Shown piece by piece: positions 1-64,000 of a stretch of 64,000 bases of DNA (positions are counted from its first letter, which is position 1; each line of letters opens with the position of its first letter). This DNA comes from Hyaloraphidium curvatum SAG 235-1 (taxonomy: Eukaryota; Fungi; Monoblepharomycota). The notes below the pieces were generated by a model. That model worked only from the letters and a program-made list of their open reading frames with translations, ran no database searches and was not told where the DNA came from. Location: contig JAIVFI010000020.1 of assembly GCA_025558095.1 (NCBI GenBank), forward strand, positions 496,001 to 560,000. Reading direction: 5' to 3'. A program made the position numbers and the translations under genes.

Positions 1-573
1 TCTTCCAGATTGAACAAGTTGTCCCCTCCTCTGCGAAGCGATCGCTGGTGGTCCCGCTGAGCAATGGAAGTGCCGCCCACGTCCAAAACCACGGCCCACC
101 TGCTTCTCCCGAACAAAGCGCTCCATCATCTTTTCCTCCAGTGACATAGTCGGGTTGCTTTCGCCGAACCGGCGGTCCACGAACTGGCTGTCGCGCTTGC
201 CCTTCTTCAACTCGGGGAGGAGCGTCTTGACCCGCTTTTAGAGAAGCCATCAGACAAGCTGGAACATAGAGTCGAGCCCGAGACGCCGGACCTTTTCCTC
301 TCCCTTGACCTTGCTCACGCCGGGTCTGCCTTGGACACCGCGGGACTTGCGGCCCAGAACATCGTGCTTTTGCCGAGTGAACTTCAGCTCAAACGGGTTC
401 TCGCCCGCCACCGCAGACAGCTTCTGCTTCCGCTCGATCGTCTTTGCGGCCTGTTCGGCCGGAGCGGTCTTCCTCCGCTTGGCCTTGGGTCCGAGAATCC
501 CGACGTCGTGGAGGTTCCTCTTTAGCCGCTTCAGGGCACTTCCGCCCTTTCCCGCGGCCTGCTTTCCCTCCAT
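1..573 (-). CDS. NOP14: Nucleolar protein 14 (SSU processome), 5' part; continues beyond window start
   Basis: ATG 573. Spliced product NPFELKFTRQKHDVLGR...RVKTLLPE...FVDRRFGESNPTMSLEEKMMERFVREKQ matches the Nop14 N-terminus. GT-AG introns at about 235-291 and 57-99. Confidence 0.88.
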
Positions 574-724
574 GGCGGTCCCTTTGTAGGGTCAGCGCCG
601 GGAGAGTTGCAGGCTGGCAGCGCGATCCCGCAGCTGCTTTGTTTGGGTGTTTGCTGACGATCACGGAAGAGGAACGCGAGCCCGCGCATCAATTGCGGAA
701 AGGCTGGAGCGGACAAAGCTCTAT

Positions 725-2872
725 TTACAAGGCCCGTTTGACGGCGAGGTACAGGCGATCAAACTCGTCCCGATCGCGCACGACTCTGCTGGCCTTGTCG
801 TAGAGGGCCGCCGCCCGGGTCAGGTCCTTTGCGACGCCGAGCTCAAACTTGATGTAAGAGAGCCACACGCCATGGTCGGTCCTGAGGCTGTCCAGTGTAC
901 CTTCGAAGTAGCGCCGAAGCCGCGAAATGTCTCTCGGCGCGACGAATTCCGCGTCGTTCCAGTCGAACGCAGGGTCGATCGGGGACCCAGCGACCGACCC
1001 CGCAATCTCTCCCCGGAGGCACCGTTCGTAGAAGGCTGCGCTGCGGGTCTTGGTCCTGATCAAAGCGTCAACGACGCTCCTCAGCTTTTCCACACCGCCA
1101 GCGTCCCGAGCCCAATCCAAGTAGCGCGAGACGGCCAAGTCGTCCGAAGCAGTGCCCTGGAGCCCGTGCCGCCCGCACGCTTCCTTCATGGCAGCCTCGA
1201 CGTCCTCGTGGTCCACGTTCTCAGCGGCGGAGGTCAGCTTGTTTAGGTAAACCTCCCAGACGGGCCAGCTTTGCGCACGGTCGAGTTTCCGCAGTGCCGC
1301 CTTGAGCGAAGCCCGCCAGTCCTTGACGGAGCCACCAGACAGATCGGCCTCCATCCGCAGCTTCCAAAGTCCTGCGGCAGCCGGCAGCGCCGCGACGCCG
1401 CGGGCAACCACGTCGTCCGCCGACTCGTCCCCCTCGGAGAGGAGTGCGGTGTCGGCCGCCCATTCCGCATAGCCTTCCTCCGTCAGCATACTTGCCGCTT
1501 CCGCGGCACGGCATGCTCGCAAAAGAAGGATGTTCAGATAGCGTACGAGGTTGGGCTCGTCGGTCCTGGTCCGCATATCGCGGAGGAAACCGAAGAAGCG
1601 AGAGTACAGCTCGGCCGATGGCCGTTCTCGTATCGCCTCTTGGAAGACGGCGATGGATGCTCTGAGCTTCGAAGGAAAGGATTCGTTGTCGGTCGCGACG
1701 CCGAGCAGCTCGGATGCCGCGACGACCTCCACCGCTTCCGGATCTGCCCAGAAATCGCGGCGTACCGAGTCAAGAACCTCCTCCACACCGGACCGGAGGG
1801 AAGCAGACTGAAACAGCTCCAAGAAACGAGCCCTGAATTGCAGATCCCCAGGGATAGCTGGCAAGGCGGGCCGAGAAACGTCAGGGCGGCGGGACGGCGC
1901 CAGACAAGACACCTCACCACGAACGGCGTTCCGGTAGACAATCCTCGGAATCGCCCCGTCCAGCATTGCATTCTCCGTCACGGTTGGCGAGGAGGCGGCG
2001 CCGTCTTCCGCAAGAGCTTCCGTTTCGTTGTCGGCAGGACCGCTAGGTAGCTTGATAACGCCGTCGTCCGCATCCGATCCCGCGTCCTCATCGTCCGAGT
2101 CGGCGTCCTTCATGTCCTGGTCTCCATCACAAGCGCTCTCCCCGGCCGGAGGAGACTTCTTCCCAAACAGGATCTCCCTCCTTGCCCGGATCTTGTCCAG
2201 GAAACGCAGCTCCAGCTTGAAGTACTCGTGCCAAAGTTCGTGAAGTTCAGGGTTCATCCGGATGGCCCGCTGCAGCAGCACCCGCGCCGCACTGATGTTG
2301 GTGTTGGACTCGAGCTCCCACATGGCCGCCTTCACCCAGAAGACGGGCTTCGCCGGGTGCAGCTGCACCGCGCGGGCATACGCACGTCCGAGAGCCTTGT
2401 TGGCCCCGACGGACTCTGCCCAGTCCAGGTATTGCACCCAAAGGTCCACGTCGCCAGGGAACTTCTTCAGCGCCCGGGCAAAGATGAAGTGGATGCGTTG
2501 CCGGATCGAGTGGTCGCTGACGGAACCCTTCCACTGCGGCCGCTCCTTTTTCTTGCCCGTGCGCTCGTCCGTTGCGGCGAGGGCGGCCAGGATCCTCTCC
2601 TTCCGTTTCTTGCGGAGCTGCTCGAGGTTCGTCTCGTAGTCGATGTACCTCAAAAAGTCCGGCTTCTTCGATATCCGCCGGGCCAAAGCAAACTCGTGCT
2701 CCTTTCGCTTCTTCACGATGGCCTTTATCTCGGTCTGCCAGGCCACGGGCTGAGGGTGAGCGTTCGAGAGGGGCTGCGCGACTTGTCCAACCTTTGTGAA
2801 CAGCCCCTTCTGCAGCAGGTCGTCCAGCTCGGGCAGCATGGCCTCGAGCTGCACGTACGTATTGTCCCCCAT
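725..2872 (-). CDS. UTP6: U3 snoRNA-associated protein 6 (HAT repeats)
   Basis: MGDNTYVQLEAMLPELDDLLQKGLFT.EIKAIVKKR..HEF...DFLRYIDYETNLEQLRKKR is the Utp6 N-domain, followed by HAT repeats. Two short in-frame introns lie inside the ORF. Confidence 0.9.
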   Translation of the reverse strand: MGDNTYVQLEAMLPELDDLLQKGLFTKVGQVAQPLSNAHPQPVAWQTEIKAIVKKRKEHEFALARRISKKPDFLRYIDYETNLEQLRKKRKERILAALAATDERTGKKKERPQWKGSVSDHSIRQRIHFIFARALKKFPGDVDLWVQYLDWAESVGANKALGRAYARAVQLHPAKPVFWVKAAMWELESNTNISAARVLLQRAIRMNPELHELWHEYFKLELRFLDKIRARREILFGKKSPPAGESACDGDQDMKDADSDDEDAGSDADDGVIKLPSGPADNETEALAEDGAASSPTVTENAMLDGAIPRIVYRNAVRGEVSCLAPSRRPDVSRPALPAIPGDLQFRARFLELFQSASLRSGVEEVLDSVRRDFWADPEAVEVVAASELLGVATDNESFPSKLRASIAVFQEAIRERPSAELYSRFFGFLRDMRTRTDEPNLVRYLNILLLRACRAAEAASMLTEEGYAEWAADTALLSEGDESADDVVARGVAALPAAAGLWKLRMEADLSGGSVKDWRASLKAALRKLDRAQSWPVWEVYLNKLTSAAENVDHEDVEAAMKEACGRHGLQGTASDDLAVSRYLDWARDAGGVEKLRSVVDALIRTKTRSAAFYERCLRGEIAGSVAGSPIDPAFDWNDAEFVAPRDISRLRRYFEGTLDSLRTDHGVWLSYIKFELGVAKDLTRAAALYDKASRVVRDRDEFDRLYLAVKRAL

Positions 2873-3753
2873 GGCTGCAGATACGCTGGAATCCGCGCCA
2901 GCGCGCCAGAAAGAGCTTCGACGACGTTTGTTGTCTGTTGTTGGCCTCGCGCGCCGTATGCGCCGAACTTTCACAGCTCTTTTGAAGCGGACGCAGAAAG
3001 GACAGCGATGCCGGAGCCATGGCGTCCGCTGCAGTATACGCATCCGAGATCTATAATGTACACATTTCGGGAAGGTTGCCCGTTGGTTGGCTCTGGCGCC
3101 TCATTGTTCGCCTGTATCTCCCGTCCCCGTCCCACTCTCTGCCGTGGCTGCCCAGTGCGTGCTGGCAACCCGCGAATCGCGACATACATGTTGCAGATTG
3201 AGGGTTTCGGCGACAAGATCGGATCCCGATCAAGCCTCGGTCCGGCAATCGAATGTCGAAGAAGCCGTCGGAAGGATGGCGCCTCCCAACTTGCCGCCTC
3301 GCAACTCGGTCGGGAAAAACCATTCCATCCTTTCAACACCCCGCCGAGTCGCAACGGCCGCGAGGTCGGTATCGCGGGAACATCTTAGGATCATTGCACA
3401 TCAGACCGGCTGGGCCTCGAGGGCGCTGCCGCCGAGCGATGCGGGGCCTGGCGGCGTTTTCTGCCGTGATCCGCGGGCCGGCCGGAAGTCTTCCCCGGAC
3501 TGTGGACGGGCCTCAGAGTGGTCCACGGCAACTGGAAGACCCTCTCTCGGGCCCGAGATGTGCCCTGGCAGGGGCTTGCGGGCGTGGGGCAAGGGCTCGG
3601 TCCTGCTTCGTCGGCAGGGGTGTCCCGATTCCCGAGCCATGGCTAATCGGTTCCATCCCTTCACTCATTCGACGTCGCATCATCTTGGATCTCGCTCGCC
3701 GTTCGCCTGCGCACTGCCCTTTGGTTCCTCAAAACCAGGCGCTTGGTTGAACA

Positions 3754-5191
3754 ATGGTGAAGGACACGAAGCTGTACGATGTTCTCGAGGTCGCCGTCGG
3801 AGCGTCGGACAACGACATCAAGAAGGCGTACAGGAAGCTTGCCCTGAAATACGTTGGTTTTTGCGCATGCCACGGCGTCGGCTGTGTTCTGACCACGTGT
3901 GATCGCCGTGCAGCACCCCGACAAGAACCCGGACGCTGGCGAGAAGTTCAAGGAGATCTCCCACGCGTACGATGTCCTTTCTGACCCCAACAAGCGGGAA
4001 GCCTACGACAGATGTGGGTGAAACTCTGCGGTATCCCCGCGGGATCGCAGCTGACCGGGCCTCAGATGGCGAGGAGGGCATCGGCGGCGAAGGCGGCGGC
4101 ATGTCGCCCGAGGACCTCTTCTCGCACTTTTTCGGCGCCAACATCTTTGGCGGGCGCGGCCAGGGCCGCCAGAGCGGCCCGCGGAAGGGGAAGGACATGG
4201 CGCACGCGCTGAAGGTGTCCCTGGAAGATCTCTACCGCGGCAAGGTCTCCAAGCTCGCGCTGCAGAAGCAGATCATCTGCCCCAAGTGCGAGGGCAAGGG
4301 CGGGAAGGAGGGCGCGTCCAAGACGTGCCAGGGATGCCAGGGCCGCGGCATCAAGATCATCATGAGGCAGATTGGACCCATGATCCAGCAGCTGCAGCAG
4401 ACCTGCCCCGAATGCAACGGCGAGGGCGAGGTCATCAAGGAGAAGGACCGCTGCAAGAACTGCAACGGGAAGAAGGTCGTCCAGGAGCGCAAGGTCCGTA
4501 GTCCGGTCGAGCGCTGCCGGAATCGGGCCTGCTCTGATCCACGCCCACGCAGATCCTCGAGGTCCACATCGACAAGGGCATGCAGGATGGCCAGCGGATC
4601 ACCTTCTCGGGCGAGGCGGATCAGTCGCCCGGCATGGTTCCCGGCGACATCATCATCGTCATTGAGGAGAAGGAGCACCCCAGGTTCAAGCGGAGGGGCG
4701 ACGACCTGTACTACCAGGTCAAGATCGACCTCCTCACCGCGCTCGGCGGCGGACAGTTCAACATCCGCCACCTGGACGACCGGATGCTGGTCGTCAACAT
4801 CATCCCCGGCGAGATCATCAGGCCTGGTGGGTTCATCCCCGCGACCGGCGATGATCGGTTCATGACCTCCTCCTTTCTAGGCGACATCAAGGCCATCACG
4901 GGCGAGGGCATGCCCGTCTACCGGAACCCCTTCCACAAGGGCAACCTCTACGTCAAGTTCGAGGTCGAGTTCCCTCAAACCGGCTGGTTCACCCCGGAGC
5001 GCCTCCAGGCGCTCGAGGTGGGGCTGCCGCCGCGCCAGCCGCTCCAGGAGTCCATGGACGGGCTCGAGATCGAGGAGGTGGTGCTCTCGAACGTGGACCC
5101 TATGCAGCACGAGCGGTCGCAGTACAACGGCAACGCGACGGAGGACGACGACGAGAACGGCGGGCCGGGCGTGCAGTGCGCAAGCCAGTAG
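3754..5191 (+). CDS. YDJ1: Type I Hsp40/DnaJ co-chaperone (Ydj1/DNAJA)
   Basis: J-domain with HPD assembled across intron 3853-3913, G/F region, four CxxCxGxG motifs, C-terminal CaaX box CASQ; four introns. Confidence 0.95.
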
Positions 5192-5458
5192 GCCGCAGGC
5201 GCCGCTCGGACGGTTTCGGCCGGACGCTTTGGCTCGCAGCCCTCAAAAGACTCTCTGTCATGGCACGGATATGCTGTTTGTCACTGTAGATAACGGTGTA
5301 TGGGGGACATATAGAAGCAACGGTGCGCGTGGCATCGTGGAATCGTTTGGGCCGATTTCCTTCTGTTCAGAATGGAGGACGATACAAGACCTTGACAAAG
5401 CGACGGTCCCAGGAGGGAAAACATGCGCGCAGCCATTACGGACGCGCGGCTGCTGCGC

Positions 5459-6682
5459 TCAACCAGACATTTCGACGTCTTCGAAGCTCGCCTTGTAGCT
5501 TTGGTATTGCTCCGAGTTTCGCTTCAACTGCGCGGACGGATCAGGAGGGGGCCAGGAAGCGACCGCACACAAACACCCACGATGTCGCTGACGGGTCCGA
5601 GCAAGCGCGTGAAGGGCCGTTTGCCCATCGTTGCGCACTTCAGCTTCCCCTTTGCGATGATTGAGACCGCGCGAGGTTTGTTGGTGAGGAGAGCGAGCTC
5701 TGGCGCCGAAATCCCCGGTCAGCGCGAGGACGCGAGGCATCACGACAAAAAGACACCAACCTCCGAAATATGCTCCCTTTTTAAGTCCCGGCAGTTCGTT
5801 CTCGACGCCGCTTTCGTCGGCCTGGGCAGCAAAGCGTGAGCGCGGCCCTCCGCCAGCATAGGCAGCGCTGCCCACCTTGACGACCCGCGCCTCCCCGCTC
5901 TCGATTATGTAAAAGTTGTCGCCGACGTCCCCCTGCTTGATGACGACGGCGCCGTCCTCGAAGGTGACGCTCTCTAGCGCGTCCGCGATCTTGTGGCGCT
6001 CGTACGGCTCGAGGCTGGCGAGCAGCGGCACCTCCTCCAGGAACGCCTCGTACATGTTCCGTTTCCGGTTGGTCGTCTCCATCAGGATGCGGCGGAAGGT
6101 GACGCGGTCCAGGGCCCACACGACCGATTCGCTCGTGGCGCGCACGGTGGCGGCGCGGGGCGCGTTGTACATGAGCGCCAGCTCGCCGAACGACGCGCCG
6201 GAGCCGCAGCTGCCGACTTTGGCTGCCGGGGCGCCGTTGCGGGAGACCAGGAAGTCGAAGCCGCCCGACTCGACCACGTAGAAGTAGTCGCCCACGGCGC
6301 CCTGCACGATGATGTCCTGCGGGGGCGTCAGCGGGGCCAGCATGCCGCCGTGTGAATTTCGCACCTCGCCCGAGGCCACCTTGCGCTCTGCCATCGCGTT
6401 GACGACGTCCGTGTGCTGCTCCTCGTCGAGGCTCCGGAACAGGAAGTTGTTCTTGATGGACGCCTCGATGCGGCGGCGCTGCTCGTCGGACTTCGGCACG
6501 ACGACCTTCTCGTACGCCGCGCCGGCGGTCGGCGTGATCGACTCGGCGGAGACCGACGTGCGGCGCGCGCGCAGGAAGTTGGGCGGCGGCGCGGGCGGCA
6601 GGTCGCCCGCGTCCTCCTCGTCCGACGAGTCGTGCGCGTCCGACTGCCGCGCGTCGCCGGGCGGCGGCAGCACTTCGGCCAT
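5459..6682 (-). CDS. BCY1: cAMP-dependent protein kinase regulatory subunit
   Basis: Inhibitor site RRTSVSAES; two cNMP-binding domains (FGELALMYNAPRAAT; a second GELAL..PRAVSI after splicing); four short introns. Confidence 0.93.
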   Translation of the reverse strand: MAEVLPPPGDARQSDAHDSSDEEDAGDLPPAPPPNFLRARRTSVSAESITPTAGAAYEKVVVPKSDEQRRRIEASIKNNFLFRSLDEEQHTDVVNAMAERKVASGEVRNSHGGMLAPLTPPQDIIVQGAVGDYFYVVESGGFDFLVSRNGAPAAKVGSCGSGASFGELALMYNAPRAATVRATSESVVWALDRVTFRRILMETTNRKRNMYEAFLEEVPLLASLEPYERHKIADALESVTFEDGAVVIKQGDVGDNFYIIESGEARVVKVGSAAYAGGGPRSRFAAQADESGVENELPGLKKGAYFGGWCLFVVMPRVLALTGDFGARARSPHQQTSRGLNHRKGEAEVRNDGQTALHALARTRQRHRGCLCAVASWPPPDPSAQLKRNSEQYQSYKASFEDVEMSG

Positions 6683-6920
6683 GGCGGGCGCGGCGCGGAG
6701 GGGGGATGCGGCCGGGGACAGGGGTCTCGCGTCGAGGTCGGTGGCGGCGGCAGAGTCCCGGGACCGCACATCACGACGCAATGCCCAATGACTAACCCGG
6801 CGATCGGCCGAGCCAGCGTCTAATACGCATCTACATCTAATTCTAGTCGAATCCATTCATAGGTGCCGGTGCCAGGCAGCGGGATCCGCGAGCCCCGGAC
6901 CTGGCGTTGGAAGCCCATGG

Positions 6921-7060
6921 TCACGAGCTCAGAAAGCCCACAGACCTTCTGCTCCACGAGCCTGCGCGCCTTCCTTCCGATGGTATGGGTCGCGAGATCA
7001 GAAAAGCCCAAAGACCTTCTGCTGCGCGAGCCTGCGCGCCTTCTTCCGATGGTACGCGTC
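6921..7060. repeat. About 70-nt imperfect tandem duplication of the 3' end of the phospholipase gene
   Basis: Two copies of ...aaagccca.agaccttctgct..cgagcctgcgcgcctt..ttccgatggta about 70 nt apart. Confidence 0.8.
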
Positions 7061-9523
7061 GCGGATCGCCGATCGCAGGGCATCGAGTGCCTGGGGCGAG
7101 CCCACGTTCCGCCTGCCGTTGTTCCAAAGGAGCTCGAACGACAGGAAATTATACTGAAAGGCAAAGGTGCTCGCGTCCGGGCTCGTCGCGGGGTCGAACT
7201 CGTCAAACTCCCAGCCGGGAGTCTTTACCGAGGGCAGGTAGACGACCTCCGGGGCGTCCGAAGCCGTTGGGTCCTTGGGGCGGAACCGGGTGACCACGTC
7301 CGAGGTGAAGACCGATTTCGGGATCTCCTCCGGCAGCTCCGGGAATTTGAGTCCTTGCTCCTTGGCAAACGCCTCGGCAAGCCGGAGGTTAGCCTCCAAA
7401 CCCGGCTCGCGGCTGTTCTCCAGGGCGACCATCACATCGACCTGCATCACCCGTCAGTTGTCGCCGATCTCGCAACTCAATCACTCCCACCTTTCTCGCG
7501 GGATGCATCATGGCCGCGAAAGGGATGTTGTCTGCCCCAGGCGCAGAACGTCAGCTGCAGTCAAGGAAACGTGGCGACTCAGCTACGCACCCCACATCCC
7601 TGCGTCCATGATCGCGATGTTCTCGTCCCCCGCCACGTCGTCCGCTGGCTCGCCCTCCTTCTGGGGCTTCCGGAAGAACGGGTTGCGGACCTTGGCGGGC
7701 TCCACGACGTGCATGGATCCCTTCTCGGCCAGGATGCTGTCGAGCTGGGTCTTGATCATCGTGGGGAGGGAGCTCTCGAAGTTTTCGAACACGGCGGTGA
7801 CGTTGGCTGGCCAGAACCGTGAGAGGGGCTTCGAGCCCACGCTGCAGCGCGCCTACCGGTAAAGGCCGACGAGCAGATCCCGAGGATCGTGGCGAAGCTA
7901 ATCTCTGCCCGCTTGTCCAGCTCCTTGTCGTCCTCGAAGCGCCTGCCAAAGCCCCAGGTGGGAACGTAGTTGCCGCCTCCGAGAGTCGTGCCGAACTCGA
8001 AAGCGGTGAACTCGTACTGAGCGCGGCATTCAGGTGCTTGCGTCGGGCACGGCATGAAATCGACCTACCGGCAACCACTTGATGACGGCAGGAACGACCG
8101 CGGGCGCGGCGAGGGCACCGTTTGTCTCTGCGGCAGGCACGAGCGCCGTCTCCGGCGCCTTCCCATCCACGACGGCAGGTGTCAGCTCGGTGGCCTTGCC
8201 CGCATTCGCCGGATCCGGCTCGGCGGGCTCGGCCGGCTTCCCCGGGGTCACGATGTCCCTCACAACCTGGAAGATGGGCATCGGCCGGGTCCCGTCCTGC
8301 TTCTGCAGCGACAGCTTCCTCAGGCGGAGCTTCCCGAAGTAGGGATCCGCGTCCGCGTCCGTCGGTACAACAAGCTTCCTGAGCGCGGGGTTCTCCCCGA
8401 ACAGCGCGCCCGCGATGAGCGCGCTCCACAGGTCCACGGGGCCGAGGGTGTCCTCCGGGATCAGGAACTTCTCCACGATCGGGTTCCCGCACAGGATTTC
8501 CACCCATGCTTTGGCCAGCCACGGGCTAAAGGAGACCATCCCCTGCGACAGCACGTGCCCCAACTGAACTCTCATCCGGTCAAAGTCGTAGTCGTTTGCG
8601 ACGCACGCGGCAATGGCCCACGTGCTCCCCGACACGCCGGCCAGGTAGGTCGCGCAGTCGAGGACGCCCAGCTCCGAAAAGCGCGAAAAAGCCCCGGCCG
8701 AGTAGGTCATGGCCCGGCAGCCGCCCCCGCTCCCCCCGATCGCCACGATCGGCACGTCCTCCGGGTTGTCGATCTTCTCCCCGATGAAGGCCTCGATCGC
8801 GCGGTGCGTCAGCGGGAGGCGGTCCTTCCGGAACTGCTGCTCGGCCTCGCAGAGTTCCAGGCCCCGCCGGATGCTCGCCTCCCACTCCAGTTCGGGGAAA
8901 TACTTGGGGTCGCGCATGACGGCCATGGCTTTGGCAACTATGGGGGGCGTGAAAGCAGAGGACGCGTCGAGAACGAACCGCTTCCGCGCGGCCTCGAAGC
9001 TTTCGGGGCTCAACCACGAGGAGAGGGACGAAGTGGTCCTCTCGACCGCGGGCTTGGCCGCCGGCTCCGCCGCAGGCACCAGCGCAGTCTCGCCCTCGGC
9101 CGATTTTCCATCCTCCGGCTTTCCATCCGCGGCCTTGCCTTCCGTTTTGGGTTTTGGCGCCGCCTTTGCCGCGAACTGCGCGCTGTGCTCGTCCATGGCC
9201 TTCTTCAGGTCCTCGATCCCCCTGGACAGAAAGTCTATGATCGAAGGCGACGTCTCCGCGGCCGCTTTGGTATCGTCCCCGCGCTCGGAATCGCTCCAGA
9301 AGGAGGCCTCGCTCGGCCGCCGCTCGTCGATGCCCTTCTGGGGGGCCGCCTGGAGCGGGGAGAGCGAGTCGCCGCCGTTGGAGGTGGAAAACATCGCGAT
9401 GCGGGGCGCGTGCGGGGGTCCGGAAGGCACGATGACGCGCGATGCGCGGGCAAAGGGCGCTTTGACGCGGCGGGCGGTTCCGGTGCAGCCTGTCGCTCTG
9501 GGCCGGAGCAGGTGCCTGATCAT
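6998..9523 (-). CDS. Cytosolic phospholipase A2 / lysophospholipase (PLA2c family), possible mitochondrial presequence
   Basis: GSGGGCRAM oxyanion motif, catalytic GVSGSTW, YEFTAFEFG, MDAG catalytic Asp; Arg-rich, acid-free N-terminus; introns near 8020-8075, 7815-7860 and 7530-7600. Confidence 0.85.
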
Positions 9524-9675
9524 GCCCCGACGGCAAAGCAACCGGGAGCGCTAGCGATTGCTTCGCCCAGAGGCTGGCTCGAAATGCTCCTTTGCGGGCG
9601 GCGCCGTCGGCGTGGGAAAGACGTTGTAGCCGCCCGAACCGCCGATCGATCAACATCACCGGCCATCGCTAAAAT

Positions 9676-11199
9676 TCATTCGTGGATGACCTCCGTTACA
9701 TGCTTCGCGGACGTAGCATCGTAAAGAGGTGTCACCGGTATCGGTTTCCGGCCGGCCGAGCCGGGTTCCGCCGTTGCTGCACCGACCGGGCCCTCGACCG
9801 CCGCCTCCTCGATCGACCAAAGTTCATCGCCTGCCGCCAGGATCAGCCACAGGAAGAAAACCTCCCCGATCGCACCTACCAAGCTCGTTCACCGCCAAGC
9901 TGTCCAGCCTGGGCTCGTCCGAGACCTTGTACGACTCGCAAAAGACCAACACGGGGACGCCGAAAGAGCTCGCGAGGGCCGACACGAAGCCGTGCCCCGA
10001 CCGCGAGACCACGGCCCCGTTGGATGCCAGCTCCGACGCGCCAAAGAGGCACTTGGATGCGGAGCGCAGGACGGGGACGAGCCCCGTGGGGAGGACGTAG
10101 ACGACGGAGACGCCGAGGGCTGCCAGAGCAGAGGCGGTTTCCCGGCCTGTCGCGGTGTCAAGAAAGTAGGAGCGGAGCACCGGGACCGGACCCACCTTCA
10201 AGCAAAGGTCTGCCGTCAACGACGATGACCTCGAACTGCTTCCCGCTCCGGGCCGCCATCCTCAGGCCCGCGAGAACGCAGCTGCTCAGCCCGAAGACCA
10301 CGATCCTGTCGCCATCGGCGACCTTCGAGGCCACTTTGGAAGCCAAAACGTCCGACGCCTCCGATATCCGCTTCATGGCGAAGTCGTGCAAGCTGCGCGA
10401 AAGAGCTTCCTTGGCCTAGAACGCGGAAAGCCGTGAGTTTCGCGAAAGTGCAAAGTCTGGTTGATCACCCAACCGTCCTGTCGTCCGCGTCCGGACCTAC
10501 TCGGCCAATCTCCTCCTTCAGATGAGCAACCACGCTCTTCATCGACTGCGGAAACGGTCTACACCGCGCCAGGTAGTCCAATTGTCGTTCCACATGTTCC
10601 GACAGCGCCCGCACGGAGAATGGTTGGTCTCCCGGGGGCGTGTAGTCCTCAATCACGCTCCTAAGGCAAACGACGAGCCCTCTGGCCCTCGCATTCCCCC
10701 CTCTGAGCCTGTACGACGAGTACCGCAGGCCAAGCTGCTGCACCTCCGGGTCGATGCCCGAAACAGACGGCGGACCGGCGTTCTTCGCAGCCGGCCGCAG
10801 GTGCTCGAAAAAGTCCAGGTGCTGTCTCCGTGCTGGCTGTCCGACGGCCGGCCTGGCGGGCGGCCGGGCCTCGCCCGCCGCGGGCGTCTCCGCGGGGGCC
10901 GGGGCCGGTCTGGCGGCGGGGGGTTTCGACGCCGCGGGCTTCGGGGCGTCCTTCTTTTGCGCGGGGGCCACCGGCTTCGGCTTCGCGGCCGCATCGCCGC
11001 CGGTGGCCTTTGCAGCGGCCTTTGCGGCCTTCTGCTGCTCCTGAATGAATGGCGGGGTGAGAAAAGCGGCATCCCCGGCCGGCGGGCCCACCTGCAGCTC
11101 CCTGCGCTCCGCCTTTGACATGTCGCGCTGCGCCTTCTTGACGGGCGCGGCATCGCTCGGCGGTTTCGCCGCCGTCGATTCGCCGTTCGCCGCCGACAT
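9676..11199 (-). CDS. GCD2: Translation initiation factor eIF2B delta subunit
   Basis: SKAERRELQEQQKAAKAA N-terminal motif, GGNARA, VVDGRPLLEG, LASNGAVVSRSG, VFCESYK, LYDAT...VIHE; several introns. Confidence 0.88.
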
Positions 11200-11279
11200 C
11201 TCTGTTGTGTGGACGCGTTTCCTGCTCGGCGGGGCGGAGTCGCTCCATCACCCGCGGTTGAAGCGTCGACGCGCTCACG

Positions 11280-12761
11280 ATGTCGGAGGACGCGATCCCG
11301 CGGATCCCCGATCTCGAGGCGACGACGCTCGAGTTCCTGCTGACCGTCGACGATGCCGCCGTGCGCGCCGACGCCGCCGCGAAGCTCGTCGAGAAGGTCG
11401 TCAAGCACGGTGGGCCGCCCGGCACACGCCCCCGCCGCGCTGACGCCGCGCAGACATGGGGCCGTACTACAGGAAGCTGACGGCGGAGTACCCGGCGCTG
11501 GTGCTGGCGGACGCGGCGCTGCAGGCGGACCTGGACCGCAAAAACGAGGAGGAGCTCAAGAAGCTCGAGGACCGGATAGAGGACGCGACGCAGAACCTCG
11601 GCGAGACGGACATCAGCGATGCGCTGACCGCCAAGGCGCTCTACCTGTCGCAGATCGGCGACAAGGTGCGTGCCGCCGGGCCGGGGATCTGGGGACGCGG
11701 CAGACCGACGCGACGCGTCCAAACAGGAGAAGGCGCTGTCGGCGTACCGCGTGGCCCACGACAAGACGTCGCCGCTGGGGTCGAGGATCGACATCGTGTT
11801 TGCGATAACGCGGATCGGCTTCTTTTTCCGCGACGACGATACCATCTCGAGAAACATCGAGAAGCTCAAGAGGTGGGCCGGGGCAGATCCGGCACCCGGC
11901 GCCCGTCGCTGACACTCCATACCTGCGCATTGCAGCCTGATCGAGGAAGGAGGCGACTGGGACCGCCGGAATAGGCTCAAGGTCTACGAGGGCATATACC
12001 AGCTGTCGATCCGCAACTTCCAGGGCGCCGTGAACCTCCTCCTCGACTCCCTCGCCACCTTCACCAGCACCGAACTCATGGACTACAAGGACTTTGTGCG
12101 CTACACCGTGCTCGCCGCGTGCCTGGCGCTCAACCGGCCAGACATGAAGAAGAAGGTAGCGGGTCGCACGCACTGGGGAAAGCATCTGTGCCATAATCTG
12201 CCTATGCAGGTGCTCAACGCGCCCGAGATCCTGGAAGTCATTCACGAGATACCACACCTGGAGGACTACATGACGTCGCTGTACAACGGCGAGTACGCCA
12301 AGTTCTTCAACGCCCTCGGTGAGCCGGCTTTCTCTCCAGCGCAGCACCGCGACTGACGCGCAACAGCCGCCGTCGAGCACTCCCTCAAGCTCGACCGCAT
12401 CCTCGCCGCCCACTACCGCTTCTACGTCCGCGAAATGCGGATCATCGCCTATACCCAGCTCCTCGAGTCCTACCGCTCCCTGACCATCGAAAGCATGGCC
12501 AACAGCTTCGGCGTAACGGAAGAGTTCATCGACAAGTGGGTCCTCCGGTCTGTCTGCCGTGCTGTTGCTGACGATCGGGCGCGCAGCGACCTCTCCCGCT
12601 TCATCGCGTCGCAGCGGCTCAACGCCGTGATCGACAAGGTCGCCGGCATCGTCGAGACCAACCGGCCCGACGCCAAAAACGCGCAGTACCAGTCCGCGAT
12701 CAAGCAGGGCGACGCGCTGCTGAACCGGATCCAGAAGCTCGCGTCCTACGTCGCGGTCTGA
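11280..12761 (+). CDS. RPN7: 26S proteasome lid subunit Rpn7 (PSMD6)
   Basis: [39 protein letters not shown] domain [38 protein letters not shown]; about six introns. Confidence 0.95.
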
Positions 12762-12798
12762 ATATGTACCAGCGGCCGAACTAGATCCGCGGCGGCCC

Positions 12799-14216
12799 TC
12801 AGTCGTCCCTGAACCTCTTCCACGGCGGCGCGCCGAGCTCGAACTCGTAGGCCGCGTCGCCCTCCTCGTCCAGCCGCCGCCTGTTGGCCGCCCTCTCCGC
12901 GTCGTCGTGCCGGATCCTCTCCTTGGCCTGCGTCGAGGACGGACCCCGGTTCCGGAGCTCCGGGTGCGTGGGCAGCAGCGCGGGCGCGCACGCCCGCGGG
13001 CTCTCGCGGAACCAGTCGTGCTCCAGGGCGCGCGCGGCGGGGAGGCGCGCGGAGGGGTTGTAGGTCATCATGCAGTTGAAGAGCTCGATGGCGGCGCGGG
13101 AGGCCTCGGGGAACTTGAGCTTCGTCTGGTTGTACCTGTGCGTGCGAGGAGTGAGATTGTGCTCTGCACCAGGGAATGGGCCGACATGATACAGACGAGT
13201 TCTTGCCGAGGTCCATGGACCTTGCCAGGGGCAGCCTGTCGAAGCCGGGCCACACGTTCGTGTTCGGCCGACCAATAAGGTCGGCAATGAGCCGAGCTTG
13301 CTGCTGCTCCGTCGTCCCGGGCAGCAAGGGGCGGTGAAGGAGGAACTCGCCGAAGATGCAGGCGGCAGACCTAGAACGTGGATCTGTCAACTGGCTGCCG
13401 CCAAGGCACGATCGTGGGCACTTGCCATATGTCGATCGCGGTCGTGTACACTTTCTCGCCGAAAAGGAGCTCCGGTGCGCGGTACCACAGCGTGACGACC
13501 TTGGGCGTCATTGGCCTGTACGGCTTGCCGATCTTTCGAGCCAGGCCAAAGTCAGCTGAGCAGCCGAGGCAAATAAATGAGCGATGTAAACACATCAAGA
13601 GCCAACAGAATGTGATGCCCACCGATCTTCAGGATTCCGTCCTTCGTGAGCAAAAGGTTTGAAAGCTTCAGGTCGCGGTGGATGCCGTTGTGGTCGTGGA
13701 GGTACCGAATACCCTCGAGCAACTGCTGCATGAGGCACTTGACTGCCGAGAATGGCGGTCAAGACATCTGAAGACGTGCTATCGATCGATCCCACTCTCG
13801 GAAGTCGTGTAGGGAGTCGACACATTGTCCATCAGGTTCGCCATGTCCTGCTCGCAGTACTCCATCCCCATGAATATGCTGTCCAGCGACGAGCCGACCA
13901 CGACATCCGTAACGCGAACAATGTTGCGGTGTCGGAGCCCTTTGAGCATGGCAATCTCGCGCAGGCTCGACAGCGGCAGCCCGTCGGTCTCGTTCTCCAT
14001 GCGGACCTTCTTGAGCGCCACGATCTCCCCCGTACGCGTGTCCCGGGCGCGATACACGATCCCGTACGTGCCCTCGCCGATCCGGTTGAGCTTCTGGAAC
14101 TCGTCGACGCTCCGGGCCGCTCCGAGGAACGGCTTGTCGTTCGCGGGGTTTCCAAAGACCGTCCGTGCCCCGCTGACCGAGATCAGCTCGAGGCCGCCCG
14201 ACGATGCCTCGCCCAT
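12799..14216 (-). CDS. CDK10: Cyclin-dependent kinase 10 (PISSLRE-type)
   Basis: [68 protein letters not shown]; multi-exon. Confidence 0.85.
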
Positions 14217-14417
14217 GTTTTGTAACCAATGCAGAGCGACCAAGAGACCGACAGCGACAATCACGGCACCAAGGCCCGCACTTTGTGACTTGTTGGCAAC
14301 GTTCCCTTGGTCGCCTCTCCAGCCGCCCCCCTCCTGGGCCAACCGTTGCTCGCCGGCCCTCCGCCCACGCCGCGCCGCCGCCGCCGTTCCCCGCGGCCAG
14401 CTGGGCACCCCTTTGCC

Positions 14418-15538
14418 ATGTCCCGCAAGTCGCGCACCGACGACGACGACGTGTGGCAGTCGGTGTGCCAGAAGCTGGCCGACGTCCACGCGGCGCGGAT
14501 CACAAGCCATGACGTGGTCGAGAACGCAAACCGCGTGCACCAGAAGATTGTTCAGATGCAGGGGCGCACGCAACCATGTGGGTGGCCCCGTCATCCGATC
14601 CGGGCCGATGACGCTGATGCTGGACCGCCGGTGATCCGATTGATACCCGTGATCTCGCCGCCCTCCTCAATGTCTCAAAGCCGGACTTGTCGGTGCCGCT
14701 CAGGATCTGTTTCGACTATACAGCGACGCACACAGCAAGCTGGCGCACGAGCTGAGGTTGGTGTGCGCAGGAAACCCGTCGCCGGGGCTTGTTGGCCCGG
14801 CGAGGTTCGGCACGAACGGCTTTCGCTGACGGATCCGCCCCGCCTCCGTGCTCCGTCTGCAGAGCGATAGATTCCGTGATTGAGCACCTCGACATTTTCC
14901 GGGCCATGCGGACCGCGGATGAGGCCAACCGTAGGTTCCTTTGCCAAAGCGTTGGATCACCGCGCCCTTCGGCTCACCCGCGCCCCATCCGCCCAGTCGA
15001 CCAAATCAGGCGCAAAAAGCGCCGCCTGGACGAGGGCACCCCGTCGCCCGCGCCGTCTCCGGGCCCGACAATCACCCCCTTTGGGTACCCGGAGATTGTT
15101 CCAGTTGGCTCCGAGGTTGCCGTCCAACCCGTGGACCAACCGTGGATGCTGGCCACCGTGCAGTCGTACCGTCCCGAAAAGGGAAAGTACGAGGTCGAGG
15201 ACATCGACGTCGACGAGGAGACGGGCACCAAACGGTGGGTTGGTCGGTCGGCACGCTACCGCCGATGACTAACTGCGTTCTCGCTCAGGCGCTACGTTTT
15301 CCCGGCCAAAGCCGTCCACCCCATCCTGCCGAATCGGCCAGAAATGACCCAGGGTTCTTTCGTGCTGGCCCTTTACCCCGGAACCACGTGTTTCTACCAG
15401 GCGACCATCCTCGGCGCGCCCTCGCAAAACAGAAGCACCTACATGGTGCTCTTTGACGACGACAACAACGAGACGCGGCTCGTGGAGAGGAAGTACGTGC
15501 TGCCGATACCTACCAGGCCGGTCAAGCTCAAGAAGTAG
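14418..15538 (+). CDS. SGF29: SAGA-associated factor 29 (tandem Tudor)
   Basis: N-terminal helical exons, then GSEVA...WMLATV...KYEVEDID and VLALYPGTTCFYQA...YMVLFDDD tandem Tudor motifs. Confidence 0.85.
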
Positions 15539-15814
15539 AGCCGCGGCGCCGCGGAGATTGATGAACTGATTCGAGCATGTTGCTCCTGCCATGATGTATG
15601 TCTTGACGTGATGGACCTGTCGCTGTTGTTGTACCAGCGGAAGTCGGGGAACGGGAGCCATGACGCCTCGTGGCCCGCCGCCACTTGCCACTTCCGCAAC
15701 CGCTTCGCTTTGCGGTTCTTCTCCACGCCGCCAACGGACACCTCGAGCGACCACCGACCTCTCCGCGTGTCATCAGCCGTCCCTTGATCATTTGCCGGGG
15801 ACTTTTGGCCCGCG

Positions 15815-17013
15815 ATGGCGTCCAGTGCCTCCCACGCTGCGGAATCGCATTCGGCGGTCGGAATCGCGCTGTCCGACCAGAAACCGATTTACCGGCAACA
15901 ACATGTCGCCGAGCGCTACGTATATGGAGGATTGGCTTGCATGATAGTGGGATTTGCCCTTTTTTCGAGCGGCGTGGAGTGGTGGTGTTGACTTCTTCCT
16001 CCCGGCTCGCTTCCCAACGCCTCCCCTCTTGATCCTGCCCCTCTCCGCTGCAGGCCGCGACTGTGACCCAGCCTATAGACTTGATTAAAGTGCGCCTGCA
16101 GCTGCAGAAAACGTCAAGTGGGCCCCCGAAGTACAAAGGGATGTTTTCTGGGATGGTCCTGGTCGTCAAAGAAGAGGGGATTCGCGGACTCTTTCGGGGC
16201 CTGCCGCCGTCGCTGCTTCGGGAAGCGACTTACTCGGCAATCCGCTTGGGACTCTACGACCAGCTGAGAAGCAAGTATGTTCTGAAGACGGACGAGAACG
16301 GGGTTAATCACGGCCAGGAGACTCTCTGGAAGAAGATCGTTGCGGGAATGATCTCGGGCGGTCTCGGCTGCGCGCTCTGCTCCCCCAGCGACTTGATCAA
16401 GGTGCAAATGCAGGCCTTGACGCCGACGGGGAAGCCCGTCCACCCGTCGATGGCAGCTGCTGTCCGGACTATCGTTGCTCGGTCGGGAGTTCCGGGCCTT
16501 TGGGCGGGCGTGGGGCCGAATTCTCTTCGCGCCATGTTCCTCACGGCATCCCAGCTGCCGAGCTACGACCACACGAAGCACCTGCTCCTCCAGAGCGGGT
16601 TTTCGTGGGCGAAGGAGGGGTTGCCGCTGCACGCCGTCTGCTCTATGGTCGCGGGGTTTGTGTCGTCAGTTGGTGGGTCCCAATCGTTGCATCGTTTGTC
16701 GAACGCTTCTCATCATATCGTGCCGTAATCAGTGACGTGCCCGGTTGACGTGGTGAGTTGCCCCTGACGGACGCTCTTCATCTCTAGCATCTTATATGGC
16801 TCGCTCTTCCAGGTCAAATCCAGAGTCATGAACGACACGAAAGGAGAGTACCGGAACGCTTTGGACTGCGTCGTCAAATCCGTGAGGAACGAAGGCCCGC
16901 TCTGCTTGTACAAGGGCCTGCTGGCGAATTGGCTGCGCCTTGGACCGCATTCGCTGGTCACCTTTTTGGCTCTCGAGCAGCTGAGGAAGTTGGCGGGCGT
17001 GAGCCCAGTCTAG
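15815..17013 (+). CDS. Mitochondrial carrier (SLC25; UCP/dicarboxylate/oxoglutarate-like)
   Basis: Three carrier signatures: PIDLIKVRLQ, PSDLIKVQMQ, and PVDVVKSRVM (the last via a 20-nt micro-exon at 16733-16752); C-terminal WLRLGPH. Confidence 0.9.
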
Positions 17014-17081
17014 ATCGCGAAAAGCTAGATTGTAGATCTTTTGTTCACCATGAGCCGCGCCATCAAAGCCGCTGATCGTCT

Positions 17082-18804
17082 TTATTCTTTGAGCTCTACA
17101 GCACCTGTGAGCTCTACAGCACCTGCGGGCAAAGACTGATCTGTGTCTGAAATGGGGCAGGCGCCTGCCGCGGAACGGGCTTTCCACATCTCCCGCTGGC
17201 TTCGGTTCCGCCGCCGCCTTTCCTGGCCGCGGTGCGCACGGCTCTTCAAGTGGTCCTCAAACTGGCCCTCGGGTATCATCCGCGGCTTGCCCTCGTCGTC
17301 GGTGCAGACCGGGCACGGCACGTGCGGCTGCATTCCCCGGGTTCCGCTGGCAGAAAGCAGCGACGCCAGGACCGAATCCGCGCTCGGCGAGGCCGGAGTG
17401 GCTTCCAGGAAAGCGAGGACGCGGTTCTCCGCTTCGACAACGATCTCGTCCCAAGGCCGGTCATCGACGGGCAGGGCATGGGCATCCCCCGCGCGCAGGC
17501 CAGTGCCGGGAAACGGCAGCGGCTCCTCCCGGAGTACAGCCGGCGCCAGCCTGTTCCGCAGCCACTGCAGCTGTGTCCGCGCGTAGCGCCTCGTGCGCTG
17601 CCTCATCCGCTCCAGGCCATCAGCGAGGCTCCTCTCCGGGTCCGCGGCCGCCGGGTTGCCGGAAGACGCGAGGCCCAGGTGGTCCGAAAACTCCTTGAAC
17701 CCAATCGCCTGGCCGATCCCTCGGGTCCAGTCGACGATCGTCGATGTCCCGTCGCCATCCTCGACGCGTTTCGACGCCGGAAGTTCGCCGCGCTCAACGG
17801 CTGGCTTCAAGGCAGCCAGCTCTTCCAGCAGCCCTCGCTCGATCATCGCATCCACGCGGGCATCCAGGCGCGGATCGAGCCTCTCCGGGGGCGAGTAGAC
17901 CCACAGCAACACTGTCCGAAATCTGAGCGACGACGCTCCCTCCCGTTCCCGCTTCTGTGCCTCCCACAGCTCCGATTGTGCACCCTGGGAAAGGAACACT
18001 TCGAGCGATCGGCGGACCTTGCGGACGTCGTTCGGGTGCCGGAGGAGGGCCACCGGCGGGTCCGCGAACGAGAGGAGGGAGTGGAGGGTTGCGGCAGGGG
18101 TGGAGGGATGTGCTAAGGCGGCCCTGACTAGGGATCGCAGGTCCTCCACGGTCGGTGGGTTGGCGGGATCGGGTGGTTCGGGCGGCTCGGCGCCGTGTTC
18201 GGCCGCTCGCTCAATCCAGCCGCCATGTTCGGATGTCGCAGACCCATCCGCTGGCGCCGACGGCTCCGCGGAGTCCAGGAAGGCACCCGAGGTCAAAGTG
18301 TTCCGAAAGAGCAAGCTCTGCACGTAGTAGCCGGTACCGCCGGCGACCACGACGCCCCTCCCCCCCTCGGCCCGGATCCGCTCGATGATATCCAGCGCAT
18401 CTCGGACGAATTCGGGGGCCGTGTACTCCATGGTGTGGTCCAGGTGGCCCACGAGGTGGTGCCGGACCTTCGCAAAGTCCTCCGGGGTCGGGTGGTTGGT
18501 CGCGATCGGCAGGGAGGCATATACCTGCATCGAGTCCGCCGAGATGATTTCCAAGGGAGGGGATCCGGGGGAACAGAGTGGGGATAGTGACAGACGCTGG
18601 GCGAGGTCGAGCGCGAGCTGCGACTTGCCTGCCGGTCGCGTGAGCCGCCTCGAGCAAGCCAGAGCGGGCGGCGATAGACTGACCGACTCCGGTGGAACCG
18701 ACGACGGCTATGACGACGAACTCCTCGGCCGGGGTCGGCGCGAGCTTCGGCCCTGACTTCACGCGCTCGTCGCCGTCCCCCGCGGTCCATTCGGAACCCG
18801 CCAT
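17082..18804 (-). CDS. MOD5: tRNA dimethylallyltransferase with C-terminal zinc finger
   Basis: GSTGVGKS P-loop across an intron, IISADSMQVY, GGTGYY, HPNDVRKVRRSLE, QAIGFKEF, TRRYARTQ, CPVC...HLKSRAH. Confidence 0.93.
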
Positions 18805-19264
18805 CGTCCGCAGTCCGCCAAGCGCGACGCGTCTTCGACCAACGTGAGCCGCAAAGAAGCTTCCCGGGCCCGTCTGCGCCTTCGCTGCGGCAGAGATGGC
18901 CCGGAGCGGCTTGACAGCTCTCGGGCCGCGGAGGGATGTCACGCTTCCACGCGGGCCAAAGGCGGCCGGGATCGGGAGCCGACGATACGCCAGCTCCCTA
19001 ACGGCCTCCTGAGCAACACGGAGGGCCCAACACGCCCATCGTGGCCCCCATCGAGCCGCGCCGCGGCGATCGATCTGGTGATCGAGCCCAGTGGGGGGTC
19101 ATCCGTCAAGAGTCTCCACAGGTCGCAAGAAGGGCCATAGAAAGGAATCCGATCCATCTACGAAGCTGTACACCGACTGCCCCTTGTCATCCATCAGTTC
19201 TGCCTTCCAAGTAGCAGTTTTGCTTTCGAGTAGCACGTCCATGCCTCCGCCTCCTCCGACCAGT

Positions 19265-20957
19265 TCACGCCTCGGCAATCTGAACCTTTTGCTGCGAGAC
19301 CATCTTGGGGATCGGGTCCTCGAAGGTCGGCTTGAAGAAGCCCTTGGAGCCGTACCACCTGCCCTGAGGCCAGAACTTCCAGTACACTGACGGATGCCGC
19401 GGATCAGATCCGTCCCGCCGCAACAACGGAAGCGGCTCACCCCAGGGGAAAAAGTCCGTCTTGAGCTTGTAGAACATGTAACGCGGCATGCTCTGGTCCA
19501 GCAGGTGCCCGAACGTCTCCTTCGGCACGCCGCCGTAGGTGAACTCGGCCAGCATCAGCTCCCCGTGCGCCGTGAGAAGCGGGCACGAGGTGTACCCGTC
19601 GTACTTTGCCGTCAGCGGCGGCTGGGGGAGGCCGAGCGCGCGGGCGCGGATCATCGTCGCGAGGTTGTGCGTGAGCACGGGGGCCTGCGCGGTGATGGCG
19701 GCGATCGTCTTGGAGGTGGGGAGGTTGCTCGAGTCGCCGATGGAAAAGACGTTTCCGTAGCGGGTGTGCTGCAGCGTCTCCTTGTTCACCTCCACGAAGC
19801 CGCTGGCCGGGTCCGCGAGCGGGCTCTCGCGGACAAAGTCTGGGGCGTGGAAGGGCGGCGCGACGTGCAGGAAATCGAAGTGCTTGGTGACGATCTCGCC
19901 GGCCGGGTTCTTGAACTTGGCTTCCCTCGCCGCGGCGTCCACCTCGACCAGCTCGTGGCCGAAGCTGGCGTTGACCTTGCGCTCCTCGCGCAGGATGTTG
20001 AGCGCGTCGCTGTACTTTTGCACCGCGAACATGGCGGGCCCCGCGGGGCAGTATTCCACCTTCATCTGGTGCCGCACGCCGTGCTTGCGCCAGTCTGGCG
20101 GGCGGATGCACGGATCAGACACATCTTCATGCCGCAACCGCGCTGATGTCAACCCACAGTCCTCGGAAAGGAACATCATCTTAATCGGCGCCCCACCGCA
20201 CTTGATCACGCCCGCAGGGGACGTGAAGATCGCCGTGCCCCTCTGGAACCCCTTGACGAGCTCGTAGGCCTTGTCGGCGAACCGAAAATCGTAGATTGTT
20301 GCCACAGGCGAAGAGGGATCCTCTAGCGCCTCCTTGAGCCCCTTGACGCGGCCGAAGTCGGTCTGAAGGCCGGCCGCGACGACGAGGAAGTCGTACGAGA
20401 CGTCCGAGCCGTCGTCGAGCGATAGTTTGTTGCGTTCCGGATCGAACTTGGCGACGGCCTTCTTGATCCAGGTGGCGTGGGCGGGCATCACCTCCGCCAT
20501 GGGCTTCCACGTCGTCGAGAGCGGGGCGATGCCCGAACCGACGAGCGTCCATCCGGGCTCTTCGGGTGGAGAGAAGGCGGTTGGAGAAAGGCGGACGGCG
20601 GTCAGGAAAGCCATCATCGGCGGAGCAGCAACATTCAGTCAGCCGGCGACTCGATGCATGCAATGCCTGCGCCTCACGGTAGTAATGCACGTCGCTCGGC
20701 TCCACCACCACGATGTCGACCCCGCCCTTGACGTACGCATCCGACTTGAGCGCGTTGTGCAGCTGCGAGGCAACGCCGACCCCGGCGGAGCCGCCGCCGA
20801 CGATGACGACCTTCTGCCGCTTCCCGGGGGTCTCGGCGTGCACGGCGTTGGAGAACGGGGAGGCGCGGGCGACGCCCACGGCCGCGGCTGCGCCGCCCGC
20901 CGCGAATGCGAGCAGGACCACGCGTGGGCGGGAGAGGAGCGGGCGGAAGGCGCTCAT
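19265..20957 (-). CDS. SQOR: Sulfide:quinone oxidoreductase, mitochondrial
   Basis: GGGSAG FAD motif, HYYQPGWTLVG (spliced), IKCGGAP, PTSKT.AAI..Q, YDGYTSCPL, LAEF.YGG; mitochondrial-type N-terminus. Confidence 0.92.
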
Positions 20958-21532
20958 TGCTTTCGACTGCCTGGCAAGAAGATGGAGTTGGCCGGAATGT
21001 CGTTCCGTCACGTCCTGGCGCTTGGATTTGAAGCGCTTTGTCAGCTTCGGGATCGGGGCCCCCCGTCGGAGCTCTGAGACGCCACTCGGGCGTCCCCGGA
21101 AAAGTCGCATCCTAGACATGCGAGGGCTTGAAGTGGATGCAGGTAGCTGATGCGATAATCCTCTGTCCATCTGGGGTAAATGATGACCGTCGGCGCTTGC
21201 TCCTGCCTCTACCTCCGTCACGGCACACCCCAGGACCATGCTATCGCACCTCCAGGCAATAACTGTACTCGGCAACTCGGCTACATCGCGCGGCAAGCAA
21301 GTGCAAGACTGCACCCGGGCAGCATCCGCGGCTCCCGGCCCGTTCGTTCGACCCACAGTCAGTATTCCTTCGCCCACTTCCCGGCACCCCTTGGGTCATC
21401 CCGTGCTCCAGAGAATGTCCTCGATCCGATTCGGCACATCCAACAACGTGCAGGCCCGCAAGAAGGCAGCCGCGGCGTTCGTCCGCAGCGTAAAAGCGGT
21501 CCCCGCCGCCCACCTCCCTCCACTACCCAGGT

Positions 21533-21913
21533 TCACTCGATGAAGATCTGAACCTCGGCGTAGATCTGCCCCACGGTGACCAGCAAAAAGTACGCCGCCG
21601 GCAGCGTCACCAGCGCGGCGGCGGCCAGCTTCTCCGCCGCGCGGGACACCTTTGCCAGCGCCCCGGGGGCCTTCTCGCAGTCCAGGTGTGCGGCGGGGAG
21701 CACGGTCATGCAGCCGGTGTCGATCACCCGCAGGGCGTCCGTGAGAGTGTCGCGCGGGCGCGGCGGATGTGCGGCCGGCGTTGGGGGCGCGGGGGCGGGC
21801 GCGGGACTGAGGGTCGTCATGGCCGGGCCGAGCGCAACGCCGCTATCCTTCCGCTCCAGCGGCTTCGGCGTGGCCACCGGGAGCGCGGCGGGTTCGCTCT
21901 CGCCGAACGCCAT
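21533..21913 (-). CDS. Small hypothetical protein with C-terminal hydrophobic helix
   Basis: ATG 21913, GC3-rich codons, LAAAALVTLPAAYFLLVTVG transmembrane-like segment; no recognised family. Confidence 0.45.
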   Translation of the reverse strand: MAFGESEPAALPVATPKPLERKDSGVALGPAMTTLSPAPAPAPPTPAAHPPRPRDTLTDALRVIDTGCMTVLPAAHLDCEKAPGALAKVSRAAEKLAAAALVTLPAAYFLLVTVGQIYAEVQIFIE

Positions 21914-22356
21914 CGCGGGTGCGGGGCGGGAGGGGATCTCGGGCGTGGGAGACGGGGGAAGGAGAAGCAGGTCGGGAACCGCGGGCCGACCCGGGAGCTG
22001 TCGGCAAAGCGGCCCCGCGCACAACCCCTGGCTCTCCGGGCCGATGCGAAGCGATCCCGTCCATCAGCGGCACATCGAGCTATGCAGCAGCAGTGGAAGC
22101 AACCGCGATGGTCGTCCGAGGTCGCTGGAAGCTGTTGGACCTGCTGTGGGCTGCCATCCGCCCCACCTCATCATGGCCAGCCGATCCTTCGCGGAGCTAG
22201 CTGCGGCTATCAAGATACAATGCCTAAATGAGTCTGATGTAGCTGCCGGGGCACCATCCGTCCTGTTGTTGATGGGGAGGAAGGAGGAATGGACCCTGGC
22301 TTCCCTGTCGACCCGGGGCCGTCCGAACCCGCGTCACTCTACGCGCGTGGCCCACG

Positions 22357-24783
22357 ATGGCGGAGGCAGCGCGCCCCGCCGTCTCGCTGTCCTCGATTTT
22401 GGACTACGGAGATCCGAAGGGCCGTCGTTTCGACGCCTGGGTCCGCCGAAACTTCGGCGAAGATGCGGGCTTCAAGCTCATCCAGGCGTTCGCGCGCACG
22501 GTCGTCGCGAGCAACTTCTCGCAGGTCTCGATCCGCGGGCAGTACCGCGTGCCGCAGGACGGCCCGCTGGTCGTCTGCGTCGCGCCGCACGCGAACCAGT
22601 TCGTCGACCCCTTGATGGTGTTCGCGACGATGCCGCGGCCCGTGTCGTTCGTCGCCGCGCGTGTGACGTGCGACAGGCTGTGGCTGGGCAGGCTGTGTCT
22701 GCTGGCGCGCGCGATCCCGGTGCGGAGGGCGCAGGACTATCGCAAGCCGGGGCAGGGCGTGGTCTTCATGCCGGACCCCGAGAAGCCGACGCTGATACGC
22801 GGCGAGGGCTCGAAATTCACCGAGCAGCTGCAGCTCCGCGGCGGCATCGTGCTGCCCAACACGATGGTGCTGGAAATCGCAAGTGGGTTCGCAGCACTCG
22901 AAGGCGAGGCGTCATTCCCAACCGCCCTTTCATCAGACATCATCTCCGACACCGAGGTGGAGATCAAGAGCCCGCCCCCGCCCGCCGCCGCCGCCCTCCT
23001 CGACCCCGCAACAAAGACCAAGTACAAGGTCCAGCCCTACGAGAACCAGGACGCGGTCTACTCGACCGTGCACGCGCTGCTCGACGCCGGCGGCGCGCTG
23101 GGCAACTTTGTCGAGGGCGGCTCGCACGACAGGTCGTCGCTGCTGCCGTTCAAGGCCGGCGCGGCGATCATGGCGCTGGGGGCCATGGCGGCCAAGCCGG
23201 GGCTCAACGTGCGGATCCTGCCCGTGGGGCTGCACTACTTCAACCCGTGGGTCCTTGCGCGGCCGCCCGCCTCCGTGCCTGCCGGCACTCACGCCCGGGG
23301 ACAGGGACAAGTTCCGCTCCACGGCGTCCATCTCGTTCGGCGACCCCATCTCGATCCCGCAGTCCGCGGTCGAGGACTACAAGGCCGGCGGCGAGCGCAA
23401 GCGCAAGGCCGTCGCGCAGCTGCTCTCGGAGATCACCGACGCCATCAAGACCCAGACCGTCAACGCGCCCGACTACGATGCCCTGATCGTTGGTTCGCGT
23501 ACCTGCCCGCAAGTTTCAATGCTAACCTCCCGCCCACGTTTAGGCCATCCAAACCGTCCGCCGCCTCGTGACCCCGATCAACTCCGCCCTCTCCGTCGCG
23601 CAGAAGCTCGACATCACCCGCCGCATCACCTCGTACTACCTCGCGCACCAGGACAGCCCCGGCCTCAAGGCGCTCGTGGAGCGGTGCAGGGCCTACAACG
23701 ACGAGCTGCTCGCCCTGGACATCAGGGACCACCAGGTGATGAAGGCGCCCGTGGGGCTGGCGCAGACGGTGGGGCTGCTGGGGAAGAGGCTGGTGCAGCT
23801 GGTGGTCGGGACGGCGCTCGCCATTCCTGGGTGAGCCTCGCCTCCTGCTCTTTCTTGGAACTAGCTGACCACTGCGCCGGAAAGCCTCCCCCTCAACCTC
23901 CCCATCGGCATCCTCGCCTCCTTCATCGCCCGCCGCAAGGCCAAGGAGGCCCTGCGCGCGTCCACGGTCAAGATCGAGGGGCGCGACGTGGTCACCTCGT
24001 GGAAGCTTCTCGTGATCCTCGGCGTAACGCCCGTGTGGTACGGCGTCTGGGTGGGTCGCGCGCTCCGCGTCGGCGGTGGAGATCCCTGGCTGACGTCAAT
24101 CCCGCGCTGCAGCTCGCGGGGATCGACTACTACCTCATCGCGCGGCGCGGGTGGTCGCTGCTCAAGACGGCGATCGCGAACCCGTTCATATACGCGGGGC
24201 TGTGGGGGATCGGGTTCAGCAACATCTGGTTCGCGGACAACATGGTCCGGACGTTCAAGAGCCTGAGGTGGCTTCCCACTTGCCCATCCGATAGATTGCT
24301 CGCTCACCTCGTTCGCCAGGGCGATCCTCATGAGCGCCTTCAACCCCAACCGCACCCAGGCCCTCCGCAAGAAGCGCGCCGACCTCGTCGGCGATGTCAA
24401 CAAGTGGCTCGACTCGCTCCCCGCCCAGGACTCGGCGGCCCTGACCAGCGGCACCGACGGCGCGCTCATCAGCCGCGAGGACCGGGCCTACAACGAGTAC
24501 CACACCGGCAGGCTGGCCGAGGGGCGCAGGCCCAGCCTGGACATGGTGGCGTTCAGGACGAGGGCGGAGGAGGACGAGAGGGTGGCGAGGAGCGATGCGG
24601 AGCTGTTTGCTGCGAACATGGACGAGGACGACGGGGAGGATCACGAGGACGGTGGGTTTGGCCTTTGGCGGCGCGCGAATGTGGTCGATTCTGACGTGCG
24701 TGGCGCCAGTCGTCGAGGTCATCCGCCGCGGATCGATTCTGCCGCCGCCCACGCGTCCGACCACGCCCCCCTCCAAGGACTGA
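22357..24783 (+). CDS. SCT1: Glycerol-3-phosphate/DHAP sn-1 acyltransferase (fungal Sct1/Gpt2 type)
   Basis: APHANQFVDP, IPVRRAQD, EGGSHDRSSLLPFKAG, PVGLHYF, STVKIEGRDVVTSWK; multi-exon. Confidence 0.88.
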
Positions 24784-24908
24784 GGGACGCCGTCCCCCGA
24801 TCACGATCTGGTTCTGTGCTCTGGCTCCAAGTCATGTCATTCCGCGCATATGTAGCAGTCAGTTTTGGAATCCAAGATTGAATAAAGGCAGTGAAACATG
24901 GAAATGAA

Positions 24909-25766
24909 TCACGAAGCCGCGCGGATCAGAAACTCTGCGTAGCCCATGCTCGCCTCGGAGACAAACGCAGGTTCCCCATCGGCGCCGATGAACACCCGCT
25001 CCCGAGCCACCTGCTCGACGCACGCCAGCAGCGCCGCAAACCCGCCCGGGATCCCGCGCTCCGTGGCCCTGCCGGGGTTCGACGCCTCGAACCCGAGGGT
25101 GTAGAAGGGCCTCGGCGCGGCCGCCGACCCCGGAAACGGCATCACGAGCAGGTCCGTCAGCTCGACCTCGACGTCGATCTCGACGCCCGGCCTGCAGGCG
25201 CCGTCTTCTCGCGCGCGAAAGACCTTCATCGTCCGCGTCTTGCGGATCGTCCGCAGCTCCGCCGTGTCCTCGTCGTCGAGCAGGGGGGCAAAGTTGGGCG
25301 GGGCCTCCTCGGTCGCGCGGAGGGACCACTTCTTCCACGCCTCGAGGGTGCCCCTGGAGCCCCGCACGGTGACATTGCGGCGGGGTACCCGGGCCAGCCG
25401 TTTCAGCTCCGCCACGAACTCGCCGTCCAGGACTGGGACCTCGCTCGGCCCGCGCACCTTGATCCCAAAGTCACGATCGGTCGGGAGCAGGTAGTAATCG
25501 GTCCGGGGCGGGTCCAGCGCGGCGCCGGCCGGGGTGCTCGGTTCTTGCACCAGCTGCGCGCCGTCGCGCGGGGGCGGCGAGTCGTCCCGCAGCGATGCGA
25601 ACCACCGCGAGATGACCGGGTTGCCCGAGAGCAGGCCGGGCATGAACCATCGCAGTTCCGCGGAGGCCTTGGGGAGCTTCGGCACCGCTTGGGCCGCGGC
25701 GGGCATGACCCCGGCCAGGAGAAGCACGGCGGCCGCAGCAACGCGCGGTATCGGCCCGACGCGCAT
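24909..25766 (-). CDS. Intronless secreted protein, CYTH-like bacterial hypothetical family
   Basis: Signal-peptide-like VAAAAVLLLAGVMPAAAQA; motifs ELRWF, RTDYYL, GIKVR, ELK, WKKWS, VELT, TLGFEA. Confidence 0.6.
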   Translation of the reverse strand: MRVGPIPRVAAAAVLLLAGVMPAAAQAVPKLPKASAELRWFMPGLLSGNPVISRWFASLRDDSPPPRDGAQLVQEPSTPAGAALDPPRTDYYLLPTDRDFGIKVRGPSEVPVLDGEFVAELKRLARVPRRNVTVRGSRGTLEAWKKWSLRATEEAPPNFAPLLDDEDTAELRTIRKTRTMKVFRAREDGACRPGVEIDVEVELTDLLVMPFPGSAAAPRPFYTLGFEASNPGRATERGIPGGFAALLACVEQVARERVFIGADGEPAFVSEASMGYAEFLIRAAS

Positions 25767-26204
25767 TTGAGGTCTTCGATGGCCGGAATATGGGGGTGAA
25801 AGACGCGTTTTGCGAGGGAAGACTCGCGAGGACGTGTTCGGGGTGAGGAGACGAAATGATCGAGGGCGTGCGACGCGTTCTACAAGAGCCTCTTCACCTC
25901 TCTGAGCTCTAGACCGCTCTTTTGTCGCCAAAATGATGGAGACGGAAGCAGGATCGCATCCTTTGTTCAGCATCGCTCTATCTTGGAGCTCTCTCCGACC
26001 TGTTCTCTTCGTCTCCCAGCGGCGAACTACGAGAAGCGACTTCGGCTATCATCCTCAGCCGTTTCAATCTCTGCAGTTCAATTGAATTTCTCTGCATGGT
26101 CGGTCGAAGGGATGCCCTTTTGGGGAACTCCGGCTTGTTGGTGCCGCGGGCCGCTCGCAATCGACGCTCCGAATCAACAGTTTCCCACGGAACTTTGGAT
26201 CGCG

Positions 26205-28874
26205 ATGACGAGACACAAGAAGCGCGGACGCGGCGGCGGCAAGGCCGCATCGCAGAAACCGCCAGCCCAGGCGACGGAACCCGCCGCGGTGGCCGCCGTT
26301 GCGCGCGCGCCGTCCCCCTCGCCCGCCGAACCGCCCGCGGAGCAGCCGCCGGCGCAGGCCCCGCCGCCCGCCCGGCAGCTGCGAAACCGAGAGAACATTA
26401 AGCCGGCCGCCGCCTCCGCTGCCCCGGCACCTGCCAAGCCCGCGGCGCGCGCGCCAAACGAAGCGCAGACCGCGACAGCCCAGGCCCCCGCACCGGCCCA
26501 ATCGCAGGCCGACGCCGCGCTCTTCAGCCGAGTTCGCGAGCCGAACAAGGATGCGCGCAACCTCAAAGCGCCTGCCACTCCGCCGCCGCCGCTGCCGAAG
26601 AAGGTGGCGTTCGAGCTGCCTTTCGCTCCGAGCAAGTCACGCCCGCAAGAAGGAGACAATGCTGGCGAAAGCGAAGCAGAACATGCTGGTGAGGCCGAGG
26701 CCGCGGTCCCGTATAGCCCGCCCGCACACTTAGGTTGGTGGCCGCTGGCCGAGTATTTGCCTGGTGTTGAAGATTGACATTTGCCCTGTAGGTGACGACG
26801 GCACCGAGAGGGTGCTCGAGATCTTCGACGCCCTGGCTAAAGTCCAGGCGGAGATTGCTGAGCACGAGCAGGAACTAGACAAGTACGTCCAGATCCTCGG
26901 GGGGAAACGCGACGTCCTCGGGGCAGGTGCATTCAGAGCCGTCCTCAAGGGACGCTTGAAGAACCACGCAAATGCGTTGGTTGCCATTAAGGTGATACCT
27001 CCAAGCGCCGCCGAGCTAGAAAAGGGAATCGACGCTCGGAGCTTGCGCGAGGCGATGCTCTTGCACAAGTGTCGTCACAAGAACGTCGTCGAGTTGGTCG
27101 CTTCCCATTTGTCTTTGGCTTTGCGCTGACCAAAACGCACCCGGCAGGCTGAAGCTGGTTCGCTATCCGAATTCCCTCCGGCGAACCATCGATTTCTCCA
27201 ACGTCACGTCAACCGAAACCATGCACATCCTGACGTTCTACGCGAAGCCGCCGCCTTCTTTCTTTCCTCATGACTCCGACACCATCTACCTTGTTCAAGA
27301 GCTCCACGGCACCAACTTGCAAAAGTTTGCGGAAAACAAAGAGCCCACGGACGACGATATCGAGGTTGGTCTCTTGCGCCTGCGCGGCTTGTTTGCTTAC
27401 CTCTCCCAGTCTTTGCTGCGTCAACTTGCCGAGGTCCTGGACTTCCTGCATTCGAAGGGGATCATTCACCGGGACATCAAGCCCTCGTGAGCATTGTGTT
27501 GGCACGGGGATCGTCCATTCAAAGCCTAACTCTCTCTGATAAAGGAATTTTCTCGTCAAGGGACTCCACCTCAAGGTCGCCGACTTCGGCCTCTCGCGCG
27601 ACAAGCAAATTGCGAGCGAAGCGCTGTCGCACGGCGTAAGTGTCTGCCACGGGTCGTTTCCGGCGTACCTTGACCGTGTTGGCAGGTCACGACGTTGCAA
27701 CTCCGGCATCCGCAGCCTCCTTGCATGCGGTTCGAGGAAGCCGAGTGCAATTTTCGTCGATTTCATCGAGGTGAGCCACTCGCGGCTGTATCGATTCTTT
27801 TGGCTGACATGATTGCACAGAAACTCACGGCAGCGAACCCCAAGAACCGCATTTCGGCGGCGCAAGCCCTCGAGCACCCTTACCTGGGCGGAAACAAGGC
27901 CACCTCCTCCTCCGCTCCCGAACCACCTTCGCCTCCCGCTCCGATCCCCGTCCGCCTGGCTCCTATTTCTACCAAGCTTTGTGATCTCGTGACGCAGAAG
28001 TTCGGCTTTGCCAAGATGCACACTCCTTGGAGGGATAACTGCTTCTACGTCGCTCTTTGTTTCATCACCAAGGAGCTGGTGTCTTGCATCCGCGAGCGCC
28101 TCTCCGCGCTCAAGCCAGGATGCGTCTTTACGATCTGCGGAGAGGACCTTCCCGACGCTCTTTCGGGGCAGATGAAGTAAGTAACGTGGCGAGCGCGGAG
28201 CATCCGAGTTAACTCTGTGCTGCAGTGTGCAAGGAGTGACATGGCGGATTGCGTTCGGTTACTTCGCGGCGGCCATATTCTACCACTTTGGCGATCGACT
28301 TGAGAAGGTCGTTTACAAGGACGGCCACTGCGTCAGGCAGCACCGCGAGGGCAAAGTTCTGGAGGTGACGCTGAAGGCCGCTACGGCTGAGGACACGGCG
28401 CCGCTCCTGCTTGTCGAGTGACCACCATCGACTCCGACACCGAATACTCACGTGATGAGCCTATCCTCCCCGACTGGGGAGATTATCGTGAGGATACCCT
28501 CGGTCCGCACAGTCAAAGCCAGATTCTTGCCCTCGACGTGCTTCGCTCGACGTGCTTCGCTCGACGTGCTTCGCTCGACGTGCTTCGCGCTGGGTCTGCC
28601 GCCCGCCTTAGAGGAGCTCGACGAGCAGGAGGTGCAGATCGGGGACCTCGAGCGCGCGGACTACTCGCGGGCCGCCGACATTTTTCGGGGCAGCTCGGCG
28701 CAGATAACGCTAGCGTTCGACCTGCCCCCGTTAAGTGACGTGTTGCCGAAAGAGCAGACGGAGCTGGCGTTCTGGAGGTTGCTTGAAGGATCGGTGGACG
28801 GGCTTCGGTTGCGATACGATCGCGCTTTGGTGGACGAGATTGCGCGATGGCAGCTGTGGGAACTGTACAGTTAG
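26205..28874 (+). pseudogene. Degenerate CMGC-like Ser/Thr kinase with C-terminal extension
   Basis: Spliced GAGAF, VAIK, SLREA, HRDIKPSN and DFG are intact. After VTTLQ (about 27700) the APE and DxWSxG subdomains are missing and subdomain XI (FVDFIEKL...NPKNRISAAQALEHPYL) is in a shifted frame. In-frame TGA at 28419. Confidence 0.7.
28532..28587. repeat. Tandem repeat, 4 x 14 nt (ctcgacgtgcttcg)
   Basis: Four perfect copies read directly. Confidence 0.95.
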
Positions 28875-29155
28875 CTTTGTTGAATGATTATCGCGTGCAC
28901 TTGTCGATACAGAACTGGGGAGCGAGGCTTCCAGCTACGTCATGCTACCAGACTTGCACCATAGCGCCTTGCTCCCGTCGGGACAGGGCGAGATAGAGAA
29001 GCGACGACTAATCTGGTCGTACGGGCCAACTCGTCTGCTTCGCTCGGTCTTTGCAGGTGGCCGCAGCGGAAGAACGTCGGTCGGGGTTCGGGTCGGATCA
29101 ACTGGGTCGGATCAACTGCCAATCCTGCCTCCCACATCCCCATCGCGCCATCGCT

Positions 29156-30031
29156 ATGATGCAGCCCATCTTCCGCCTCGTCGCCACGCGCCACGGCCCG
29201 CTCTCCGTCGCCGCGCTGCAGCCCAAAGCCCCCGCGCGGCCGACTTTCGTCCTCGTGCCGCCGACCTTCGTCTCCGCGCAGCAGACGTACGGCCCCCTCG
29301 CCGCGCGCCTCGCCGCCGCGCACCGCGTCGTACTCGTCGACCTGCCGGGCCACGGCGCGTGTCCCGCGTGGGAAAGCCCCCTGACGCGCACCTCAATGGA
29401 AAACCTGGCGGACGCGGTATCCGACGCGCTCGCGGACCCTTCAGTGGCGGTCGAGGGCGACGCGGTGTACGTCGGCACGAGCTGGGGCGCCAACGTCGGG
29501 CTGGACATGCTATTCCGAGCCCGCGCGGATGCCGGGGAGGGCATGATGAACTGGACGCGGTTCTTCCTCTTCTCGCTGGACCCGTACCCGATGCCTCTGC
29601 CGGCGGCGGCGTTCATGCTGTTTATGGCCAACGTGATCGGCATGACGGGGAGCTTCCCGGCGTCGGAGAGGGTAAAGATGGTTGATGCGGGGTTCACTGA
29701 GGGATGGATGCAAGGGGAGGGGAAGGAGGATGTGGAGGGGATGCGAGAGCACGCTTTGAAGGTGCCCGCGGGCGTGCTCGGGGGAGTGACGAGGGCCGTG
29801 GCATGGGGTCCGGCGGACAGGCTCGCGAGGCTGAAGAGCCTAGGCAGCAAGGTGCCGCCGGCGACGCTGGTGCTCGCGCGGTCCGACCCCTTGTTCGATG
29901 CAGAGGCGGTGAAGAGGAGGCTGGAGGCGGACGGGGTGCCGCTGGACGTGGTGCTGGTCGACGGGAAGCACGTGTGGGTGCGGGAGACGCCGGACGTGGC
30001 GGCGGAGATCATCGAGGGGCCGCTCGCATGA
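29156..30031 (+). CDS. Alpha/beta hydrolase, intronless
   Basis: VVLVDLPGHG, nucleophile elbow GTSWG, SDPLF, GKHVW..ETP. Confidence 0.85.
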   Translation: MMQPIFRLVATRHGPLSVAALQPKAPARPTFVLVPPTFVSAQQTYGPLAARLAAAHRVVLVDLPGHGACPAWESPLTRTSMENLADAVSDALADPSVAVEGDAVYVGTSWGANVGLDMLFRARADAGEGMMNWTRFFLFSLDPYPMPLPAAAFMLFMANVIGMTGSFPASERVKMVDAGFTEGWMQGEGKEDVEGMREHALKVPAGVLGGVTRAVAWGPADRLARLKSLGSKVPPATLVLARSDPLFDAEAVKRRLEADGVPLDVVLVDGKHVWVRETPDVAAEIIEGPLA

Positions 30032-30120
30032 GCTTCTTCGAGGCACCGGGATAGGTTGTGCAAGCTGAGCGCACCCATTGCATTACAGATAGTAGATAGT
30101 CTGCACTGTGAATAGTCTTG

Positions 30121-31546
30121 CTACGACCCGCACCACAGACCCTTCCTCCCCTCGGGGCACGGCTGGTTGTCCGGCTGCGGCCCGTACAGGACCACGTCCA
30201 GGCTGCTGGGGCACGTGAGCGCGTCGAACGCCGAGCAGCCCTCGAATGTCCATCTGTAGCCCGCGTTCGCGGGGTCCGCGGATGCGGGGTAGTAGCCTTG
30301 AGAGGGATCGACGAAGTAGGAGCACCTGGGTGGGAGGTGCATCAGAAAACGACGGGCAGGCAAGCCAGCGGCCGACCCACCAGAAGCCAACGGTCGGATA
30401 CCCGCACCACGCCCCCGAAGGCTGCTGTCCCGTCGCGATCTGCCCCGAGTAGCTCGCCGTCGCGTACGTGCACTGCACCTGCACGTTGACGCTCGAAGGG
30501 AAGCACCCGCCAAACACCCATGCCTGGTTCAAACCGGGCGGGTTGGGAGGGTAGTATCCGCCACCGGTGGCGGTGGTGGTGGGGAGGGAGAGGGTGGTGG
30601 TCGAAGTTGTGACGCCGAAGAGGGCCAGGGCGCGGGAGCACCAGCCGAGAGGATCGCCGTAGCCGTCGTCGCCCCATGCGGCGGCGTGGATGGGTCCGCA
30701 CTCAAAGTACGGCGTCGTGGTGTCCCCAGTCGCCGCCAGATTGTCGCAGCAGGCCTTGTCGACCCAAATACAGTCCTTGGAGTTGAAGCTCATGCACGCG
30801 GCGTTCTTCCACTCCGTCAGCTTCACAGGCGCCCACGAACCGGGGGTGTAGTGGTCCTCGAGGCACACCCACACCGATCCACCGTAGTCGGGGCCGCCCG
30901 TGGGGGCCGTGCAGACCGTCCCGGGCGGGGGCGGAGGCGGCGGAGGGGGTTTGGGGCAGCTCTGCTCGCGTATAAGTTGCTGGCGCGACGCAGGCACCGG
31001 AAAGGAACCCACCAGCGTCGTGTTCTTCAGCCCGATCGCCTTCCACGCCGCCGCGCACCACCCTCCCTCCGCCGTCCCGTTGGGCGGGCACAGCGGCCCC
31101 ACCTGCGCGACGGGCTTGCCCAGCGGGTTCAGGAACTGACAGTTCTGGTCCTGGAACCAACTGCACGCCGTCGCGTCGGGCCCGAGGCACGCCTGCGTCC
31201 CCTGGTACTGCCCCACGACGACGTACGACCCGCCGTCGTCGCACGAGGGGATGCACTGCCCGTCCGTCCACCCGGCCTGCTCCGTCCCGCAGTAGAGGCC
31301 GTTGGGCCGCGGGTCGGCGCAGGAGGTGCGGCCGTCGGGCAGGGGCGTCTCGTAGCCGCTTGCCAGCGTGCCTTGGAGGTACAGGGCGCCGAGGGCGCGG
31401 GCGCACTTGTTGGAGAGGTCGGCGTTGGTGTCGGAGCAACCAATGAACGTCCAAGTCGTGTTCGCGTCGGGCAGCGGGTCGGGAAAGGCGAGCGCGGGGA
31501 GAGCGGCGGCCGCCGAGAAGGCGAAAAGGAGCGCAAGGCGCCTCAT
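30121..31546 (-). CDS. Secreted cysteine-rich modular protein
   Basis: Signal peptide; repeated W-x-F-x-G-C modules and AC...C.W...GWC modules separated by Pro and Thr linkers; one intron near 30325-30390; TAG at 30121. Confidence 0.75.
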
Positions 31547-31896
31547 CTTTCACAGGGGACGGCCCGGGTTTGGGGGGCAGCAACACACGAATCGGGTGGG
31601 GGCGACGCCGGGGGCGACCTTACCCAAAGTCACCCCGCGCTTCGCCCCGAATGGCCTTTCCAGGAAGCGGCATCATAGAGCCGATCATTGTGACAGCATG
31701 TTCAAAGCGGAATACATCAACAGCAACGAAATGCGGGGACAATCCAGAAGTACAAGGCTCGCATCCGGGGATTCTTTTCTCGCCCGAGGAATCACACTTG
31801 GGTAACGCGGAAGACAAAGAAACTGTACAGGGCGACTCGAGTCGCCAGCCGCATCAGCGGCGGGGGTTGTCAATCAAGCGGCCAGGCGCTCGAGGC

Positions 31897-32437
31897 TCAT
31901 TCCCAGGCCGCAAGGGTCGGGCTGAACGGCTCGGCTTCGAAGCTCGTCTCGGCGAGGCATTCGGCTGATCCGGTGAAACACGCGTGAGCTGAAAAGCGAC
32001 CAGGGTAAAGGATCGGCGACCCACGCTTGGTGTAAATGACCAGTCCCTGGTCCGACTCGTCGCCGTCCTCCTCCTCCTCCAGCCCGACTGTCTTGCCCTC
32101 CGACTCGCCCTCCCCGTCGAGCACCGTCCACCTGCCCCCCTCGTCCTTCTCCGCCGGCGTCGCGGGCTCCAGCGGCGACATCCCCGCCGCGAGCGTCACC
32201 GCGCTCCCCGTCCTCTTACTCGCGAGCGAGGCCCCGCTGGACGACCGCTTCGGCTTCGGGCGGGGGCTTTCCTCCTGCTCGTCTCGCGGGCCGGCCAGGG
32301 CGAGGTAGAGCTGGCTTGCCAGGGCTTCGGGGCGGTCAGGGATGAGCGCGGCGCGCAAGAAGGGGAAGCCCACCTGCGAGGATGAACAGGGGGACGTCGG
32401 TGTCCATCTCCTTCACGGCGCGGAGGAAGGAAGACAT
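31897..32437 (-). CDS. Small hypothetical membrane-anchored acidic protein
   Basis: ATG 32437; a GT-AG intron joins VPLFILA to ALASQLYLALAG; 3' end uncertain. Confidence 0.45.
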
Positions 32438-32721
32438 GTTGTTCCGGTGCGGGGCGTCGGCGGGGCTCTACGTGTCCGCTAGGTGCTTAGGGTGCCGGGG
32501 GAGAGACTGGTCCGTGCGGCCCCAACGTCGGGGGCTCCTCGAGAACGGGCACCGGACGCGGCAAGGGTCCGCGGCGGGGACGATGTGACCAAAGAAGAGC
32601 CGCTGGACGCGGTCGCAGGAGGAGGGAGGGTGCGCAAGGTGGTTGCAAGGCCACCGAGATCCGAAGAGATCCGGCGCCCCCCACCGCGGTGACCCACGTC
32701 CCCTTCCAACGCAAGCTCACG

Positions 32722-33972
32722 ATGGACGCGCTGGCCGCCGAGAACGCGCAGCTGCGCGTTGAGAACGCTGCACTGCGCGACGAGGTGGCCGCCCTCCGCT
32801 CGCAGCTCGCCGCGCTCGGCGTCGGGGCTGCCAAGGGGACCTCAGCCGGATCCTCCGTGGACGACACTGTCCCGCTTCTTCCCCCCGAAATCGTGCTTCA
32901 CGTCGCCCGATTCTTCGAGCCCGGCTCGCGGTCGCTGCTCAAGATGATGCTCGTGTGCAAATCCTTCCACGACTTGCTCCTGCCGCGTTTCCTCGAGGAG
33001 TTCAGTGTCCCCGTCGCGTTTGATCCGGAACGGGCACTGAGGCGTTTCTGGGTCGGCAAGGACGATGCGGCCAAGCTCGCGCACGTGAAGAAGCTCGACG
33101 TCCGAAAACCGGAAGCAGAGTGGTACGCTTTCAATGCGCTCATCCGCGCTTGCACGAACCTCAACGAGCTCTCCATCGCACCGCCTGTCACGTGGAGCTT
33201 GGGAGAATATTTGCGGGGCCCCTCGCTAGCTAATCTCTCGCGGCTGAACCTCTTCTTCGACGGCATTGAGGGCAACACGGGCGGGACTGCGAACGTCAAC
33301 TTGCCCAACCTCAAGCACCTCGATTACACCGGCATGCCGTACCGGACGGTTGTTCGGGCGGTAATCAAGGGCTGCCCGCGCCTGGAAACCATCGACTGCG
33401 AGATGCTCGAGCTCCCCGAGGACTGCAGCGCCATCTTCCCTGAAGCGTTCGTTTCGAAGATCCGGACGTGGCGATACTGCCAGAGCATGTTGCTCCGGCC
33501 CATGCTCCGGTTCCGTTCCTTCAAGCCGATCAAGATCGCGGTTTCGGAGTTCGGGGATTGGTCGGACAGCGCTGAGAAGGATTGGCCGGATGTCCTTCGC
33601 CTCCTGTCGCTCAAGAACGTCGAGGTTCTGGATTGCAAGTCATCCTTGTTCCTCTTGGGCATGCCGTGCACGCTGGAGTCCCTGGACATCCGATGCTTGT
33701 TCTTCGCCGAACTCGACTCCAGCGATCTCGACAAGATCTCGAACGTGATCCGCGCGAGCGGCGCCCGCTTCACCCTGCATCTAGCTCTGCCAGAAGATAG
33801 GATCACGCAGAAGATTCAGGACGAGCTGGCGTTCTGGAAGGCGCTTCGAAAGTCCCACGGCAAACTCGATCTGCAGTACGACGAAGAAGAGGCTTCCTAC
33901 ATCGAGATGTGGAAGCCAAGGGTGGTGCCCTGCGTCATGTTGGACTCCGACTCGGGTTCGGACGACGGCTGA
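32722..33972 (+). CDS. Coiled-coil + F-box + LRR-like protein, intronless (copy A)
   Basis: Heptad leader MDALAAENAQLRVENAALRDEVAALR, F-box-like LPPEIVLHV...LLKMMLVCKSF, LxxLxxL repeats; paralog at 41808-43052. Confidence 0.8.
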   Translation: MDALAAENAQLRVENAALRDEVAALRSQLAALGVGAAKGTSAGSSVDDTVPLLPPEIVLHVARFFEPGSRSLLKMMLVCKSFHDLLLPRFLEEFSVPVAFDPERALRRFWVGKDDAAKLAHVKKLDVRKPEAEWYAFNALIRACTNLNELSIAPPVTWSLGEYLRGPSLANLSRLNLFFDGIEGNTGGTANVNLPNLKHLDYTGMPYRTVVRAVIKGCPRLETIDCEMLELPEDCSAIFPEAFVSKIRTWRYCQSMLLRPMLRFRSFKPIKIAVSEFGDWSDSAEKDWPDVLRLLSLKNVEVLDCKSSLFLLGMPCTLESLDIRCLFFAELDSSDLDKISNVIRASGARFTLHLALPEDRITQKIQDELAFWKALRKSHGKLDLQYDEEEASYIEMWKPRVVPCVMLDSDSGSDDG

Positions 33973-34427
33973 TTGAAGGAATGGAAGGGCTGGATACAAT
34001 GGTCGGCGTTAGCGGAGCGGCTGCATTGGCGCTTCGTACCAGGGGACGAGCCTCGTGCGATCCGAACTCGCGCAATACTGAGGCATAGAACACCAGACTG
34101 TGTTGCCTATCAGCTTCCTTGCTTCTTAGTCTGCCGAGCACCGATCACAGCTTCGAAGACCCCCTCAGCCACGGGGCGTCCCTGTCCTCGATCGGCACGG
34201 CGTCCGACCCGTCCTCCAGCAGCACCGACTCGAGGAACACCTTCCCGTACACCTCCCCGCCCTTGGGCACCGCGCTCCACGGTGGCGCGTACCTCACGAA
34301 TTGGTGCCCTACGATCCGCCCCCAATCCCGGTCGTCGAAGCAGCCAGCCGACACCATCGCGGCGCCGGGCAGTCGCTGCACCAGCGCTCGAAAACTCACT
34401 ACAAAGGAGCGGGAACCACACGGGCAG

Positions 34428-35260
34428 GTAATCGTTGCGCTCGATCCCGTACTCAAAAGGAAGTCTTTGCGCTGGAGGGCCTGCAGAACAGCCTCATCCT
34501 GGCGGTGGACAAGAACCTGGACACCCTGGCGAGGGTGCTGAAGGACAAGGGCGCTTCGGCCCCGCAGATCGACATTGTCGTGCAGGAGACGCGCCAGCTG
34601 GAGCGGGCCAAGGTCCCCGAAAGGTTGGCGAGTCGTGGTTGTCCTTCCATTCTGTCGGCTGACACAATCATCTCGCACGCAGCATCGCAGCCATCAAGAC
34701 CTACATCATGGAGACCCAGAGGGAGATCTCGCGCGCACTGGTGCCGCAAGTCGAGGCTTCGATGCAGCCGGCGTACGCAAGTGCAACGGACGAGCGCGGC
34801 ACGGGATCCTTTATGCGCATGAAGACGGTAAGCGAGACAGTCGCCTTCTGTCGCCTTTTCTCACGGTTCACGCCCCAGATCATGACCAACCACGTCGAGC
34901 AGCGTAGGCACGAGATGTTCGAGGACGCTGTCGACATCGTTCTACATCCAGCTCCTTGGCGATCTGTCGGCCAACATCCACTCCAAGCTTGTGGTCGTGC
35001 AGAGCGCCATCATTGAGCGCCTCACCCAAGCGTTCTTGTCGTTCTGGGAGCTCAGCGCGTCCAGCCGCGGGGAGCACATCCGGCTCAAGATGAAGCTGCT
35101 ACCGGACATTGACAGGCTCAGGGAAAGGACGGACGAGCTCCTGTGCGGTGGGTGCTAGCATCTGAACCTTGTTGGCAGGGCTGATGTCCTCGCAGGCGCG
35201 AACCTCCCTGTCCTTGAGCTTGAAGTGCGCATAGTTGTGACGATGATCGTTCGAGCATGA
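34428..35260 (+). pseudogene. 3' remnant of SLIP-GC-like GTPase gene
   Basis: Exons homologous to 43545-44500 with the same intron positions (ETQREISRALVP, FWELS..RGEHIRLKMKLLPDI); no 5' part; frameshifting insertion of about 4 nt near 34942-34945. Confidence 0.8.
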
Positions 35261-35402
35261 TTCTGTATTGGCATTCAATTGATTCTATCTAATCAATTCC
35301 ATACAATGATCGGGATCAGCCTTTGCCAACTGCAAGCGAGGCCGAGCGGGCTCAATTCCAACGAAATGGTGATGTCCTCGACGTCCCTGTCTCAAGCCGA
35401 AG

Positions 35403-37303
35403 CTACTCGAGCTTGAAGTGCTTGGCGGCCTCGCGCCCGCGCACCAAGCTGACAAAGTACAGTATCGGGAACGGCAGTATCGAGACAACGAACAGGTAGA
35501 TGAACGAGTCCCGCATGTAGCCTGTCCGTGCGTAGATCGCTCCGACGATGAGGGGCCTGACGGGTCGGAGGCGTCAAACGAGCCCTGCGGGGAAACGAAT
35601 GCCACCCACCCCATCCACGACGACCCCTTGTCGGTGATCTCGTACAGGCTGAAGAACTCTGCCTCGCACCCGGGCGGAACGAGCTCGGACATCATGACGC
35701 GGGCAAAGCTCTGCACCGCACCCAGTCCCAAGCCATACCACACAGCCGCCCCGTAGAGCTCGGCGGGGGCGATGAGTCCAAACACGCCCGAGTAGCCGAT
35801 CAGCCCGTAAAGCGAGATCACGGCCATCCACGCTAGCAGCACGATCAGGCCCGTCTTGGAGGACCATTTGAACCTCTGGGCGATCCACAGCCAGATGTAG
35901 TTGCCGAGGAAGGCGGCGAACGGAGCGACGATGGCGATGATGATCAACTGGGTCGAGGACATGTTGAGCTCGACGCGGCCAAAGAGCGTGGCGACGGCCG
36001 AGATGGTGTTGATTGTGTCGGAGAAGATGAAGTAGGCGGCGAGGTAAATGAAGGTGTCCTTGAGCTTGGGCGCGTGTCCAAAGGTGCGGATGATCTTCTT
36101 CCAGCTAAAGATGAAGTAGTTCTCGCCCGGCGGGAGCGGCGGCCTCGGCCGCGGCTTGAGCCAGAGGAAGGTGAAGACGGAGAAGCCCAACCACCACACC
36201 CCCGTCAGCGCGATCATGGCCTGCATGACGTAGGTCGACCCTCCCGTCGCAAACAGGATCCCGCCGCTGATGGCGAGCAGCAGCGTCCCCGACGCGTAGC
36301 CCATGGCGAACCCATGCGTGGAGACGCGGTTCGACAGCGCGTCCCGGGTCTCGAGCAGCTCCTTGTGCGCCTGCTCGTCCGACTCGCCGTCCTCGACGCG
36401 CTGCTTGACCGCGAGCACGGCCTCGAGGTGTTCGGGGTGGGATTCCACGAGGAGGGGGAGGTAGCTGTTGTAAAAGACGATGCTCGCGCCGAATGCCACG
36501 TTGGAAAGGACGGCGAGCAGGCCGGCGAGCCAGTAGAGAGCTACACGTGACGGCGCGTCAGAGGCAGCTAGGCGCCCACCGGAACACACTTACATGGGTT
36601 GACGACGGCGAGGAAGAGCACGCAGAGTACGGAGCCGAGGACGGCGAAGAAGATGAGCATACCCTTGCGCATCCCGCCGTAGTCGGCCAGGGCGCCGATG
36701 GAGATGAACAGGAATGCTTGGACGCCGACGCCAATGGCCGTTATGTAGCTTCCCAGGTTGCCGAGGTGAGTAACGAGCGCTTGCGACGCCCGAAGGAACC
36801 CACAACGCATAACTGGAGGGCCTCGTCCAAGAGCCTGCCCAGGGGATGAAACAGTCCGTGTTGTCCGCCCCCTCGGCATCCCGGTCCGCGCAGGGCGCCC
36901 CCGTGGCCGGGTCGCTCGTGCCCGCCCTCCAGCACAGGTCCTCGATAATCAAGGGCAGCAGGATCCCCAGCGCCACCGAAGAGTACACCGAATTGGCCCA
37001 ATCGTAGAGCCACCACCCCCACAGTTCGCGCTTGGTGGTCACCGGCTGGCCGTGCTCGGTTTCCAGCGGGTCGGCGGCGAGCACGGCTTCGACGAGCGAG
37101 TCGTCGCCGAGCGCCACCTCGGTCTTGTCCGGCGCCGCCCCGTCCCGCTTCTCCGCGTCCGGGGAGACGGAAGATAGGGTGGGGAGCTGCACGTCGTCGC
37201 CGGCGGCCGCCATGGGCAGGAGCGGGATCGTGGCGTCCTCCAGAATGAGGTCAATTGGGGACGGGTCCAAGTGCGGTGCGTCCCCTATACTTGCATCCTG
37301 CAT
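35403..37303 (-). CDS. ATG22: Vacuolar amino-acid efflux MFS permease Atg22 (UMF1 family)
   Basis: TTKRELWGWWLYDWA, GALADYG..RK, FYNSYLPLL, G.EAEFFSLYEITDKGSSWMGP; three introns. Confidence 0.9.
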
Positions 37304-37632
37304 CCGGCGCCGGACCCCCGTTAGGATCTGTGAAAAATGGTTCGTCCTGCGACAGTTAACTAGTTGGTCAGGAAGACTGCTGCGATTCGTATCACTGCGG
37401 ATGGTGGACCTGGGCGGCAACAGCAGCTCAGCAGCTCAACGCCCCTCCAGGCATCCAGGACGGATTCCAATCGGCTGTCGCAAACGTGCAACCATTCGAT
37501 CCTAGAGCGCGTCTGACACTTGCAATAGCTTCCAGAGCTCCCGGCTTAGTGGAAGATGGCGTCAACGGCTTTGCCTCACGCGCGGCCGCGTCGCCGACAA
37601 CATCAGAACTGCCTCCCACGGCAATCGCAGCG

Positions 37633-38668
37633 ATGGCGCCGGCGGTCAGCGTGCACGACCTGCCCATCGGCGGCATCACCGTCACCGCGTACGGCCTCGA
37701 CGAGCTCCGCGCGCGGAACCGCCCCGCGGCCGTTTGCGCGGTCATCGTCCTCCACGGCCGCACCCTCACGCGGCAGGACGTCGCGCCCTACTGCCGCGCC
37801 CTCTGCGCCGGCAACTCCCCCTCGCGCCCCGTGCACCTCCTCGCGCTGGCGTTCGACCAGCGGAACCACGGGCAGCGGCTGCTGGACAAGGACCGGAACG
37901 AGGACTGGGGGCGGGGGAACAGGACGCACGAGAGGGACATGTTCGGGCTGCAGTACGGGACGGCGTGCGATGCGTCGTACGTGGCGGACGTGTTTCCGGC
38001 GTTCCTGGGGTGGGCTTGCCCTCTTGTGCGAGGGAGGTGGTGCTGACGCCGCCCGGGCAGGCGCGAGGTCGACATCTGGGCCATCACGGGCATCTCGCTC
38101 GGCGGGCACGCGTCGATGCTGGCCGCGGTGCGCGATCCGCGGTTCGCTTTCTGCGCGCCGATCATCGGCTGCGGGGATTTCGAGGAGCTGATGAAGTACC
38201 GGCACGGGAAGACAAAGGCAGAGCTGCGGCCCGAGGCGCCCGTGTCGGCGCAGCTCAGGGTGGGGATCCGGGCCGCCGCGCTTGCTGCGTCGGTCACGGG
38301 ATCGCTGACCCCGCGATCGTCGCAGGCCATCCTGAGAAAGGTGGATCCCATCCACAACATCGAGAAGTTCAAGAACCGTGGGCATCTCCCCCTTCCTGCC
38401 CGTCGACGTCTTTGCCCGTCGGCTGACGACCCACCGCTCCACAGGACCGCTGCTCTTTGCCGCCGGCGGCAAGGACAAGCTCGTCCCCCCGAGCGCCTCG
38501 ACCCGCTTCCTCGAGGCCCTGCGCGACCTCAATGGCGAGCGGTGCGAGGTGTTTGTGGACGAGGAGGCGAAGCACGAGTTCACGCCGCCGATGGCCAAGA
38601 AATGTATTGAATTCCTGTGGCGGGAGGCGGAGGCGCTGGCGCAGCCCAAGGCAAAGGCGCACCTGTAG
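37633..38668 (+). CDS. Alpha/beta hydrolase (fungal esterase-like)
   Basis: VLHGR, FDQRNHGQRL, GISLGGH, GGKDKLVP, HEFT; two introns. Confidence 0.85.
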
Positions 38669-38822
38669 GCATGCAGTGAGGAAGATGCCTCATTTCCTCG
38701 ATGTACCCATAAGCATCGGTGGTGATGGATGGTCAGTAGACCGAGTTGGGACGCGACTTCGGCTCATCGGCTGCCCGGACTCGGCTGACCGATCCGCCGT
38801 CTCTGATCACCCAACTCCCGCG

Positions 38823-39584
38823 ATGGCCCGCCTCCGCGCGGTCCCTGTCCTGCCTCTGCGGCCCAGCGCCCGCCGGCTCGCCACGCGGCCCGACCCGTAC
38901 GCGGTGCTCGGCGTGGCGCCCTCCGCGAGCCCCGACGAGATCAAGCGCGCCTTCTACGCGCGCGCCAAGGAGCTGCACCCCGATCGCGCGGCGGGCGACC
39001 ACGACGCCTTCGTGCGGCTGCAGGCGGCGTACGCGCGCGTGGGGTCGCCGGCCGCGCGGCGCGAGTGGGAGCGCGAACGCCGCGGGGCGCCCGGGGCGGG
39101 ATACCCGGGGCACGCTTCGCACGGACGATCCCACGGCTATTCGAGCCCCGCCTACGCCGATGCCTTGAAAAGGAACGCATCGCGCGAGTGGGACCCCTTC
39201 GCGGACCCGGACCTGGACCACGGCGAGCGGCTGCGGCGCGAGGCCTACGCCAACCACCGCTCGGCGACGCACGACCGCCCCGCCGCCGCCCAGGCCGGCG
39301 CATTCACCCCGCTGACCTCGTTCCTGGCCGTCTTCTCGGCGCTGGCGCTGTCGCTGTCGCTGTTCCACCTGACGCGGATGCGGAGCGTGGTGGCCGAGGC
39401 GGTCGAGGTCAAGCACCGCGAGAGCGTGGCGTACCTGAACGAGAGCAGGCTCAAGGGCCGCAGGGGGAGCGAGGGCGCGCTGGGGGAGGATGCGAGGCGG
39501 CGCAAGAGGGCGGAGAAGGGGGGCGGGGCGGCGCCGGACGGCGCTCCGGCGGAGCGTTCGCCCGCGGGGGCCGAGCCGGCTTGA
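38823..39584 (+). CDS. J-domain protein with C-terminal transmembrane helix (probably mitochondrial)
   Basis: Arg-rich presequence, DPYAVLGV...EIKRAF...LHPD, hydrophobic segment FLAVFSALALSLSLF. Confidence 0.82.
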   Translation: MARLRAVPVLPLRPSARRLATRPDPYAVLGVAPSASPDEIKRAFYARAKELHPDRAAGDHDAFVRLQAAYARVGSPAARREWERERRGAPGAGYPGHASHGRSHGYSSPAYADALKRNASREWDPFADPDLDHGERLRREAYANHRSATHDRPAAAQAGAFTPLTSFLAVFSALALSLSLFHLTRMRSVVAEAVEVKHRESVAYLNESRLKGRRGSEGALGEDARRRKRAEKGGGAAPDGAPAERSPAGAEPA

Positions 39585-40091
39585 ATCTCGGATCTGCCGT
39601 GGACTGCTTGACCTAGGGACTCGAACGAGCACCGCCGCGCCCCCTTGCTTTGCGCTTCGGCGGATGCACGGATTGGTGCTGCATATACCCTTCGACCTGC
39701 CATCTTGGAACCCTGAGACCGCTCGGGGGCGTGCTTGTGGACAAACGCGACCGATCAGCAGCAGCATTTCACGGATCCAGTCTCCCGCTGGTCATGCCCT
39801 TGGTCTTCGCGGCCGATCCTATGCCATTTCGCTCCGTCGCCGATCGCCGAGACACGGAAAATGCAATCTTGCAGTGTAGTGTTCGCACTGTGGCGACGCC
39901 GTCGCCGGACACATGGCTTCCCTGGCTTCGTCTTGCGTCGGAACTAGCTGCTCAGGCCGCGATCGAATACAGGAACCCCGAACCCACGCTGGTCCCTGTC
40001 CCCTGTGTTGTTGCTGATCCGCGAGCCGAGCACAAGCACCCTCATCTCCCACTCACCCGCCCGCCCCGCGTCCTCCTCCCCCGCCGCCAAA

Positions 40092-41632
40092 ATGGACAAG
40101 GTCAAGGAGGTGCGCCCGCCCGCCGCCCGCGCCCGCCCGCGCAGCCCCGCCCGGCACCCCTTCCCCGCTCACCGCCCGCACCGCCCCTCCGCGCCCCGCC
40201 CCTCCGCGCCCCGCCCCGCCCCAATCCGCGGACGCCTTCCCGCCCCGCCCCGCCGATGCCGCCAGAAAATGGAGAAGCTCCGCATCGAGTCGGACGCAAA
40301 CCTCGCGCGCGCCGCAAAGGCCGAGGAGCGCGTCAAGGCCGCGGAGGGCGAGCTGTCCGCAAAGGACACGGAGATCGCGGGCCTCAAGAACAAGATCGCG
40401 CTGATGGAGCAGGATATCGCGAGGAGCGAGAAGAGGGTCGACGAGGTCCGTGGACCGCGGAGCGGGGGCGGGTTTGGGGGTCGTTCGGGCCAACGAGGGC
40501 GGCGCGACTTGCGCACCGGATCCGGCGCGGGGGAGGATTACGGGGGCGCAGGCTGCGGGAGGACGCGTCCTTTGTTCCGGGGAAGGGCGGGGTCGCCGCC
40601 CAGGCGGAGGCTGCCTTGCTGGGGACGCTCCCGCGGCGCACGCTCCCCGCAGCCCCCTCGCGCCGCCCCCTTTCCCTCGTCCTCCCCATTTTCCGTTTAG
40701 GAGCACCCCGTTCTTACCCGCTTGCGCGCCCGCAGATCATCAGCCGCTCCCAGACCGCCGAGAAGGACCAGCAGGACATGAGCGCCCTGCAGCGCAAGAT
40801 CCAGATGCTCGAGAAGGAGGTGGCCGACAAGGAGGCCCAGATCGCCAAGGTTCGTTTCCTCTCCCCGGGACCACTGTTTTTTTCGGGGGGGGGTTCGGGG
40901 GCGTCGATGGCGGCGGGGCTGACGCCGGGGCCAGCTCAAGTCCCAGACCGCCACGCACGGCCAGGAGGAGGCCCAGATCGACGAGCTGAGGCGGAAAATC
41001 GCGCTGCTCGAGTCGAATCTGGAGGCCAAGGATGCGCAGATCGAGAAAGTACGTCCGCGGCCTCCCGTGCGGGGGGCGGGGCTGACGCCCCGCGGCGCGG
41101 CAGCTCAAGGGGCAGTCGCAGTCCAGGGGCGCGGACGAGAACGCGATGGGGGAGCTGAAGCGCAGGATCGCGCTGCTGGAGCGGGATCTGGAATCGCGCG
41201 ACGAGACGATCGCGAAAGTGGGGGGCCCCGTCCCGGGGCGGCAGCCGGCGGCGCTGACGGTCCCGTTCACACGTCCCGGCAGGTCAAGTCGGCCAAGGCG
41301 GACGCGGAGAAGGATTCGAGCCTGGTGGAGAGCCTACAGCGCAAGATCGCGCTGCTGGAGGGGGACCTGGAGAAGAAGGAGAAGGAGGCCAAGGATTCCT
41401 CGGCCAAGTGGGTCCCCTCCCGTGCGGCACACCCCAGGACGGCCCACTGACGCCCTCCGCGCACCGCAGGGCCCGGGCGCTCGAGCTCTCGGCCGAGACG
41501 GCCGAGCGCAAGGCGGAGCAGCTGGAGAAGGAGCGCGGGAAGCTGGAAAAGGCCAACGAGGAGCTCGAGGTCAAGCTGGCCGAGGCCAAGAAGGAGCTCG
41601 AGGCCACGCTCAAGGGGCTCGAGGACCTGTAG
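40092..41632 (+). CDS. TPM1: Tropomyosin with three internal 38-aa cassette exons
   Basis: Exons 40092-40109, 40266-40445, 40736-40849, 40935-41048, 41104-41217, 41283-41407, 41470-41632, all with GT-AG introns. MDKVKEKMEKLRIE start, LKNKIALME, LQRKIALLE, and LEDL end are typical of fungal tropomyosin. Confidence 0.9.
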
Positions 41633-41807
41633 GCGCGGGAGGAATATACCCTATTCGTGGCGGGCCGCTCCTTCCGTTCCATTGATTCGCGCCTGGCTCG
41701 TTCGCTACAGCAGGCATACAGGTCCAAGAAAGAACTGCCACGGGCTGCAATGACAGCCATCTGATCGTTGAACGTCAGCGTGGTGTGTCGTGCCAGCCGT
41801 TTGCGTG

Positions 41808-43052
41808 TTACACGCTCGACGCATCAACGTCCAGTTCCGGAAAGGTCTTCCGCATCCAGTTGCCCCACGGGTACCAACCCAGCTTGAGCCTACCGAGTGA
41901 CTGTCCGAGCGATAACCAGAAAGCGAGCTCGTCCCTGACTTCCGAGGTGAATTCACGCAGTTCGTGTTCGTCGCGCCACGGGTCGAGGAATTCGTCGACG
42001 AAAGGGTAAAATATGAACTCCGCTGAGCTTCGACGGAGCACGTCGCCGATGCGGGCGAGATCCGACGGGGGCAGCCCTTCGAGGCGCATCGACAGGATGC
42101 TGAGGGTTCGCAGCGCTGGCGGCAGACCGAGCAGGAAGGACGAAGGCGTGAATGCGCGGAGGTCGATCTTTTGGGTTGCAGGCAGGCGCAACAGGTCTTT
42201 CCAGTCCTCCTCGTCGCCGATTTCGGACCACTCGTCAACATCGGCTCTTTCTATGGCCAAAGGCCGGAAGGATTCGAAGGTGAGCATCGGCGAAATGCCC
42301 ATCTCGTTACCGTATCGCCAAGTTCGGATCTTGGCCACAAACGGCTCAGGAAAGTGCTCGGCATCAACAGGGAGGTCCTTGATTTCGCAATCGATGGTCT
42401 CAAGCATGGGACAACCAGCAAGGAAGGCCTCAAACAACTCCGTCACGACGGTCCCTGTGTAATCCAAGTGCTTCAATTGCGGCAGGCGTATGGGATCGCG
42501 GTACTGGCCATTGTTGTACTGGAGCTCCAGCCGGTTGAGATTGGCCAGCGATGGGCTGAGAAGCACCGATGCAATCTCGTAAGGATAGTCGGGAGCAAAG
42601 GACAGCTCCTCGAGCCGTTTGCACGCAAGCACCAAAGGCTCGATAAGCTGAAAACTGACGCCCGCGTCCGTGATATCGAGCTTCTTCACCACCATGAGCT
42701 TATCTTTCGCAGCGCGTTTGCCGAGAAAGCGCTTTAGCGCCCTTTCCGTGTTGAATGCTTGGGACACGGTGAACTCCTCGAGGAAGCGCGGCAGAACCAG
42801 CTCGTAGAAGGACTTGCACGTCAGCATCATGTACAGCAGAGTCCGCGATCCGGGCGGGAAGTAGCTCGCAATCTTAAGCACGATTTCGGAAGGGAGGAAA
42901 GGAACGGAGTCGTCCGCCGAGGAGCCCGTCGACGTCCCTTTCGCGTTCCCAGCGCCGAGCGCGGCAAGCTGGGCGCGGAGGGCAGCGACCTCGTCGCGCA
43001 GTGAAGCGTTGTCCTCGCGGAGCTGCGCGTTCTCGGCAGCCAGCGCGTCCAT
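41808..43052 (-). CDS. Coiled-coil + F-box + LRR-like protein, intronless (copy B)
   Basis: Collinear paralog of 32722-33972 (MDALAAENAQLR, LPSEIVL, LPRFLEEF, GCP.LETIDCE, KIRTWRY, DELAFW). Confidence 0.8.
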   Translation of the reverse strand: MDALAAENAQLREDNASLRDEVAALRAQLAALGAGNAKGTSTGSSADDSVPFLPSEIVLKIASYFPPGSRTLLYMMLTCKSFYELVLPRFLEEFTVSQAFNTERALKRFLGKRAAKDKLMVVKKLDITDAGVSFQLIEPLVLACKRLEELSFAPDYPYEIASVLLSPSLANLNRLELQYNNGQYRDPIRLPQLKHLDYTGTVVTELFEAFLAGCPMLETIDCEIKDLPVDAEHFPEPFVAKIRTWRYGNEMGISPMLTFESFRPLAIERADVDEWSEIGDEEDWKDLLRLPATQKIDLRAFTPSSFLLGLPPALRTLSILSMRLEGLPPSDLARIGDVLRRSSAEFIFYPFVDEFLDPWRDEHELREFTSEVRDELAFWLSLGQSLGRLKLGWYPWGNWMRKTFPELDVDASSV

Positions 43053-43544
43053 CGCGAAACGCTGGAGATACCAGGGATCTCCTTGCTAACTGGAGCAAGA
43101 CGACAGTTCGCACGGTCCACTCGTGCCGGCAAGACCGGGAGGTTGCCCGGGTAGCAGTGGGGCCACTGGAGCAATAGACGCGAAGGTCTATTGCAGCTGG
43201 CCGCGTGGGGGTGGTCTTTGCGCGCGCAGCACCGGCGCGACCCACCACCGTCGTCCCGGGACGTGTCCACAATCGCGACGACAGCTCGGCGGTCAAACAA
43301 ATCAAGGTGAGCATGCGGGCACGGCGAACGATATTCATTTTCGAGCACGGACAGAAGAGCCGAAACGATCGTGCTATGTTTGAGTAGCGAATAACACAAC
43401 ACGGTCAGGCGTAAGGACTTGCTTCCCCCGGGACCCATTCCGCCTCTCCGCGTGCAGGAGGCGCAAGGGCTGGATCGCGTACTGCAGTGTAGCAGGACTA
43501 GATCTCGTTGCCAATTGAAGAAAAAAGAACTGACATCGCAGAAA

Positions 43545-46500
43545 CTAGACATTCGCCTCCGACTTGAAGATCGCGGCTGCGGACTGCACTGCAGCCCGAG
43601 GGGCGCGCTCGGGCACCGGGAGGTTCGCACCTGTAAGGGTGAGGAGTCCGATCGATCAGGTTTCGTGACCGGACCGGCCGCGATCGAGCCCGAGCCCACT
43701 TCGCAGCAGATCGTCCGCCCTGTCCATGAGGCGGGTAATGTCGGGAAGCAGCTTCATTTTGAGCCGGATGTGCTCCCCGCGGCCCGAAGAGCTGAGCTCC
43801 CAAAACGACGAGAAGGCGTGCGTGAGGCGCTCGATAATGTTGTTCTGGAGGGCGTTGATGCGGGACTTGACGTTCGTGGAGAGATCGCGGAGGAGATCGA
43901 GGACGACGTTGACGGCCTCGTCAAACATCTCGTGCCTGTTCTCCTCGACGTGGTCGACCATGAGCTGTTGCGCGGTTCGCATCAGAGGTCGGATGCGGAA
44001 CGGCACCCGTCGGATGCGGAACGGCACCCGTCGGATGCGGAACGGCACCCGTCGGATGCGGAACGGCACCCGATGCTGACCTCCCGCATGCGCTGAAGCG
44101 AGCCCTTTCCGTACTCCGCCGCCGCCGATGCGTAAGCGTGCTTCATGGATTCCGCGATCTCCGGCACGAGGGCCCGAGAAATCTCCCTCTGCGTCTCCAG
44201 GATGTAGGCCTTCACGCCGTCGATGCTGCAGAGATGGGCCCCAGCCTGTCAGGGATACTTGACGCGCCGATCATGGAACGAAGCGCTTACGAATCCGGGA
44301 TCTTGATCCGCTCCAGCTCCATCGACTCATTGGCGACCGCGTCGACACGCGCGGCCGAAGCACCCTTGCCTTTGAACAGGCTCGCCAGCGAGCCGACGTT
44401 CTTGTCCATCGCGGAAAGCAGGTTGCGGTGCAGGGCGTCCAGCTCGACGACCACTGGAAGCGGCATCGTGAATAATCGCACCGCTTACGACAAAACCTAG
44501 CGACCCACTTTCGTTGTTGAGGACGCGATCCCATGTGCTGGTCACCTGGCTTTGAATCGGGTCCGCGAGGCGCTGGTTCATGTCGATCGTGCCGCCAGCT
44601 GCCCGAGAGCTGTAGACACCGTCCCGGCGAACGGTCGCCTTGTACTGGCGGAACGAGGACGTCAGCACAATCGAGTGCACGGGCATCTTTGACTGCGATC
44701 GAACCGTCGAGTAGTGCAGGCCGCGATCCTGGGTCGGCGCAGGGGAGTTGCGAATGTACGGGGCGTTGTAGCGCTCGATGGAGCGCACCGCGCCGTCTTT
44801 GGCGACCCTGGCACCTGTGAACCACGAACACGTCAGGTTATCCTACATCTTCCATCACGGGGAAGCTTACCGGTGTGAAGCTTGGCGCCAATGACGTCAG
44901 TCAAGGCATTCGCGTTCCGCGTAAGAAAGTCCTCGCAGAGTCCACCGAGAGCCTGCAACACAGATCGGAAACTGACCAACAGTCAACACTCTACCGGCTC
45001 ACCGTCTTGAAGAACGGCAGGCTTCCGTAGAAGGAGGTCTTGACCACGTCCTGCAGATTGAGATCGGAGCTCGAATCGTCCGCAAGGTAGCTCTCGACGC
45101 TCGCGAAGAACCGCCGAAGCAGCAGTGCTACGTCCTCCGACCCCTTCTTTCGGCCCTGTTCGGTCAGCTGCAAGATGTAGCGGTGCAGCGCAGGTATCTC
45201 AGTCTCTTCCGGGTTCTTGAAAGCCGTGGGGTCGCCGTCAGTCTTCCGCTTTCCGATCAGCTTGAGGTAGTCAGCGGACGAAACAGTGAAGATCGGGACG
45301 TCCATTTCCTTGCGGTTGTCGGGCTGGATCCCGAGATCGGCCTGCAGATCCATGAGCCCGGCGACGAAGTCGTTCTGGAACAAGGATGCCAACGAATCAG
45401 CCCATGATGGTCTCCCGGCAAGAGGTGCCTCACCTTCATCTGCTCCTTCAAGTTGGCATTTCGAGCTTTCGCGCACATGTTGCGCACCACCCTCAGCTTC
45501 TTGTTCTTGCGGCGCTCGTATCCTTCGAACTTCTTGTTCAACTGGTCCGCGAGCGTCGACAGGTCCGCGAGACTGGCACGCAGCGCGTCGACCACCGCCT
45601 GAGCTTCTTCGATCTGCTTCTTGATCTCGTCCGCATCCAAGCCGCCTTTGCCGTCCTGCTCCGTGTCCGAGTCGACAACAATGATCTCCTCATCAAGGGA
45701 TGCACAAGAGCGGCGATCGAATTCGGAATCCGAATCACTCGAGCTGAAAATCACGACCTCGTCATCGTCCTTGTCCGGCGACGCTGCCCTCCTCTTCTTC
45801 CGTCCGGTGCCTTTCGATGCACGGAGTGCCACATGGGCCGGCCCGGACGCCTTGCCCGCTCCCTGTCTTCTCTCCAGACTGCGGATTTCCTGCAACCGGT
45901 TCTGGAGCAGAATTTCCAGAGGCTCGCGGTCCTCCTTGTTCCTTGCGCAATCTGGAGATAAACGATGAGCGTTCCGCGAGGATGGATTGCCAGCCAGCTC
46001 CCACCAGCCTCCACCATGGCCTTCTTCTCATCGAGCTTCTCGATCTCGTCCAGCAGCTCCTTCACGTCCTGATCCAACCCCAGGGCGCGCATAATGTCCG
46101 ACACGACCATGATGTCCGTCTTGGTGCACACGAACGCGACGCTTCCGTAACTCGCGTCCATCAAAAGCTGACGCCGGAACGATTCCCCGAGCAGATCGTG
46201 CGCGACCTTTTCGTCCTTGGCCCGAGTGATGTCGGCGCACACGAAGATGTTGTTTGCGTTCTTGAGGTAGCGACCGGACACAGCCGCCCTGGAGCGCAAG
46301 CCGCCGTCAGCTGCGCTGCTAAGAGAAGCTCAGGCAGAACACTCGCCGTGCGGGATTTGCATCACCGACTCCGGGGAGGTCGCCGAGCTTCACGCCGGTC
46401 TTGAGGACCTCCCAGGGCCCGTAGAGGCTGACTTTTTTGACCAGCGGCCACATTTCCTGCGTCCTCTTCTTGGTGTCCGGCATGACGTACTTGCGGATCT

Positions 46501-47421
46501 GCTCCGCCAAGCTCTGTCCGTTCACCGCGCGCACCGCCGAGGTCTTCCCCAAGACAGCTGCGACAGTCCGATCCGATGTCAGCAGCTCCATGCTCCACTT
46601 CTCTCTCGGAACGTGGGGGAAAACCGCGCGCAGCTTGCTGTCGGCGATTCCCGCGGGCGACGTGCTGTCGTTGTGGGTGCGGATCGTGCCGTCCTCGGCG
46701 ACCAGATCGTCGAGGGACAGCTTGATCTCCGTGCGCCTGCAATCGTGGTGATCAGCGCACCGATCACTGACGCTTGATGCTGCAAACGCACCATTCGGTC
46801 TCGGTCATGAACTCGATCTCTGCGCTGTACTCGCCGGGTGCCTTGCAGTACGACAGCTCGATCACGGCCGCAGTGCACGCTTCCCCGTGGCCCGCGGTGG
46901 GCATGATCTCCTCCCCGAGCAACGCGTTGAGGGTGGCGGACTTGCCGGCACCGGTGTTGCCCACGACTGCGATGATTGTCGGGGGCAGGACGGCCTGCGG
47001 TGCAGGGGATGGATTCCCCGCAGGCTCGTCAACGATGACGTGTAGGAGCCCGGCCAGCTCGGTCGACCCGGCGCACCTTTGCGAGGAGCTCCGACGCTTC
47101 CTTGACCCAAACTTCCGTCCGCTGGGGTGCCCCAATATCCTTGGCCACGAGTTTCTGCGCGTCGAGGATGATTGCCCTGGCGCCTTCGATGGTGCGTTCC
47201 GGGACCAGGTCGGCAGCCTCCTGCGCGCCGGCAGCGGCTCGTGGCTTCTTGGACGTGCGCCGCTCCGGCTCATCGACGGGGAAGATGGCGTTTTCGAGGC
47301 CCTGCGAGGCCGAATCGCCCGCGGCGGCGAGCGTCTGCCCGGCGGCCGCCGCGTCGATATCCATCGCGCGAGTCTCATCCGGCCGCTCGGCGGCGACGAC
47401 GGGACGCGGCTCTGCCGACAT
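43545..47421 (-). CDS. Dynamin-superfamily P-loop GTPase, nuclear SLIP-GC (NUGGC)-like
   Basis: GNTGAGKSATLNALLG, ACTA..IEL, AEIEF, WPLVKKV, DLPG.GDAN.AR, ADITRA, CTKTD, R.MCAKARN, VFTVSS.DY, TEIP.L; about a dozen short introns; long helical C-terminus. Confidence 0.82.
43988..44071. repeat. Intronic minisatellite, 4 x 21 nt (gtcggatgcggaacggcaccc)
   Basis: Four perfect copies inside minus-strand intron 43965-44080. Confidence 0.95.
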
Positions 47422-48035
47422 CGCGCTTCCGACGGCCGGCAAATGGAGTGCGCGTGCTCGGCCGCTGCAATTTCCGAGTGAGGCGTCCGTGGGCGACAGT
47501 TGTTGTGTTTTGGCGTCGCCACCGACCCGCCGTTCCCGGAATCTATGAAGCGGACTAGAAGCACTGCCATTCTTAGCATGCACATGCGAAGTCGAAGTTC
47601 TTCCGACATCAGAGCGGTTTGCCACCGCTTCTTCGCGCTAGGGGATTACACTGATCCCCGATCACTGGCCTCAACTCGGCCCAGGCCCGCCGCCCTCCGC
47701 TTTCCCTTCCTTGACCTTTCCCTTTGCCTGGCCCTCCTGCCCACCGTCGTCCTCGGCTGTTTGACTTGCGAATGAGACACTCTGTGACCAACGGCCCTCG
47801 AGAAGATGGAGTCCGACTCCAAAGAAGAGATCCGCTCAGGCCCCGTCATCCGATCCAGAGTCATCGCCCGATCCGGAACCATCACTAGGTGGACGCTGGC
47901 GAGGTTTGCGGCCGCGAACGGGCTCCTCGGCCGGCCGGCGGGCGTGGACGGCGGCGCTGCACGAGGTCGTCGCCGCGGCCACGAGATTCTGATCGACGAA
48001 TACCTGTCGGTAGTTCCCGTTGCTGGCGACGGCGG

Positions 48036-48095
48036 CGAATGGTAGGCGAGCAGTAGACCCATGTCCGAATGGTAGGCGAGCAGCAGATCCATGTA
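48036..48095. repeat. Tandem duplication, 2 x 30 nt
   Basis: cgaatggtaggcgagcagtagacccatgtc followed by cgaatggtaggcgagcagcagatccatgta. Confidence 0.9.
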
Positions 48096-48431
48096 TTGCA
48101 TGAAGACGATCAAACGTCCACAGCCCTCGATCCGGGGAATCGCGAATCAGGCCAAACGCACGTACTGCCTGATCCATCGAGACGACCGGACTGCTGTCCT
48201 CGCGCAAATTGCGGATCAATGCTGCGCCCTCTTGGTGGGCCGAGCCACGCTTCCGATCGGAAGACGGCCGGTCAGCCACACCCGCCACGGACCCGCCCAG
48301 GCATTGCCCCACATAGCCGCCCGCACAACCCATAAGCTTATAAAAGGCCGCGTCTCGCTCTCCCGAGCTCGCAACTGCATTCTATGACCCCAGCGAACGA
48401 ACCGCCTGCGCCTTTTCCGCCCCGCACCGCG

Positions 48432-49603
48432 ATGCGCCCCGCCATGCCCACCCTCGCCCGCAGCCTCCCCGCGCTCCTCCTCGCCCTCCTCGCCGCCCCC
48501 CTCGCGAGCGCACAGTCCTCCTTCCAGCTATCCTTCAACCAAACGACCGTCGCTGGCCGCACCGTGTGCCGCGAGACGTCCTCCATGTCGGCGGTCTCGA
48601 TACAGACCTCGGAGGCGTGGGACTGCCCCGGCCCGTGCCCCTTCGCGCAGCTGAGCCAGAGCGCGGACTGGCGGTGGACGGGGACGACCAACACGAGCGG
48701 GCTGCTCGTCAGGGCGACGTCGGACAACGTCACGTGGGTCTTTGTGCCGTGCGGCGCGTCCCGGTTGCGGAGCCCGACGCGACGCGTTTTTTCCGGGAAC
48801 AGGTGCCCCGAGGTGCTCAAGAAGGGCACGTGCGTGCAGAGCGAGGTCGACCAGTGCAGATACCTGGGCGTCAAATACGAGACGTACAGCTTCCAGGATG
48901 GCCCCACGCCCGACCGGTCCGAGACGATTTCGTGCTATGGCGGCGAGCCGGGCGTCTGCACGTGGTGTAAGTGTCCCTCACGGTGCCGTTCCGAAGCTTC
49001 GGTGGCTGATCCGGTCGCGGTACGGCAGATTACGACGCGGACTGCACGCAGATTGTCCCCCCCGGCGTCGCGGCCAACAGGACTGTGGCCAACTGCACCG
49101 TGGCGTTGCCTACGACGCCCCAGCAAGCATGTACGTGGCGCTATCGGCCCATCCCGTGTGATATCTGACCATGATTTTGGTGGACAGGGAGCGGATGGTG
49201 CCTCGCGGCCTACCAGGTGCTCTACGAGGGCGCCACGCCCAACTGCTCCGCAACGTCGGCGAGCAGCATCGCGACGGCGACGACATTGGTCACCAGCATC
49301 GTGCCGACCGTCAGCTCCGTACCACTGACCGCCACCTCGGCGCCGACCACCGCGACCGGCACCACCACCGCGTCATCGACCTCGGCCGCGGCGACGACTC
49401 CGCTCTCCAGCATCGCGTCGCCGACCGCCGTCTCCAGCACCGCCTCGGCGACCGCCGTCTCCACGAGCGTGGCACCGACCTCGACGAGCGCGGCGCCGAC
49501 CTCGACTTCGCGGCCGTCTTCCGGGAGGAGGGAGTCCGGATCCGCGGGGTGGGCCGTCGCGCTTGCGGGCTGCGCGGCGGGGCTCGTGGGGCTGCTCGGG
49601 TAG
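48432..49603 (+). CDS. Secreted Cys-rich, Ser/Thr-rich, probably GPI-anchored surface protein
   Basis: Signal peptide, multi-exon Cys-rich domain, S/T stalk, terminal hydrophobic tail WAVALAGCAAGLVGLLG. Confidence 0.75.
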
Positions 49604-49887
49604 GCGGAACCGCAGAGAGTAGCTTGAATACCAACCGAAATCGTTTAATTTACGTGGCTTATTTGATCATTGCTGCTTATTGAGCCTTTGGTTTTCTTGT
49701 CGGAGTGGTGACCGCGAGGGGGTTGGTGCCCCATCCCCCGCGAAGCTGCCCATCCCGGCTCCAGACCCCGGGAGCGACCAGAGCACGCAGACTGCAGTAC
49801 AAATGAAAAGTCAACGGCCCGAACGGCCGACGTGTCTTCGTGAGCACGCAGGAAACCCCTTGCCGGCAAACAAGTGCCTCGACAACA

Positions 49888-51879
49888 ATGGGCGACGCCC
49901 GGCCGGCGGAGCCCGGCGGCGGCCCGCCCCCGTCGCTGCCGGGCGTGGGCGCGCTGTTTGGCGGCGGGGGAGCCCGGCCGCGGCCGGCTGATCCGTGGGA
50001 CGCGTGGCGCCCGCGCGATGGCCCGCCGCCGCTGCGGCCCGCGGGCACGTGGCCGCCCGACGCGGCGCGGAGCATCGAGCGCGCGCTCGAGATCGGGCAG
50101 CAGAGCAGCGCGTACGGCGGCTACGGCGCCGTGTACGCCAACGCGCAGGGCACCGTGCGGCCCGCGATCGCGACCAACGCCGGCCCGTACGCCGCGAATG
50201 CAAATCAGGCGATGTCGCAGCGGCCCGTCGGCACGCCCCAGGTGGCGGTCGGGCCGCCGCCGGGCTCCCCGCCGTCGGCGCCCGATTTTTCCGGGTGGGG
50301 CTCCGCGTGGGCGCGGACGCAGCAGGTGCACCAGGCCATGCAGATGCAGCAGATGCAGCAGGCGCACCTCGCCCAGCAGGCGCGGCAGGGCATGATGCCG
50401 CCTGCCGGCGCGTCGCCCTCGGGCCTGCCGTCGCCGACGGGGCAGTCGCCGACGGGCCAGGTGTCGCCGACCAACCAGACGCCGCCGCAGATGCTGCCGC
50501 CGGGGCCGCAGATGCCGCAAATGAACCAACTGCCGCATGGCATGCAGCGCCCGCTGATGCCGATGAACTACAGGCCGCCGTCGTCTTTCATGCCGGGCGG
50601 CCGGCCGCCGATGCCTCCGTTCTACCCTGGACTGCCGCCGGGACAACTGCCGCCCGGACAACTGCTTCCGGGGCAACAACCCGGGCAGCTGCCGCCCCTC
50701 CAAGGACACCCATCGCAGCCGCTGCAGGGCCGGCCCTCCGGGCACCCCGCTGGCCGGCCGCAGGGACCCGTGCACTTCCCGCCGGGCTTTTCCATCACCC
50801 CCGCGCCGCGACCCCTGCCCCCCGTGCGCGGCGGCCCCATCCCCGGCACCCCCGGCGCCCCACCCTACCCTCCCCGCCCCGTTGCGCAGCCTGGCGCCCG
50901 CCCCGCACGCCCTTACCAACCCCGCCCCCCGCGCCCCCGCGCTGCCCCGACAAAACCCCGCCCCCCGTCCTCCCCCCCGCTCTCTCTCCCGCGGCGCAAC
51001 GACCCCTTCCCCGAATGTCCCCCCGACGACCCCACCGCCGTGGAGCTCCCGCACCCCATCACCCCCGAGGACATCCGCCGCCGCCTGCACGCGGACGGCA
51101 CCTTCGACGCCCTCCGCCGCCGTGCCCTGGCGGACCTCATGGCTTCCCCGCTGGGCATGCAGCTCCGCGACCTCGTCGCGGAGATGGCGCGCACCTTTGC
51201 TTCGCAGCGCCCCGGCGCGGACCGCGCGCGGCTCGAGGCCGAGTGCGCCGCGTCGCTCGGTTCGGGCTTGATGGCCGTGGACGGCGTGGCGGACGGGGTG
51301 GCGGGGTTCGTGGCGCGGTGGGCGGCGGGGATCAAGGGCACCGTGGCGGCGTCGCTGGATTCGCTGGCGGGGTTCCCCGTGGGGGGCGGCGGCAGCCCGA
51401 CGGTGCGGAGGCGGTGGCCCGGGGGTGTGCCGGGGGCCGAGTCGCCGCTGCGTTCGCCGCGGCCGGATGCGGAGCGGGAGGAGGAGAGGAAGGAGAGGGA
51501 GAGGGCGGAGAGGGAGGCGCTGGCGGTGAGGGAGAGGGAGGCGGCGGCGGTGCTGAGGGAGCCGCCGACGGGGGAGCTGGGGAGCTCGCCGTCGGCGGGG
51601 CCGGTGCCCGCGGCGGCGGTGCCCGAACCGCTGCCGCTGGTTGCGGAGGAGAAGCCCGCGGAAGGGGCGGATGTGAAGATGGAGGCTGTGCAGGGCGAGG
51701 AGTCGGCCGCTGCGCCGGGAGGTGCCGCGGACACGGGGTCGGAGGCGACAGAGTCGGACCCGCCTTCCGCGGGGGCGGCCAAACGGGCCGCCGAGGACGA
51801 GGGCGAGCAGGACGGCGAGGCAAAGAGGAGGAGGGTCGAGGAGGGCGAGGGTGAGGGCGATGGGGCGGGGACGGGTTGA
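49888..51879 (+). CDS. Pro/Gln-rich protein with BOD1/Shg1-like (COMPASS) domain
   Basis: TPEDIRRRLHADGTFDALRRRALADL resembles the Shg1/BOD1 G.FD.LRR motif; long low-complexity flanks; bipartite NLS-like KR...KRRR. Confidence 0.62.
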   Translation: MGDARPAEPGGGPPPSLPGVGALFGGGGARPRPADPWDAWRPRDGPPPLRPAGTWPPDAARSIERALEIGQQSSAYGGYGAVYANAQGTVRPAIATNAGPYAANANQAMSQRPVGTPQVAVGPPPGSPPSAPDFSGWGSAWARTQQVHQAMQMQQMQQAHLAQQARQGMMPPAGASPSGLPSPTGQSPTGQVSPTNQTPPQMLPPGPQMPQMNQLPHGMQRPLMPMNYRPPSSFMPGGRPPMPPFYPGLPPGQLPPGQLLPGQQPGQLPPLQGHPSQPLQGRPSGHPAGRPQGPVHFPPGFSITPAPRPLPPVRGGPIPGTPGAPPYPPRPVAQPGARPARPYQPRPPRPRAAPTKPRPPSSPPLSLPRRNDPFPECPPDDPTAVELPHPITPEDIRRRLHADGTFDALRRRALADLMASPLGMQLRDLVAEMARTFASQRPGADRARLEAECAASLGSGLMAVDGVADGVAGFVARWAAGIKGTVAASLDSLAGFPVGGGGSPTVRRRWPGGVPGAESPLRSPRPDAEREEERKERERAEREALAVREREAAAVLREPPTGELGSSPSAGPVPAAAVPEPLPLVAEEKPAEGADVKMEAVQGEESAAAPGGAADTGSEATESDPPSAGAAKRAAEDEGEQDGEAKRRRVEEGEGEGDGAGTG

Positions 51880-52442
51880 GGTTGGTGATCCGGGCTCAAT
51901 GTAGCCGCCAGTGCCAAGAAAAGGGGCAAACGGCCATGGCGATCGACGAGCGGTAATTGTCCTGAGCAAGACGAAGCTACCTGCCGACTATCGGTGTCCG
52001 CCTATCGCAGATGGCTCCGCCAACGCAGGGGCTCCTTTGAGAACACGGGCAGGTAGTCGGCCAGATCGATGCCCACCTTGGGCAGATCATCGTGCACCGC
52101 ACTCGTCCACGCCGGCTGCCCCGCGAGCCGGTTTGCTGCCACAAACCTCGCCAAAGCATTGTACAGGCATCCGTGAACCGGGCCGGGCCGCGCTGCAGCT
52201 TGGTGCTGTATTTCCTCAGGCCCGAGAGCAGCCAAGTCAAGGCCGAGGGCCGCGCGTGGTCGCTTCGCTGTTGCACGCATCGCGTTGCAGAACATGACAT
52301 CACACTCCTATTGCATGCCTGTGGCCTCGGATGCGTCGGGAGGAAGTCAGTCAGACAGGTCCGCAAATCCGTCAGTCAAGAGTTTCAGTCAATCACGGGG
52401 GCAGCGATAGCGCCCCGGTCAGGCACCGTTCTCATCGCCATC

Positions 52443-54499
52443 ATGCCGCGATTAACGCTGCTGGTTGCGCTTCTCGCCGCCGCGGCGACTCTGACGCTCT
52501 GCCTCGGGTCAGCCCCGGGCGCCGCCGGGGCCGCGGTCCCGGCGCTGCCTCCCGCGGCCGGGGCGCTCGACGGGGCGCTCGACGCGCCTGCCCCGTTCGC
52601 GCCTGTGCAGAACGGCCGGCTTGAGCGGCGTCAGAAGGGTGCGTATGGATCTCGATGGGCTTGCGATGGCCATCGATATCGGCCGCACTGCTGTGTTCTA
52701 GCGGAGGATCCTGACATCCTTTCTTCACCACCACAGCGAAGAAAACGACGGCCAAGAAACGCACGACGACAAAGCGGAAGAAGACGACGACCAAGCGCAG
52801 GAAGAGTACGACGAAGCGCAGGGTCGTGACAACCAAGAAGGGCGCCGCCGTGCGGCAGACATCCAAGGCCCTCCGAGCCGTCATCACCACCAAGAAGGGC
52901 CTCGCGGCGACGACCCCGCGGCCGACGAGCACCACGACCACCTTGACCACGTCTACGACGAGCCAGACCACCTCGACGACCAGCCAGACCTCGACGACCA
53001 CCAGTCAGACCACGTCGACCACCAGTCAGACCACGTCCACGGCTACCCCGACGGTGAGTCCAGGCGTCACATTCGTTTCGTCGTACGGAGCCGGTCCTAA
53101 TAGCCCGCTCTGCAGCCCATGGATCACGCTGAGATCGGGATCACCTCCTACGAGGAGTTTGACCTGAGGTTCCCGGGGCTGGGCAACGAAGTGTCGCTCG
53201 AGGTCGGCCGGGGCTTTAGCGTGTGGCTGCGCTACTTCTACGCCAATGGAACCGAGTACGGGATCTCCTGGAACGAGCCAGAGACCGTCATCTTGAACCA
53301 AACCAACCGCACGGTGATTCGCAATCTGTACCAAGGTAAGGGCGTCGGGGCGGAATCCACTTCGTCGCATTGATCCCGTGCCACAAGACCAAAGCCGCCT
53401 ATACTCAGCACGGGCACAGAGCGTGGGAACGGCATTGATCTACGGGGAGTTCCGTGGAAGCTCCGCCAGCGTCACCGTGCGCACGGTTCTACCCCTGATC
53501 GCCTTTTGCAACGTCACAGCACGGCGCGATGGAAACGGATTTCCCAACGTCAACGTACCGCAAGTTCCGGCTGGCTCAACCCCGTCCTTCGAGTTCGCAT
53601 GCTTCCGCTCCGACGGCTCCGAGGTCAAAACCGCCAACGTTACCTGGCTCTCCAACCGACCCGACCTGGTGAACATCACAGGAACCAGCTACACCCAGTA
53701 TAGCCCTAACACTGGAAGCGTCGGCTATTCGAGGTGCTCGATGCAGCTCGGCCAGGCCACGATCATCGCAACGGACTGGGGCCTCCAGCAGACCGCATCC
53801 GTGGCGGTGACTGTCGTACCGGTGCAGGTCAACCTCCAATGCTCCGTGAGCATAACAGGGTCTTCAAACCTGGACAGGAGCGAGTGGGGAGCCCTGGACA
53901 ATGTGTGCTTCGAACTGATTTGCAAGAATGCCGCGGACGGATCCGAAATTCTGCGCGAGCCTGCCGGTGGCGATCAAGTTATCTTTACCAGCAACAACTC
54001 CGCGGTGGTGGTACCGAATGCGCGCTGCAAGTGGTTCGATGCACCCGGTCCGGTGGAGATTTCGGCGTCCTTCAATGGGCAACAACAAGCTTTCGTCGGC
54101 ACTTTCTCATTCACGCCTGACAGCGTGAACGTGGGACCCCGCCCGGCGTTACACTCGTGCTGGTTGAGGGCAGGCGAATTTGATCAATACGGCTATTTGC
54201 GCTCAGAGGACGACACTTTTGTGCTGGACCCCGATCGGCCCGCTAGGCCACTGGTGATTTTACTCGGCTGCTACCGGGACGTGTACAGCGGCCCCCTCTA
54301 CCTACGAGCCTGGGACAGCAACGGCCTGGTGTCCTGGAACGTGATCGGCTACCCCGATGGGCCCGCGGGGCCAACTGATTGCGATGGCTACGATGGCTAT
54401 TCATGCCAAATGAAGCTGGTGCCCAGGACGAGGGCCAACTTCACGGTCGAGGCGACCGTTGACGGCTTTACGACAAACGTGACCGTCGCAGTGGTTTAG
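52443..54499 (+). CDS. Secreted protein with polybasic/Thr-rich stalk and Ig-like beta-rich repeats
   Basis: Signal peptide, LERRQ dibasic site, K/R/T-rich exon, repeats with VTWLSN.PDLV, GQATIIAT, SVAVTV; three introns. Confidence 0.65.
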
Positions 54500-55391
54500 G
54501 TGGGGAAGAGGTGCGTGAGCTGTTGTTGCGCACCCCAGGCCGCGGAGCACATAACTCTATGCTTTGCCCAAGTCAGTTATGCCCCTCCTCCGTTGGAAGT
54601 ATCTGCTACGAGTTCTGGGGCTCGCAGCACAAGTCGCAACGGCACAGAGTGTATTCGCCCCGTTTTGTTCTATAGACCGAAAAGTCCTTCTCTCCGCCCC
54701 TACCGAATCACATTTGTATGCTGCCGATCCGGGGCATCCGTTGGATCCCACGCATTACCCGGAACCGACGACGGCTCAGCGCGGCCATCAGCCCTGACGC
54801 GACCGCCGGAGCTCCTTCCAGCCCGTTGCAGGGACAGGGAACGCCGTTTGGGCGGGCAGCCTACTACCCTCCCTGGATCCATCATTGCTCGCCCCGGAGC
54901 CTCGCCGCGTCCGCAAGCACTCTCCTCTCGGCCGTTCATCGCCCGGAGGCCCGTGCTTGAGGAGGCGGCTCCTGAGCGGGTACGTGACGTGCCAGATCGC
55001 GGCCTCGAGCCAAGAGGGGACAGGGGGAATTAGGACGCCGTGTGCCAGAACTGAAAGTCCAACGCAGGCGGGGGAGCAAGACGCGACGGGCAGGCGGCGC
55101 CGGCGCCAACGGAGCTGCCAACGCCGGTGGCGAGGGAGGAAATTTCAGGTGAGGAAGGCAAGTGAAAAGCCCGCCGGGAGTAGAGAGCTGATGGCCACAA
55201 GCCGGGGTCTGCCTAAGCGTCTCGATCCACGTCCGGAGCATGATCTCCTGTGTCAGCTCCGGTCGCGCTGGTGGCGCGCCTCTGTTTTGCCGGCGGCTCG
55301 GAAGTCGGGGGGCAGCTGACGCGGAGTGGCGCCGGTGGCAAGAGCGGCGGTGGTTCGCATTGCGTTTCCGCGCATCGCCGTCGAGCCGAGA

Positions 55392-56429
55392 ATGGCCCCT
55401 CTCCCGCTGCAGTATTTCGACGGCCGCACGGCGTCCGTCGAAGAAGTGAACCGCGCGATCCGCGAGGACGGCGCGGCGGTGGTCACCCATGCCGTGGCGC
55501 CCGCGACCTGCGACGCCGTCCTGGCGGAGCTGCGGCCGTTCCTCGACGCCTCGGCCCGGGGCACCGACCCGTTCTCCGGCCTCAACACGCGGCGGACCAC
55601 CGGGCTCATCGGGCGCAGCCGCACGTTCGGCGAGCAGTTCGCGCTCAACAGGTTCATGCTGGCCGCCGCGGGGGACACCCTGCTGCCCTACTGCGACCGC
55701 TTCCGCGTGATGGCCACGCAGGCGATCCACATCGGTCCCGGCTCGCCCGCGCAGCCGCTGCACCGCGACAGGGACGCCTGGGGCAGCACCGCGTGGCTCA
55801 AGGAGGAATGCGAGCCCGAACTGGGATCCATGTGGGCGCTCACGGACTTTACGGAGGCCAACGGCGCTACCCGCGTCGTCCCTCGCACCCACATCCGCCC
55901 GCTGGATCGGGACTACGTGCCTTCGGAGTCGGACATGACGCTGGCGGTGATGCCGAAGGGCTCGGTCCTCATCTACACCGGCTCCGTGCTCCACTCGGGC
56001 GGCGCCAACACCACGGCCGACGAATGGCGGATGGGCGTCCACCTCAGCTACTCCCTCGGCTGGCTCCGTTCGCAGGAGAACCAGTACCTGAGCGTGCCGC
56101 CGCGCATCGCCCGCACCCTGGACCCGGACCTGCAGGAGCTCATCGGCTACTCCATGGCCCGCTTCGGCTTCGGCTACTTCGCCCTCCCGACCGTCGACGA
56201 CGTCAGGGCCGCCGGAGCGCTGCTGGGCCATCCCTCGCCGGGCGGGGGGGAGCTCCCGCGGGACCTCCGCGACGTGCTCAGCCCGGAGATCGCGCTGGGG
56301 AGGAAGCCGCGGCGGTGGGATCTGAGCGCGGGGGTGGACAGGAAGAGGAACTCAATGCAGAGCACGACGGCACTCAAGGAGGCGGCGGAAAGGGAAGCCA
56401 AGGGGAGCAAAGCCGGAGCCAAGCTGTGA
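55392..56429 (+). CDS. Phytanoyl-CoA dioxygenase family (Fe/2OG), intronless
   Basis: IGPG..AQPLHRD, ALTDFTEANGATRVVP, GSVLHSGGAN, GWLRSQENQYL. Confidence 0.9.
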   Translation: MAPLPLQYFDGRTASVEEVNRAIREDGAAVVTHAVAPATCDAVLAELRPFLDASARGTDPFSGLNTRRTTGLIGRSRTFGEQFALNRFMLAAAGDTLLPYCDRFRVMATQAIHIGPGSPAQPLHRDRDAWGSTAWLKEECEPELGSMWALTDFTEANGATRVVPRTHIRPLDRDYVPSESDMTLAVMPKGSVLIYTGSVLHSGGANTTADEWRMGVHLSYSLGWLRSQENQYLSVPPRIARTLDPDLQELIGYSMARFGFGYFALPTVDDVRAAGALLGHPSPGGGELPRDLRDVLSPEIALGRKPRRWDLSAGVDRKRNSMQSTTALKEAAEREAKGSKAGAKL

Positions 56430-56482
56430 AATTGTGCGGTGTGTACGTACGTACGCAGTGCATCCATCGTCCTTCTGCAAGC

Positions 56483-57325
56483 CTACCTGACAGCGGATCC
56501 ACCCTTGCCTGGCCCGTCGGAGGCACCCAATGCCCTCCGCACCTCTTTCGCGAACGCGTCGGGCGCCTCCAGCTGTGCCATGTGCCCCACGCCAGGAAGG
56601 AGCACCACTTCCACGTCCGCGAAGCACGCCGCGAGCTCCCTCGCTTTGGCCTCGGGCAACGTCTTGTCCGCGGGTCCCCAGATGATCGTCGCGGGCACCT
56701 TGCGGTCGAGGAATTCCGGGGGGCCGGACCCGGCGATCGCGAGCATCAGCGACGTGAACGTCCCCGAGAGCCCCCTGGCCTCGGCGCGGAACGCGTCCGT
56801 GAGCACGCCCGTCTCGGCGATCATCGCCCGCAGGCCCGCGTCCGAGGACATGGCGCTGCCCATGGCGGCCCTGAGCGGGTACATGACGCGCCAGGCCATG
56901 GCTTTGCCGAGCCAGGTGGGAACGGGGGGAACCAGGCCGCCGTTGGCCAGGACCAGGCGCCCGACGCGGGCGGGGAAGTAAGAGGCGAAGGCGCGGGCCG
57001 CGGCGGCGCCGAAGGAGTTGCCGACGCAGGCGGCGAGGGAGGAAATGCCCAGGGCGTCGAGGATGGCGGCGGCCCAGCGCGCGAGGGAGGGCCAGCCGGG
57101 GTCGGGGAGGGCCGAGGAGCCTTCGTAGCCGGGCAGCGCGGGCGCGATCAAATGGAACGCGTCGGAGAGGCGTTCAATGAGGGGTCTCCAGTGTGTCATC
57201 GCGCCACCGAGGCCGCCGTGGACGAGCAGCACCGCGGGGAGCGAGGGGTCGCCGGAAACCCAGACGCGCGCGGCGCCGAACGGAGCGGCGAGCTGCACGT
57301 CGCGCTGCTCAATCGGCGGAGCCAT
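56483..57325 (-). CDS. Alpha/beta hydrolase, intronless
   Basis: LLVHGG, APALPGYEGS, GNSFG, WGPAD, GVGHMAQLEAP. Confidence 0.88.
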   Translation of the reverse strand: MAPPIEQRDVQLAAPFGAARVWVSGDPSLPAVLLVHGGLGGAMTHWRPLIERLSDAFHLIAPALPGYEGSSALPDPGWPSLARWAAAILDALGISSLAACVGNSFGAAAARAFASYFPARVGRLVLANGGLVPPVPTWLGKAMAWRVMYPLRAAMGSAMSSDAGLRAMIAETGVLTDAFRAEARGLSGTFTSLMLAIAGSGPPEFLDRKVPATIIWGPADKTLPEAKARELAACFADVEVVLLPGVGHMAQLEAPDAFAKEVRRALGASDGPGKGGSAVR

Positions 57326-57534
57326 CGCGGGCCGGAGATCGGGGCAGGACGCGGTGATCGGGCGCGGAGCTTCAGGCGCGGAGTAAACAGTGAACATCCG
57401 CAGCGGCTTCCCCACAGCTCGCCGGCGGTCCGACAGCGCCGCCAGGTGACTGCTGTCACTGCTCTTCAGAGCGCCCCCGCTTGTACCAGCCCCCGCCGGC
57501 CAACTGTGCCCCGCCGCCCGCCCATCCCCAAGCG

Positions 57535-58305
57535 ATGTCTCCCCCGGAAACCGCCGATTCCGGCGCCCCCGCCGAGTACCCGCACGAGCCCGGCTCCTTC
57601 AATCGCGTCCGTCGGATGCCCGAACGCGCGCGGTACGATCAGGAGTCGCTCTTTGCCATCCTGGACGCCGGCATCGTCGCCCACGTGGGGTTCGTGCTCG
57701 ACGGCCGGCCGATGGTCATCCCGATGGCGTACGGCAGGCTAGAAGATAAGCTGTACATCCACGGCTACATCAGGTGAGCCCCCGGAGGACCAGCTCCGGG
57801 TATTCCGAGCTCAACCCTCCCCTTCGAACCGCCTTCAAGCGGCCGCCTCCTCAAGCACCTCTCCTCCGACCCGCGCTGCACGCTCACCGTCACACTCGTC
57901 GACGGCCTCGTCTTTGCCCTCTCGGCATTCCACAACAGCATGAACTACCGCTCCGCCGTCGTCCACGGCCTCGCGTCGCCCGTCACCGACCCCGCCGAGA
58001 AGGAGGACGCGCTCCGCGCGGTCACGGACCACGTGTTCAAGGGGCGGTACGACGCAAGCAGGGCCGTGACCAAGACGGAGCTCAGGTCGACGGCGGTGCT
58101 GCGGGTCGAGATCGAGGCGGCGTCGTGCAAGATCCGGACGGGGCCGCCAAAGGACGACGCCGAGGACGAAACGGATGAAGAGCTGTGCGGGAGGCTGTGG
58201 ACGGGGGTGGTGGAGGTGCGGACCGAGTTCAAGGGGCTGACCCCGGGCGGGGCGGGGAAGGGGGACGATGCGGGGGCGAGGGGGTTGCTGGGCACGAGGG
58301 GATGA
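57535..58305 (+). CDS. Pyridoxamine 5'-phosphate oxidase-like flavin-binding protein (NimA-like)
   Basis: RVRRMPERARYD, AHVGF, LYIHG, DGLVFALSAFHNSMNYRSAVVHG, KIRTGPP; one intron. Confidence 0.88.
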
Positions 58306-58576
58306 CGGCATGCAGGGCACCAAATCGAGCCGAGCAATTGGTTCTTCGATGTTCTATTGTCCGTCGCGTCGCACCAGCGAATTGCTCCCCTGTTTAGCGC
58401 TCGGGTGGCAAAGGAAGTGCTTGCGTTGTGGAAGGGTCCGACACAGCCCTCGGCGTCCCGGCGTAAGCGAATTCGCCGCTTGCGTCTCCCGCGCGCACGG
58501 GCTCAGCGCGCGCTGCCGATACAAAGCCGACGCGGTCCCTCACGGGGAGAAACCAAAGACAGACGCACTCCCCGAA

Positions 58577-59202
58577 ATGGCCGTGATCAAGGACTACAAC
58601 CCCTACGAAGACGACGGCGCCGGGCCCGCGGTCCCCCCGCCGCCCTATCCCGTCCCGCCGGCGTACACCGCATCCTCCGGCACCCTCCCGCCCCCCGCCA
58701 CCCCCGCTTCTCCCATCCCCGACGCCGCCGTCCGCCCGGCCGGGCAGTACTGGGCGGTCGTCCCCACCTCCGCCCCCCCGGCGCCGGTGCACGGCAAGAA
58801 CGGGTACGAGGTGCTCGAGCCCCACCACCACGCGCATGGCGGATGCAGGGCGCGGCGGGAGGCGAGGAAGCTGAAGCGCACGGTCGCGTGCACGAGGTTG
58901 GTCCCGAGAGCGCGCTCCTCGCGTCCCCGAACGAGGCTGATCGATGGAGCAGCTGCGGAGCGCGCAACGCGCCCCCCGTCCCGCACCTCGGCGTCACCGT
59001 CGCCGCAAGTGCGCTGCTTTTCGCGGTGTTCTGGCCGCTGGGATTCGTCCCCCTCGCCGTGCACGCGGGGTGCAAGACGGCCGCGCGGAGGAAGCTCAAG
59101 AAGGGGGAGGCCAGGTGCGGAGGTTGCGGGGAAGTGCTGCCCGTTCCCGAGGGGTGGCAGGGCGGTGGTGGGAGGTGCGGGAGGAGGAGGGGGGGTTGCT
59201 GA
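58577..59202 (+). CDS. Pro-rich membrane protein, BRI3/DUF2367-like
   Basis: PPPY and PPAY motifs, CxxC assembled across an intron, hydrophobic LLFAVFWPLGFV, terminal CGGCG. Confidence 0.6.
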
Positions 59203-59262
59203 TGTGTCCATTCCGTTTGCTTTCTTGCGCGATAAATGGTTTGCCAAGATCCTTGTCTTCAG

Positions 59263-60810
59263 TTAGTTGCCCTTGCCCTTGTTCGCCGCCCCCGCGGTCG
59301 CCATCTTCGTCAGCGTCTTTGTCCTCCTCGCCACCGGGCTCTCGTTCCGCGCGCTCGCAGGCGTCCCCACCGACGACCGGAACCCCGGCGTCCCGGGCGA
59401 CCTGAACCCCGGCGTGCCCGGCGCCGACCTCGCGGGCGTGTGCACCGGCGCCGCGTCGCCCTCGTCGGCGGGACGGGAGGTGCCTTCCAGGTACATGTGC
59501 AGCACCTCGTCGGGGGCGTCCGCGTGCGGGATTCCTTCCACGGTTTCGAGCTGCGCGAGGCGGAGGAGGTGCTCGAGCTGGGAGAGCGAGGCGCCGGGGA
59601 CGAGCCCGGGAGGAGGGGCCGCCCGATGTTCGTGTGTGGGCTCCTCATCGTCCGAGGAAGAGCCGGAAGAGGAGTCCTCGCTGTCCTCTGCACCGCGGTA
59701 CTCGCCGAGCGCGACCCAGGTGCTCTTGCCCGCGCCATTCGCGCCACCTCCCAGCGAGTCGAACTTGGCGAGCAGCACCGGGTCCCCCTTTTCCTCGTCA
59801 AGGTTGAGCAGCGCCGAGCTGGTGGCCAAATGCAGCTTCTGCAGGTCCGACAGGGGCAGCTCCATCGCCTCGCCCGGTTCCGGAACGTCCGTGTCGAATC
59901 CGACCTTGCCGTGCGGGCCCTCGTGTGCCCGGCCATCGTCGCGGTCCTCCACAATCCTGACGCCAAAGTCGATCGCCGGCTCCCCCGACGGGCGCCTCCA
60001 GCGCCGCCAGAGCGACACCTCGCAGCGGGGGAACTTTTCCTGCCACGTCCACGGTTTCGACACGGGCCCGGGCGTCCCCGAGGGTGCCGTCGGCCTCGCG
60101 TGCGCCTCGAACAGCACGTACATGGCGCATTCGTACCGCGCAGCGCGCTTCCACTCGCCCTCGGGGGCGTCCGACGCCGCCACGAGGTCCCGCGATGCCT
60201 TCAGCGTGCGCGACAGCGACACGCCCTGCGGAACCCCCGCCGAGATCGACAGGCCCGACGCGGCGATGTTGAGTTGCAGCAGCGGGACCAGCGCGTCCAG
60301 GTCCGCCAGCAGCGGCGGAATCATGTCCAACACCTCGTCCAGCTCGTCGCTGCCCTCCCGCGACGCGCTGTCGGCGGCCAGCGCGGCATCGGCGCGGGCG
60401 GCCAGCGCCTCGACCTCGTCGCGCGTGCGGCGGATCATCGAGACCACGGGGCCGAGCAGCGTGTTGCCCCGGGCGGCGGCGATCTCGAGCAGGCCGGCGG
60501 CGGGCGCGATCGAGTTGAGGGTAACGGCCAGGCGCGTCTGAAGGCGGTTGAAATCCCGGATCCGCGGGTCCGAGTCGGCCGGCGCGTTCTTCGACGGCGT
60601 GCTCCTCGAGTCCGACGAGTTGGGCCGCGAGCTGCCGCGCGACGGGCCCGCCTGCGCGTCGCCGGACGCGTTGCGCGACGAGGCCAGCGACGCGGAGTAG
60701 GCCGCGAGCCGGCCGACGCCGAACGACACCAGCGCGCCGAATGCGCTCTTGGACGCGACGGCGATCATTTCCACGGGCAGGGCGGCCATCATCGCGTCGA
60801 AGGACTCCAT
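59263..60810 (-). CDS. YRB30: RanGTP-binding protein Yrb30
   Basis: IAPA..LLEIAAARGNT, VPLLQL.I..SG, S.SR.LKAS, WQE, EDRDDGR.H, LSQLE.LLRLA.LE, PDEVL. Confidence 0.8.
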   Translation of the reverse strand: MESFDAMMAALPVEMIAVASKSAFGALVSFGVGRLAAYSASLASSRNASGDAQAGPSRGSSRPNSSDSRSTPSKNAPADSDPRIRDFNRLQTRLAVTLNSIAPAAGLLEIAAARGNTLLGPVVSMIRRTRDEVEALAARADAALAADSASREGSDELDEVLDMIPPLLADLDALVPLLQLNIAASGLSISAGVPQGVSLSRTLKASRDLVAASDAPEGEWKRAARYECAMYVLFEAHARPTAPSGTPGPVSKPWTWQEKFPRCEVSLWRRWRRPSGEPAIDFGVRIVEDRDDGRAHEGPHGKVGFDTDVPEPGEAMELPLSDLQKLHLATSSALLNLDEEKGDPVLLAKFDSLGGGANGAGKSTWVALGEYRGAEDSEDSSSGSSSDDEEPTHEHRAAPPPGLVPGASLSQLEHLLRLAQLETVEGIPHADAPDEVLHMYLEGTSRPADEGDAAPVHTPARSAPGTPGFRSPGTPGFRSSVGTPASARNESPVARRTKTLTKMATAGAANKGKGN

Positions 60811-61024
60811 CTTGGGTTCCTCGTTGGAGGTGTGAGGGGACCGCAATCCCGCCGCACCCTGCAACAGTCGGTCGATTCAAGAAATGGTCGTTGGAGGGTA
60901 ACGGGACCACAATCCCGCCGCACTCTGCGCAGTTGGTCACAGCTTCGTGAAATAGCGATCAAAGCCTTCGAAAGGCAGCCAGGACAAGGCTACGACTGGT
61001 GAAGTCGCATTTAAGATAGATATC

Positions 61025-61998
61025 TCATCGCCAGATGGGACGCGTCAGGCACGTCGGCCCGCCCTCGGCCTTGAGGCTCACTTCGTCCCCCTTGTACGTC
61101 CTCACCCGCACCCCCATTTCCCTCAGCCTCCCCTCCGTCACGGGGTTGCCCCGCAGCATCACGCACACTTCGGGACTCAACGCGAGCACGTTCGTCCCCT
61201 GCGTCTCCAGGAACTCCTTCTCGGGGACCTCGACGAGGGCGATGCCCCGCGCGCGGAGGAGCTTGTGGAAGGCGACGGGGACCAAAGGGGGGTAGACGAC
61301 GGCGAGGGCGGGGGAGACGAGGGAGACGACGGAGAGCAGGTGCAGGCAGGCTTGCGGGCCGGTGAAGTAGCTGGAAGGCGGCGGGACGTCAGCAGTTGCG
61401 GGCAGGGGATGCCGTTTGCCGCCCACGGGAGGTCGAAGGACAGCACGTCCACGTCCAGCATCGCCCTGTCCAGGATCTTCTTCAGGCAGGCAAGACCCTC
61501 GCGGTTCGTCCGGAAGCCGATCCCGACGCAGAGCGTCCTTTCGTCCAGCCACAGCGTGTCCCCGGCCTCCATCGTCGGCTCCTCCCCCTGGCCGTCCCAC
61601 CCGTCCTCCAACCGCCCAAGAATGGGCACCCCGTGCCTTTCCAGCGTGGCTCTGAGCAGGTCCGGCTCCCCGCGGCGGAGCTCCTTCCCCATGCGGAGCA
61701 GGATGGCGCCCTCGCGCGTGACGAGGACGGGGTCGTGCACGAACACCGAGTCGGCCAGCAGCCCCCCGTCGTCCGCGTCGCAAACGACAATGTCGCAGGA
61801 GGGCAGTTCCTCGCGGATGATGGCGACGAACGCGTCGTGTTCGCGCTGCGCTTCGTCCAATTTGATCGGGGCGGCGTAGTGCCACTTTTCGGGGTCCGCG
61901 GCGCCCATCGAGGCGGCCGGGCGGCGAACCATGATGGATTTGATGGGAGCAAAGGAGTTCTGCGCGCCATAGGCGACAGACGCGGGCGGCGAGGCCAT
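61025..61998 (-). CDS. Amidinotransferase / dimethylarginine dimethylaminohydrolase-like
   Basis: AQREHDAF, DSVFVHDP, RRGE, EAGD, GFRTN, LHLLS, NVLAL, KAEGGPTCLTRP; one intron at about 61371-61426. Confidence 0.88.
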
Positions 61999-62070
61999 TT
62001 CCTCGTGTTCTCGCGATCGACGCGGTCTTTACTGGCAGGGACCGTGGTCCCCCTGCCTCCACCTCCCACA

Positions 62071-63063
62071 ATGCAGGCCGACGGCGCGCCCGGACCGCCG
62101 CCGCTGCTAACTCCCCGGCTGTCTCTGCGGCGATGGACGGACGCCGACGTGCCCGATTTGGTGGACGTCGACGACGACGCGCGGTGGCGCGAACGGGACC
62201 CGCGGGACGACCCCACGCTGGTGATCCGCGACCGCGCTTCGGGCGCGTTCCTCGGCTGGATATCCCTCGCGCCCTTCCCTCCGCGGCCGGGCCAGTGGGA
62301 ACTCGGGTTCCGCCTGCGGGAGGAGCACTGGGGCAGGGGATACGCGACCGAGGCGGGCGGGGCCGTGCTGCGGTGGGCGTGGACGCGTCCCGAGATCGAC
62401 GCCGTGTTCGGGGTCCACGACCCCGGCAACCCGGCGTGCAGGAGGGTGATGCTAAAGCTGGGCATGGCGGACGGCGAGGGGCTCGTCGAGTACCCCGGCG
62501 AGGACTTTGGAACGTTTCCGTACTGCGTGATTTCGAGGGAGGCGGCGCTCGCACGGACTGCTGCTGGCATGCTGGATGGACAGCCAGGCGCTGCAACCGA
62601 TTCCCAAAACGAGGGACGCCCGCGCGTCTGCAGCGTCGCCGCCGCACCCCTTTCGCCTTCCAGGCCAACGGCCCTCCGCCCCGAAAAGTTCGCCGGCCGC
62701 ACCGAACGCCGCCTCGCCGCGCACCTTGGCCTCACCCAGTTCGGCGCCAACGCCGTGGACCTCGCCCCCGGCGCGTGGTCCTCCCTCGCGCACTGGCACG
62801 AACGGGAGGACGAGTTCGCTCTCGTCCTGGCCGGGACGGTGGTGCTCGTTGACGGGTCGGGGGAGAGGACGCTGCGGGCCGGGGACTGCGCGGGGTTCCC
62901 GGCGGGCCTGGCGTCTCCGCACAGGTTCGAGAACAGGGCGGGGAAGGGGGCGAGGCTGCTGGTGGTCGGGACGAGGCACAGGGGGAGGGAGGTGATACAT
63001 TACCCGGAGGACTTTGCGGAGCCGGTCGTGGTGCTCAGGGACGGGGAGGGCAGGCGGATCTAG
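62071..63063 (+). CDS. RimJ/RimL-type GNAT acetyltransferase fused to a cupin domain
   Basis: TPRLSLRRW, ELGFRL..HWGRGYATEA, N.AC.RVMLKLGM, then in frame LGLTQFGAN..LAPGAWSS..HWHEREDEF...GDCAGFPAG...H. Confidence 0.78.
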   Translation: MQADGAPGPPPLLTPRLSLRRWTDADVPDLVDVDDDARWRERDPRDDPTLVIRDRASGAFLGWISLAPFPPRPGQWELGFRLREEHWGRGYATEAGGAVLRWAWTRPEIDAVFGVHDPGNPACRRVMLKLGMADGEGLVEYPGEDFGTFPYCVISREAALARTAAGMLDGQPGAATDSQNEGRPRVCSVAAAPLSPSRPTALRPEKFAGRTERRLAAHLGLTQFGANAVDLAPGAWSSLAHWHEREDEFALVLAGTVVLVDGSGERTLRAGDCAGFPAGLASPHRFENRAGKGARLLVVGTRHRGREVIHYPEDFAEPVVVLRDGEGRRI

Positions 63064-63117
63064 TTGTTGAGCAGGCTTTCTTTGTCAGCAAGTGTGAAAT
63101 GTCTTTGCAACACGGTA

Positions 63118-63933
63118 TCAGAAGATGCCATCGATGAACGGGATCACGGCCTCGAGGAAGGCGTCCGGGTCCTCGGCGAACACGCAGTGCCCCGTCGCGA
63201 GCTCGGCGTACTCGGCGCCGGGCATCGCCGCGCGCGCCTGCGCCCCGTCGGACTTGGGGGCAATCACGGGATCGTACTTCCCAAAGACGAGCAGGGTCTT
63301 TGCCGTGATCGCCTTTGCGACATCCCGCACGTCGTTGGAGGGCTCCGCGAACGCGCGCCACGCAGCCCGGACGGCGGTGACGACCTCGGGCGCCGAGTGC
63401 TGCTCCTTGTACCGCAGCAGCAGCTCCTGGGCGTACTTGCCCTCCTGCTTCTTGGTGCAGAACCAGCCGAACGTGGCCGGCGACGGCGCGAGCGGCGACG
63501 CCATGAGCCTGCAGAAGGCCCGCGTCGCGAAGCCGTGGTCCGTGAACCCCCCCGGCGACACAAGGACGAGCCCCCTGACCCTGCCGGGCTCCTCGGCCGC
63601 GAGCCGCACCGCCGCGTTGGCGCCCAACGAGTTGCCGACGAGCACGGTGGGCGGCTGCGCCGTCTCGCGGACGAAGGCGCGGAGCACCGCCGCCGCGAGC
63701 TCCGGGCCCGCTTTGCCCGGGTCCGCCAAGGTGCCCTCGCCGTAGCCCGGGAACGCGAGCAGCACCACGCGGTACCGCGCGGCGAGGCGCCGGAGCACGC
63801 CGTCAAAGTCGCGGGGCGACCCGGGGTTGGCGTGCAGCAGGATGAGCGTCTTTTCGGCCGACGGGGGCCCGTGCACGGCGAAGCGGACCTCCTGGCCGCC
63901 CAGCGCGGCGAGCTTGACGGTCTGCTCGGTCAT
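63118..63933 (-). CDS. Alpha/beta hydrolase, intronless
   Basis: LLHANPG, FPGYG, GNSLG, LVSPGGF, FGKYDPVI, TGHCVFAEDP. Confidence 0.88.
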   Translation of the reverse strand: MTEQTVKLAALGGQEVRFAVHGPPSAEKTLILLHANPGSPRDFDGVLRRLAARYRVVLLAFPGYGEGTLADPGKAGPELAAAVLRAFVRETAQPPTVLVGNSLGANAAVRLAAEEPGRVRGLVLVSPGGFTDHGFATRAFCRLMASPLAPSPATFGWFCTKKQEGKYAQELLLRYKEQHSAPEVVTAVRAAWRAFAEPSNDVRDVAKAITAKTLLVFGKYDPVIAPKSDGAQARAAMPGAEYAELATGHCVFAEDPDAFLEAVIPFIDGIF

Positions 63934-64000
63934 GGTGCCGACCTGTTTGGCGAGCAGCTTCGGCCGGCCAAATGGGCGATAAAACTTGTGCGGCGAGACC

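Follow-up and report, generated by a model that had tools for sequence, protein, structure and literature searches.

In Hyaloraphidium curvatum SAG 235-1, one tropomyosin gene appears to yield in-frame mRNAs for three proteins of 275, 237 and 199 aa, and we consider it likely, at roughly 70%, that this single gene does so with a constitutive exon 3 and with exons 4 and 5 as cassettes. The gene lies on the forward strand at 40092-41632 of the window, by which we mean the whole 64,000-nt stretch of DNA analysed here (contig JAIVFI010000020.1, positions 496,001 to 560,000). Reading of the sequence together with a script gave a gene of seven exons, with a CDS of 828 nt encoding 275 aa followed by TAG. 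Its features, in window coordinates, are as follows.

40092-40109, + strand: exon 1, 18 nt, encoding MDKVKE, with the start codon at 40092; the same six residues are found in the uncultured relative L005
40110-40265, + strand: intron 1, 156 nt, GT..AG, by chance in frame and stop-free
40266-40445, + strand: exon 2, 180 nt, 60 aa, the N-terminal tropomyosin segment
40446-40735, + strand: intron 2, 290 nt, GT..AG, the long intron preceding the repeat exons
40736-40849, + strand: exon 3, 114 nt, a 38-aa unit, present in every contig seen
40850-41282, + strand: the stretch spliced out as one 433-nt intron in the 3>6 isoform, comprising introns 3, 4 and 5 and exons 4 and 5
40935-41048, + strand: exon 4, 114 nt, a 38-aa unit, a cassette that the 3>6 junction leaves out along with exon 5
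41104-41217, + strand: exon 5, 114 nt, a 38-aa unit, a cassette, with a weak-looking donor, GTGGGG
41283-41407, + strand: exon 6, 125 nt, which opens with the ancestral 38-aa unit of the repeat
41470-41632, + strand: exon 7, 163 nt, the C-terminal segment, which ends in ..TLKGLEDL and closes with TAG (41630-41632)

All six introns are of the GT..AG type and measure 156, 290, 85, 55, 65 and 62 nt. The original prediction, which was made from the letters of the window, had described exons 3, 4 and 5 as units of exactly 114 nt in phase 0 that resemble one another and the start of exon 6. Our script confirmed this, finding phase 0 at both ends, AG/GT flanks and 32-47% amino-acid identity among the three exons and the first 38 aa of exon 6. 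The sum to which the prediction had drawn attention was likewise exact, exons 1, 2, 6 and 7 totalling 486 nt, or 161 aa plus a stop. The 290-nt intron ahead of the repeat exons, which it had singled out for its length, was also found to be long (292-401 nt) in three uncultured relatives (L005, L010 and L011). At the DNA level, a 34-nt core (..CGCAAGATCGCGCTGCTGGAG.., family D1) occurs in four copies of 71-91% identity, spaced by 199, 169 and 179 nt. The window as a whole has a G+C content of 65%, and at 725-3043 on the reverse strand it also carries a 772-aa UTP6 ORF that is 95% identical to a protein of H. curvatum, in Monoblepharomycota, and 33% identical to the next named match, from Gonapodya.

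The product of this gene is, as judged from its sequence, a tropomyosin, and binding to F-actin and head-to-tail polymerisation are predicted for it. Family and homology searches were run exon by exon. Exon 2 matched Pfam PF00261 at profile positions 7-66 (E 2.7e-9), and a slightly longer exon 2 stretch scored 42.1 bits against a PF00261 cut-off of 38.6 when all six frames of the assembly were scanned. Exon 7 matched profile positions 191-242, reaching the profile end, and exons 3 and 6 gave weak matches at about 29-67. The N-terminus (MDKVKE/KMEKLRIE) and the C-terminus (..TLKGLEDL) both agreed with chytrid and Gonapodya tropomyosins. Among solved structures, exon 7 aligned weakly (E 0.0095) to residues 111-161 of two 161-aa tropomyosins, 8puz and 9ff9. 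The same kind of search with exon 2 returned a phage needle coiled coil as its sole match and was uninformative.

We found a single tropomyosin locus in the genome (assembly of 31.9 Mb in 55 contigs). The other PF00261 match in the assembly was one 748-aa coiled-coil ORF, on a different contig and below the cut-off, and searching the assembly at the DNA level, with 40266-41632 as query, recovered the locus itself and no second copy. A second gene copy as the source of the short forms was thus excluded, as the assembly holds one locus only. Neither the word-indexed nor the exhaustive search of representative proteins returned a public protein model with exon 2 at about 100% identity, although another protein of this organism did come up among public sequences, and the gene may lack such a model.

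Evidence on splicing came from one public run (X1, 2018), the only one found to hold the locus, which was used in the form of Logan contigs, compared in 31-nt words and mapped on 39800-41900. X1 contained 0.44 of the sampled words, which is close to the exonic share of the stretch, and its depth over introns 1 and 2 was zero. We took X1 to be cDNA because its contigs are spliced, the RNA label of the run being itself a guess. Comparison of the contigs with the locus showed zero mismatches and no other letters over about 2 kb. All the predicted junctions (1>2, 2>3, 3>4, 4>5, 5>6 and 6>7) were found in X1 contigs: junctions 1>2 (40109>40266) and 2>3 share one unbranched 1404-nt contig with exons 1, 2 and 3, and junction 6>7 joins 41407 to 41470.

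Besides this complete series, X1 contained two skipping joints, so that three alternative upstream junctions (3>6, 4>6 and 5>6) meet at exon 6. Joint 3>6 connects 40849 to 41283 (contig joint 40847>41281, cut +2), has GT..AG borders, removes 433 nt and has a depth of 1423. Joint 4>6 connects 41048 to 41283, again with GT..AG borders, and removes 234 nt, leaving out exon 5, at a depth of 326. The contig with the full-inclusion junction 5>6 has a depth of 2226. Contig depth flowing into exon 6 therefore amounts to 2226 + 326 + 1423 = 3975, against 3662 on the exon 6 contig, and the flow out of exon 4 to 2226 + 326 = 2552, against 2870 entering it. Depth of the junction contigs suggests shares of about 56% full-length mRNA, about 36% without exons 4 and 5 and about 8% without exon 5, which are rough values, contig depth being a poor measure of abundance and the junction sides only 25-30 nt long. 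The isoforms themselves are combined from pairwise junctions, no contig covering a whole isoform.

These results bear directly on the original prediction, in which inclusion of the three repeat exons would change protein length in steps of 38 aa. The stepwise change stood for 275, 237 and 199 aa, through the 3>6 and 4>6 contigs, but the 161-aa form was unseen. Of the three different 199-aa forms that had been proposed only one was seen, the one that retains exon 3. The joints expected from skipping that starts at exon 2, namely 40445>41283 for full skipping and 40445>40935 or 41104, were absent from the X1 contigs, and altogether none of 2>4, 2>5, 2>6 and 3>5 was reported among these contigs, which lose rare variants.

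We further evaluated the coiled-coil periodicity of the four possible products with our own script for heptad phase. Each segment had one dominant phase, with a step of +3 once per 38-aa unit in every isoform, as fits 38 = 5x7 + 3. The steps ran 0>3>6>2>5 in the 275-aa protein, 0>3>6>2 in the 237-aa protein and 0>3>6 in the 199-aa protein, and the putative 161-aa product gave a clean heptad track too. The register, a point raised in the original prediction, is therefore kept in all four products. Fungal tropomyosins carry a stammer, with which the +3 step agrees (PMC3805550). Core columns 1, 15, 18, 22, 25, 29 and 36 were hydrophobic in all units, and the unit borders lie at equivalent positions, hydrophobic column 1 following column 36, indicating that deletion of a whole unit recreates a native-like junction.

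Relatives were found by an exhaustive profile search with exon 2, followed by look-up of the encoding contigs. A word-indexed protein search with the same exon gave one match only, and the exhaustive search reached Gonapodya and chytrids. The original prediction had pointed to exon structure in related early-diverging fungi, and the same layout of one unit per exon recurred in the three uncultured relatives (G+C 0.53-0.54), whose exons measure 18 (seen in L005), 180, 114, 114, 114 and 125 nt. Their unit exons have GT donors and AG acceptors, and the introns between units are 53-97 nt long. Alignment of intron 2 across the four species revealed no conserved block, hidden exon or internal-promoter-like element. 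Taken together, the exon sizes and phases, the RNA junctions and the layout in three relatives indicate a repeat-exon pattern far beyond chance. This conservation of layout does not prove selection for skipping, because the 38-aa period of the protein alone would keep exon size and phase.

Positional orthologues were 57-90% identical (65-73% for exon 2, 63-74% for exon 3 and 82-90% for exon 6), compared with 32-47% between paralogous units, indicating that the duplications are older than these species. The cassettes mostly matched their positional counterpart best, and exons 4 and 5 of L010 and L011 matched each other's counterparts about equally. Nei-Gojobori estimates of dN/dS, given where dS could be estimated and with synonymous sites near saturation, were 0.08-0.22 for exon 3, 0.10-0.41 for exons 4 and 5 and 0.18-0.42 for exon 2. 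As the cassettes fall in the range of exon 2, they are constrained coding sequence and not decaying duplicates. The case in which exons 3-5 would be dead duplicates, foreseen in the original prediction, consequently does not hold, since all three occur in X1 transcripts with ratios of 0.08-0.41. Intron identity was dropped as a neutral yardstick, because gapped global alignments of short introns inflate the values.

A tree of the units, based on 38 columns only and partly resolved, set the exon 2 unit apart from all others (100/100) and grouped the exon 3 orthologues (98/93), marking exon 3 as an older, separate repeat lineage. Exon 6 fell with Gonapodya unit 4 and with unit 5 of the metagenomic locus L009 (94/92). 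Exons 4 and 5 formed one group (92/94) in which exon 5 branched from within exon 4, which makes the two skipped exons the youngest duplicates. It is plausible from these sequences that an animal-like length was reached independently, because the 38-column tree places the units with the period-3 unit of fungi and exon 5 inside exon 4.

We therefore propose a scheme in which a 38-aa actin period inside the 161-aa fungal coiled coil would have been duplicated three times, each duplicated unit being retained as a separate 114-nt phase-0 exon. Exon 3 would be constitutive and exons 4 and 5 would be cassettes: the exon 3 donor would be spliced to the acceptor of intron 3 or to that of intron 5, and the donor of exon 4 would occasionally use the intron 5 acceptor as well. 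Lengths would then follow 161 + 38n with n = 3, 2 and 1, giving 275, 237 and 199 aa. Tropomyosin length corresponds to the number of actin subunits covered per molecule, and on the precedent of yeast Tpm2 and Tpm1 and general knowledge of tropomyosins the isoforms would span 7, 6 and 5 actin subunits. On this scheme the shorter mRNAs would be translated, the isoforms would differ in function and their ratio would be regulated.

The acceptor regions of the three introns suggest how the choice could be made.

Intron 3: 12 nt from branch CTGAC to acceptor, pyrimidine share 0.35
Intron 4: 18 nt from branch CTGAC to acceptor, pyrimidine share 0.47
Intron 5: 25 nt from branch CTGAC to acceptor, pyrimidine share 0.65

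Of introns 3-5, the last has the acceptor with the most favourable branch-point distance and the highest pyrimidine content. The exon 3 donor may accordingly be presented with a competition between a poor near acceptor, that of intron 3, and a better far one, that of intron 5. Efficient removal of the short intron 4 (donor GTACGT) would keep exons 4 and 5 mostly together and would leave joint 3>5 unseen. No intronic element conserved across the species was found, nor did any inverted repeats pair intron 3 with intron 5 so as to loop out exons 4-5; the sole inverted repeats (I1 and I2) sit within intron 2. An alternative first exon of the animal kind was considered and rejected, intron 2 being unconserved in sequence and having zero RNA depth.

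Several other explanations of the short mRNAs were weighed against this scheme. The protein could be a constitutive one of 275 aa, the skipped mRNAs being splicing noise without selected function that arises from the occasional joint removal of three short tandem introns, which resemble one another and have duplicated branch regions. Introns 3 and 4 do have a common 18-nt branch-site block (D7), and the branch point of intron 3, 12 nt from its acceptor and with a poor pyrimidine tract, makes mis-pairing plausible; exon skipping is generally rare in fungi, and the long form of L009 has no introns between its units, so that skipping is not needed for a long form. Set against this, the skipped junctions are not rare by contig depth (1423 and 326 beside 2226 for full inclusion), all products are in frame with the heptad kept and with lengths in the natural 161 + 38n series, and only some of the possible skips were seen (no 3>5 and no joint from exon 2 beyond exon 3), unlike what random pairing would give. 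We regard noise as unlikely on this evidence. We also think it improbable, more so than noise, that each of the three repeat exons is included or skipped independently, for products of 161, 199 (in three kinds), 237 and 275 aa, as originally predicted. Exon 3 is of the same 114-nt, phase-0 make, the flanking exons encode exactly 161 aa, the 161-aa product keeps its heptads and contigs may miss rare forms, but exons 1-3 lie on one unbranched contig, the joints that would bypass exon 3 or run from exon 3 to exon 5 are missing from the contigs, and exon 3 belongs to its own, older repeat lineage.

Allelic copy number was a further candidate: a second allele that lost exons 4-5 through unequal recombination could be collapsed in the assembly or missing from it. 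Unequal crossing-over can act on tandem repeats whose introns are similar, and many early-diverging fungi are reported to be diploid. Yet three forms need three alleles, or one such allele and splicing in addition; the assembly has one locus, the X1 contigs gave no second haplotype over about 2 kb, and the joints fall exactly on GT..AG exon borders, all of which makes this explanation very improbable. We give still less credence to the skipping joints being artefacts, made by template switching of reverse transcriptase or PCR between the repeats or by misassembly, even with identical short words of up to 16 nt in the units and short sides to the junction contigs. Template switching puts joints inside shared words, not at GT..AG borders. 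The first bases are CTCAAG in exons 4 and 5 and GTCAAG in exon 6, and switching would leave C in place of G where the downstream exon begins; no mismatch was reported. The longest exact word between any two exons, at 16 nt, is shorter than the 31-nt words used, which excludes repeat collapse in the assembly, and the depths run to hundreds and thousands and are balanced over the splicing graph. Alternative use of exons 4 and 5 behind a constitutive exon 3 is thus the reading that we prefer.

Beyond the choice of exons, the three lengths may form a splice-set molecular ruler, in which forms spanning 5, 6 and 7 actins would mark different actin structures or life stages and in which length isoforms would have originated independently of animals; we advance this tentatively, as somewhat less than probable. 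Isoform choice is thought to confer functional identity on actin filaments. If the ruler reading is true, its mechanism, internal period cassettes, is not known to have been described for any tropomyosin. Proteins of 5, 6 and 7 periods with identical termini would also offer a natural series for the effects of length on binding, cooperativity and sorting. The locus is a clear case of abundant in-frame exon skipping in a short-intron fungus, it shows a coiled coil lengthening step by step as exons were duplicated, and its layout of one period per exon is conserved in several Monoblepharomycota-like species.

In the full-text literature searched we found no report of alternative splicing or of period cassettes in a fungal tropomyosin. 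Three points are new here: a fungus with one tropomyosin gene combines length isoforms made by splicing with the 38-aa step, the mechanism relies on internal cassette exons that each hold one period, and the range extends up to the animal-like seven periods. The production of animal isoforms by alternative RNA processing and the 38-aa length step of budding yeast are classical. To our knowledge, length isoforms from one gene have hitherto been confined to animals, where they arise by alternative promoters, and fungi, as far as we know, have been thought limited to fixed proteins of 161 or 199 aa from separate genes.

Among fungal tropomyosins, S. pombe Cdc8 and the 161-aa tropomyosins of chytrids (Nowakowskiella KAJ1559414 and Chytridium lagenaria KAI8854600) resemble the Hyaloraphidium protein in their N-terminal MDK[IV]KEK..LRIE, their C-terminal ..LK.LEDL and their heptad stammer, but they have four periods and no repeat cassettes, and we know of no length isoforms in them. 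Closer in length is the protein of Gonapodya sp. JEL0774 (KAJ3339805, P0012), which has two extra 38-aa units of the same repeat family in a 237-aa core, preceded by a 120-aa N-terminal extension that is probably spurious. It differs in having one unit fewer, and in that one unit is a 114-nt exon while an additional intron interrupts the other. The metagenomic protein P0004 (L009) is, like the Hyaloraphidium protein, a long tropomyosin with three extra 38-aa units, but these run together in one ORF, which leaves no way of skipping them one by one.

In animals, tropomyosin length is set by alternative promoters and first exons, the remaining alternatives being mutually exclusive exons of equal size, and the heptads are continuous. 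In budding yeast, an internal duplication of 38 aa sets Tpm1, at 199 aa, apart from the 161-aa Tpm2 (PMC12440208). The S. cerevisiae pair thus shares the 161 + 38n series with Hyaloraphidium, the 199 aa of Tpm1 being the length of the shortest Hyaloraphidium isoform seen, but it is encoded by two separate intronless genes, whereas Hyaloraphidium uses one gene, n up to 3 and exon skipping. Alternative RNA processing diversifies tropomyosin into about 40 mammalian isoforms from four genes (PMC12440208, PMC3805550). Animal TPM genes (about 284 and 248 aa) are like the Hyaloraphidium gene in that one gene gives isoforms about one actin period apart; unlike them, Hyaloraphidium drops internal period-sized cassettes, up to two periods, and carries a stammer-like shift in each unit.

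Inspection of the assembled contigs from the one public cDNA run holding the tropomyosin locus (window 40092-41632, plus strand) showed that intron 1 (40110-40265) was spliced out. Because this 156-nt intron is in frame and stop-free, a 231-aa ORF (40005-40700) runs uninterrupted across it. The contig covering exons 1-3 (1404 nt) reached ~800 nt upstream of 39800 (window ~39000-40091), and this upstream extension is either a 5' UTR of at least ~1.1 kb or a fusion with an adjacent transcript.

Within the long intron 2, we observed two inverted-repeat pairs, at 40452-40507 and 40658-40682, with arms of 16-20 nt and 75-88% complementarity. These repeats could fold the intron and thereby draw its two ends together; in the relatives, this sequence is not conserved.

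On the 3' side, a 2014-nt RNA contig started in exon 6, passed the tropomyosin 3' end and continued for ~1.5 kb (41309-41900, on to ~43385), spanning a convergent ORF:

41808-43052, minus strand, convergent ORF of 414 aa, judged by eye to be leucine-rich or F-box-like

The stop codons of the tropomyosin gene and of this ORF are separated by only 175 nt, and the two transcripts therefore probably overlap at their 3' ends. Elsewhere in the window, G+C content peaked locally at 75.5% (50001-52000) versus ~65% window-wide, and both strands at 49645-51969 held long, mutually overlapping ORFs.

Neither a word-indexed protein search nor an exhaustive representative search returned a protein near-identical to exon 2, while a different protein of H. 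curvatum did come up in protein search at 95% identity. These search results suggest that a public model for the tropomyosin gene may be missing.

Comparison with related genes showed intron turnover among the relatives. Among the genomic loci of three uncultured relatives sharing the exon layout, L011 had lost the intron separating exon 6 from exon 7 (4039-4320), and an additional intron lay within the exon 7 region of both L005 (2130-2196) and L010 (~4499-4557). Likewise, in the long tropomyosin of Gonapodya sp. JEL0774 (KAJ3339805), which carries two extra repeat units, one repeat unit was interrupted by an additional intron.
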